Under the pieces are notes generated by a model, which saw nothing but the letters and a program-made list of their open reading frames with translations, searched no databases and had not been told where the DNA came from. From Adineta vaga (Eukaryota > Animalia > Rotifera), in NCBI GenBank assembly GCA_021613535.1, contig CP075494.1:14694001-14758000 (forward strand): a DNA stretch of 64,000 nucleotides, in the 5' to 3' direction. The translations under genes were made by a program, and so were the position numbers. Of the stretch, positions 1-64,000 are shown one piece after another. The stretch's first letter is position 1; each line of letters begins with the position of its first letter.

Positions 1-415
1 GCTCAAATTCAAATTTCGTCTGATTGACATGTGGTGTCCTCTAACACATTTCAATATGAATAATATGATTTGAAAAATAAAGTTATTCTATTTTAAAAAC
101 TTCGATTAACGTTAGTTTTTATTCGAAATAAAAATTAACTTTTTTTTTCGAGTACAAAGAAAATGATTTGTCGCTATCGTATTGAAATTTTTAAACCAAT
201 AATTGAACATCTTTTCAAGTCCTTTCTTCTCGAGTATTTGTCTCGTCCTCTATCGTTTTTCTTACAATCAGACTATTCATATTTCGTCATCGTCAGCTAT
301 AACTATGCATGCATTTGTTACCTTATCTTACATATGTTATGTTTCGATATCCTCATGTTAATCGTTTTTAAACATTTTAGATAAAATATTATAAGGACAT
401 CTAATCACCACTGTC

Positions 416-1819
416 ATGAACCATTATTCCGCTTTTCTTCGTCCATATCATGGAAAATCAACGAATAATGAAAATGATGAGAATTCTTCAATAAAAAATC
501 TCCTTCTTAAACATCTATCCAAATCACAACAGAATGCCTCAAATAATAATAGCAACAATCCAAAAGGTACAATGCGTGGTATTCTTGGTGAAGTTGGAAA
601 TAGACAAATTACAAATAAATCCAAAGTGATTCAACAATCCGTTGAAACAAAAGCCATTTTAACTGTCCCAACACCAACACTATCAACAATTGTCAATAAA
701 ATCGAAGCGATTACTTTGAATGATAAACAAGAAAATGATGATTGTAGTGTTGTTCATGAACCAATTGTAAAACTTACTAAAGTTCCAACAGAATTCGATT
801 GTGATAGTGGTGATCTATCTAATATAACGACCGCTTCTGAATATGTCGTGGATATTTGTCTATATTGGCGTGAACTCGAACAACAAACGCCTATTCGACA
901 AAATTATTTATTAAATCGTAATGAAGGTGAAGAAATAGCGATGAATAAGCATCCATTCGAATTTTCTATTGAAATTTAGGTACAGCATCACCTCAGAATC
1001 GAGCGGTATTGATTGATTGGCTTTATCAAGTTCATGATCGATTCAAATTACTTTCAGATACATTTCACATGACAATTCAACTAATTGATCGATATTTACA
1101 ATCAATTGATGCATCAAAACATGAATTACAATTGATTGGATCAACTGGTATGAAGACATTTTTTTTTAAAGAATATAGGCACTAAGAGTTCATCTAAAGT
1201 TCTATATTAATTCTGCTTTTTTTTGTCTTCAGCTTTACTAATCGCATGCAAATATGAAGAAATGACTATTCCGGGCATGAATGATTTTGTCTATGTATCT
1301 GACAATGCTTATTCTAAAGAAGATATGAAAGAAATGGAACGACGTATTATCTGTACCTTATCTTATGATCTTGGACGACCATTATCAATAAATTTTCTTC
1401 GTCGTTATTCCAAAATAGTTCAAGCCACTGATATTGAACATACTTTAGGAAAATATCTTTTGGATTTGACATTTACTGATCATTCATTTTCACATTTATC
1501 TCCATCCTATATCTCAGCATGTGCATCATTTCTTTCTCGTTATTTATTTGCATATAAACGTTTAACATCATCAACATCGATTCATGTTTTAATTGAAAAT
1601 CTTTGGCCAAATAAATTCATGAACTATCATACGAATTATACATATGAACAGCTTCGTCAAGGTATTGATCAATTAGGTCAATTATTAATTGGACAGGAAA
1701 CAACAAAATTACGAAGTGCACAAAAGAAATACTCTCAAAGTAATCTCTTTTCAGTTGCTCAACATAGTTGTTGTAAAAGTGCCTATGTTCAAATGGCATT
1801 ATCTCGTCTCTCGAAATAA
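416..1819 (+). CDS. CCNB: Cyclin B (3 coding exons: 416-926, 980-1147, 1233-1819)
   Basis: N-terminal D-box RGILGEVGN. Spliced cyclin box RAVLIDWL...ALLIACKYEE...YDLGRPLSINFLRRYSK. GT-AG introns keep the frame. Confidence 0.93.
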
Positions 1820-2460
1820 TCATAAAAAAAAATTCTTCTTTTTTTTTATTTGTCAGATAGATTATGTATATGAAAATATTTCTTTCTCTGTTTCCTCTTT
1901 TCAAAATGTTAGATAAATGAAAAAAAATACAACGGTGAGATCTAGTCAGATCTATTCTTTTCTTTTCTTTTGTTATCTTATCATTTATTCTTCTTCTGCA
2001 ATTGATCAGATTCTTTTTTTGTATACTCTGCTATGTTCGTTAATCTGATCAGATATATACGTTAGATAAAACTTTATAAAAAAAACCCACTTCTTCCTTT
2101 TTTGTACTCTGTGAATATCAATATTTGTTATCTTTCTTCTTTTAACTTAGAAAAATTGTATTGAGATAGAACAAAAATGAATCGTTGGAAAAATATATGC
2201 GTGTGATCATTAGAGATGTGTATGTCAGATATATGTGAATAAAATAAATGAAAAACTCAATTCGAGTATTTTTCATTCTTTTGTTTTTTTTCTTCAACTT
2301 ATTGAATGATTATATCGTTCGTAGAATTTATTTGTACCAAAAAAAAATTGAAGCGGTGATTTTCTTTCTTCTATTTACTGAAGAGAACACAGATGACTCA
2401 TATTACACTCTTACATCATTCAAATATTCATTTTTGTTCGTTTTTCTTTCATTGTAGATC

Positions 2461-3084
2461 ATGGCTGGTACTACGATTGATTTAAATTTCAATGATAGTG
2501 AAGATGTTGATGAAACATTTGCTTCACATAAAAGTAACGATCCAGAAACCGAACAATTTGATCGAACAATTGGTCTGATTGAAGATATGATTATGGATGA
2601 AGAATTTCGTTCTATACAACAAACATTTTTAACAAAATATGCTCATGAATTTGATCCTGATTTAGATGAAAATAAATTGATTTACACTGACATTCATAAA
2701 GAATATTTGAATATAATTGAAGATTATGTTTTAAATAAAATCAAACGTGCACAACCAGAATTTAATTTAGATCTATTTATGAAACAATTAGAATCTCGAC
2801 AAGATGAATTAGAAGGCGAAATATTCGAATTTCTCTTAACATTTACCGATTTTCTTGCTTTTAAAGAATGGATGCTTGATCATCGTCGTGCAGCTAAATT
2901 ACCTCTATTAGATATGAATTCTTGTTTACAATCAATTAGTTTACAAAGTGCACGTGGAACAAATCCAACACCATTACTTGATCAAGTTAAACTTGATGAT
3001 GACAATACGACAACAACAACATCTCTTGATTTTGGTATTACTGGAACACAAATTAAAAAAACTCAAAATCCAAAAAAGAAATAA
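2461..3084 (+). CDS. ARL2BP: ARL2-binding protein (BART domain)
   Basis: FDRTIGLIEDMIMDEEF...ENKLIYTDIHKEY...EIFEFLLTFTDFLAFKEWMLD matches the BART family. Single coding exon. Confidence 0.88.
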   Translation: MAGTTIDLNFNDSEDVDETFASHKSNDPETEQFDRTIGLIEDMIMDEEFRSIQQTFLTKYAHEFDPDLDENKLIYTDIHKEYLNIIEDYVLNKIKRAQPEFNLDLFMKQLESRQDELEGEIFEFLLTFTDFLAFKEWMLDHRRAAKLPLLDMNSCLQSISLQSARGTNPTPLLDQVKLDDDNTTTTTSLDFGITGTQIKKTQNPKKK

Positions 3085-3378
3085 ATTGAATCATAAAATT
3101 TGTATACAATGCATTTTAAACCATTTAATTCTTCTCTTTACATTCCGTCCATTGAATATGAACCTTATATTTTGGACATTTGTTTTCATTTTCTCTTCCT
3201 TTTTGCTTTTGTTATTTTGATCACTTCAGTGAATGACTAATAAAAAGTACGTGCACTCAATTATTCATACACATATTGATCATATCAAACTATGAAAATT
3301 TACATTTAATTAATCAAGATCAACATAACTAAAAACTCTTTTACTATTCTTTCAGATCAAAATTCAAAACATTCGACA

Positions 3379-4854
3379 ATGGCTCGTGAGATACGTTTTG
3401 TCAATCGATCACTATTCGATGGTTTATTTCAAATTTTTCGTTCTAGTCCTTTCTTTGCACTGTGTTCATTTTTAATTGTTATTATTATTTCATCTGTGAT
3501 ACCATTGTCATTCCTTTGGCTGATACAAACTTTTCTTTTCAATATATCTTTTATTGCAATTCAATCGCCTTTTTTACGTTTGATATTAACAGTTTGGTCT
3601 GTCGCAGAAGTCAGCTTTTTAGTTTATCAATGCTATTTATACACAAAAATTCAACATTCACTTCCACCGCCATCAATGACATCAAAAGAACGTGATCAAC
3701 TCGTTTCCTATGCACTTAATAATATTAAAAACGTTCCTCATACATTGAGTAAATGGTTTATGGATTGTCCATTTGAAGATATTGATCGAGAAAGTATTCT
3801 TGGCTGGTTAGCATTTGCGTTTTATTCAAAATCTCCCAATGATTTAAATCAAAATGAATACAATGAGATTGATTCTTTCATAGAAAAAGTCGAAGAACAA
3901 ACTCAAATGAAAACTACAACTGATAGATCAAAGAAAAATATTTCCTATATGAAACATATTCTTGATCCTGTTCGAGTTATTTTTCGTCCATTGATTTTCT
4001 ATTTTGTTACGGATACGATTCTGAATGGAGTATTAGCAAAATTGAACTTCTCTCTTCGAGGTTATCAATTTGTTCACATAGGTCATTTACAATTTTGGAC
4101 ATTTTGTAATAAGGAAAATGAGAAAGAAGATCCAATTATTTTCTTTCATGGAATTGGTGCTGGATTGTTGATGTATCAACCATTTTTTTCATATTTACAT
4201 CAAAGATATGCGCATAATCGTCGTATCATTCTGATAACAATGCGATGTGTTTCAATGCGTTATCCATCTCTGGAAGATATTCCAAATATGTTGGAAACAA
4301 CTGAATCAATGAAACAAATATTTGATTATTATCAAATTAAAAAAGCGATTTTTATTGGTCACAGGTTTGTTGAATTCTTACAAATTCTTCTAATTTCTTT
4401 TCATTTTTCCTCTAGTTATGGTACAGCATGTCTCTCATGGATCGTTCAAAAGTGTCCTCAGTTCATTTCCCGTTTGATCTTTCTCGATCCGATTTGTTTT
4501 TCTTTGTTCGAACCTTATGTCGTTTATAATTTCGTTTATCGTACACCCTACAGACTCGGTCATTTCTATCTCTACTATTTCGTTTGTCGTGAAATGGGTA
4601 TTTCATATGTTATCAGTCGTCATTTTTGGTGGACTCAAAATAATCTATATATCGAACAAATAAAGTCCTGTTCGACGAAACAAATACCGACATATGTTCT
4701 ATTATCTGAACGTGATTGTATTGTGAATTCACATTTAGTGAGAGATTATTTAACTGATAATCAGATTGAATATTATTGGGCACCAAAGCTTTCCCATGGT
4801 GATTATATGCATAATAAAGCAAGTTGGAAAAAGATATGTGAATGGATTGCATGA
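3379..4854 (+). CDS. Membrane-anchored alpha/beta hydrolase (intron 4365-4415)
   Basis: N-terminal hydrophobic segments and PIIFFHGIG. Removing a 51-nt GT-AG intron restores the nucleophile motif GHSYG. LDP motif and C-terminal SHG are present. Confidence 0.8.
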   Translation: MAREIRFVNRSLFDGLFQIFRSSPFFALCSFLIVIIISSVIPLSFLWLIQTFLFNISFIAIQSPFLRLILTVWSVAEVSFLVYQCYLYTKIQHSLPPPSMTSKERDQLVSYALNNIKNVPHTLSKWFMDCPFEDIDRESILGWLAFAFYSKSPNDLNQNEYNEIDSFIEKVEEQTQMKTTTDRSKKNISYMKHILDPVRVIFRPLIFYFVTDTILNGVLAKLNFSLRGYQFVHIGHLQFWTFCNKENEKEDPIIFFHGIGAGLLMYQPFFSYLHQRYAHNRRIILITMRCVSMRYPSLEDIPNMLETTESMKQIFDYYQIKKAIFIGHRFVEFLQILLISFHFSSSYGTACLSWIVQKCPQFISRLIFLDPICFSLFEPYVVYNFVYRTPYRLGHFYLYYFVCREMGISYVISRHFWWTQNNLYIEQIKSCSTKQIPTYVLLSERDCIVNSHLVRDYLTDNQIEYYWAPKLSHGDYMHNKASWKKICEWIA

Positions 4855-5866
4855 TTTTAACACAGAAATAATTTTTTATTTTATTTTTAATTCTTAAAAT
4901 AAAATTCATAAATTATTGTCTAACGATTATCTAATTTAATGTCTTGCCTGTTGGAAAGTTGAAGAAACAACTTTGATGTATTTCGGTTTGATTTGAGAAA
5001 ACGAAGATTCATTAATACGCACGTATGAGTACTGGGGAAGGATGAAAGTGGTGTTTTACATGAGATCGGCAATAGAATTTATGCTATTTCCTTCATACAA
5101 TTGTCTGATCTATATGCAATGCGATATCAATCATCGTATGAAACGATACTATCAATAAATCATTTAACTGTACGAATTTCTCGATGGAAATATTCATGTC
5201 AGAGAATGAAACAATGTCGTAAGCGTTTTAATCTTTATATCAATATAGATCTAAAACTGGAAAGGCTATGTCATGTGTACAGATTAGGATGAATCTCATC
5301 ATTAACTTTCTTTTCCATCTTCTTCCTGATCTCTAGTATCAAATGTCACACCTACTTCCGCATTCAATCCATCAGATCCCATCCATATTCTTTTCTGTCT
5401 CATTAGAACTAGTAAATGTTTAATATTCATACTTACTCGTTTATATCTTCTTCTATAATACATTTAATATTAATGTATATTTAACTATAACGCATCGTAT
5501 TCGTTCTTTCTTTTTGTCTGATCATGATTCACTGTGCAAGTAGAAAAAAACATATCTCTCTCTCTCTCTCAAGGAAAGACGTATTTTTTGTTTTTGTTAT
5601 GTTAATTGTATAGATTAAATACGATTAATATGTATATATTTATTTTTTGCGTATAATATTCGTGCAAATATAACATAAAAAACAGAAGTAAGAACGCTCG
5701 ACAGAGTGAGAGAGAAAGAAGAGAATCTATGAGTAACTAGAAAGCAATCACAGACAAAAGACATCTTGTTCGATAGAGCCATTAACATTCTGTCATCTCG
5801 CGTCAATAGTTACTTCATTTTTATCATCATGGTTAAATAAGCATCACTTTGAGATGATTGACAATG

Positions 5867-6289
5867 TCAGACGTCGAGAGGAGATATTCCAGTCGAATAT
5901 TCATACCCACCAGTAATAGTAGCACCACCACCGCCGCCACCAATAGTACTATTTCGTGAAACGTAAAGTGATGTAAAATTATAATGTCCATGTTTAGAAT
6001 TATGACGGCGTGAAACAATTGTTGAAATATAAACAAGAATCCAAACTGTAACAATTAATGAGATCAAACCAATATAAGGCCATAGAGCAAATGAAAGTGT
6101 AAAAGAACTAGAAGTATTAATCTGTAAAGACGATGTGTCATTAGAAGTTAGGACAAAAAAATCCTATAGATAAAAGACAAAAAAAATCGAATTTAAAATA
6201 TGATGAGAAATTCAATTGCTTACTGTTGGTAGGTAGATACGATTAGTGTCTGTAGTTACAATAACAAAGGTCATTTCTTTTCCATCCAT
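5867..6289 (-). CDS. Small single-pass membrane protein, about 120 aa (exons 6289-6224, 6163-5867)
   Basis: ATG at 6289 and a phase-0 60-nt GT-AG intron. TM segment ALWPYIGLISLIVTVWILVYI, basic stop-transfer RR, C-terminus SPLDV. Confidence 0.6.
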
Positions 6290-6673
6290 AATTCTGATAA
6301 TTCTGTCGTATATGTCTATATATATATTCTGATAGTTCTATTTTTCTTTTCTTTCACAGTCGATTCGGTAACTATTCTCTATCTCTTTCCCTCTCATTTA
6401 GTTCTATTCTATATGTTATTATAATATAATAAACACGTTCAATAAAAAGATCATTAATATAACATATAAGACTAATTTAATTATTCCAGAAGAATGAATC
6501 AAAATTAATAACGAACGTTTTTCTTGAAGGACATAACTATCGGAAGTTGAAAACACAACATATAAATAATTGATCTTTTATTTTATTCATGCTTTTATTT
6601 TAATGCAGAACAATATATGGATACAAGTACCATATATATCAAAAGTTCAATAAAAAACTGTCAATTGTTTTCT

Positions 6674-7923
6674 TTAATTTGAATTAATTTTATTTCGAAT
6701 CCAGCTGAGATATGTACTTGTTCGCGTATATACTCCTGGATAGTTGGACAGAGCACAATCAGCTCCGAAACTTACAACACCCGACAAATGCCATTGACCA
6801 TTACTATTGAACATCAATGGACCACCACTATCACCTTGACAACTATCTTTTCCTCCAACATAGGGCATACTAGCACCAATTTGTCGTTGAACATCGAAGT
6901 ATGCTGGATAGGCGGCTTTTGCTTGAGCATTTGTTACTTTCACAGTCACTTGTCGAAGAGCATTTGGTAATGCACTACCTTTATATGTTGATCCCCAACC
7001 AGCTACTGTCACCGACATTGATTCTTGTGGATCAGGTCCTGGTAAACAAATCAAACTAACATACGTATTTAGTTGAACTGGCTGTGCTAAACGAAGAATA
7101 GCAATATCATGAGCTTGAGTAACAGAATTATATTGCTCATGCATAAAAATACGTGAGACACCAATGTTTTGTGTACGTCCATTATTTTTATTTGATCGTT
7201 CATGTAAACCAGCAATGACACGAAGTTGACTACTGCTAGCTGATGTTAAACAATGAGCAGCTGTAAGTACGTGACGTGTATCAATCAAGGTTCCACCACA
7301 GAAATGATCGCGTACTTGCAATGAAACAATCCATGGCCATGAATTGGGTGTTGCTTCGATTCCACCAACAATACGTTGAGTGGTTGGAGTGATAGATTGA
7401 CGACCACACGTACTACTTGATCCGATTGATGGTGTTGTTGTCGGTACTGTTGCACTCGTTGTTTGTCCAATACTTGTCTTCAAACAACAGTAACGAACTT
7501 TATAATCTGTACATAGTTTCTGTTTATATCCTGCAACTTGTTGATTCAAACATAAAAATCCATCTTTGACAGTCAAACGAAACAGATCACCAGTTCCAAC
7601 TGGATTTTCTCCTTTCACAGTTTGAACCTAATTCATTTTCACATTTATTAATGAATTAATGAGAGATCGATCTCTATTATAATTACCTCAATAGCAACTG
7701 GTGCAGGACACATGAACGATGGAAAGTTTTGTTGAAGATGATTTGTGACTTCGAATTCACCATGTGAACTGCTTGGATCACCGGAATCAAACCAAGTTGT
7801 CCACTGATTATTTCCTGAACAAGTAGATTCTGTATAACTTGATGGATCAAAGATGCCTTGTGACGATACACCAATGTTCATTTGTAACAATAGTAATAAT
7901 ATACCAATAATACGCATATTCAT
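6674..7923 (-). CDS. Secreted trypsin-like serine protease with N-terminal mucin WxxW domain, copy 1 (intron 7628-7686)
   Basis: Signal peptide, WTTWFD...CTDYKVRYCC (WxxW domain), Thr/Ser linker, R|IVGG activation site, triad TAAHC/HDIAI/GDSGGP, S1 Asp in KDSC. Confidence 0.93.
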
Positions 7924-8527
7924 GGTTATCGAAGTATCTATTCAAGAAGATATAATCACTGACACTTTTTTTCTCACCAAAATAAGAAAAAGAAAAAACA
8001 TTAATGATATATGTAGTGACTGAAATTGGATCTATAATCGAAGAAGAAATATTTATTCACTCTAATCGATCAAAAATATTATGAAAATTGATCCAAGGAC
8101 AATCATTGTATTTTAAAAGTACGTCTTTAATATGATTGATATAAAATGAATGAAGTCATTACCTTATATGTCGATGTAATACGATGAAAAATAGAAATGA
8201 GAAGATAATTTTATGTGATAATAGCATACAAGTAACGCTCATCCGTAGGATTCGCTGACCCCTCTCTGAAAGAACTATAATGATAATTAACGCATCGATA
8301 TTCTTTAAAAAAAACTCTCTTAAAGAGAAGAAACACTCGTCAAAATTTCTTTTCTTGATTTTATGTTCTGATTTTGTTCAGCATCATTGAAAACCTCGAG
8401 ATCCACATTTTAGCGCATCTGGTTGAACGAATAAAAAAATACATCAATTCTACTGACAACCACTCCCAAAACTATTTTGAGATTTCTCAAAAAATATAGC
8501 TAAAAAGAACGCTCATAAAATTTGCAG

Positions 8528-8628
8528 CTTCCGACGGAAATTCTACTGACGGAATCCGATAGGATTTTGTCGGAACGTTGGATCCTATAAGGTCCTATCG
8601 GATCCAGTATCGGATTTGTCGACCTGGG
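8528..8628. mobile_element. Probable MITE end fragment with ATCCGATAGG/CCTATCGGAT sub-repeats
   Basis: GC-richer patch with internal inverted copies (atccgatagga / tcctatcggat) ending in cgacctggg. No partner end found. Confidence 0.4.
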
Positions 8629-8806
8629 AGGAGCTTTATGAAATTATTCGTTTAATATACTAAAAGATACAGCATCGAAAACTGAACAAAATCCTCTATT
8701 TAGATATTCCCTTTCTGTGGACCGATCGATACTAGTCGAACATTAAAAATACGTAAATTTGATAAATATATAATGATATTAATTGTTTCTATCTATTCTT
8801 TGAAAG

Positions 8807-10814
8807 AAAAAAAGGAGTTTTATAAAACCTTTTTGGGTTCTGCAACATCTCCAGAACCAGAAAAAGTTCTGTTTTATTTATTTTGAACCAAAAGGGTTCT
8901 GCCCAAAAATACCCAGTTTGAAAGGGTTCGGTCTTATAATATGGAATCATAGAGATTTTTTTCTTCGACGTTACTAAATGTAAAGTTTCTTCTCTAAAAT
9001 GCGCAACCTGACATAGCTGCCTCAGTGAATGTTGGAGTATCGTAAGTTTCCTCAACTGAAGAAGAGAGTCACACACTCAAAAAATGTATATACGTTCGTT
9101 TGTTCATGCAAGTCAACAACAATTTAACAACTTTCTTTTCTCTTTTGAGTTTTGTCATAACAAAAAACGGAAATGCTTTCGCCATTTCAAGTTGTCAATA
9201 ACGATCTTAGGTATGAACTGAACAACTTAATGTTTTGCATCGACGATGGTGGGAGTCCACTATCAGTATACGATTATTCCAAGCAATTGTTCAGTCATCC
9301 AAATCTAAGGGAGGTTTTTCTCTTATTACTTACATGTAACAAAATCATGTTCAGGCCAGTTACAAGTTAACAGAGAACGACTCTAATATAGCTCAAACTA
9401 ACTTATATGTTATGTCCACAATAGAGGGTAGGAGTTGATCAGCTCAAGTCCATGAACTCTGATGAAATGAACTAAAGAACTATGCAAAAGTTTATCATTT
9501 CACCGAGCTCAATCTTTTAAAAATATTCTTTAAAAATAAAATGATCTTTTTCAGCGGTTTCTCTATTCGATTATGTAAATATCACGCAGTCATCAACTGA
9601 TAGTATGTAGGGGTATTTGTATACCCTTGAGCATAGAAGATATCTTTAAATAATGAGACTAGCAGACAGGGACGGCCCGAGGATTTTATAATACCCGAAA
9701 ATTTAACTTCAAAGCATGGGTCCCGCATGAAACCTATGAAAGATGATAAGTGACCCAAATGGTGACTTTTTACCAAAAACATTTTGTGATTGAAGTTTGT
9801 GAAAAAAAATTCTTTTAACTGCTACACCCAACTTTTGTTTTTGGTTTAAGCAGTACTCAGATTCTTAGAATGTTATCGGAATCTACATCGAATTTCATCC
9901 ACAGATTTCAAGTCTTTCAGAAGCTATCAAGAGATATATTCAATACGACTTGTTCAATCCCTCTTTCTATTCGGACAGCTTTCGAAACTAAATATCATAT
10001 GAAATATTTCTTATTGTTGTATAGGTACATATCGATCTCTGATTAAGAGTAAGTAATATTTCAAATACGAAATGAAACATTCTCTATTATCATTTAGGTT
10101 TGTATAGATATGTGGGTAAAAATGAGTTATTTTCAAACAATATGTTAAATATTTATTGTTATCATTTCGGTTCATAGCCATATCTGATTAAAGTTGAGTG
10201 ATATTTTGAATTTTAGATTAAATATTTTCTATTGTCATTTAGGTTCAGGTCTAAGTCTAACGAAATGTGAGTTATATTTTATATAGAAAACTAAATATTT
10301 TCTTCTTTTATATTTAGACCGATCTATATTGCAGAGAAATGGTAAGTGGGATATTAGAAACAAAATAAGTAGAATGATTTTCTTTTTATATCTATAGGTT
10401 GATTTGTACACGTATTCAAGTACTGCAAGTGCGTCTGTTTATATTACAAGGTCAAAAACAGACTGAGAAAGTGAATTAGGTTAGGGCTGAATTGAGCCAA
10501 TCGGCAGCAAGCAAAAAGCATGATTCGACTCTAGCTTAATTCACTTTTTCGGTCTATTTGAGAGCTTAACATGAACAGACGCACTTGCAACACTGGAATA
10601 TGTGTACAAATCAACCTAGATATAAAGAGAAAATAATTTTCTGAAAAACCATTTAACACACCTTTTATGTCAGACTGAACCTTATTTTTGTATAGAATAA
10701 TGAAGAGTCCTGTTAGATTTTAACAGAACCCTCTATGAGCCAGAACCTTTTTGTGGGTTCTGAATTTTACCAGCGGGCCGAACCCCCAAAAAGATTCTGG
10801 AAAACTCCTTTTTT
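8807..10814. mobile_element. Non-autonomous TIR element (~2 kb) with nested insertions
   Basis: Left end aaaaaaaggagttttataaaacctttttgggttc is the imperfect reverse complement of right end gaacccccaaaaagattctggaaaactcctttttt. Both ends carry (A)GAACC/GGTTC sub-repeats. Confidence 0.6.
10379..10633. mobile_element. Fold-back MITE-like element (long imperfect palindrome)
   Basis: taggttgatttgtacac...gcaagtgcgtctgtt...aaagtgaatta is mirrored by taattcacttt...aacagacgcacttgc...gtgtacaaatcaaccta. Arms are about 110 bp. Confidence 0.75.
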
Positions 10815-13466
10815 ATTTTCGGATTTGAATTTATAAGATGCATATGTCAAATTAATCAACATCATGTCATATAAATTTGGTTGCGTAGGACCATATTGAC
10901 GTAATAAATTTACTGATAAATAACGAAATTATGGAACACACGATAATAAACAAATCAATTGATTACAATATATTGAATTATCAACGAGTATAAATATTCC
11001 ATTGAGCTATATGAGAAAGTCGTAATGTATTGTGTATATTTCGGAAAGTATAGAAGCAATTGATCTCAAATTGTGTCGAAGGAAAATAATATGAAAGTGT
11101 TCCACAACAGATTTTTAATCTTGAGAGAATCTGAAATAAAACATAGTTTCTCGTAATATTAACGTAAGATGCGATCAAATGAGAATTAAATAGGTTTCGA
11201 AAAAAACAGTCGAGTATTCCAGAAGGTCTTCTATTGTAAAACTAGATTTACATAAATGAATAGACAACATTATTCTATAGAAGAATAAAATAATAGGGAT
11301 CTATCGAAAGACGATAATGAGAAGGGTATATCACATGATGCTTTAAAGAAATATTACCTTAGAAGACAATGATCAAAAAAGATTAGAACACTTATGATAA
11401 TTAAATGAAAATAGAGTTGCTCTAATAAATTACTGCTTGTCTATAAATAAGAAACAAAATGAGTAGAAATATAGATGAGATTTACGGAATATTCATTTTG
11501 AATTTTGTTCTCATTTCGTAAGTCTAAATATGGAAGTTTTTTTATCTCTTTTGCCATGAAAGTAGAAAAGAAAAACTTCTTCTACGCAAGACATCAACAT
11601 TATTATTTGTTTTCATTAGAATTTAAAACATTGAAAAAAGAACGAACAATCATATACTCTATAATTTTGGTCAAAATGTATATGTTTTCTGATAGAAGAG
11701 AAAGCTTTTATCTGGCAACATCAAGTATTAAAAAATGAAGAAAAAGAGTTTATTGAATTTTTTGTATGGATTCAATAGTTATTTACCTAATTATGACAAC
11801 GGATAATATCCGTTTACAATCGATTATTTTAAAATTTACAAGCTCGTCTTTGAATGACGTTTGATAATGTCTTCATTTTTATCTTGGTTATGATGCAACA
11901 CTCGTTTGAATTCTCATTGTTTGGATGCTGTGAAATTGTGCAAAGGTTACACGTAACTATTATATGAATTCGATATTTTTTACAAATATATTTAGAGCAT
12001 TGCAATCAAAATTGATTAAATCAAACCAAACAAAGTTTATCATTAATTTTGTTATCTCTTTTCGATTAATGTTAGATATTATTTGTTAATTCACGTCAGA
12101 TATAATCCTATCTTTGTTAAAATACCAATATTATATGAAAGAAAATTTCCATTCAGTGTAAATATGACAATTATATACTTCATCAATATATTCATAGTCT
12201 AAAAGTCAGTGATCAATATGCCATTGGTTCAATGAAACAAATGTCATGATACATGCGTCGGTGGTATATTTTAGAACAATGTTCATCACAATCGATGAAT
12301 TCAGAAAGGCAGTTCACATTGATTTCTCAAAAAAACAAAATCGTCAAATTAGATAAAGAAACTATTTTGGATGTACATTCAACAACTAAATGTTCATTAC
12401 CATGTGTAATTATTTGAATGCACAGCATGAAAAGCTTCGATAGATCTAGTATAGTCGGTTTCATCGACACCGATGATGAATATATTCAAAAAGAAATATG
12501 TGTAAACTTAAGACAGAACGACTTTACCACTCGCGAATTAATCAAACTCTTGTAATTCTGAGAATGATAATGAATAGGAAAGGGAATATAAGTACGGGTC
12601 ACTATGTAAACATGAAACACTCTTTGTGTTTACAAATGCATTTCGCCGTCTTTCATTGAAGTTCGAATATATCGGAAGTTGGATCCAGATGCGATTTATA
12701 TCCTAAATTGTGTCTCTACACATTTGTTAGTTGAGACTGAGATACACTCTTTTCTCTAAAACTTTCTTTTTTTATCTTGAAAGATGTACGAATACAAAAT
12801 ATCTTTCTATCATTAGACATCAAACGTCAAATAAAAGATGCAACTAAATAAAGTTGTCAAACTCGTCATCCACTTTATCTTGACGTCAACCCCAACTCTC
12901 TAACGTTACAAATATAGTAACGATTTGTGAGACACTCAGACTTTAAACTAAACTCTCTATTATGAGAAATATTCAAAATAAAGTTCGAAAGAATATTTTG
13001 CTACGTTTTCATGCACAACAGAATGTTTAATAAATGATTTTCCAGTCGTTCCCAATAGATCAGCGATGAGAATAAGTCCAGCGGACTCATTAAAAGGCTC
13101 ATAAGACGCATCGACGGTCGTCCTTCTTCTTCATAACATTTCCACTATTGAAAATTTTTCAGAAGACATTATATTAAGAGTAGACAGTTTCACAAAATAT
13201 CGTATGATACCCATCAAACTTCACCTAATAAATTATAGTGCATTTCAAACACGGGATTTCGCTATTTCGGACATACACAAATCATCAACTTAGATGACGA
13301 ACACATCTCACACGGTCGGGAATCGAGAGCTTGAAACAAAACACGTTATTGTACGATAAATACGACTTTTCCAAGCACACTGTGTATTCATTTCTCACCA
13401 TATCGGTTTCCTCTGAAAAAATTCTCCAGAAAAGAGCACTAAAAAACAATGTCCCTCAAGTCCAAA

Positions 13467-15775
13467 CTACAACGTCGACCTATTTCCAAAAGCATTTCGG
13501 AGATACTTTCTTTCTTTGTCGCCGATTTCATTGCCCGGGAGATCTAGTGTCGTGAGTGTCTATAGAGGAGAGAGAGCATGGATGTGTCAATTAGGACAAG
13601 AGCAAATGAGTATTACTGTGTTTATTCGCAAGGCATCACAAATATCTTGTGCTCCTTGATGACCGATTTGATTGAATCGGAGATTTAGTGTGGTGAGTGT
13701 CTATAGAGGAGAGAGAGCATGGATGTGTCAATTAGGACAAGAGCGAATGAGTATTACTGTGTTTATTCGCAAGGCATCACCAATATGTTGTGCTCCTTGA
13801 TCGCCGATTTGATTGTTCCCGAGATCTAGCGTGGTGAGTGTCTATAGAGGAGAGAGAGCATGGATGTGTCAATTAGGACAAGAGCAAATGAGTGTTACTG
13901 TGTTTATTCGCAATGCATCACCAATATGTTGTGCTCCTTGATCGCCGATTTGATTGTACCAGAGATTAAGCGTGGTGAGTGTCTATAGAGGAGAGAGAGC
14001 ATGGATGTGTCAATTAGGACAAGAGCAAATGAGTGTTACTGTGTTTATTCGCAATGCATCACCAATATGTTGTGCTCCTTGATCGCCGATTTGATTGTCC
14101 CCGAGATTAAGCGTGGTGAGTGTCTATATAGGAGAGAGAGTATTGATGTGTCAATTAGGACAAGAGCAAATGAGTATTACCGTGTTTATTCGCAATGCAT
14201 CACCAATGTCTTGTGCTCCTTGATCGCTGATTTCATTGTTCTCGAGATTAAGCGTGGTGAGTGTCTATAGAGGAGAGAGAGCATGGATGTGTCAATCAGG
14301 AGAAGAGCGAATGAGTATTACTGTGTTTATTCGCAAGGCATCACAAATATGTTGTGCTCCTTGATCGCCGATTTGATTGTACCCGAGATTTAGTGTGGTG
14401 AGTGTCTATAGACGAGAGAGAGCATGGATGTGTCAATTCGGACAAGAGCGAATGAATATTACTGTGTTTATTCGCAAGGCATCACAAATATCTTGTGCTC
14501 CTTGATGACCGATTTGATTGAATCGGAGATTTAGTGCGGTGAGTGCCTATAGAGGAGAGAGAGCATGGATGTGTCAATTAGGACAAGAGCAAATGAGTGT
14601 TACTGTGTTTATTCGCAATGCATCACCAATATGTTGTGCTCCTTGATCGCCGATTTGATTGTACCAGAGATTAAGCGTGGTGAGTGTCTATAGACGAGAG
14701 AGAGCATGGAAGTGTCAATTCGGACAAGAGCGAATGAGTGTTACTGTGTTTATTCGCAATGCATCACCAATATGTTGTGCTCCTTGAGCGCCGATTTTAT
14801 TGTACCCGAGATCTAGCGTGGTGAGTGTCTATAGAGGAGAGAGAGCATGGATGTGTCAATCAGGAGAAGAGCGAATGTGTATTACTGTGTTTATTCGCAA
14901 GGCATCACAAATATGTTGTGCTCCTTGATCGCCGATTTGATTGTACCCGAGATCTAGCGTGGTGAGTGTCTATATAGAGAATATTTCTTTCGAGAATGTG
15001 GGTAAAGCAATCGGAACTTTAGAGTAATGTTTTTCAATTAGATATAGCATTATACAAGAGGTGTTGCGGTAGTGTGTGAAAGTGTTCGATCTGGGTTCAT
15101 GGAGTGAAAAGAGAAATCGTTGCTTGTCTGATGATTACTGAGGTAATGTGCGAATTGTCGGATGAGTAGAGTGAGTACTGTACTGAAGGTAGTGATACTT
15201 TTTTATTTCGAATTGGGTTGGATTGTTATTTTTAGATTTGGTTTGCGGAAGATCGTATTGAGTCGGGGCAGAATGTAAAAAAATTCATTCGATTTTATTC
15301 GGTGGGTTCATAGATAGCTGTTGCATTGTTTAAGTGTTGCATGGAGACATTTGTTTGAAACGGGAAAGGTGTTTTTATGCGGCGGTTTTATTCTTGTGTG
15401 GCGCATGAGTGCGCGCTGAATAAGATATATATTATATGTGCATAGATAGAAAAGAACAGGTGAGAGGAAGTGTGGTTTTAATAGCATGAGTCAATACTGT
15501 GTTTGGTTGACTCGTGGAAATTGCTTCGGAATTGTGAAATTTGTTTTTTCTTTAAGTGAACTGATTAAGTTAGATATTGCGAGGCTCATATGTGCTTGAA
15601 CGGATGAGAAAATAGGTAAAGCACTTTGCAAACTTACTTGATATGGATGATAAATATTCAGAATTTGATTAAAACGTTGGCAAACATTTTGCATTGAGCA
15701 AAATAGTGTAAAAGCAGACAGATGATCCAAAATTCGATAGACGAGTTCAATCGGTAATGTTGAAAATGTGTACAT
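13467..15775 (-). CDS. F-box plus RI-like LRR protein, about 356 aa (F-box exon 15775-15638; ten 84-nt LRR exons between 14969 and 13617; terminal exon 13559-13467)
   Basis: F-box MYTFSTLPIELVYRILDHL...VCQRFNQIL ends at a phase-0 GT. Each repeat exon reads like TLTTLDLGYNQIGDQGAQHICDALRINT between AG and GT. No stops occur until TAG at 13467. Confidence 0.88.
13524..14975 (-). repeat. Tandem repeat, 141-bp unit, about 10.3 copies (84-nt exon + 57-nt intron)
   Basis: Anchor ctata(g/t) recurs at 13560, 13701, 13842, 13983, 14124, 14265, 14406, 14547, 14688, 14829 and 14970, an exact 141-bp period with no indels. Confidence 0.98.
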
Positions 15776-16244
15776 ATTCGCTTTAAATTCCACAGAAGTT
15801 TGTTGAGAATACAAGCTATTGAAATAAATTTTGTTTGTTATGAAAAGAAATTCGCTTTCCTGATAGTATTGTATTTCTGTTATTCGAAAAAAATAATGAA
15901 ATTTGACGATTTCAACAAAAGCGAATAGCTCGTTTATGCAGAAAGATGGCGTTAACGTATGTACTGAGTGTAGTTTTGTCTAACGTGTGTGATTATCAGT
16001 GTCAGTATACACTCAAGATACGTATTTTTCATTAGTAATTTTTTGAGTTTTACAAAAGAGTTTGTTTTAAGAAAGGATATTTTTGCATGTGATATTCAAC
16101 AAAAGTTCAATCAGAAAAGGAAATCTTTGCGTGTAGATACCGATAGTCTCTACTTTTCACGCTCACGCTCCATACCCTCATAAACCATAATTTCATTCTC
16201 TTAGTTCGACGTAAGGCAATTTTTATTTCAAACACGTCTATCCT

Positions 16245-16380
16245 TAAAGATCTTAACAAGAAAATTATTTGAATTAAAGAAAACAAAGCCGGTTCATCTT
16301 ATCGTGATGTGCGAGATAAATGTTTTGTATGAACAACTGGTGGTGTATCAAATATTCTCAAAAGATAAAGAAAACACATG
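16245..16380 (+). pseudogene. Degenerate pogo/Tigger-like transposase N-terminal HTH fragment
   Basis: Translates as IKENKAGSSYRDVRDKCFV*TTGGVSNILKR*, resembling a CENP-B/psq-type HTH, with stops. Confidence 0.5.
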
Positions 16381-16769
16381 AAAATATGAACTAAGTTCGA
16401 GTCTGACTGTCACCGAGTTAACTGAGACTGTTTCATATCTATGCCACCGTATCTCTAAGACGTTCTTATAAGATTTGCTTATTCCACTACGTTTTTCGTT
16501 GATTCCAATAGTGTTCAAACTAGACAAATTTTACTGTACTTTATTTTTCTCAAACCTGCTACGGGTTCGATTCTACCTATGTGTTCATTTATTGAATTAT
16601 CATCTCTAGAATGATCAATAGTTTCTATTTCAATATTACTAAACTTTTAATGATTGTATGAATAAATAACGACCGACTGATTGTAATCTCATATTATATC
16701 TATCGAAATCGCGTACTTAGCTCGTACTGAAGGGTAGCGCAATATTTTGATCTTGCGCAGCCTTTAACT

Positions 16770-18548
16770 TTTAACCCTTGATCCTATCCTTACTCTATTC
16801 TCGGTTTCCGATGTTTAAGACAGTCTTGAAGAAAATGGTTTTTTGACCTTTGACACTGACACAAAGCGCACAGAAACTTTTTTCCCATATGACGCTCCTT
16901 TCTGTAGAAGGAATAAGGCGTGGGTGTAAGTGTTCCTTGATAGAGTACGCACATACATACATCCACACAAGGGGAAAAGGCGGATCCTGTATCCTCATAG
17001 TTTCTGCGATCACACAGTTCATGATGACCAATGATAACCCATGAGGGTCCGAAAGTTTTATAGGATTTGGGTATCCAGGATCCGCTTTTCCCCCCTTGCA
17101 GACCCACACCCTCAACTTCTACTGAAAAAACATTTCTTCAATTAACCCAGTAGCTTCATTAAAGAATTCACAGTCAGAATTTTTTCTTTCATGCTTAATA
17201 ACAGGTTATTTTCAGTTTCGCAATAATTATAATAATTGTTTAGAATTATGAAAAGCTAACATCAGATTTGAAATCCTCGACTTCGATTACTTTTGGGTAA
17301 ATCATTTACAGATGATTATTAGTAAATTTTCATGAATTTTTATATTGTTGCCATCTGACTGGATTAGACAAATAACAAATAACAATTAATTAATTACGGT
17401 TCATAGAAAAATATTTTTGGGAAAGGAACCCAAGATTCGTATTCCTCGATCTCGATTACATACGACGAATCGTTGTCCGATGACTAGGGGTAAGTTTTCA
17501 TCGATTTATACGCTGCTTTCACCTGATTGGCTTGGACAAACGCACAAACTTTAAGCATTTTAACGACCCTATTTAAAAAGCATATAACCCATTTTTTCAG
17601 AAAAGTGAAAAAAATTCTATCAAATGATCTGATGTATAATGGTCGACCACGAAAAGATGTTTAACCCTTTCCAGCCGGATGTATCCATATGGATATATTT
17701 TGCCGTAGGGGGTGCGGCATTTTCCAAATAGCCGGTCGGAAAGGATTGAAAAAGCTGACATAAGTATCGTACCTATTCTGTCAATTACTTGAAGTGCAGT
17801 TTTTTCTATCAATTCCTTACCAAATCCTATACTTAGAAGTCGTAAATGATTCAAATGGCGCAGGCAGTCCACGAACAGAAGTCCATTGATTAGTTTCTAG
17901 CACCATTTTGAAGGGAGATATACACTGAGATATTTGTCGTGGAGAGAGCTGTAAATGACAATGGTGGAATCGATCACATAGAACTAGCATCATATTCAAA
18001 TTCGTTAGTATCGATAATTTTTTATAGAATTTGACCAAACACTCATGAAACATTGAGTTTTCTGGGAGGAAAAGATCAAAATAGGTCTCAGATATATAAT
18101 TCATCGAAAGCTAAATTGGATTCGAGATCCTCGATCCTGATTACCGTTCGGTCGACCCTTACATTGTAGTATAATAACTTATAATTAGTTAATTAGCTAA
18201 TTAGTTAATTCATCAATCAGAATTTCGGAAAACTAACGTCAGATTCGAGATCCTCGACCTCGAAAACCGTTCGGTCAATCCTTACTCCAAAATCATTGGA
18301 TACTCATTAGTTAATTATCTAATTAGGTAGTCAATAAGTTAGAATTTTGAAAAACTAATATCAGATTCGCGTTCCTTGACCTCGATTACCTATGATTAAT
18401 TATTGTCTGATGACTCGAGGTATGTTTTCATTGATTTATAAGCAGCTTTCACCTTATTGGCTTGGACAAACTCACAAACGCACAAACTTTAAACATTTTA
18501 ACGACCCTATGTAACGTGCCTATAACCCTTTCTTTCAGAAAAGGGAAT
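16770..18548. mobile_element. Composite non-autonomous repeat(s), possibly Helitron/Helentron-derived
   Basis: 22-bp inverted repeat at 16968-16989/17076-17098. Five copies of a (t)tcgagatcctcgacctcga-like motif. A ~135-bp direct repeat (17474-17608 and 18404-18548) ends in the hairpin ccctttct-ttc-agaaaaggg. Confidence 0.5.
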
Positions 18549-18766
18549 AATCCTTTTTTACTATATTCTTAAAAGCTATATATAATTAGTAGATAAAAAC
18601 GAATTGTCGATTGATACGAATAAATGCGATAATTTCGGTTCCACGACATTATCGCGCAATTTTTTTGGCTAGTTTACGGTTCATCAATAAGCTTTTTACT
18701 ACTATTAATCAGAGAATAGTGTTCCTTTTTTTACTAGTCAGTTCATTCAGATGAAACAGGATATCA

Positions 18767-19173
18767 TACGGCTTGCCCAAGTGTAACGCTGCGTGACAGT
18801 TTTTTTGTTGAACGTTTTTTAGGCACTTAGCATAGTTCCTTCGATATTCTTGAACATTCTGTCTGAGAAGGGATTGATGCGCTCTTCTAGAAGTCTGTAT
18901 TCTGAGCAGTAAGTTTGAAAGTCTACATAGGAGACCAAAATTTGCCTTTGTCTAGAAAGCTGAAAGCCAAATAACTCATCTTGTAGCGAGTGAAATTCTC
19001 TATAGAATCATATGTTCCACGACATATTTTGAAGAAATTTTCTGCGTATGATGTCCAAATGCGGTTTTTGAGAAGCCTAAATCGGGTTTGTTACATGAAA
19101 AGCTGATTTTTTCATTAAATGATTGGCAGAGTCATAATCAGCGACGTGTCGCGTTACGTCGACAAGCCCCGTA
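18767..19173. mobile_element. Tc1/mariner-like MITE (~400 bp)
   Basis: TA-flanked imperfect TIRs: tacggcttgcccaagtgtaacgc and gcgttacgtcgacaagccccgta. Confidence 0.5.
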
Positions 19174-19379
19174 AGGAATAATTGGATTAGGTAATAATAA
19201 GTACATAACTATAATTGAATCATCAATAAGAAGAAAGTCAAGGAAACGATCAACTTCTTCTTGATGGCTTTCGGTATCGCCGAGATAGGACAGTATAACG
19301 TTGTGTACAGGACAAGTGTAAAGGTCGTGTTCATTTCGATGGAATTACATTTAAAATTTACCAAGATCATGTACGTCAG

Positions 19380-20060
19380 GCGCCACATCCACACGAAATT
19401 AGAACGAAAGCCTCAGAATGTCATGATTCACCAAAATTAATAATACACAAAGCGCGACTTAAATTATCTTCAGGTGCTGCTATTACTAGTCCTTAACACA
19501 ATGTATCACTACATGTTATTCCATTAACTTTTCAAATGACTATTACCAACCAAAAATTTATTTTATACGATAGTAATGATGATAATCGTCGACTCTTGAT
19601 ATATGCTATCAAAGAACAATTAGATTTTTTAAATTAATCTGAGAGTTGGCATTGCGATGGTACATTTGCTCTAATTATATGAAATATATTTGAAATTGAC
19701 AAACAACATGTTACACGTAAACCAAAGTACATTTCAATCGATTTTGAAAAAGTAGCTAAAGATGCGTTTAGTATTATATCCTGATTGTGAAATATTTGGC
19801 CGTTTCATCGATTTTAAACAGTGTATCTGGAGACATATTTGTGTAAGTTTATTTCATTCATAATGAGTTATATGAATTTTCCTTACAGTTGATGAATGTT
19901 TTGATTTTTTGGCTGGAACTATACTTGAAAAAAGAATTTCTTGAAAATGATGTTAGTCGCTGCACAATGAAAATTCAGCTGATCTTGCATTCATTCCACC
20001 ACAAAATGTTATTAAAGAATTTGTGCGAATAAAAGAAAATGCATCAGATAGTAAATAAAA
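19380..20060 (+). pseudogene. Mutator (MULE) transposase remnant
   Basis: Broken frames give RRLLIYAIKEQLDFLN*SESWHCDGTF (19647-19667 for WHCDGTF), KPKYISIDFEK, FKQCIWRHI and LAFIPPQNVIKEF, typical MULE DDE motifs. Confidence 0.8.
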
Positions 20061-21059
20061 CTTTGTATAAATATTTAAATATTTAATCGAAAATTCTTCC
20101 TTTAGAAAACATTTTATTCTATTTATTCAGGAAAAGACCCCAGATGATGTTGTCGATAACGGAATTCCATCAGTTCCACAATCACAATTACCAGTATCAC
20201 CACATATAAGATTTTATTATCTCTAGATGATCTAATAACTATTCAACAATGGAGTGGGTGATTGGATGGTTACTGTAATGGTTGTATCATTGGGGTGCGT
20301 GTTTCAAGCAAAAGACGCCATGTTCACTTTCATATCGTGTGGTTTGTTTATGGTAATTGGTGAGAAAGAGCTAAAAAACATAAGCTTTGGCGATATGGTC
20401 TAACGTCAATTGTCTTATCACTTATGGCTGTTTTAATGGTTAAAGTAAATCAAATCTAATAAAAATTAATATTGACTTTTGTTTGTAAAGAAGTTTTGTA
20501 CATTTTCTTGATTAATTATTTGTTAATTAAATGTCTGTTCTTCTATCACTAAATAAATGATCAACGTCAGATTATATCTGTTGTTTAAAAATATTTAAAA
20601 CATATTAAGGATAAGCCATGATAGTAACAAGAAAACATGATTGTGGTAAAAACTAATCTATGTTAGCTATCGTCTTTCTCTCTCTACGAATTAAAAGAAA
20701 TATTCTGGTGATTTACTCTCTTATCATGTGAACTGGTAGACTCGAGTTTTTGCAATGTATTCTGTATTCAGAACTTATTATAATAATTTTTACTGCTCAT
20801 CTTTTCTCCGCTTCTTCTTTTCACTATCTCATATGATAAAACGCGTAAAATCAGAGATGTGATGAGTATTCGCTCAACTAATATGCGCACTCTTAGATTA
20901 AGAGCTTGACTTATTCTTCCAATCGATATGAAAATTGATCCGTGATAAGTGTTTTTTAGTGAAAATACTTCACAAACTTAATTCATATTCTGATTTTTTT
21001 GTAAATGAAATAGAATCAAGATAAGAAATTTATGATATATTAATGTTCTTATCATTTCT

Positions 21060-22303
21060 TTAATTTGAATTAATTTTATTTCGAATCCAGCTGAGATATG
21101 TACTTGTTCGCGTATATACTCCTGGATAGTTGGACAGAGCACAATCAGCTCCGAAACTTACAACACCCGACAAATGCCATTGACCATTACTATTGAACAT
21201 CAATGGACCACCACTATCACCTTGACAACTATCTTTTCCTCCAACATAAGGCATACTAGCACCAATTTGTCGTTGAACATCGAAGTATGCTGGATAGGCA
21301 GCTTTTGCTTGAGCATTTGTTACTTTCACAGTGACTTGTCGGAGAGCATTCGGTAATGCACTACCTTTATATGTTGATCCCCAACCAGCTGCTGTCACCG
21401 ACATTGATTCTTGTGGATCAGGTCCTGGTAAACAAATCAAACTAACATACGTATTTAGTTGAACTGGTTGTGCTAAGCGAAGAATAGCAATATCATGAGC
21501 TTGAGTAACAGAATTGTATTGTTCATGCATGAAAATACGTGAGACACCAATGTTTTGTGTACGTCCATTATTTTTATTTGATCGTTCATGTAAACCAGCA
21601 ATGACACGAAGTTGACTACTGCTAGCTGATGTTAAACAATGAGCAGCTGTAAGCACGTGACGTGTATCAATCAAGGTTCCACCACAGAAATGATCGCGTA
21701 CTTGCAATGAAACAATCCATGGCCATGAATTGGGTGTTGCTTCGATTCCACCAACAATACGTTGAGTGGTTGGAGTGATAGATTGACGACCACACGTACT
21801 ACTTGATCCCATTGATGATGTTGTTGTCGGTACTGTTGCACTCGTTGTTTGTCCAATACTTGTCTTCAAACAACAGTAACGAACTTTATAATCTGTACAT
21901 AGTTTCTGTTTATATCCTTCAACTTGTTGATTCAAACATAAAAATCCATCTTTGACAGTCAAACGAAATAGATCACCAGTTCCAACTGGATTTTCTCCTT
22001 TCACAGTTTGAACCTAATTCATTTTCACATTTATTAATGAATTAATGAAAGATCGATCTCTATTATAATTACCTCAATAGCAGCTGGTGCAGGACACATA
22101 AATAATGGAAAGTTTTGTTGAAGATGATTTGTGACTTCGAATTCACCATGTGAACTGCTTGGATCACCGGAATCAAACCAAGTTGTCCACTGATTATTTC
22201 CTGAACAAGTAGATTCTGTATAACTTGATGGATCAAAGATGCCTTGTGACGATCCACCAATGCTCAAATGTAATAATACGAATAGTGTTGCAATGATCTG
22301 CAT
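21060..22303 (-). CDS. Secreted trypsin-like serine protease with WxxW domain, copy 2 (intron 22014-22072)
   Basis: Near-identical to copy 1 across the mature protein and intron, with an intact triad and a different signal peptide. Confidence 0.93.
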
Positions 22304-25300
22304 AGTTATAAAGATGGAACTATATGTTTGTCAAAGAAGTCAATCGTTGACACTTTTTTCTTTGTTATCAAAATCAGAAAAAACGAATGATATATGTAGC
22401 CATTGAAATTGGATATGATTGAAGAAGAAATATTGATGTATTTTTCTTTATGGATCAAAAATATTATGAAAATTGATCCAAGGACAATCATTGTTTGAAA
22501 AGTGCATCGTTGAAACGAATAATATAACTTACGTATGTATGTAGCATGGTGATAAGAGCATTATAACTATTAATATTGCTTAAAACAATTGATGTATGCA
22601 ATAATAAAATTGAATTTTATGATCGATTTCAAATCGGAAAGAAAGAAAAGATATCTCTCAAGAAAGAATTATGCAATAATATTTATTCTTGATAAATATA
22701 TCCTTAAATAGGAAGAAAAATATAAAGTACGAATAATACGAGTAAATTCGATAATCTCAATGGTGCTCAGTAAACTGTAGAAGTTATTTTGTGCAATGAA
22801 ATTTTAGGTATATTCAGTAAAGTATACTGAGAACCATAATTAAGAAGAAATAAACTAGAATCTTAGAAATATGTCTTTAATTCAGGAAAGAAGGCACAAA
22901 TATGCTGATATTGATATCATCTTCTTTTGTTCATATCTCTTGAGAATGTGGCTGTGATAAGTTAAGAAAGGCCAAATGAAATACGCAGGTCACTCTATAT
23001 GACTTTCATCCGATGTTATATGAACTGAAAGGTCATTAGATACTATTGATTGTGTACGAAAACTAAGTTTCTCAAACAGTGTTCAGTTGATCACTCATAC
23101 CAGCAACACTAACACCACCTAAAATAACATCTGTCTTAGTTACAGTTTTGCTTTTCACAAATTTGAGCAAAATGTTTAATGTATTTAATTGGAACTTCGT
23201 TTCTTGAAAGTATGTTTGTGAAGCTTGTGTTGTTTTAAGATTGAAGACGCAGATTACGGCCGCTGGACTTCTTAGTATTCTGCAGGAAACGACCGGAGAT
23301 TTTATTGAACAAATAAAAAATATTATGAAAACTAATCCAAGAGCAATCAATGTGTTTGAAAAGTATTAACAAATTATGAATAGTACATTTTGCAAAACAT
23401 CAATATCGATGTAGGATGATTAATGATATTAAATTAGAACGATTTGCAAAATCAACAGAAAATGTTGGCTGGTAGAGTATACAGCAGTATTCACGTATTG
23501 TTATGTCTGTTCCATCATCATCATTATCATTCCGAACAGAGTAAAAACAGATACAATGACAATTAAGGTTTACAGAGTTTCTATGTAATATATGACTCTC
23601 ATGACTAAGTCAGAATCGTGATCAATTTATCTTATAGATTTCCTGAACCAATTAAAATAAAGCAAACAATCATTAGTTATTGACATTAAAATCAACAATC
23701 ACGATGACATTTTCTTTCTAACTATATAGATTTCACCTGAAAGAAGTCGAAGTCATTTTTTTGCTATCGAAATCTATCTGCTATAATTATCTTCAATATA
23801 GACGACTATATAAGATCATCAATGACCTTTGGGAAACGAATCGTTCTTATTTCCTAATGAACAACCTATATCTTTATATATGAAACACATTGCTATTTAT
23901 TATCTAGAAAACTAGAGATAATTATTTTCAACGATGCAAATCGAGACATTAATGAGAGAGAAAAATTTTTGGTATTCAGACAATAACAAAGAAGAATTTC
24001 GATTCAAAGTCAGAATAAATTAAAAGACAAATTCATCTTTAGTTATCAATAAAGACATGTGTGATAATCTAAGTATTATGAAGAAAATCATGTCCAAATG
24101 TCGTCTGTCATCTATCCTTTGTCTTGTTTCTACCTCAAGGTTTCGCTACTGTTAACATAGTTATGTCTCTGGAAATCTTCATCATTATGAAAAAATAACT
24201 TGATCAAACAAGACAGAAACTACTAATATATCGATATATTTATCTCAAAAGGGATTTTCTTGTTTTATTATTATTAATATCTATTCTCTTGTCGCACAAA
24301 TGTACAGTTTGTCTCATATAAATATGTATTAGACGAAGAGACAGAAGGAAGAGAAAAAAAGAAAAGCAAATCGACATATACAGAGGTGAACAAATATCTA
24401 TTCGTGTCATTATTCATCTTATAGTGATCTATTTTACACGTATATATATTTCAAATTCAATTGGTAAGTGTTTTTAATCAAACTGTTGCATATTTGAAAT
24501 TTTTAAGTTAATCATTATTAGTGTACAAATAAGAAGAAATTTAACGCTGAACATATATTTTCGAGCGAGTAGATCGCTATTCGAATGATGATGACTATCA
24601 ACGAACATGACTATTTTCTATTTGAAAACAAATCGGAAGAAAAAGGTGTGAATTTTTGCTTGTTCTTTTATCGTAATAGAAAAACAAGCTGAGAATACGC
24701 AAGTCAACAATCAAATAGGAATGTGCGAGAATAAGACAATGAATTGAGTTGAGATGATATATAGATGAAATCAGATTAATATGTAAATGAGTATGTGAAC
24801 TTTTGTCTAATGTTATTCTTTCCTTGGAACTGAAGTTTTCTTTTCTATGTCGTAATGATGATCAAATGATTCTTTTCTTTTTCCTTTCCTTTTTTCCTAT
24901 TCATATTGTTAGAGAAATCGAATTTGTTTATTTTCATTTCAAGCACGTCTCTATTGGATTCAATGTTTTGAAGGTAAGTTAGTTCATGTATATTTTTATA
25001 TGTGATATCTACTCTAAATGATGTAGATATATCATTAAGTTATTCTTCGTTATGATAGATGTGTATGTCAAAAGAACAAACTTGAACAAAGATACACAAG
25101 AAAAAGGTGTTAACATTTTGTTGATTGTTCATGTATAAATTTCGGAAAAGATAAAAGAGTAAAATGCCGTGATAATCAAATAGAATTTGACGTAATCTTT
25201 CTAATATTATTCGTCTTTGTGTCTTTTTTTTGATGACGAATCTCAATGAAACAAAAGAGAAAATGACCGATCGATTCGATTAGTATGCAGTGCTAACCTT

Positions 25301-25455
25301 GACCAAATATACAATTGTTTGTTATATCTTTACCGCCCATATTCAGTTGACGATCGGCATCTGTCTTTATATGATCGATGTATATCAGATTAGAAAGAAC
25401 AGCTTGTTCATATCATATCATATCATATCGTATCTTTTATTTCTTTGTAGAATAA

Positions 25456-26978
25456 ATGATGATTAGAATTACTCTTTTGTATGTATTGTTTTACTCATGT
25501 CAAATGATCGATGGGAAGATTAAACATAATCTATGGTGGTAAGTTAACTACATGTATGAAGATGAAATTGATCAATGGACACAACATTTTTTTTCTTTCC
25601 TAGGAATATTGGTCTTGAAGGACAAAATGAAAATCTTTTATCAACATATTCATTTTTAAATTCAGCAAATCGATACCAAATCAATGAAGATTCATCACAA
25701 TATTGTCAATCAACATTGAAAAGTTTAACAACTGGACAAAAACAAATTTGTTTATTACATGCTGATCATATGCCCATTGTTATTCAAGGTAGTTTTAGTT
25801 TCACAAAAACTTTTCATCTTATTCTCTTTTGAATCATAGGTGCAAGTAAAAGTATTGAAGAATGTCAATATCAATTTCAAGATCGTCATTGGAATTGTTC
25901 AACTACACGAGATGGAAGTGTATTCGGACCTGTCGCTGATCATGGTAAATCCTTCAATTTCTAATGCCAATTATTTTATCATCTATTTTTAATAGCTAAT
26001 CGAGAAACAGCACTCACGCATGCTATGTTTTCAGCTGGTATTACATATGCTGTTAGTCGAGCATGTAAACAAGGTTTTCTCAAATCTTGTTCATGTAGTC
26101 GAACAATTCGACCGAAGAATTTACCACGAGAATGGTCATGGGGAGGGTTAGTTCTACGAGATTTTGTTTTTTCTTTCGAAATGTTCTATATTTGAAATAG
26201 ATGTGGTGATAATATCGATTATGGTTATCGATTTAGTCGAGATTTTGTTGATACACCAGAAAAAGAAGTTGATTCAGGAGTGTCCTATAATCCAATTTTG
26301 AGTGTAAATCAAACAAATTATACAGGAAGAAGACAAAAAATATTACGACGTGGAAAAATACGACGTCAAATGAATATACATAATAATGAAGTGGGAAGAA
26401 GAGTAAGATTTCGAGAAATCAATGAGTTCTTTATTTTTTATTGAAATTATAATATTTCAGGCTGTTTATCGATTAACCAAAGTTGTTTGTAAATGTCATG
26501 GTGTTAGTGGGTCCTGCAGGTAGGGAATTTTGTAATAATCAGAAGAAAAAAAATGAATGAATACTTGTATGTTTTTAGTCTTCGAACATGTTATCAACAA
26601 TTACCAACCTTTCGTGAAGTAGCTGCTTATTTAAAAGAAAAATATGATAGTGCAGTTGAAGTACGCTATCAACGACGTTTAGGAGAATTACGTTCACGTG
26701 ATCGTCGTTTCGTTGGACCAACCAAAGATGATTTAATCTATTTTGAAGAATCAAATTTTTGTGAATATAATCCTCGAATTGGTTCATTAGGTACAAAAGA
26801 TCGTTCATGTAATCGAACGAGCCATGGACCTGATGGTTGTGCAACAATGTGTTGTGGACGAGGTTATAATACAATACGAAAATATATTCAAGAAACATGC
26901 AATTGTAAATTTGTTTGGTGTTGTTCTGTACATTGTGAAACATGTCATAAACTTATTGAAATTCATGTGTGCAAATAG
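25456..26978 (+). CDS. WNT5: Wnt ligand, Wnt5 subfamily (7 coding exons)
   Basis: Signal peptide, [46 protein letters not shown] (Wnt5-like), [10 protein letters not shown] lipidation motif and a Cys-rich C-terminus CCGRGY...CKFVWCC. Confidence 0.9.
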
Positions 26979-29462
26979 ATTTTTTTTGGCAGATGTTTTA
27001 GTTATAAGTGTGACTTTCGTTTTCTGTGTTTGTTATTATGATTATTTTAATATATAAAAATTTTCGAATTGATTGATTGAGATGTAATTACCCAATGATA
27101 AACATTATTCTTAACTCTTTGCTTTGTCTCAGTATCTATGATAATAGTTTTTTCTTTGATTCTCTCTCTCTTGATTGTTACTTTTTTCGTTTGTCAAAAG
27201 TGATATTTTATCTCGACATTCTGATGTTTATTTTTCATATCCATAGGAGGAACATAACAACTATAGTATAAACTGTTTCAAGTAGAAAGTATCTTTCACA
27301 GATAAATATCTGTCAACTCCATAGGGAGTAATAAACTTTCTTATAAGGAGACATATATATCTTCGCGTCTTTCTTCGCTACTATATTTTAACTATTTTTG
27401 CATTGATTATGTTACAAGAAAATCAAGCGGAATGTGTGAGATTTAATCAATTATGACAATAGAGAATGATGAACATTATCATCGGAATGTTGATATACAA
27501 TCGAGTTGAAGATTGCATGTTGTTATATATTTCTATCAATAACTATGGTATTGAATAATATATTAGCGATCTAATAACTATCAATGTTGTAGAAATCTTT
27601 TATCATTGATAAATGAAACTGAACAATATCCAGAGATATTCGTGTGTTTCTACCGAGTAATAATAGTCTGAAATAAGAATAATATCGAACAACTAGCAGT
27701 GTGATGGTAATCATCATTGTATACCGACACTTAGATGCTTCATTAACAGTCTTGTCAATGACGCGTATAGCTAAAAATGAGATGACATATGAAGCTGTCT
27801 TTCTATGCTATATGCACTCTATTAATACTGCACTTCGATTAATATCGATGATCATACGTTATCATTTACTGTGCATTACGTTTTCTCATAATTGATTAAA
27901 TAATTCACTAATTCTAATATATTCATTAGAAGTGTCTTGAATGAATAATCTCAATCGATTGAATGCAAAAGAAAACATGAATTACAAAGAGCGAGTCATT
28001 AACCTTTACTTGTCGATCAGGCGTCTATGAAAACATTGCCATGCATTAAGAACAAATCATGTAACTTTAGGATAAATTTTCATTTATATCTATTAAAAAA
28101 ACATATCTAATTATATTCTATATAAATACAAATATAATAACATACGGTTTTCTTTCTAACTGCAACTCATCTGACGAATGGTCTAATGCTTGTATCGATA
28201 ATAATGTTGATAACAGATGACAATGATCGGCGAGCATGGCTATTTAACGATAAACATTCTTCTATGCTAGTCTAACAATCATCGTCTGCTTTTGTAATCA
28301 TGTTAATAAAGAATACTGATCAATAGATCATACTAGCTCAAATATAACATATGGAAAACAAGTGCAGTCTAGATTAGATTATCCATTTTCATATAAAACT
28401 GTTAATTCGCTAGGAAATTTCATAATAAAAACCGATATTGTCATTGCGTATTTTACATATCTGACAAATAATATTTTTGTTCTATTAATGATACTGATCG
28501 TCATTAATTCTTTTGGCATATATGCTACATAAAGAATAACTTCACAGCAGGCGTACGATAACGTTACAGAGAAGAAATTATTTTCTCGAGTACTAGGAAT
28601 AATGTCTTGCAAAATCAAAATTATGTTTTTTTTGACAAATTATATAATTGTTGAAAGGCAAATATTTGTATTCGTGGTACAACTGCTATATGACATGATA
28701 GATTAGCAACTGTACACAAATAACTAATATTACTTGATTAAATTAGACAAAGATTGTCAAACAACTAAGAAATCAATCGATAGAATATATTAATAATCGA
28801 TTCACTATTTCTACTCTCTATCAATGCCTTAAGAAGTGATTCCATAAATAAACTTTAGTTATGTTTGAGAACACTTTTATACAAGGAGATATTCAATGTT
28901 CTACAGATTTGTTCTCTTGATCAACGGTTGTTTTGTTTATTTATAAAGAAGATAAATTAGGTTTATGCTTTAGATTTATTTCTTATTTCAAGGCTGGATA
29001 TATCTATGATTCATATGATGAAAGAAAATAAGTCATATCAATAATAGATATTCCTTTCTTAATCGAACTAAACAAACTGGTAGCATTGCATTTACATGCA
29101 TCTAATAATGGATCATTGGAAACAGATAGATATGTAATCATTCTCTTCTGTTCGCATCTTTGCTTATACTATATCGATGTACAATGTATATACACATAGA
29201 GCAAAGACAACATTAGAGATGAGAGACACCCGTAGAATTTTTCCGTTACATGTAATATGCACTTCCATAAATATCTGTCAGTGAATCTTTTCTCTCTTTC
29301 TCTCTCTCTCTCTCATGCGTCTAGCTCAATATCCTAACGGCACGTACACGTAGTTTAGAAGTTATTGCTACCAGTGGTCGTTGACAGATTGCAGAGAGCG
29401 AGGGAGGAAGAGAGAGAGAGAGAAAGCAGAAGTGAATATTATGGTTCGTCCGAGAATATTTA

Positions 29463-29665
29463 CCAATTTTGGAGATATTCCCGTTTTGATTCGACCAACC
29501 ACCGCTAGAATTTAGCTATAATCAGTTATCTGCAGAGAGAGAAAATGGAACATGAGAGAAGAAGTTAGATCTTTTTCTTGTCGACACTCTTTTTTTTCTC
29601 TTAGACGACAAAAAAAACCCAAAGAGTATATATAACTGAAATAGTTATTATTCAATCTGTCAGTT
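29463..29665 (+). promoter_or_regulatory. Putative muscle promoter of the myosin gene: CArG box, TATA, Inr
   Basis: CCAATTTTGG (CC[A/T]6GG) at 29463-29472, TATATATAA at 29627-29635 and TCAGTT at 29660-29665 about 30 bp downstream. A non-coding exon follows, with a GT donor at 29713. Confidence 0.55.
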
Positions 29666-29791
29666 GTTTAACATAGAATACGACTAGACGAGCGCATTTC
29701 ATTCATTATCAGGTATAGATAAGTAATACTAGAGATATTTTCATCGAAGAAATTTGTGATTCTAGATTTTATTGTATTGAATTAATCAATT

Positions 29792-32700
29792 ATGTCGATC
29801 GAAGGGTAACGAATTAAGCAATATAGATATCCTGAACAATAAACAACTTTTTCTTTCTCATAGTGTTATATACGATCCTAATGATCCGGAATTGAAAGAG
29901 TCAATGAAATATTTGGCTCTTCCAACAGAAGAACGTATTAAACTTCAAGCTCAACCTTTTGATGGAAAAAAGCAATGTTGGATTCCTGATGCCAAGGAAT
30001 CATTCGTTGCTGCTGAAATTACTGCAACAAACGGTGAAGAAGTAACAGCAAAAACGGAAAAAGGCGATGTTTGTATTATCTTATGCAAAAACTTTGAAAT
30101 ATATCTTGAGTGGGAATTTTTTAGAGTGTAACATTGAAAAAGGATGATGTACAACAAATGAATCCACCAAAATTCACTTGTTGTGATGATATGGCTAATT
30201 TAACTTATTTAAATGATGCTTCTGTCTTGCATAATTTACGTGATCGTTATCAACGATGGCTTATCTATGTAACAAAAACGATAATTTGATTTTCACCTAC
30301 GTATTTATCTTTTCATTTTAGACTTATTCAGGTTTATTTTGTGTCGCTATCAATCCATACAAACGTTTACCAATCTATACGATAAAGGTAGTTCTTACGT
30401 ATCGAGGAAAGAAACGTACGGAAGTTCCACCACATTTATATGCAATATCTGACAATGCATATTCGAATATGCTTCGTGGTAAGTAAGAAAAGATTGATTT
30501 CTAATCTAAACATCGTTTTTTTTCTTGCTATCGGAATGTTCATCATTATACACCCTCATGTATATACACAGATAATCATAAGACCATATGAAATAACAGA
30601 AAAATTTATTGACATTTTCTTTGATTACAACGTCGTAAAGATATATTCTTTGACGACTTCGTTTATATAGAATGTGTAAGAAGTAGAAACAGAGAAGTTA
30701 TTCGCTATCAATTAATAATAACGTCAAAAAGAAAGAGCGAACATGAGAAAACGACATTCCTCAAATGATCAAGTATACAACTGTTTCTCTCACTTCTCCG
30801 AAAGAAGTAATCAGAAGTGCTCAGACGTTATCTGTTATTTGGAAAGAAGACAAACTAATTATCATAAAGATCAATATTGTAAAGGAAATATCTAAGCAAA
30901 CTATTTGATTGATTATATAATTAAAATGAAAAGAAAAACAGAATTGATATGAAATGCCCTTTTGTTTAGATCGAGAAAATCAATCAATGTTAATTACAGG
31001 AGAATCAGGTGCTGGCAAAACAGAAAATACGAAAAAAGTCATTCAATATTTTGCATTGGTTGCTGCTGCAAGTGCAAAAAAAGAAGAAGGCAAGGTAATG
31101 TATAGAAAGATACTGTCATGATTAATTTCATCGAATATATTTTTTCTCATCTCATTACAATCAATCTCATTTATTTTAAAGAAAACTATGACTCTCGAAG
31201 ATCAAATTGTCTCAGCTAGTAAGTGTGAGCCTATTCTAATCGATGGAATAGTAATCAAATATAGATTCGAAATAATCTATTTTTCACAAATAATTAGATC
31301 CCGTACTTGAGGCTTATGGTAACGCAAAAACAACGAGAAACAATAATTCTTCTCGATTTGTAAGTTGCAATTCATAGTAGAATTGCAGCATTTCGATTTG
31401 TTTGACACATAAACACCGATCCCTCAATTGATTTGTTATACCTTTTGAATTCTATCCTTGAACACAATCACACCTTCAACCAAACACGCATGCACACCTT
31501 GTTGTTTCCTCCTCGTAGAAAACCATGACCCTTGAAGATCAAATTGTTCAATCCAACCCTGTACTCGAAGCGTTTGGTAATGCTAAAACGTCTCGAAATA
31601 ATAATTCCTCTCGATTCGTAAGTTATAATATCGAGAATTATTTGCATGCTTGATTTGAATTGGATTGCCTGATGCATGTTTGATTTTCCCTCAAGCAAGT
31701 CTTTTGTCTCAAATCTATCTATTTTCTTAGGGTAAATTTATTCGTATTCATTTCGGCAATTCAGGAAAAATTGCTGGTGCTGATATAGAAGTTTATTTAC
31801 TTGAAAAAGCTCGTGTTATCTTTCAAGTATGTAGCATAAAAAAAATTGTATTTTTAAGAATCAACTAACTTTCTATGATCTTTATTTTAGCAACCAGGTA
31901 TTGAATTGAAATTTCATTTAAATTACAATCAGCATTCTTTATTTGTAGCGGAACGCAATTATCATATTTTCTATCAATTGTGTTCTAATGCTTTTCCTGA
32001 ATATCACAGTAAGATTTTTACGAAAGAGTTAAATTTGACATCTTAGTTGTTCTTTGCCAGAGGAATGTCTTATCGAAGGTGATCCAGGCAAATATCATTA
32101 TGTTGCACAGGGCATGCTTACAATTGATAATGTTGATGATGCTGAAGAAATGAGAACTACGGATGAAGCTTTTGATGTTCTTGGTTTTACAAAAGTTTGT
32201 TTTGAAACGATAATCATCGTTATGTAAATAAGATTTGTATAATAGGAAGAAAAATTGAATATGTACAAAGGTACAGCAGCTATAATGCATTTTGGTAATT
32301 CTCAATGGAAACAACGACCACGAGAAGAACAAGCAGAAGCTGAAGGAACAGAAGAATGTGAAAAAGTTGCACATCTTCTTGGTGTTGAAGCAGCAGAATT
32401 AATCAAAGGTTTACTTAAACCACGTATTAAGGTAAAGTATCACTTTCTTCGTTTCTCAGTTCTAAAACTTCTGTTCTCATTTAGGTCGGTAACGAATATG
32501 TTAGCAAAGGTCAAAATAAAGATCAAGTTGTTAATTCAATTGGTGCTCTTTCAAAATCCGTATGCGAAAGAAGATTTCTTGATTCAATTGAATTTTTTCT
32601 TTTCTGTCTGTAGATCTATTCACGTATGTTCAATTGGTTAGTCGAACGTGTCAATGTAACGCTCGATGTCAAAGCTAAACGACAATATTTTATTGGTGTA

Positions 32701-35700
32701 CTCGATATTGCTGGTTTCGAAATTTTTGATGTAAGAAAAGAACTTGTTGAATTTTAATGATTAAATTTTCAAAATGAAAATTTTAGTACAATGGTTTCGA
32801 ACAATTGTGTATTAATTATACAAATGAACGTCTTCAACAATTCTTCAATCATCATATGTTCGTCTTAGAACAAGAAGAATATAAGAAAGAAGGCATTCAA
32901 TGGGAATTTATTGATTTTGGTATGGACTTACAAGCTTGTATTGATCTTATCGAAAAAGTAAGAAATCAATTTTGTAAATATTCTTATTTGATTTTGATGC
33001 AATTTGTAGCCTATGGGTATTTTATCCATTCTCGAAGAAGAATGTATTGTCCCTAAAGCAACAGATAAAACATTTGTTGAAAAACTTTACAATAATCATT
33101 TGGGTAAACATCCACAATTTGGTAAACCAAAACCATCCAAAGGCAAAGCTGAAGCACATTTTGAAATTCATCATTATGCTGGTTCAGTACCATATACTGC
33201 AACAGGTTGGCTCGAAAAAAACAAAGATCCTATCAATACTACTGTGTAAGTTATTGTAAGATCAATTGAGTCTTTTTTTTGCTTATGATTTTGTTTTCAG
33301 TGCTACTCTTTTCGGAAAATCGAAGAATGTTATGTTAAATCATCTCTATGCGGATGCTATTGAAGACGAAAGTAGTAGTAAAAGTAGTGGCAAAAAGAAA
33401 GGTGGCAGTATGCAAACAATATCTGCTACACATCGGGTAAGCAGAATTTCATGTCAAAAAATCATCGAATATTTGTTATGTTTTGTTTTTTTTAGGAACA
33501 ATTGAACAAATTGATGACTAATTTGAAACAAACACATCCTCATTTTGTTCGTTGTATTATTCCTAATGAAATTAAAACAGGAGGTGTTCTTGATTCTCAT
33601 TTGGTTCTTCATCAACTTCATTGTAATGGTGTACTTGAAGGCATTCGTATATGTCGTAAAGGTTTTCCTAATCGTATGATTTATTCGGAATTTAAACAAC
33701 GTTATTCGATTTTGGCACCAAATGCTATTCCAAAAGGTTTTGTCGATGCAAAGAAAGCAACGGAAAATATTCTCAAAGATTGCCAATTATCTGATGAATT
33801 ATATCGATTAGGTACAACAAAAGTTTTCTTTAAAGCAGGTGTCTTAGGTCAAATGGAAGACATGCGTGATCAAGCTTTATCGAAAATTATTGCGACATTA
33901 CAAGCACAAGTTCGTGGTTATATTATGAAGAAAGAATACAAGAAAATGTTAGAAAAACGTGTTGCTCTATCGATTTTACAACGTAATTGTCGTAAATATT
34001 TATCATTACGTAATTGGCCATGGTGGAAATTATATACTAAAGTTAAACCTTTATTATCGGTTGCAAGACAAGAAGAAGAAATGAAAAAACTCGAAGATGA
34101 ATATAAAGCATTAAAAGAAGCATTTGAAAAAGAAGAAAAATTACGCAAAACTATTGAAGAAAATAGTGCGAAATTAATCAAAGGTTTGTTTCGTTCATGA
34201 ATGAAACATTTTCAATTTGAAATTTGTTTCTTTATTTAGAAAAAAATGATATGTATTTACAATTGGAAGCTGAACGTGCAAATACGTCTGGAGCTGAAGA
34301 ACGTCTTGCACGTTTAGTAACACAAAAAGCCGATCTTGAACAACAAATCAAAGATATGGACGAACGTATTGGTGAAGAAGAAGATGCAACAGCTGAAGCA
34401 AATGCGAAACGTAAAAAACTTGAACATGATATTGATGGTTTAAAGAAAGATATTGATGATATGCGACTGAATTTACAAAAAGCTGAAAATGAATGTAAAA
34501 CACGTGATAATCAAATTCATACATTACAAGATGAAATGGCTCGTCAAGATGAAACAATTGCTAAAATAACTCGTGAACGTAAACGTCTCGAAGAACAAAA
34601 TACGAAAACAACGGAACAATTACAAGCTGAAGAAGATAAAGTTAATCATTTAAATAAATTAAAAACAAAACTTGAACAAACACTTGATGAATTAGAAGAT
34701 AGTTTAGAACGCGAGAAAAAAGGTCGTGTTGATTTAGATAAATCGAAACGTAAATTAGAAACTGATGTTAAATCTTTACAAGCAAGTTTAGATGAATTGG
34801 AACGAGCCAAACGTGAATTAGAAGAAGCTGTTAAACGTAAAGATCAAGAAATTCAACAAATGGGCGGACGTCTTGAAGATGAACAAGGACAAGCCACAGG
34901 TCTTGGGAAGAAAATCAAAGAATTACAAGCACGTATTGAAGAACTTGAAGAAGAAGCTGAAAATGAACGACAAGGACGATCGAAAACAGAAAAACAACGT
35001 GCTGATTTAGCACGTGAAATTGATGAAATGAATGATCGATTAGAAGAAGCAGGTGGAGCAACATCAACACAAGTTGAAATGAATAAAAAACGTGAAGGTG
35101 AATTAGCTAAACTTCGACGAGATTTAGAAGAAGCTAATCTTCAACATGAAGCTACTGCTGCACAATTACGAAAGAAACATCAAGATGCTGTCAATGAAAT
35201 GGGTGAACAAATTGATCAATTACAAAAATTAAAGAATAAATTAGAAAAAGAAAAACAATCTGCGAAATCTGAAGTTGAAGATTTACGTTCTCAAGTTGAT
35301 CATTTTCAAAAGGGTAAAATAGCTGCTGAAAAACTTTCCAAACAACTTGAACAACAATTAAATGACATTCAAATTAAACTTGAAGATAGTTATAAACAAA
35401 TTAATGATTTCAATCTTCATAAATCAAAATTAATTAATGAAAATTCAGATTTAATAAAACATGTCGAAGATATTGAACATCAAGTTAGTATCTTACAAAA
35501 ATCAAAAGTAGTCTTACAACAACAAGTAGATGAAGCAAAACGTGCTTTAGATGATGAAACACGTGGTAAAGGTTCAGTTCGTAAGTTTATCAAAGTAGTT
35601 TTTAATTTTTGAAAAGAAAAATGTATTTACGATGTTTGTCTTAGATTCACAAATACGTAATCTAACGGCTGATCTCGATCAAACACGTGAACAACTTGAA

Positions 35701-38048
35701 GAAGAACAAGAAGCTAGAAGTGATTTTCAACGACAAGTTACTAAACTTCAAGCTGAAGTTCATCAATGGAGATCACGTTATGAAACCGAAGGTAGACAAA
35801 TCAAAATTAAGAATATTCATTCAATTTTAATTGTATTATTTTCATAGGATTAGCTCGTAGTGAAGAATTGGAAGAAGCTAAACGTAAATTAGCTGCTAAA
35901 TTAACTGAAGCAGAAGAGCAAGTTGAAGCTGCATTGAATAAATGCAATGCTTTGGAAAAAGTCAAAGCTCGTTTACAAGGTGAAGTTGAAGATCTTATGG
36001 TTGATGTTGAACGTGCCAATGCTAGTAAGTCAAGAAAATGAAACTCTTGTCGAGATAGTATCATTGTTTTCGATTCCTATAGATGCTTCGGCAATGGATA
36101 AGAAACAGAAACAATTCGATAAATTAATTAATGAATGGAAACAAAAATGTGAAGATATTACAATTGAACTTGAAGCATCACAAAAAGAAGCACGTCATTA
36201 TTCCACAGAATTATTCAAATTAAAAACACAATATGAAGAATCACATGAACAAATTGAAGCACTTCGTAAAGAAAATAAGAATTTAGCTGATGAAATTAGA
36301 GTAACATGAAATAAACTGACTATACCGATTAATAAGTTTTTATTTTATTTTTAGGATCTGATGGATCAATTAGGTGAAGGTGGAAAGAATGTTCATGAAT
36401 TGGATAAAGCTCGTAAACGTGCCGAGCTAGAAAAAGAAGAATTACAAGCTGCTTTAGAGGAAGCTGAATCAACACTTGAACAAGAAGAAGCGAAAGTTCT
36501 TCGTGCACAAATGGAATTGAGTACTGTTCGTCAAGAAATTGATCGTCGTATTCATGAAAAAGAAGAAGAATTTGAAAATACACGTCGTAATCATGCTCGT
36601 GCACTTGAATCAATGCAAGCAAGTTTAGAAGCTGAAACACGTTCGAAAGGAGAAGCATTAAAACAAGTAAGACAAACATACATTAAAATTCGTTCATCAA
36701 ACAGAGTGATTACTTTTCTATATGTTATTAGAAAAAGAAACTTGAATCGGATATCAATGAATTAGAAATTGCTCTTGATCATTCGAATCGTAGTAATACG
36801 GATTTACAAAAAGCATTGAAACGACTTCAACTAATTGTCACCGAATTTACAGTACAAATTGAAGAAGAACAAAGACAACGAGATGAAGCACGAGAAGCTG
36901 CTATTGCAGCTGAACGTCGAGCTAATCTTATTGTTGGTGAAATTGAAGAATTACGTACTGCTTTAGAACAAGCTGAACGTGCTCGTAAAGCAGCTGAAAA
37001 TGAGTTGAATGAAGCAGCTGATCGTATCAGTGAATTAAGTACACAAAATGCTAATATATCTTCTCAACGACGACAACTTGAATCATCTGTTGCTGCTATG
37101 CAAGCTGATTTGGATGAGGCAGTTGCTGAACTTAAAAATAGTGAAGAACGTTCGAAAAAAGCTGGTATATTTCTCTACATTTTCTTCTTTCGTTCTTTTT
37201 TGACGAACTATTTCATTTAGCTGCTGATGCTGCTCGTTTGGCTGAAGAATTACGCATGGAACAAGAACATGCTATTCAAGTTGAACGACTTCGTAAAGGA
37301 TTTGAACAACAAATTAAAGATCTTCAAATACGTCTCGATGAAGCGGAAGGTACTTCACTCAAAGGTGGAAAACGTATTATTGCTAAACTTGAACAACGCG
37401 TAAGAAATCGACATTTTTTTCAAAAAAGAAAACAACGATCAAATCTTTCTGTATTCAGATTCATGAATTAGAAAGTGAAAATGAATTGGAACAACATCGT
37501 CATCAAGAAACATTGAAAGAATTACGTAAAAATGATCGACGTTTGAAAGAACTTGTATTTCAAACGGAAGAAGATCGTAAAAATCACTTACGATTACAAG
37601 ATTTATCCGAAAAATTACAAACAAAGATCAAAGTTTACAAACGACAAGTGGAAGAAGCTGGTTTGTTTGAAATATTTTTCATCGTATTCTTGAATTAAAA
37701 TAATGTTTGTTTTTAGAGGAAATTGCTTCAATCAATTTGGCTAAATATCGTAAAGTTCAAGGAGAACTCGGTATGGAATTCATTGATTAAAAACTTCATT
37801 CATTTTTTGCGAATCTCATTGTAGAAGAATCAGCTGAACGTGCTGATATCGCAGAAAATCAATTAGGCAAATTACGTACTAAGAACCGTTCAACTGTTAG
37901 TGCTAGTCGAACGCACCAGCTGTAAGTTGATATACATCAGAAAAATAAATATCGACCTGTTATTTATTTCATTTAGCGTGACAGCCGTGAATCAGCTTTC
38001 ATTCGAGCAACATCAATGATTCGTTCAAGTTCTGTTCGTCCTCGTTAA
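29792..38048 (+). CDS. Mhc: Muscle (striated-type) myosin II heavy chain, more than 25 exons
   Basis: SH3-like N-terminus, P-loop GESGAGKT, switch I NNNSSRF, DIAGFE, relay [33 protein letters not shown] region WPWWKLY, long heptad rod. The final exon frame is uncertain (see findings). Confidence 0.96.
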
Positions 38049-38246
38049 AATTTGCTTATTACTAAAGACATTCTCTGTATGTGTGTGTGTGTGCGTGTGT
38101 GCTTGAGCTTTGCTACTGTTCTATCATCTATTCTCTATTTTAAGTCATAATTTTTATGTAGATTGTCAAAATCTTGTTTTGTCTTTATAAAAAATAAAAG
38201 AAAATCTTCTATACAATAAAAATCAATCATGCAGTAAATATCATAG

Positions 38247-38834
38247 TTACATTTCAAGAGGAGTAAGATTTTGATCCTGTAATGAGCTCTTATTTTTCAC
38301 TAAGATATCATCCATTCGTTTGTCCATGATTAACTTTTGGGTATTTAATCGTGCGAGAATATTATCGAAATTAATATCAATTAAATTTTCAAACGATGTT
38401 TCTAAATTGGAGATTTTCGTTTTTAATTTTCTTATCTCTTGATCTTTTTCTCGTGCCATTTGATCATATTCAACTTTTTGTTTCGAAAGTTCTTGATCCG
38501 TATGTTCTACTCGGGCTTTCGCTGTTGCTAATTCTCTTTCAGTTTGATCGATTTTAAAACCTAATTCCATTTGCATAGTTTTATATTGTTGAGTTAAACC
38601 TGATGAAACAGCTTTCATATCGCTTTGTAATTCTTCGACATTAGCTTGAGCACTTTGCATTTGTTCTCGATAAGTATCAGCAATAGCCATGGATCGACGT
38701 GATAATTCACGTCGATAGGCCATTTGATCTTTTAATGCATCAACTTCATGTTGACTTTGTTTAAATTTCACTTCCATTTCACTATCATCATTTCCTTTCT
38801 TCTTTTTACCTTTACCTTTCTTTTTCGGAGGCAT
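38247..38834 (-). CDS. CCDC153: Coiled-coil domain protein 153 (DRC12)-like
   Basis: MPPKKKGKGKKKK start, LKDQMAYRRELSRR and LTQQYKTMQ, a ~195-aa coiled coil. Confidence 0.75.
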   Translation of the reverse strand: MPPKKKGKGKKKKGNDDSEMEVKFKQSQHEVDALKDQMAYRRELSRRSMAIADTYREQMQSAQANVEELQSDMKAVSSGLTQQYKTMQMELGFKIDQTERELATAKARVEHTDQELSKQKVEYDQMAREKDQEIRKLKTKISNLETSFENLIDINFDNILARLNTQKLIMDKRMDDILVKNKSSLQDQNLTPLEM

Positions 38835-38955
38835 TCTAAATAGTTTTTCTAAAACGAGAAGAAAATTTATTTTATTTCTGATCAAGATTGTTTTTTTTCT
38901 TTATATATTTGACAAAGCAGATTAAACAGAAAGAAATTTATTTGCTTTTATTTTC

Positions 38956-39810
38956 TTATGTAAAACGGTCATCCTGATCATGTCCACGTGATGTTTCTGC
39001 AATGACTTTCCGAAGAAAATCACCAAAGGTTTGTTTTATTGATTCTGTTTCATCTGGTGTACCATGAAATGTTAAACGAGGAATATCAGAAAATAGAGTT
39101 GCTAAAAGAGAAAGAAGAAGAAGAGTTGCTAAACTAAACATATGAATTGATTTCTTACAGAGTTTGATTTCTTGACCACGTCGACCACCGCCTCCTTCTT
39201 CATCCTTATTTTGCTTCGAGGCAACAAGTAAACAACATTTTTCTGATAAATTTGGTCTTTCAGCAAAATTGCTATACCTAAGCGAAGTACAAAACAATTG
39301 ATATTTATTGATAGTTGTATTAGTTGAATTTACCAAAGATTAAGTTCTTCAACATGTTTCTTTTCTTCAGGATTGTAGACAAAAACGGTTCCATTTAATT
39401 TATAACTCATTGCCGGCCATGTATGTTCAAATCTATATGTACACAATCATAATTATCATTTAGTTCTATGTAAGAACTTATTTTTACTTAGAATCACCAC
39501 TACAGTCGAATATTTGCACATTATGCGTATGCGATTTGCTTCGAGTTGTTGAAGAAACTTCATATTCGATAATGCTTAAACAAGGCAAACCTAGAGTTAA
39601 AGAAAAAGAACAGTTGTTGTACTTACCGAACAGGTACTGTTGGTATATAGTTGTCAGTTAGTGTTTCACGTGTTTCCGTAGCTAAATTGATAAATGAACT
39701 TTTACCACACTGTAGAAATAAAATGAATTCTGATTCAATTTTTGTTAAGAAACTTAGATATTTACTGCAAGTGGACCAACGACAGCGATTTTAATTGCAG
39801 GAGCAGGCAT
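38956..39810 (-). CDS. IFT22: Intraflagellar transport protein 22 (RABL5), multi-exon
   Basis: KIAVVGPLACGKSSFIN, YIPTVPVR, IIEYE, IFDCSGDSKFEHTWPAM, VFVYNP and EELNLW. Confidence 0.85.
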
Positions 39811-39878
39811 CTTTGAAATAATTTGATATGTGATGGACTAAAATGAATATAGACATAGTTCATATACTTGTTAACTTG

Positions 39879-39892
39879 GTTACCATGGAAAA
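39879..39892. promoter_or_regulatory. X-box (RFX binding site) upstream of IFT22
   Basis: GTTACCATGGAAAA, one mismatch from GTTNCCATGGNAAC, about 70 bp upstream of a ciliary gene ATG. Confidence 0.65.
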
Positions 39893-40454
39893 TTTTTAAC
39901 AGGATAGAATTGCTTGAAAATGATTAATACAACTATATTTGAAAAGATATTTGAACATCAATCTATTCTAATTATAAACAAAGATTCACAATATTCCAAT
40001 ACAATAGATGGCGTTGCTTTTCATTACGTCGGTTTATGTAAAGTTAGAGTTATTTTTAACAAAATTTATATGGCAAACATCGAGTCGATTGATAATTCGA
40101 ACTTATACTATAAGAAATCAAGATTGCGTGTATATTATACATATCAATTTGAATTTAACTGAAGCATACAAATGTGACGCTCTCTAATCAGTTTAGACTT
40201 CTGTTTATAATTTGTATAAACTACTAAACATTCATATGTCAAGTGCGCTATTAAATGTCTCGATTATTTACAATTCTTTCCTCGTATCGCTCTTACATTA
40301 TCTTGTATTTATTCAAAAAGACGATTTTGTTTAACTATCAAGATTATATTTTATATCAAACGTCCAATGATCGAAAGAAAAATAATGACGTACAATAACA
40401 AATGATATAAACTCATTCCTATTTTGATTTTTTTATTTACAAAAAAAACAAGAG

Positions 40455-41158
40455 TTACATTTCACCACATTGAGATATGATAACTGGAATTTTTGGTTTA
40501 TTGTTCAATGCTACTGGTACATTTTCGATCTTTCGAACAACAAGCATACCTTCAATAACTCGACCTAAATACATAAAATTCAATAACTAAATATATATTA
40601 CAAAAAAATCAATCACTTACCGAAAACAACATGTTTTCCATCAAGAAATTCACAATTCGTACAAGTAATAAAAAATTGACAACCATTTGTATCTCGTCCA
40701 CTATTTGCCTAGAAAAATAAACATTATTTTTTTCATTTCTAATTCACACTTCTTCGTAAATATCTTACCATACTAAGAAGGCCAGCTTGATTATGTTTAA
40801 TACTAAAATTTTCATCAGCAAATTTTCCTCCATAGATACTCATTAAACCAGTTCCATCTCCCTACATAAAAATCGTTTTTCTTCTTTTTCAAGATTAAAA
40901 ATCACTTACATTAACAATATCACCACCTTGTATCATAAAATCTTTAATAACACGATGAAATGGTGCATTCTTATATCCACATGGTACTCCATCTTTTTTA
41001 TATTCACCAGTACAAAATTGTCGAAAATTTTCGGCAGTTTTCGGCGCAACATGTGCATAAAGTTCAATTAAAATTCTTCCTATTTCAGTATTTCCAACTG
41101 TGATATCGAAAAATACCACGGGATTATCTGCATGTAATAATCGTTCAGTCCAAGACAT
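40455..41158 (-). CDS. PPIH: Cyclophilin H (U4/U6 snRNP PPIase), 4 exons
   Basis: NPVVFFDI...[25 protein letters not shown]...[14 protein letters not shown], ending ISQCGEM. Confidence 0.92.
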
Positions 41159-41862
41159 GATTTATTCTTTTATTTTTATCTAGAAATAAAACAACAGAAT
41201 ACATATGTTCTATGCATACCTGGCTCTTGTTTTTCATATGTTTATTATGATCCACAACAATTGACGTACTGTCAGAGAGGTAAAAAGTCGTTTCTTTCGT
41301 GCAATCTGATCTGATGGTGAAATTTATTTCAGCCATTAGAACGATCATGTATAGACTTTTCAATTTCGATAAATTAAGTCTTTTGTTAGATGAGTCACTT
41401 GTCACAAAATACCTCCATGATTTTATTTCTTAATCGTCCAAAGAGATTAAAATAAGATTTCATGTGAAAAATGAGCGTTTTTCTATTTTAGATGTTTGAA
41501 TCAAAATATCCAAAAATTCATGAAAGAAAGCGACATCTATCGAAGAAAACTATATTTTGCTAGATTGATTTATCCGAAAAGTGCATTTTCAAGTACCGGA
41601 ACAAATTGTTTTTCTAACCTTAAATTCTAAAGAAATATTTTTTCAAAAAAAGAAAACCTTTTATCTTTTTTATATTCATATTATCCTATACAGAAAAAAA
41701 AGAAAGGAAAAAACATTGACTAAAGAGTAGAACACATCTTTTTTTTAAACTAAAATCACGGGAATAGAATAATTCATTGAGGAGATGATAATAATCGACA
41801 CTAGAATAATCAATAACGATTTTGAAAAATGAACAATCAATAATGACTTACTAGTTTATGCA

Positions 41863-42888
41863 TCACATCATCACTATCATTGACAGGTTTCTGACAAAGT
41901 AAACATATCTAAAAATAATGATCTGATAGACATCTATTATCATCTTAATGAATGTTGATACTTTTGATGTAATGATCGTTATCGGTGTTGAAGAAATCAA
42001 TCGATCTATTCCTTCTTCAATACTATTGATCATTAATGATGATGATGGATTTGACCCATCTTGACTTGAAAATTTATTCAATGTTAAAATCAAATAATAA
42101 AGTTCATCAAACAAATGATTTGTATATTTCAATTGATAACGCATATCATTTTCATTTGTTATCATCAATAAATATTGAAAATTGTCATGTAACATATTCA
42201 TTAATCTCATCTAAAAAACATCTGGTTTATTAAAAACAAATTTCCCCAATTTTATTTTCAGGGTACATACAATATGTGATGTATATTCTTGAAGTAATTT
42301 ATGTGGATCATTATCATCAGATGTTTGAGTAGAACGATTGATTTGATCGATTGATTGATTACATTGTGTTGAAACATGCTGAACAGACACGGTTCTAAAA
42401 GAAGACAATAGATGAGAAGGAATTCTTAATGAAGGAGGACGTCTATACTTCGATGCTTTTTTAATTGCATCAATTGATTGAAGACTTTGTTGAATTAGAT
42501 CATCAAAAATTAATTTGTAGGAAGAATTTGTTCGTTTTGGTATTGCAATGATTTGATTATTTAGAGAAAATTCATTAGCAAAAGGATTTAATTCAGAAAT
42601 TGGTCTCGTTTTTTGTTCAATAAAAGTCATAAAATCATTTTTTTCTTTGGGAAATTGTACACATGCATCTTTTGATACAAGAGATCGTCGACATTCTCGA
42701 AGATTTAAATTCGGATTTTGTTCAATCGAAGGTGGCAATAATGTTCGTGGTGGTGGTGTTGGTAATAAACCATTTGAATTCGGACAAATTGATGGATAAT
42801 AAGGATGATAATTGTATGGAAAATTTGGATGTGGCATCGTTGTTCTGTATGTTTGCTGAGTTCCGTAAGGAAATGGTATAGGCATCAT
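41863..42888 (-). CDS. Uncharacterised protein with PAM2-like motif (exons 42888-42271, 42210-41863)
   Basis: Two ORFs joined by a 60-nt phase-0 GT-AG intron. Pro/Tyr-rich N-terminus and SELNPFANEF. Confidence 0.6.
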
Positions 42889-43067
42889 CTTTGATAACGA
42901 TAGAATGAAATTAAGAATGAATATCCTGTTCCTGTCTGTTGTTGCTGAATTCAAAATTTTTATTGAACAGACAAATGAGATTATCTTGTATCTCGAGTAG
43001 GTGTCGTACTAATCTGATTGATTTACTGAACGAAAAGAAAATTAATGGCGCAAGTAAATATTTATAT

Positions 43068-43400
43068 ATGCGACAAATGTTCTTTGTTGTTTTGAATTTT
43101 ATTTTATTATTTCAAAAAACCAATCATTTCCTTCTTTCGATTCATAATAAACATATTTTTATCGAATGTGGTCGTTCTATAATTATTAAAAATCACTATT
43201 GGTTTTTATCGGAATTTTTACAATTATTAAAAACATGTGATAGAAAGCATTTTCAACAAATTCCTTATGATCATCTCTATGTCATATTCAAGCAAATATT
43301 AATTCATTGTCAACCTGCATATCAGTCCTATCAAGCAAAGAAGAAAATTTCAGATCTCGACCAAATCTATCAATGGTTTAAAACACAAATCAATCAGTGA
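43068..43400 (+). CDS. Hypothetical small, possibly secreted protein (110 aa)
   Basis: Open frame with a hydrophobic N-terminus (MRQMFFVVLNFILLF). No recognisable domain. Confidence 0.35.
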   Translation: MRQMFFVVLNFILLFQKTNHFLLSIHNKHIFIECGRSIIIKNHYWFLSEFLQLLKTCDRKHFQQIPYDHLYVIFKQILIHCQPAYQSYQAKKKISDLDQIYQWFKTQINQ

Positions 43401-43479
43401 CTTTTGTATAGACTGTTGAGTGTGTATTTTAAATAAGTAAGTATATAATAAGAGAAAAAAAGAAGAAAGAGCGAACCAA

Positions 43480-44190
43480 AAAAAACATCAAATACATTGT
43501 TGGTCTTCATTCTGCGAAACACACACACACGCACACACACACACAAACAGATCAAGCAGCAAGAAGAAGAAGAAGAAAAGAAACTTAGCAGCAGAGCATA
43601 GAGCAGTGAGACGAGAATAAGAAAAAAACATAATAATACACGCGCTGATTAAAACGACTAGAACAACTGCGTTCGCTCTGAGAAGATACACACAACAGCA
43701 GAGAAAGAAGTAGGACGAGGAGACTGGTGTGAGAACTATGTTCACACGATTCCGGTCCGTAACGATACGATAATTAGAAAGAAATACACACACACACATG
43801 CACACATATGCAACCGTTCATAATGATAATAATAATGATGATGATGATGATGTTGTTGGCAAAAGAAGATCATAAGAGGTGACAAGCAAAAAAAGCAGCT
43901 TACAAAAAGAAAGAGAGAGAGAGAACGAGATGAAGACTGCAGGTATGAATAAATCCGTATCAAACTTATGTATGTATGTGTGTGTGCATGTGTGACAGAC
44001 GTTGTTTCATCACTGTAAAGAAAAGAACAACAACAACAGGAGTACAACAAAGACAAGAACAAGAAAGAAAAAGAAAAAAAAAGGACAACAAGCAAAATTG
44101 GCAATACCAAACGTACAAAAAAATATGTCCACCAGCCTAGAGATTTAGAGAAAGAGAGAAAGAAAGAGAAAAAGAAAGAAAAAAAAGAAT
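43480..44190. repeat. Simple-sequence-rich tract ((CA)n, (GAA)n, (GAT)n), probable G-beta 3' UTR
   Basis: Visible microsatellites downstream of the G-beta stop codon. Overlapping ORFs are low-complexity. Confidence 0.6.
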
Positions 44191-44300
44191 TATTGTTTTG
44201 CTTGAGGGAGCAAAGGTAAGAAGGCTGGCACTTTTTTTATTGTTGTCGTCGATGTGGCAAAGCAGATCTTTTATATTCGAAAGTCTATAGAATTTGACGA

Positions 44301-45702
<1,402 letters not shown>

Positions 45703-46739
45703 TATGATTTATTATTGATTAAAAAAAGATAAGGAATCAACTTGTAGGAAAATGAAGACTAACAAAAATTGAATTAATTGCGAATTATGATTGTTGAATA
45801 AACCTTCCAATAAAAAAAGCAAAATATTGATATTTAGATTATTGAATTTTGATAATCCTTCATTTCAAATCAAATATTACTTACTCGTTTGATATGCATG
45901 AGAATCTAAATACTCGAGCTTTTTTCTTTCTCTTTTTGTTCCATCAAATAAACAAGATTCTTGCTATTATCTAACTATCTATGGTAATAGTGCGTGCGTC
46001 ACGATAGTCCTTGTTCGTTCTCTCCTAGTGTTCCGTCTTACGGGACGAGAATGATGCTAAAAACTGTGTGACAGTCAATGTATATACATACTATCTTCTA
46101 TTGCTTTCTGGTGTCATTGCTACCGCTACTAGCAACACCAACACCATCATCATCTTCATTGATGGCAGTAGTAGTGCAATAGTGTACGTGCGTGTTCTTC
46201 GCTGTTCGACTCGGGTGACGCACTCGCGCGATTTCTTTTCTTTCTCAACATGTTATTCTTACACGGCAATAACGGCACGCACACAATAAAGAAGACTTGC
46301 CAATCTCTGCTGCACAGACCATAACATCAGACAGATACAAAAATAAGAGTGAACAAAAAAAAAGAACAAATTCTAAGTACATTTTTTCTCCATTTTTTTT
46401 CTTCCATTGAGTTTTTTTTTCTTACTTGATCTGTTTTGTTGTATGATAGAAAATACAAAAATATTAAATAATCATCCAATAGATAATAATAATTGTAATA
46501 ATCAACACCAAATGTGATGATCATCGACTAGAGTTCAAATAAGAAGGATAATATTGATGATCACTATTTTGTTTCTGATAGATCAATTTTCGTTTCATAC
46601 GTGAATACATATTGTTTAAAAAAAGGAAGTTTCTGTTTTGTCTAAAATTTTATCATTTATACATACATTTCTAAGATGTAAGAAAATAGTAAATACACAC
46701 ATGCACACGATTACTGGTTTATTTCAGGTTTTCAAGTCA

Positions 46740-48160
46740 AAAAAAAACCTGAGAAGCAAGAAGAAGAAGAAGAAGAAGAAGAAGAAAAACGACGATATGT
46801 CGACGATGCTATTGCTTTTGCTCTTGCTATTTGGGCGAACGAGCGAGCGGACGGGGCGGATGAAACAACGAAGAGAAAGCTTGCCCGACTAGAAGTAACA
46901 GCAACCGAGAAGAAAATTCTGTATGTATGAAGCTGTAATAGGGTAGTGAAGAAGAAGAAGAAGAAGAAGGAAAAAATTGAAGAGGGAAAAGAACGATAGT
47001 AATATGGAAAGGGAAAAGATCTCCATTCCCGAACGAGAAATACAGAAAAGGAAGAAGAGAAAAGAAAATAGGAAAGAAGACGAACACACATTGGGCTTTG
47101 GGTTCGGGCGAAGCAGTCAGCGATGATGATGCGATGCTGATGAACAACTCTATTGTTGATGATAATTTTTTTGCGTTTCTTTCTTTTCATTACATACTAT
47201 TGACGATGGCTGGTTTCGTCTCCGTTCCTATCGCGCTTGCCTTTCTATAATCATAATTCTAGTAATGCGAACTAGAGTCGTTTTTTTTTGAAAAAAAAGG
47301 AAGGAAGGAAGAAAGAACAAGAGAAATGATGGCTGTGGTTCTCTACTATTGGGCGCCAACCGATAGCTCAACCCGACGATGAGAGAAGAAGAAGAGAACG
47401 GGAAGTAATGATTACTTGGTACGTCAACAACGAACGCTAAATAGAAAGATAGAGAAAAAAAGAGCAAGAAACGCGCTTCGGCGCATTAAAAAACACATAT
47501 ATACAGACATACATCAGAATGGCATTGTCCTTATCTATTTCTCCTTCTTTTGCAGTTGTATCTGTTCTCTGCCAGTAGTGGTAATAGAAGAGAGAGAGAC
47601 AGAGACAGAGACAGAGAGGAAAAAAAAGAAAAGCAATCAAATAGAGAAGAAGACGCAGAAAAGACGAATCCACTTGATAACAGGCACTACTAACAAATGA
47701 TGAATAAGAGAACAGGCCAACGTCCGTTGTTATTGCTTTAATAATATATAGCAAACTTTATTGTCTAATAAAGAAAAGAATGATGTTCATGATGCAAGAC
47801 AGATCATATTTGGCATTATTATCCCAAAGGACAAAAGAACATCAAAGACAAATACCGCAAAACTAATTCTTTTTCATTTCGATTGAAAACAAAAAATAGA
47901 AGAAGAAAAGAAAGATAATTCGAGAAAGAAAAATCTTTTCAATAGAAACGAAGGTGATAAAAGTAATCTTCTTGCATTTGTATCTTTTTTTTCATCCAAC
48001 ACTATTTGCTTTCAGTCATCTTTTGTCTTGTTACTTAGGCGTTTTCTTCTTCTGTTCCTTCTTTTTCTTACTAAAGAGCGATCTATACTTGACAAAGATG
48101 ATGCTGTTGCTGCGAGTGATGCGTTTGTCACAGTCTTCTTCTTCTTCTTCTTCTCATTTC
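46740..48160. repeat. (GAA)n/(GA)n-rich non-coding region upstream of G-beta
   Basis: Runs of gaa, gagaca and tct, plus a GC-box-like GGGGCGG near 46853. Confidence 0.5.
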
Positions 48161-49374
48161 TAAGATGAATTAACGAGTGAACAAGAAAGAACGAAGAAAG
48201 TTGAGAATCAATGTCGCTTAGTGATAAGAAACAAGCAGAGATTTGTGTGGGATAATGACAGATGTGATGTCGTTCAAAGATCATTTTTTTACGAATTATT
48301 CTCCTATTCATAAAAAGAGATAGATATCAATGGAAAATTTATGCAATTCTAATCAAACTATTAGATCAACGGAGATCAAGAATATTAATATCAAATTAAA
48401 AGAATAGCAAAAATATTTTCTTGAAATACAATCGATTTGAACTTTTCATATTATTATTTCTTTGAGATTAAGTCAAGAATGATTTTAAGATGTTTTAATC
48501 AATTATTTGGATAAGAATTTTCCGAAGAAAATCAAGATTTTCAATACAAAGCATTGATTCAACAATGATTTCTAATGAAGTTTCTCATGCATAATCAAAT
48601 AGTAAATACGAATAATTAGATTTGAATTTAATATTTAAACAACAATTTTGATGGAATCTCTTCGAATAAAATATGTCAAAGAAGAAGAAACGTTAACTTA
48701 CCTAAACTAAATACAATTGAGCTTCGTTAACCACTGAAGCTCGTTTCCGAATTGAAATCTAATATTGAATCGTTAATTGACAGTTAAAATATTGGAAACT
48801 TCTTTTGAGATTCGTTTTTATTGAGAATAATATTCAGATAAATAAAATCGAATAATCAAAAGAGTACTTATGTGTCTGAAAGAAACATCAATAACACAAT
48901 AAATCCTACCATTATCAATGTTGAAAAGAATATAGTTAGACTCTAAAATGAAGTATTAATCACATGTAAATAAACTAAAACTGTTCGTGAAAATATCATT
49001 CCAAGCAAAATCTTCAATTCATATACGAATATCTGAAGAAAATTTTCTTTTTCGAACATTTTTTATCATTAATTTCTTGAATTGAAATGCATAAGTGATC
49101 TTGAAGAGGTCACTAGTACACATAAATTTCAAATGATATTATATTTCATTTTACAAATCTTTCTCTCGAATAAAACGATGATTTCAATTACTTTCGAAAT
49201 ATTCTAAAAAAAAAGAAGTTTCTCGAATATCAGAACAAAATGATGTCATGATTGGTACTTCGAATTCATCGATCTCCAATGGGTAGATGTCATCTTGTAA
49301 TCAAAAAGATGAAGAAGAGTTTCATTTATAATTATGCAATTCATTTCTTACACTTTTCATTTTCATTTCTAGAA

Positions 49375-50852
49375 ATGTCCTCAACAGCTCCGTCTCCGTA
49401 TACATGTATTACATGTCATGTTGCTTTTAATAATGGTGAATTGCAACGTGCACATTATAAAACAGATTGGCATCGTTATAATTTAAAACGAAAAGTTGCA
49501 GATCTAGGTCCTATCTCTGCTATTGAATTTGCCGAAAAAGTAGAAGCTATTCAGCAAACTTCAGCGAAAAATATCGAGACAAATAGTCGAACATCATTAA
49601 CATGTAAAGATTGTGGAAAAGCATTTACATCTGAAAATGGTATGTTAAATCATACAAAATCGAAGAAACATATTGAGACAGTTGCGAAAAATGCAAATCT
49701 TCCAGTAAGTGATAATGAAAGTCTTCGATATTATTATATTTCATTCATTGCAGAAAACAGATGCAAATCAATATCCAAAATCTCCAGAACAGACGCCACA
49801 AGAATCGATTCAAGTTGAAGATATGGATGAAGATGAAGTCGAAGATGACGAAGATTGGAATGATATGGATGATGGAGCTACCGTTACTCGTAAGTACATA
49901 CTTTTGATCGGATTAAATTCACCTTCATTCTCTCTACTGAACAGATATCTAAAGTAATGTTTATTTAATTATAATTTAGATGCATCAGTGTTAGAGGGTG
50001 AAGCTCAAGTTCTTGGCACTCCATTACGTTTAGACGAATGTTTATTTTGTCCATTGAAATCATCCAATCTTGAAGAGAATCTTACTCATATGGCACATTC
50101 ACATAGTTTCTTTTTACCAGATTTTGAATATATTAAAGATTTATCAGGTTTAATTGAATATCTCGGTATGTATTTGGTGAAATAATTTATATCGATCTCT
50201 TATTGTTTTATATGTCTAGATGAAAAAGTCGGAATATTTCATGTATGTCTTTGGTGTAATAAAAAATCGTTTCATGATGTTCTTTCTGTTCAACGACATA
50301 TGAATGCGAAAGGTCATTGTAAAATACTTTTCGATGAAAATCCAAATGCTGCTTGGGAATATGTGGATTTTTATGATTATTCGTAAGTTATATTAATTGA
50401 AAATTGAAGTAAATGAATTAAATATGTTCTAGAGCTACTCATCCAGATGCAAACGATAAAAATCTCGATGAAGAAATCGATGGACAGCTTCTTGATACAG
50501 CCGGTTATGAATTAGTATTACCATCTGGAAAAACAGTTGGACATCGGACACTTGTTCGATACTATCGTCAAAGTTTATCAAATCGAAATAATGAACGATC
50601 AGTAGAACTTGTCAATAAAATAAAAGATAAATATCGAGCACTTGGTTGGTCTGGACCAGGAACAACAGGTTTGTTTCTTTTTACATAAACAAATATTTAG
50701 AGATTATATTTGAATTTGTTTTAGGAGAAGTATTTCAACGAAAAGTTCGTGATCTGAAATATATGCAACAATGGAAATCGAAACAATATATGAGACTTGG
50801 TGTAAGAAATAATATGCATCAACATCATTTCCGAGAACAAGTTAATTTTTAA
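49375..50852 (+). CDS. ZNF622: Zinc finger protein 622 / REI1 (cytoplasmic 60S biogenesis factor)
   Basis: YTCITCHVAF...QRAHYKTDWHRYNLKRKVA, CLFCP...HMAHSHSFFLPD, LVLPSGKTVGHR and HFREQV. Confidence 0.93.
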
Positions 50853-51311
50853 ATTTTGTGTTTTTCTTTTGTTATAAAATAAAGAAAATTCAACAAATTA
50901 TACGAGTAAATATTCTTTTTTCTAATAGATAGTCATGAAATTCATAAGTTGAAAGATTAAACATACGCAAATACAATGTGAATTTGTTTCGACTAATCGT
51001 GTAGGTCATATGATTGACTCATTATATTAGTGTTTTTGTTTTTCTCTACGTTTGAGTACAAAAACATTGATACATTTTCATGATTGATAATAAAAAGAAA
51101 GGTACTATGAAAAGTGATGTCATAGGGGAAAAATATTTTGATTCGATTTCCCGTCGATTGTATGTGTACGCGCGCAGAAAATGGCGAACATTCTCGTTCT
51201 TTTCAAATTATTGATCCTGTACGCGAGAGAGAAAGAAAAGTATATATTCGAAAGGGAGGGTGTGCGTCGATCATTTCATTTATCTTTGTTTACACGATCG
51301 AATACGCTTGT

Positions 51312-53306
51312 ATGTCATCCGTAAGTAACAACATGTTCTTCTGCTAGATACATTTCGGTTGTTATTTATATCTAGTTTAAACGTTTATATCCTTCTACAT
51401 CAATTCTATGCACGAGTCGAACAGCACAATTATTTAAGAAAAAAATTTATTATCAATCGACTAGTGTATCAGCAGCAGCACATACAAATGAAGAGAAAAA
51501 TGTAAAAACAAATTATCCATTACTTGATACAAAATTCAATCAATATCGAATTGCTTATCGGTATCGACGTAGTATTGAACTATTGCGGGGCTACTTTGTT
51601 TATCGATTGTTCTCAATCAATTTACTGGTTACTAATCAAACGAAAGTAATATTCTTAAACATTTTGATTGAACAGTCTAGATTTTTCTACGACGAATTTT
51701 ATTTAGATTGCTCAATGGGGTCAACGTATTCTTGGCACTCATTTATTCAATGCTATTTTAAAATTAACAGTCTTTGGACATTTTGTTGGAGGTGAAACTC
51801 CTCGAGAAATTACATCTGTTATCGACCGTTTACAAGAATACGGTGTTAAACCAATTCTAGATTACAGTGTCGAAAGTGATGATGGTGGTACTTCGTTAAC
51901 ATCGTAAATTTTGTTAAATAACTGAGATTTTTCAACTCATATATATATATATATATATTCATATGTAGTACTGATGATATCAACCGTATGCATGATCATA
52001 ATATGAATAAGTTTATTGAATGTATCAAAACATCGCATAATGTTTGCGGACCAAATAATTTAGTGGCAATCAAAGTAACAGCTCTGATACAACCGAGCGT
52101 TTTGAAAAAATTCAATGCATTTATAAAATCAATACGAAATCATTTATCATTACCATCTCTATTTGAATTAATCAATCGGGAACAAAATCAAGAGAAAACG
52201 ATTGAATCATTTGAACAATTGATGAAAACATATCTTGATAAAACTCAAGTAAATGTTGTTAAACAGACTTTCTTATATATATATATATATATAATTTTTT
52301 CGAACTTTTAGAGTAATATGCCTGATAACGTAGTTTTCACTCATAATGAATTATTGGAGATTGTCAATCTTCTTATACGTTTAAATAAAATTGCACAAGT
52401 AAGATCGAAATTTTTGTTTTTGATTTTATTTATCTGAGAATAAACTTGTTTGTTTTAGGCGTCCGTTGAAGAAAATATCTCAATAATGGTTGATGCTGAA
52501 CAAACATATTTTCAATCGGCAATTAACTATCTTGCGAATGAATTACAACGATATTATAATAAAGATAATTCTGCATTTATCTACGGAACATATCAGTGTT
52601 ATTTAAAAGTAAATTATCTTTGTTACCTTCTATATTTCTAGGATGAAATTTGTGTAGGAAACATTAACATCTTTAAAACATGATCTTCAACAAGCCGAAA
52701 AGTATGGGTATATATTTGCCGCTAAACTTGTACGTGGTGCCTATATGGAACAAGAACGTCGATTAGCTCAAGAACATGGATATGAAGATCCAGTTAATCC
52801 AGATTTTGGAGCAACATCAAAAATGTATCATACATGTCTTGATGAAGTATTAAAAAGTACTGAAAAGCGTGATTCAAATCAAGTTCGAATTGTAATTGCA
52901 TCACATAATGAAGATACGATCCGATATGCTATTCAAAAGTAAATAAATCATCCGATTTATTTCAATACAGTATGAGAATTTTTGATTTAGAATGAAGGAT
53001 CTTAATATACGTCGTGGTTCATCGCTAGTTTCATTTGCATCATTATATGGAATGAGTGATTACGTTGCTTTTGCTTTAGGTAATTATAATTAAGAATTTT
53101 CAATACAATTCATATCATTTCGTTTGTTTACAGCAAATTCTGGTTATAAGACATACAAATATTTACCATATGGACCAGTTGAATCATTACAACCATATTT
53201 ATTTCGACGTGCGCAAGAAAATAGGTCAATGTTTGAAAAAGCTGACAAAGATCGACGTCTTCATTTTAAAGCATTGAAAGATCGAGTTTTACATCCAAAA
53301 GTTTAA
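51312..53306 (+). CDS. PRODH: Mitochondrial proline dehydrogenase
   Basis: HFVGGE, ILDYSVE, AIKVTAL, MVDAEQTYFQ, TYQCYLK, KLVRGAYMEQER, ASHNEDT and YKYLPYGPV. The N-terminus resembles a mitochondrial presequence. Confidence 0.93.
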
Positions 53307-54611
53307 TATATTTTTATTTCTTATGTCTTCTGTCTTTTACACTGTTAGCTTTTCATTTCGATTAATATAATAAAATCAAAAGAGAATCTTGGTTAAAAAC
53401 ACTTCATAAGATAATCCATTCGACTATTTATTGCTCTGTTTCAAAAGAATCTATATTTCATTATTGCAAAATTAATTTAAATATGAATGTTACTCACACT
53501 TCATCAATAGAACTTTTGGTTGATAAGAAGTTTATCAGTTGCTTGATAGTACTATGCTTACAAGAAAATACTGGATTTCATTATAATGCTGGTATTATTT
53601 AGAATTTATGTTAAATATTTTATGAAAAGCTTTTTTTGACACGTAGGTTATCTTACCGTCCGATTCGAATTTTTCTCGAAAATATTCGCCTATAGGTTAG
53701 ACCAACGTTAGACTAAGATAGAACTCGACGAGCTTTATTGGCTGAATATCGTGGTTACTCTTTTGGAATAAACTATAGTAGTAACAGTTACTAATTAGTC
53801 ACTTTTGCATTAGAGCGAGTTTATTAAGTAATTCTTGTAATGTACGTAAAGGATGAACCAGATTAGACTGTCATTAGACTATGACACATCTGAATGAGTT
53901 CTGTCGGAAGAATATCTTCTCGGAATAAGTTGCATCTGTGGTGTATTGCAAATAAGTTACTACTCTTATCCTAAAAGTGTAGTATAAACAGTCAATGAAA
54001 AAAGGCACTTTAAAATGATTTTTTGTGTTTGAAAAACGCTTGTTTTTGTGTCATGATTTTGTCCTACATTAACAAATGTTCTTCTTTTTTAGATCAGGTT
54101 TGAAACATCCATCGGAATACATCCATAATGTAAAGCATGACTAAAAGAATCTTTTTCATCTTGTTTTAATACATTCAAGACTAGTCCATGTTAGTATTTA
54201 TACTATTAAAGCTGATACATGAACGGCTACTTAAGAAAACGGACGAAAACCAGGAACATTCACATGCCATTATAGAAGAATATAATAGTATAGCCCGATG
54301 TTAACGAAGGTAGAATCTATATCTCTCATTTCGATCTTATGTACACATGTTTCTCGTCATAGAGCACACTCAAAAAAATACTTTTCTTAAGTTTTCTCTC
54401 TCTTATCCTTTTTTCTTTGGTCTATTTCTTTCTATGCAAAAATATAATAACCTAATATATCCATCTCCAATCTGATCGAAGTTTCTACTATAGTAAAACT
54501 GAGATCATAAATGACTGGAACGAAGAAAAAAAATGTGTAGAGAAACGTCGAATTTGTTCATTATATTATTCGTTTATAATAAACGAAAACGTCTGTTAGG
54601 CTAGATGTTAG

Positions 54612-55184
54612 GATCTGTTATATGAATTTTTCAAATGTATCACTGTACATGCAACAAGATTTATGAACATCCTTCCCAAGTATCGGTGAAAATTTATTGT
54701 TTTGAATTTTTATCTGTGGTTTCTGGTTTAGGTTGGGATGTAAGAAAATGCATGATGATCGTTTGCAACAGGTGGATGTTCAACAACAACAAAGTCAAGT
54801 CAATGCTGTGTCACTAGTTGCTAATGAACCTAGATTTACACATTCAGTAGATCTTAATCAACTTACACAAGGATCCAAACAGTTTCGATAGCCATCTTCT
54901 GTTTCAATTGAATCAACGTTAGAAATAATTGTTTTGTTGTTAGTTAATATTCATCAATTCTGTATTTAGATTAATAAGCCAAAGATATCATGAAGGATAC
55001 TCCAATAGCTCATCGACAATTAAACATTTTGGAACAAGCAATTGTCCCGTACGAACACCACAAACATTGTAAATCATGGTTCTATGATTCTGGATTCATA
55101 TATATTCCTCTGTTTTGTTCTAGATGTAATCTTAATGACCAAAATCATTTTAACCGTGTATTACCAATACAACCATCAACATGA
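54612..55184 (+). pseudogene. Possible multi-exon gene fragment with an in-frame TAG
   Basis: Four segments bounded by AG/GT splice into one frame except for TAG at 54889-54891. No recognisable domain. Confidence 0.3.
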
Positions 55185-55763
55185 GATGTACTAGTAGTTG
55201 TGATTAGATGTTCAATAAAGAAAAAAGAGTACTCAAAACAAGAATTACCATTACAACTTCGTTCAGATATTGCTATTCGAATACCCTCAAGTAAAATTAT
55301 ATACAATAAATCTGCCCAAAAATTTGTTTAGAGTTTATAACAAAAGAAAGGTGAAAATTACTCATTTGTAGTCGAAAGACACAAGGAAGAATTGTTTATG
55401 ATATGTCATTAAAGAATGATTCATCGATTGTGTAGTTTTCTATGAATCAGTCACTAAGTTAATTATATCAATATTTTACCATCCGAAATACGAATAGATT
55501 TTAATTCATGAGCAATCTATACATGTACAACTTTGACACTATTGAATATGCAGATAAAATTATATTATTAATAAAATAAGAATGAAAAAGAAAAGGAAGA
55601 GAGATTCTTTTTTTTTCTTCAAATCAAAATCCATGTTAAAACGAAAATAAAATGAAAAAACAAAAAAGGAAGCATCCGATATAAAACTATTCCAAGATTA
55701 ATAAATGTCATTAGACTAGCTACAAAAAATATTAGATGAAATGTACATTTTTTATATCAAAGA

Positions 55764-57089
55764 TTAGCTTTCAACAGTTGTTCTTTGTTCTTCACGTGGT
55801 ACAGGAATAGGTCTTTCTACATCTACAGGTGGATCTCGTGGCACAGCTAATAAATAATTTTCGTTTAAATAATATTGTTTTTCTATCATTTATATAACTT
55901 ACCTGAATAAGTATCACTTGGTTTATCATCTCTCGTTTGTTCATTTCGAAGCTTTTTATAATATAGAAAGACAATGATCAATGCTCCTGCAACAGCAAGC
56001 ACACAAGCAATAGGCACCACAACAGACACAGTTCGTTTAGTTGCCGGTGAATAATGTAAAGTTTTAGAATGACGCTGTCTATCATTGAAAACATTATTAC
56101 CATATCCACCGGATTGCTCTTGATTGAATTCTCTATTAAAGAAAAATAAGAAGAAAATACGTATGATTTAAAAATTTTTTTCAACGAACTGTGCATTGCA
56201 ACAATATTGATAATTTGATTGTCCACAGCAATATTGATCAAGTTGATTCATACCTGAACCAGGTGGTAATGGACATGGAAATTTACCAAATGTATATCCA
56301 TTAAAATTTTGAAAATTCGTACACATTGATCCACGTCGTTGTTGAGCTAGAATAATATGAGCAAGATATGTTGTTTTTCTTTCAAGACAAATATTTACCA
56401 CTCAATTGATCAATATTAAATGCTTTTTCACCTCTACTAGCATATTGCTTAGCTACTTTTTGAAGAAAAAATGCACCACCATCTTCTCTTCGAGGTAAAT
56501 TGCCCATGCTTTGCAAACTTATTCATGATAAAAATAGAGAATACAATATGTGACATCAATCAAATTTCGATTTACCTGCTAGGCGGTGCATTTTTTCCAT
56601 CTATCATATTGCTTTTATCTGATTGACCATTCTGATTTGAAACCCAATATTGATATTTCGTATCAAACCATCCAGATGGTTTATTACCCTCAAATGACGG
56701 TGGCTTAAAATCTGGACTACTATAGAATCCACGACCACGAATTGGTTGTCGTTGTCCTTGAGATGTTGGTAACAAATTATTATTTGACTGTTGTGCTTGT
56801 TGATTATTCAGACTATTTGAAGAGACGATAGAATTTAGATTGTTTGCCGGATTAAATTGCATATTTTTTGATGATACTGAGCCATCAGGATTTCTTGATA
56901 GACCACCCTGAATACGGTTACTATCACCTGTTGCTTGTCGTCGTCGACGATCAGCATTGGCTTCAGTCAATTCTAGGGAATATAAAGAAATTTTTTTGAA
57001 ACATAAATTTTTATATGATTTTTACCATTTATACAACAGATCAACAATATTAGTGGCAATATCAGCTGTCGATACGATGTAGCATACAT
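55764..57089 (-). CDS. Shisa-like single-pass membrane protein (6 exons)
   Basis: Signal peptide, Asn/Gln-rich region, Cys module C...FPCP...YCCG...YCC, TM VSVVVPIACVLAVAGALIIVFLYY and a Pro-rich tail. Confidence 0.75.
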
Positions 57090-57592
57090 GATAGTTGAAG
57101 TTTTTAATCAATTTTCTTTTTCTTCGTATTTCTTTACTGTCGCTTTGTATGTCAAAAGAAATATACTTTAGTTCTTTTTTTTCTGTTTTTTTCTTTCTCG
57201 CCTCCTTCTTACTCACCACCACTACTGTTCTCCCGTTTTTTTTCTTCTCTGAGGACCATGACCTTTTTTTTCTATAACATACAAATTATGTTTTCATATT
57301 TCTTCGTTCAGTTTCTCTCTTCTTCGATTTGGAATAAATTTTTTTCTCTCTCAAACTTTCGTTTGTCACCATTTTTGTCCTTTTTTGCGGTGCTGCCAGT
57401 TTTATTTTCATAATATGACGCATACTCTTGCTCTTTATCGTCAATTCGTCATGATTACTAAAAATTTTTTTCCTTTCCATCGCTTTCGTATTGAAGAACC
57501 GACAAAATTCAATAGTGCAAATAGTCTACGACGGTTAAAATGAGTAATTCAACTTTATTCATTCAACAAAATAAGTAAATAAATATGAATAA

Positions 57593-58537
57593 TTATCTCA
57601 AAGCAGGAAACTCATCACTAAAAAGTAACAGTTTACGGCAAAGAGGACATGTTCGTTCGATTTTAAACCATTCTTCAAGACATACACGATGAAATGTATG
57701 ATTACATGGAAATGTTTCCGTATTTTTCAAATGTAAATCTTCTAAACAAATCAAACATTGATCTTCTACGGCAGTTGTATGATTGTTGTCTTTCGATTTC
57801 TTTAATGATTGTTCACGTTCTCGATATCGTTTAAACGTGCTCCATAGTGCAGAAGCAACGGATTGTTCGATTTGATCATCGAAAGAATGCTTTAAAGAAC
57901 GAAATTAATTATTGAATGATTTATGAGATGAAATGCACTTACTTGATTTGGAGTGGTGTCAATGTCAATCTGAAAAATATAATAAAACAAGAATATTGAA
58001 GAACGAAAAGCAAGAGATTTTATTGACTTGTTTTGATGGATATTTGTTTCGAACAATATTTAGAACACCTTCTTCAATCTGTGATAAACTTAATCCAGCT
58101 AATGTTTGCTGTTCTTGACGATAGGCATATATTGCTTCAGTAAAATCAGATCTATTGAAAAAGAAATGAATTAGAGAAAAAATTCTTAAATTTTACATAC
58201 CTACTTCATATATTCGGGATGAGTTTTAGTTAAATATAACATTAGTTTTTCGAATGTCGATAGTTCGAATGTTTCTTTTGAAAGACCAGGAGGAATATTT
58301 TTCTTAGTATTCTAATAAAAAAACGAAATTAATCAATGATAATTTCGATTACTCTATCTATCAAGAATAAGACTTTTAAACAAATTATTTCTACACTATG
58401 TGATAGTTACAGTTAATTTACATTTCATTCGTTCTACTTATCATGACTACGCATATAAAATCATCTCTTTCGTACTAAATATTAATTTCTACCTGTTTAC
58501 GATTATTCTCGCCATATTTTCGTTGTTGCGTAGACAT
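57593..58537 (-). CDS. RING-H2 E3 ligase, similar to the DZIP3/TTC3 C-terminal region
   Basis: CLICLEDL...CNHTFHRVCLEEWFKIERTCPLCR, preceded by TLAGLSLSQIEEGV and followed by DEFPAL. Confidence 0.8.
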
Positions 58538-58760
58538 ATTTCGAATGGTCAATAGAAACGTAATATAGGTTTATATCTAAAGCATATAATATATCAACAA
58601 AATATATATTTCTGATTGTCTGTCAGATTTTGCTTTTTCTTTATCTGTGTTATTTTGTATGACTTAATAACAAAAGAAAAATAAATGTTTACATATCGAA
58701 AGGAAATGAAGAAGTGTAACACGGACAACTAGAATATGAAAAGAAGACAAGATATCGTGA

Positions 58761-61003
58761 TTACTCTCCTTTTGGTATGAAATGTTCATTGATAATATCG
58801 AATATTTGTTTACGTTTTGATGTACCCATCGAATTTTGTTCACACCAATTGGCAAATGTTGCTGATGATTGAAGATTAATTGTAGGTGAACGATGTGCAA
58901 AAAAACTTTCAATATATTGCAAAATAAATAGACCACAATCGAAATAATTTGGTTGTTGTGGTACAGCAGCTTCAATTGCTGGTATTGTATCTAAGTTGAA
59001 GATTTTTCGTGCTGATGAACCAACAGGTAAGGGTTTTTTATGATCATATTCAAGTTGAAGAAATTCACGTAATGTCGCAGCAACACGATTTTTAGGACCA
59101 GTACGTAAAGAATCGAAAAGAATTATTGCTGGTGTTTGAGAACGATTTTTGCCAGTTTCTATCAACTTTTCATTGTCCGTACTGGCTTCATCTGCTTCAT
59201 CAACAATTTCAATTGTTCGAATATCAGATTTCGACGTTTCTTTTTCATGAGTACCATTAATAACAATCGAGTCGTTCAATTTCTTCTTTTTAGATTTCAA
59301 TTGCTCATCTAAATCATATGTTAAATGAAAACTATTTCCTTGTTGACAATCAATTCCTTACCATGTTTACCACTATCATCATCATCATCATCATCACTGA
59401 TTAGATCACCTTCAGTTGGAACATTATTATGAAATTGAATAAGTACAATATACCAATGAGCTGTTTGATTGATTGGTACAATTAGATAATCTTTTGAAAA
59501 TATATCTACATCACGAAGCCATCTTTTCACTCGACTATAACGTCGTTCAGCCGGCCTTTTCCAAAGATATTAAATAGATAATGATTTTCCAATACTAAAT
59601 CTACTTACGAAATATCGGATGTATCATCATTACTTTTCCGTGTTAATCGTGTGTAGAAAAACGAATTGAATAAATATGTACGTTGACGATCTTCTTCCGA
59701 AAGTTTTTCATAATAGACATATCTATTCAATCGAGAAAAACAATGAAGACACTCGAACTAAAAATGATTTGTCTATTACTGTAAGTAAAAATCAATAATA
59801 TTGTCATTGAGAAATTCACCCTCGTTTAAACACATTAAATCATCACGAGATAAATCAAATCGAATTGTATTATGATTCAAACCAACTGTTTTTGGACTTC
59901 TAGAAAAACAACAATAAAATAGAATCTGTTTATAATCAACATAAACTTCATAGGATTTAACGCTGTAATACACATGAAACGAGATAAGAAAGAGGCGTCC
60001 TTCAAATTGTGGTTTTCGTCAATATTTAAAATGAACTTACAGATCATTCGCCTTAAGTACGAATGGTGTTGTAATGGAACCTAATGCTGATACTTTGGCA
60101 AATCGAGATAAATTGTAGAGTTCTTGAGCTTTTGAGCCACTTATACAACAGATATTCTTGAAAAAGGAAAGATGATATGATTAGCAAAAGATAATATAGA
60201 GAATTTACTTACTAATCCAGAAGATTTCGCTTTTAAATAATGATAAATTGATGCAATATTTGCTTTTTCGATGTCTGCTTCTAAATGTTTCAAACAGAAA
60301 AGAATTCGGCGTCTTCTTTCATCTAGACAATGATCAAGATCAATTATATTTATATGAAAATTTCTAATAAACCTTTAGAATTCGGATCGAATTGTTTTCC
60401 TTGTTCATCTGATGATGGAATAAATTTTGCAAACAATTCCGCAAACTCTGGTCGTACTTGAATAAATGCAGCTGGTGGTTGGGATTGAAAGGAGAAGTAA
60501 AATGATAAAATGTCTGTATATGCTAATTTGATATTTAAATTTTCCATAAAAATACCTGAAAAACGATTCGAATGAAACGATATTTTCTTCGTAAATATTT
60601 TACTTTTTAGTTTTAATTCAAATTCAGTTTCTTTCATAACAATTATTTCTGATTCAACACTGTATTCAACAACACCAAAACGAACTGCCGAACAATGAAG
60701 TTCGTAAGGTTTTTTAATTAAATCTGCAGGCTTTACAGATAATTCTGGTATACGTATGATATCTTTACGATGAATTATCCAATCAGATGTTTGACTTTTG
60801 GGAGTTCCATTCATTGTCGTAGATGCTTGTTGTTTCACAGGGGTAATCACCGGTACATCCATCGCCGTTTTATTGTTATTATTATCATCACCATCATCAT
60901 CATCGCTCAAGCAGATGACTAATAAGATCGATCAATGAATGAGAATGAAAATGAAATGTTAGTAAAAGTTACCTTCAGGTTGAGGTGTGGATTTTTTGGC
61001 CAT
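58761..61003 (-). CDS. SUMO-specific protease (C48), SENP6/7-like
   Basis: DLMCLNEGEFLNDNIIDFYL, FNSFFYTRL, VDIFSKDYLIVPINQTAHW, ILFDSL and PQQPNYFDCGLFILQYIESF. Confidence 0.9.
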
Positions 61004-61985
61004 GTGACCGTTGGTTATGATTAATTCATGATTAATTCGCTAAAAAGATTCGATGAAATTAGTAAAAAACAAAATGATTGATGTTTACTTTTCGATTACT
61101 ATAAAAAGAAATTATGGGAAGATTATTTGTCGACGACAGATTGATAGTTTGAAGCTCTGAAAAAAAGGAAGAGAAATTTTCGAATTCAAAGAAAAAAGTT
61201 GCTTACGTAAAGAGGAAGACTAATGAATTGAATTCGACAGTAGTTTGTAAAAGTTGATAGATCAAAGTTGAGATATTTTGCATTCGAGTAGAAAAATATA
61301 CGAAATTTGTTTTAGTTCGGTTGATGAAAACGTAATATAAAGGAATGACTGGATGATCGTTATTTATCCAATACGTTATTTTAATAAAGTAAATCAACAG
61401 ATGGCGTAAGATTTGTAGGGAAAAAAAGAAATATTATGTATTCTATATGAGTATAAACATACAACTGATCGTTTATTGGAAAGAAACTGAAAGCTTTTGG
61501 GTCTCATTGCATAAGTTCGATATATAATTGCTTTATTGAACAAAGGTAATTGAATATAATAACATTTTAGTCAAGATTTATACAGAGACATAATTCATTT
61601 TTATCCAACAGTTCACGTGTCTAAAGAATAATCTTCATAACATTTTTCTTTGAAATTCTACTGATTTGCGGGATGGGTGAGAAGTGAAGGTATAGGCGTA
61701 TTATCTACACCCATACCCTGATACTTTATGTGTACGACATGAGCAGCATTTATTTTGTCAATGAATAATGTCATCTTGCTTAACGTTCAGCCATATTTGT
61801 TGAATACTGGTATTTCAAAAAATATAAGGCGAGTATTGTTATACACATTACTTTTGCTTGATGATGTGTACTAGTGACATCTTATGTCCCATTTGTTTTA
61901 AGTAGTCGTAGTAACGAGATAGATGATGAATGTTAAGAAAAAGAAAAAAACATAAGTGTCAAATATTTATTTAAATTCTAATAAA

Positions 61986-62578
61986 ATGAGTGATGTTGTT
62001 GGAACTTGGCAAGTTGCACTTTCCGATGGTATTCATAAAGTTGAATTTGAACAGTATGACTAAACGAAAAGTTTTAGAAATTTTCGATTTTTGAAATTTA
62101 TTCTTTTACTAGTGGCACAACATCTGGTAAACGTGTAATTCGTATTGATGGAAAAGAAACTCTTCGTCGTGATTGGCTTTTTAAACTTGTTGGCAAAGAG
62201 CCTTTTAAAATTGGTAAACATCAATGTACAATTAATATCGATGCGATCAGTGGTTTTGCTTATGAATATACTCTTGATGTTGATGGAAAACCTTTAGAAA
62301 AGTTCAGTGAGAATCGTTCGAAAATTAGTCGAACTTGGACATTATCACTCGATGGTGTGGATTACCGTGTTGTATTAGAAAAAGATACGTTAGATGTGTG
62401 GGTTAATGGTCAACGTATTGAAGCGAATGCTGAATTTACTGAAGACGGAACAGAAACGGCTTTTGATATTGCTGGTCATGCTGCTATTTTAAAAGCTGTT
62501 TCGACAGGCTATCGTCGACAAGGAATTAATCATGTATTATTTGTTGATGGAAATGAAATTCCTATCGCAAAAGAATAA
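61986..62578 (+). CDS. FAIM: Fas apoptotic inhibitory molecule (intron 62054-62112)
   Basis: WQVALSDGIHKVEFEHGTTSGKRVI...WLFKLVGKE...DYRVVLEKDTLDVWVNG...FTEDGTET. Confidence 0.93.
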
Positions 62579-62898
62579 TGTTGAAATAAAAATAGCAAAC
62601 AAATCGTTTTTTTTTAAAATTATATTGTATATCAATGTGTATTTACTTTGTTTAATCTAAAGAAATATATGTTGTCAGTGATCTATTTTTTTTTAGATTC
62701 AATAATTGAAAATCTTATTTCTTTTGAGGCATTGCTTCAAATGATTTCTGCTAAGATGAATCATTATTTTGCGTTTAATACAAAGTATAATTTATATTCA
62801 CAAACCTTTTTATTGATAAGTAAAGATTCGAATAGATATTGATGTACTGAATATAACTAATCAGATGTGATTTTGTTTGTATAAAAATACGGTTTAAT

Positions 62899-63556
62899 AT
62901 GGTTGAAAAACCGCATTTTGTTTCTTATTTAGAAGAAGCATTAATTAGTTAGTTTCGTGTTCGATTTATTTATCTTGACTGAACATCTTTTTCGCTTTTT
63001 AATTGCGTTTTTAGAAGCAATTAAAACGTTTACTCATCATGAAAGACCGTTTCAAAAAACTCACCAAGAACACATTACAGATTTATCAAAACTTCTTGAG
63101 GTTTATAAAGATATGAAAGAATCGAAAATCAAAAAGATGACGACAGTACCACAATTAATGAACGATCTTTCTCCTGAAAGTGAACTTGTTCGTGGCTTGA
63201 GATTAATTAGTATTGATATTGAAGAAGAACAAAAGATTTCTAATGGTATTCAAGAAGTAATGAATAGAGAACTATCAAAATTTTCTTCATCTTTAGAAGA
63301 ATTTATTCGAACTATTCTAAATATTGCATCAGAAAAATGTCAAGCAGCATTACAATTAACAACTGAATTATTTTCTGATGCCAACTCAAATGATTATTTT
63401 GTAATAACAGTAGTACCCGATAATGATACTGCAGACAAATTTATACTATCGAAAGATTCACATATTCTTCGATGGCCTACTAGTCCAGCAAAACCATGGG
63501 AAACTCCTAGGGAACAAGTTTTGGATATTAATAATTTATATTTAAATAAGAAGTAA
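62899..63556 (+). CDS. Hypothetical helical protein (short first exon plus long second exon)
   Basis: ATG at 62899 splices in frame through a GT-AG intron to a long ORF. No domain recognised. Confidence 0.5.
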
Positions 63557-64000
63557 TCTTATAGTGTTTGATTTCTTTTTCCGTTCAATGACTGAAACTC
63601 AAGTTCATTGTTTTTATCAAGCAGAGTATATGAAGAGAACACTAGAAACAATTTCCTCATGATTTATGTTTAATGGTGATCTTTAAAATGTAATTGTTGA
63701 AGTGTAAAATTCATGATGTATAGAGAAAAGTACTTACGTTGTTGAAAGAAATCAACGAAATGAGATCTGGAGCATATTCGCACCAGATTTTCGACTCTTT
63801 TCTAAGCTAAGTTATATTTATCATTCAATGAATAAAGTATCTAGATCAATTATTTACGGATAGTTCTATATTTGAGGTATCTGTACAGTGAATACATACG
63901 TGTCGTTTGATTAAATAAGGAAAAATAAGCGCATAATGACATCCCAACAGATGAGATATCATTCCACATCGTTGATCATGAATAGTTCTCTTTTAAACAC

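What the first reader, a model, noticed from the sequence alone, without database searches (positions are those of the whole stretch)
13467..15775. F-box gene with an exon-per-repeat LRR cassette array and variable ligand-facing residues: candidate diversifying recognition system
Seen: ten 84-nt phase-0 exons each encode one 28-aa RI-like LRR and are separated by near-identical 57-nt introns, with no indels or stops. In transcription order the LxLxxNx core reads LDLGYNQ, LDLGYNK, LNLWYNQ, LNLRFNQ, LNLGYNQ, LNLENNE, LNLGDNQ, LNLWYNQ, LDLGNNQ, LNLRFNQ and, in the terminal exon, LDLPGNE. Codons 8-9 take chemically very different states (G/W/R/E/P and Y/F/N/D/G) while scaffold codons and even introns are nearly invariant. 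Known: these x positions lie on or next to the concave binding face of LRR solenoids, and F-box-LRR proteins are SCF substrate adaptors. Exon-per-repeat LRR diversification is reported in other lineages (Ectocarpus ROCO, Tetrahymena LRR genes). Inference: this is a modular, fast-evolving adaptor that could route foreign (pathogen or transposon) proteins to ubiquitination.
Basis: partly seen in the sequence, partly recalled or inferred. Interest (0 to 1): 0.9.

Follow-up and report, generated by a model that had tools for sequence, protein, structure and literature searches.

The report
Hypervariable F-box/LRR cassette gene family
This is a real, spliced rotifer gene that joins a ubiquitin-ligase "F-box" handle to ten one-exon leucine-rich repeats whose predicted binding residues change about four to five times faster than neutral DNA. 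It is one of at least 40 copies, most of them sitting in a 9.4-kb block that has been copied around the chromosome ends.

Summary
A minus-strand gene (CDS 15775..13467, 12 exons, 356 codons) has a 46-codon F-box exon. A 668-nt intron joins it directly to ten 84-nt phase-0 exons with 57-nt GT-AG introns, followed by a 30-codon terminal exon. RNA-derived contigs show both kinds of junction, but only at family level.

The gene is not unique. At least 40 F-box exons and at least 278 exon-intron units of this type lie in the genome, which is probably Adineta vaga. An Adineta steineri homologue has the same architecture.

Over 207-244 units, LRR codons 8, 9 and 11 (and 6 and 14 less strongly) are hypervariable. 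Their first two bases have diversity 0.52, against 0.11 in the linked introns, 0.10 at scaffold third positions and 0.06 at scaffold replacement positions. The third base of these codons is kept (NNG, NNC, NNA), which points to selection on the amino acid rather than a mutational hotspot.

The gene sits in a ~9.4-kb dispersed block (window 8228-17612) with razor-sharp ends and unrelated flanks. That is the mark of a transposon-like carrier.

The SCF-adaptor and defence functions remain inference.

The scan noted this family three more times elsewhere in this genome.

The parts
15638..15775 (-). Exon 1: the start codon plus a 46-codon F-box. It ends ...HPYQ, followed by a GTAAGT donor, in phase 0.
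   Evidence: Pfam F-box PF00646 E=2.7e-5, 24.3 bits against a cut-off of 20.5. The exon is intact in all 21 loci examined. pN/pS is 0.29 over 20 paralogues. A contig lies exactly on 15657-15781.
14970..15637 (-). Intron 1 (668 nt, GT..AG).
   Evidence: Contig joint 14969->15638 skipping 668 nt, with CT..AC on the + strand, run X2, 49 letters on the shorter side. The same intron is 662-670 nt long in 18 of the 20 other loci examined.
13560..14969 (-). Array of ten 141-bp cassettes, each an 84-nt phase-0 exon (one 28-aa RI-type LRR) plus a 57-nt intron. Exons: 14886-14969, 14745-14828, 14604-14687, 14463-14546, 14322-14405, 14181-14264, 14040-14123, 13899-13982, 13758-13841, 13617-13700.
   Evidence: LRR_6 hits on single exons. 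Joint 14828->14886 skipping 57 nt, and exon-exon loose ends. Units 3 and 8 are identical. Units 7 and 8 differ only at the first bases of codons 8 and 9.
13467..13559 (-). Terminal exon: a degenerate last LRR / C-terminal cap (30 codons) plus a TAG stop.
   Evidence: Homologous terminal exons (...RKYLRNTFGNRL...) are present in 16 of the 21 loci.
15018..15213 (-). Possible alternative upstream exon inside intron 1, joined to the first LRR exon by a 48-nt intron. It would give an isoform without the F-box.
   Evidence: Joint 14969->15018 skipping 48 nt (CT..AC), run X2. The contig lies on 15018-15213 with 6 other letters, so it comes from a paralogue. The frame stays open from an ATG near 15050. 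Not followed further.
8228..17612 (-). A ~9.4-kb dispersed repeat block that carries the gene: 1.8 kb upstream, the gene itself, and 5.2 kb of AT-rich sequence downstream with no ORF above 95 codons.
   Evidence: The block is 88-98% identical to the paralogous loci over its whole length, except the older copy L038 (74-89%). The 5' edge is sharp, with unrelated flanks in 16 copies, and starts with a hairpin motif. The 3' edge at 8228 is shared by at least 20 copies. The flank ORFs have no significant Pfam hit.
17610..18551 (-). Adjacent ~940-bp repeat of another family. It starts with the same ~190-bp terminal sequence as the 9.4-kb block and lies head-to-tail with it.

Best explanation
The stretch is one functional member of a young, lineage-specific gene family in a bdelloid rotifer, probably Adineta vaga. 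The proteins are minimal: a 46-aa F-box, then n x 28-aa ribonuclease-inhibitor-type LRRs (n = 2-24, here 10), then a short cap.

Shown:
- Each LRR is its own symmetrical phase-0 84-nt exon with a ~57-nt intron. Whole cassettes can therefore be duplicated, deleted or exchanged without breaking the reading frame. Arrays do differ in number and order even between copies whose flanks are 97-99% identical.
- The scaffold residues and the F-box are under purifying selection.
- The first two bases of codons 8, 9 and 11 (and 6 and 14) turn over 4-5 times faster than linked introns or synonymous sites, while the third base is kept. In a model of a homologue these codons lie at the end of the beta-strand and in the strand-to-helix loop.
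- The gene is transcribed and spliced as predicted, at family level.
- The gene travels inside a ~9.4-kb block with sharp ends. That block sits at 26 or more places, mostly in the outer fifth of the chromosomes.

Inferred:
- The protein is an SCF (Skp1-Cul1) substrate receptor. Its LRR surface is being selected for new binding specificities.
- The most likely setting is a conflict with pathogens, transposons or other fast-changing targets, which it would mark for ubiquitination.
- The family grew by trans-mobilisation of the block, for which intron-retaining, Penelope-type mobilisation of host genes is a published precedent in this species. It then diversified through unequal exchange and point substitution.
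For: Anatomy.

Domains: F-box above the Pfam cut-off and LRR_6 on single exons. The LRRs of a homologue match ribonuclease inhibitor 1DFJ at 1.5e-30 and also NLRP chains.

Splicing: joints of 57 nt and 668 nt at GT..AG. The genome holds 0 exon-exon junctions against 278 exon-intron junctions.

Intactness: 0 stops in 244 internal exons. Exon length is always 84 nt, while introns vary from 55 to 61 nt.

Selection:
- Amino-acid entropy is 2.2-2.9 bits at codons 8, 9 and 11, against under 1 bit at 23 of the 28 codons.
- Diversity is 0.52 at the hypervariable first two bases, 0.105 in introns, 0.104 at scaffold third positions and 0.061 at scaffold first two positions.
- In this gene alone, pN at the hypervariable codons is 0.27 against intron 0.068 and scaffold pN 0.031.
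- Unit pairs that differ at 0 or 1 of 116 reference sites still differ at 8% or 26% of the hypervariable sites.
- Parsimony steps per site are 29 against 5.7 in introns.
- Rank-sum test p=6e-5.
- The codon pattern is NNG / NNC / NNA with the third base kept.
- F-box pN/pS is 0.29.
- The A. steineri gene shows the same architecture and the same ranking of site classes.

Structure: AlphaFold2 model of the A. steineri homologue, pLDDT 87. The strand covers LRR positions 4-6 and the helix starts at position 13.

Block.

Location: 22 of 26 copies lie in the outer 20% of their contig, p=4e-6.

Precedent: PMC3846280.
Against: - No experiment or prediction here shows Skp1 binding. No eukaryotic Skp1 could be used in the complex tool.
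- There are no data on substrates, induction or phenotype.
- RNA support is at family level. Most contigs carry 3-10% other letters, and the one exact contig (15657-15781) is also identical in the paralogue L031.
- The runs are only guessed to be RNA, although the joints argue for it.
- pN/pS computed inside the three hypervariable codons alone is only 1.1-1.7, because their few synonymous sites are noisy and partly saturated. The excess is measured against introns and scaffold synonymous sites.
- Gene conversion that homogenises scaffolds and introns could inflate the contrast, although selection would still be needed to spare the variable codons.
- The class of the 9.4-kb block is unresolved: no terminal inverted repeats, no hammerhead ribozyme, no target-site duplication found, and no transposase or reverse transcriptase inside it.
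Confidence: 0.6

Rival explanations
1. The gene is cargo that serves the mobile block itself. It would be a transposon-borne SCF adaptor that sends host silencing or defence factors to degradation, as some viral F-box proteins do. The variable residues would then reflect an arms race with host proteins, not host defence.
For: The gene is the only recognisable coding unit in a ~9.4-kb block with sharp ends and unrelated flanks at 26 or more sites. The termini are shared with shorter repeat families. The copy number is far above what PMC3846280 describes for its Penelope families in this species.
Against: The same F-box + 84-nt-exon architecture exists in A. steineri at 61% F-box identity. No copy of the block's terminal motif lies in the 13.6 kb read around that gene, so the gene family is older than the block. 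LRR_6 arrays in bdelloids are also fused to RING/B-box, ADP-ribosyltransferase and kinase/U-box heads, which looks like a host receptor repertoire. The block holds no transposition enzyme.
Confidence: 0.12
2. It is an ordinary birth-and-death F-box family that acts on the animal's own proteins (regulation, reproduction, genomic conflict between lineages). The variable residues would reflect sub- and neo-functionalisation, with no role against pathogens or transposons.
For: Expanded, positively selected F-box families in Caenorhabditis have been tied to hybrid incompatibility and selective degradation of an endogenous enzyme as well as to immunity (PMC11573670, PMC12951971, PMC8120010). There are no induction data here.
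Against: Change is concentrated at a few surface positions. 80 different states of the three hypervariable sites occur among 244 units, and near-identical units still differ there. That is the pattern of open-ended recognition families such as plant NLRs, lamprey VLRs and Ectocarpus ROCO (PMC3341825). This is a resemblance, not proof.
Confidence: 0.18
3. The variable codons are a local mutational or micro-conversion hotspot with no selection for diversity.
For: Third positions of the hypervariable codons are somewhat raised in nearly identical unit pairs (0.06-0.12 against intron 0.01-0.02). Identical non-adjacent units and mosaic units show that sequence is exchanged between cassettes.
Against: The codons vary as NNG, NNC and NNA. 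The first two bases have diversity 0.36-0.70. The four-fold site of Gly codon 8 has 0.18, within the range of other four-fold sites, and codon 11 position 3 has 0.07. The invariant Asn codon 10 sits between the variable codons. A hotspot would not skip third bases and one whole codon.
Confidence: 0.05
4. It is a decaying pseudogene or satellite-like repeat that only looks coding.
For: It is a tandem repeat in a repeat-rich, distal chromosome region. 5 of the 21 arrays examined lack a recognisable terminal exon.
Against: There are no stops in 244 exons. Exon length is fixed while intron length varies. Scaffold pN is half the intron divergence, F-box pN/pS is 0.29, and spliced RNA contigs exist.
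Confidence: 0.02

Closest known systems
Ectocarpus ROCO / LRR genes with one LRR per exon and exon shuffling (Zambounis et al. 2012, PMC3341825; PMC11378527)
   Same: One LRR per exon of fixed length that is a multiple of three. Cassette number varies between paralogues. Positively selected residues lie on the concave face. Both were proposed as variable recognition receptors.
   Different: There the exon is 72 nt (a 24-aa plant-type LRR) and the head is a ROC-COR GTPase. Here the exon is 84 nt (a 28-aa RI-type LRR), the head is an F-box, the introns are tiny (57 nt) and duplicated together with the exon, and the whole gene rides in a 9.4-kb dispersed block.
[quoted passage not shown] 2019, PMC6564038)
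   Same: Tandem exon-intron cassettes of exact length. 1-51 cassettes per gene. Exons are scrambled between paralogues by ectopic recombination. The young genes are enriched in subtelomeric and pericentromeric DNA and are associated with a retrotransposon. Intron-retaining co-mobilisation was proposed.
   Different: In the ciliate the introns are phase 2, so exons interlock. No F-box head is described in the passages I read, and there are thousands of genes. Here the introns are phase 0, the animal has an F-box head, and there are tens of genes.
Expanded, positively selected F-box families of Caenorhabditis and plants (Thomas 2006, Genome Research, cited from memory; PMC8120010, PMC8665587, PMC3030570)
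   Same: A lineage-specific burst of F-box adaptors. The F-box is conserved while the substrate-binding part is under positive selection. The location is in chromosome arms or distal regions. The hypothesis is that they target foreign proteins.
   Different: To my knowledge (not checked here), the nematode families mostly use FTH/FBA2 or other domains, not RI-type LRR arrays, and are not built from one-repeat exon cassettes.
Penelope pLTR-mediated mobilisation of intron-containing host genes in A. vaga (Arkhipova et al. 2013, PMC3846280)
   Same: Same species (probably). Multigene-family members, including an LRR gene, are copied to new sites with their introns kept, framed by terminal repeats. 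One such repeat starts with a palindrome.
   Different: I found no hammerhead ribozyme, no matching terminal repeat at the 3' end and no target-site duplication. The link is a lead, not a finding.
Ribonuclease inhibitor and NLR-type LRR domains (PDB 1DFJ, 1A4Y, 1Z7X; NLRP chains)
   Same: A 28-aa LxxLxLxxNxIGDxGAxxLxxaLxxN repeat. These are the best solved-structure matches of a homologue's LRR region. From memory, RI contacts its ligands mainly through strand ends and strand-to-helix loops, which is where the variable codons lie.
   Different: The RI gene has two repeats (57 aa) per exon (from memory) and no F-box. NLRs carry NACHT heads.

Membership tests
F-box proteins (SCF substrate receptors) | An N-terminal F-box motif of ~40-50 aa recognised by the family profile | tested here: met
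   PF00646 scores 24.3 bits against a cut-off of 20.5, E=2.7e-5. PF12937 scores 21.6 bits, below its cut-off of 24.3. 513 library proteins match the 46-aa exon at E<=0.001.
F-box proteins (SCF substrate receptors) | The F-box is conserved by purifying selection while the C-terminal domain varies | tested here: met
   F-box pN/pS is 0.29 over 20 paralogues. The F-box exon is ~96% identical between copies, against ~89% for intron 1.
F-box proteins (SCF substrate receptors) | Binds Skp1 and assembles with Cul1 | not testable with these tools
FBXL subfamily (Skp2-like F-box/LRR proteins) | Cysteine-containing LRRs of about 26 residues after the F-box (feature recalled from memory) | tested here: not met
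   The repeats are exactly 28 aa with the RI-type consensus ...NxIGDxGAQHIxDALRxNT. The best solved matches are ribonuclease inhibitor and NLRP LRRs. It works like an FBXL protein but is not a canonical member.
RI-type (ribonuclease-inhibitor-like) LRR domain | A 28-29-aa repeat, LxxLxLxxN plus helix, with profile and structure matches | tested here: met
   LRR_6 PF13516 scores up to 30 bits on single 28-aa exons. A homologue matches 1DFJ at 1.5e-30. The model shows a regular strand/helix solenoid with pLDDT above 93 in the LRR part.
Exon-per-repeat, cassette-shuffled LRR receptor families (Ectocarpus ROCO, Tetrahymena LRR) | One repeat per exon of fixed length with symmetrical intron phase | tested here: met
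   All 244 internal exons are 84 nt and phase 0-0. The same holds in A. steineri.
Exon-per-repeat, cassette-shuffled LRR receptor families (Ectocarpus ROCO, Tetrahymena LRR) | Cassette number and order vary between close paralogues | tested here: met
   There are 2-24 exons per gene. The closest paralogue has flanks 97-99% identical but 12 exons against 11, and the arrays are not collinear.
Exon-per-repeat, cassette-shuffled LRR receptor families (Ectocarpus ROCO, Tetrahymena LRR) | Excess replacement change at surface positions of the repeat | tested here: met
   The positions were mapped on the model of a homologue. Likelihood site models were not run.
Penelope pLTR-framed mobilised host genes | Framing pseudo-LTRs, a hammerhead ribozyme in the pLTR (recalled from memory), and a target-site duplication | tested here: inconclusive
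   The ends are sharp and the 5' end has a hairpin. A related ~190-bp direct repeat lies just upstream. No Rfam ribozyme was found at E<=1. No repeat of the 5' end is present at the 3' end. No target-site duplication is visible in the one copy with both flanks.
Somatically assembled LRR receptors (lamprey VLR type) | Somatic rearrangement of cassettes into an incomplete germline gene | not tested
   The germline genes here are complete and intact. No somatic or single-cell DNA data were examined.

The most novel reading that the evidence does not exclude
Bdelloid rotifers carry a germline-encoded, cassette-shuffled repertoire of intracellular recognition proteins. It comprises tens of F-box/RI-LRR genes holding hundreds of one-exon repeats with about 130 different binding-site states. 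New genes are seeded around chromosome ends by a transposon-like 9.4-kb carrier and diversified by unequal exchange plus selection. The repertoire would act as an SCF-based immune or genome-defence system that tags pathogen or transposon proteins for destruction. For an ancient asexual animal, this would be a way to keep generating receptor diversity without sex.
Probability: 0.25. Interest if true: 0.85.

Novelty: new variant of a known kind. Interest (0 to 1): 0.66.

Why it matters
Bdelloid rotifers are the textbook ancient asexuals, and how they keep up with parasites and transposons is an open question. This family gives a concrete, testable candidate.

- The effector handle (the F-box) is conserved.
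- The binding surface is written in interchangeable one-exon cassettes.
- A handful of surface positions evolve 4-5 times faster than neutral DNA.
- A mobile carrier multiplies the gene.

It is also a third, independent and animal example of exon-per-repeat LRR diversification, after brown algae and ciliates. It is the first I could find that is coupled to a ubiquitin-ligase adaptor.

In practice, the 141-bp cassette and the 9.4-kb block are easy markers. They can be used to compare isolates and haplotypes, and to look at published infection, desiccation and irradiation transcriptomes.

Tried and rejected
- Rfam on 7500-19500 at gathering scores, and on 16900-18700 and 7900-9300 at E<=1. It found no ribozyme, tRNA or other RNA family, only a chance miRNA-like hit at E=0.13.
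- Terminal inverted repeats of the block: none. The 5' terminal motif recurs only in direct orientation, at 18547.
- Helitron-type ends (TC...CTRR) on either strand: not present on reading the ends.
- Target-site duplication: none visible in the window copy.
- Pfam on ten flank ORFs: nothing significant.
- Contigs for the library proteins P0002 and P0001. One gave a 1.9-kb metagenome contig without the array, the other gave nothing.
- The sigma-70 promoter/terminator scan is irrelevant for a eukaryote and was empty.
- The held library has no paper on a bdelloid F-box/LRR family.
- Left out by rule: the joined (spliced) 356-aa protein was never sent to any search or folding tool. Exons were searched one at a time by reference, and a database homologue (P0134) was folded instead.
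- Skp1 docking was not run, because no admissible Skp1 sequence was available.
Full report
**1. What is in the sequence**

Tandem Repeats Finder reports a 141-bp period, 10.3 copies, 91% matches and no indels at 13519-14974. Translating the minus strand shows one frame in which each 141-bp unit reads as 28 codons. These are followed by 57 bases that begin GT, end AG and contain in-frame stops.

Walking the array gives ten 84-nt exons, with minus-strand starts at 14969, 14828, 14687, 14546, 14405, 14264, 14123, 13982, 13841 and 13700. Each is followed by a 57-nt intron. A terminal exon then runs from 13559 to the TAG at 13469-13467.

Upstream, an ATG at 15775 opens 46 codons (MYTFSTLPIELVYRILDHL...HPYQ) that end at 15638 before GTAAGT. 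Pfam places this exon in F-box (PF00646, 24.3 bits, cut-off 20.5). Single 28-aa exons fall in LRR_6 (PF13516, up to 30 bits). The coding sequence is therefore 15775..13467 on the minus strand, with 12 exons and 356 codons.

Exons were searched one at a time by reference.

**2. Is it spliced and expressed?**

I laid contigs of four public runs on 14740-17700. The runs were labelled "RNA?" by the tool. The contigs show three kinds of evidence:
- A joint 14828->14886 that skips exactly the 57-nt intron.
- A joint 14969->15638 that skips 668 nt with GT..AG ends, joining an F-box exon directly to a first LRR exon.
- Loose ends in which one LRR exon abuts the next without an intron.

The genome holds no exon-exon junction of this kind: 0 hits with up to 2 mismatches. 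The matching exon-intron junction occurs 278 times. The joined forms therefore come from RNA, not from processed DNA copies.

There are limits. Most contigs carry 3-10% other letters and so come from paralogues. The one exact contig (15657-15781) is also identical in the closest paralogue. Expression is therefore shown for the family, not for this locus alone.

A further joint (14969->15018, 48 nt) hints at an alternative upstream exon inside intron 1 and an isoform without the F-box.

**3. It is a family, and an old one**

A two-unit query finds 309 or more matches at 87-95% identity on five of the six contigs. The F-box exon region finds 40 scored copies: 26 at 93% or more and 14 at 84-90%.

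I examined 21 loci, the window plus 20 fetched. All have:
- an intact 46-codon F-box exon with a GT donor;
- an intron 1 of 662-670 nt (two exceptions);
- 2 to 24 LRR exons of exactly 84 nt.

There is no stop in 244 internal exons, while introns vary from 55 to 61 nt. Fixed exon length with variable intron length is what a constrained reading frame predicts.

The genome is 100.8 Mb in 6 contigs with about 31% G+C. The nearest database proteins are from Adineta and Rotaria. I take it to be Adineta vaga, which is an inference.

An Adineta steineri homologue (P0134, F-box 61% identical) has the same plan. It has a 47-codon F-box exon, a 753-nt intron, seven 84-nt exons with 58-nt introns, and a terminal exon that its annotators missed. 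The architecture therefore predates the recent burst.

In bdelloids, similar LRR_6 arrays are also fused to RING/B-box, ADP-ribosyltransferase and kinase/U-box heads.

**4. The variable positions**

Across 244 units the amino-acid entropy is 2.5, 2.9 and 2.2 bits at codons 8, 9 and 11. It is 1.4 and 1.3 bits at codons 6 and 14, and below 1 bit elsewhere.

For the 207 units with 57-nt introns, nucleotide diversity by site class is:

| Site class | Diversity |
|---|---|
| First two bases of codons 8, 9, 11 | 0.52 |
| Introns | 0.105 |
| Scaffold third positions | 0.104 |
| Scaffold first and second positions | 0.061 |

In the window gene alone, replacement divergence at the three codons is 0.27. 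This compares with 0.068 in its introns (4.1-fold higher) and 0.031 at scaffold codons (0.46-fold). Nine other arrays give 2- to 7-fold.

Several further tests agree:
- Unit pairs identical at all 116 reference sites still differ at 8% of the hypervariable sites. Pairs with one reference difference differ at 26%.
- On a tree built from all sites, which is conservative, parsimony gives 29 steps per hypervariable site. Introns give 5.7, scaffold third positions 5.8 and scaffold replacement positions 3.7.
- The rank-sum test of hypervariable sites against intron sites gives p=6e-5.
- Within this gene, units 3 and 8 are identical over 141 nt. Units 7 and 8 differ at two bases only, the first bases of codons 8 and 9.

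The codons vary as NNG, NNC and NNA. The Asn codon between them is invariant, and the four-fold site of Gly codon 8 is no more diverse than other four-fold sites. That pattern fits selection on the amino acid and argues against a local mutational hotspot.

The older A. steineri array shows the same ranking: 0.65 at hypervariable sites, 0.27 in introns, 0.24 at scaffold third positions and 0.14 at scaffold replacement positions.

There is a caveat. pN/pS computed only inside the three codons is 1.1-1.7, because they hold about two synonymous sites and are near saturation. I did not run likelihood site models.

The introns behave like neutral sequence of a young duplication.

**5. Where the variable residues sit**

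I folded the F-box plus seven LRRs of the A. steineri homologue with an 18-row alignment. The mean pLDDT is 87, and above 93 in the LRR part. In each repeat the strand covers positions 4-6 and the helix starts at position 13.

Position 6 therefore ends the strand. Positions 8, 9 and 11 lie in the strand-to-helix loop around the structural Asn10. Position 14 opens the helix.

The LRR region matches ribonuclease inhibitor (1DFJ, 1.5e-30) and NLRP chains best. From memory, ribonuclease inhibitor contacts its ligands mainly through strand ends and these loops. I did not verify this residue by residue.

**6. Turnover of arrays**

The closest paralogue (L031, 240 kb away on the same contig) compares with the window as follows:

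| Region | Identity |
|---|---|
| 5' flank | 97.6% |
| F-box exon | 100% |
| Intron 1 | 97.0% |
| 3' flank | 98.6% |

Its array nevertheless has 12 LRR exons against 11 here. The best unit-to-unit matches do not follow the diagonal. Arrays therefore reorganise faster than their flanks diverge. The F-box exon is under purifying selection (pN/pS 0.29).

**7. The gene rides in a dispersed 9.4-kb block**

Homology to the paralogues is not confined to the gene. It runs from window 17612 to 8228.

At the 5' edge, 16 copies start within a few bases of each other with T(T/A)N-TTCCCTTTTCTGAAAGAAAGGGTTATA, which forms an 8-bp hairpin. The sequence outside is unrelated in every copy. At the 3' edge, 20 or more copies stop at window 8226-8228.

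Both terminal pieces also occur in shorter repeats elsewhere. One of these (17610-18551) lies head-to-tail with the block.

The block holds no other recognisable gene. It has no terminal inverted repeat and no Rfam ribozyme. The only copy with both flanks at hand shows no visible target-site duplication.

Of the 26 young copies, 22 lie in the outer fifth of their contig (p=4e-6).

Arkhipova et al. 2013 (PMC3846280) describe intron-containing host genes in A. vaga, including an LRR gene, that were copied by Penelope machinery between terminal repeats. One of those repeats starts with a palindrome. This is the best available lead for the mechanism, but I could not confirm it.

In the window the block sits between two 98%-identical tandem trypsin-like protease genes.

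**8. Verdict**

The modular, fast-evolving F-box/LRR adaptor is well founded. The SCF function rests on domain membership and on conservation of the F-box. The idea that it targets foreign proteins is a reasonable but untested hypothesis.

The kind is known. Cassette-shuffled one-exon LRR families occur in Ectocarpus (PMC3341825) and Tetrahymena (PMC6564038). Positively selected F-box families occur in nematodes and plants. The combination, the animal host and the carrier are new as far as the held library shows.

The scan has noted the same family three more times on other pieces of this genome. I confirmed a note on mosaic and identical units in this same stretch.

Noticed in passing
window 6674-7923 and 21060-22004 (minus strand): Two tandem trypsin-like serine protease genes, 98.3% identical in DNA with 4 amino-acid differences over 314 residues. 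They flank the inserted repeats, and their upstream regions (7991-8120 and 22376-22503) still align at 83%.
   Followed up: partly
window 17610-18551: A ~940-bp repeat of another family, with copies on C2, C3, C4 and C5 at 76-90%. It begins with a perfect copy of the terminal hairpin motif of the 9.4-kb block and ends exactly where the block begins. Its class is unknown.
   Followed up: partly
window 15018-15213 and 14970-15017: RNA contigs (from paralogues) use a 48-nt intron to join an exon inside intron 1 to the first LRR exon. The frame is open from an ATG near 15050, so an LRR-only isoform without the F-box is possible.
   Followed up: no
window 15779-15782: RNA contigs end 4-6 bases upstream of the ATG, right after an AG. 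One ends at 15779 and runs into adapter sequence. This means either a very short 5' UTR or a trans-splice acceptor. No leader sequence was seen.
   Followed up: no
LRR codon 28, third base (for example window 14886): The last exon base toggles between G and A (131 against 110 of 243 units, 36 parsimony steps). It is the most changeable silent site. It forms a CpG within the ACG codon, just before the intron's GT.
   Followed up: no
window 8228-13466 compared with 14970-17612: The AT-rich 3' part of the block has no ORF over 95 codons, yet it is more conserved between copies (~95%) than the 5' flank (~92%) or intron 1 (~89%). The reason is unexplained.
   Followed up: no
L052:4001-9563 (Adineta steineri, protein P0134): The public gene model skips the true terminal LRR exon (near 5888 in the locus) and splices on into a PDZ-coding exon 3 kb downstream. 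This is probably an annotation fusion.
   Followed up: partly
proteins: In Adineta and Rotaria the same RI-type LRR_6 arrays are attached to F-box, RING/B-box, ADP-ribosyltransferase and kinase/U-box heads. This suggests a wider LRR receptor repertoire with interchangeable effector domains.
   Followed up: no
genome-wide: None of the 26 young copies lies on contig C3, the largest. C3 has only one older copy, at 87%.
   Followed up: no
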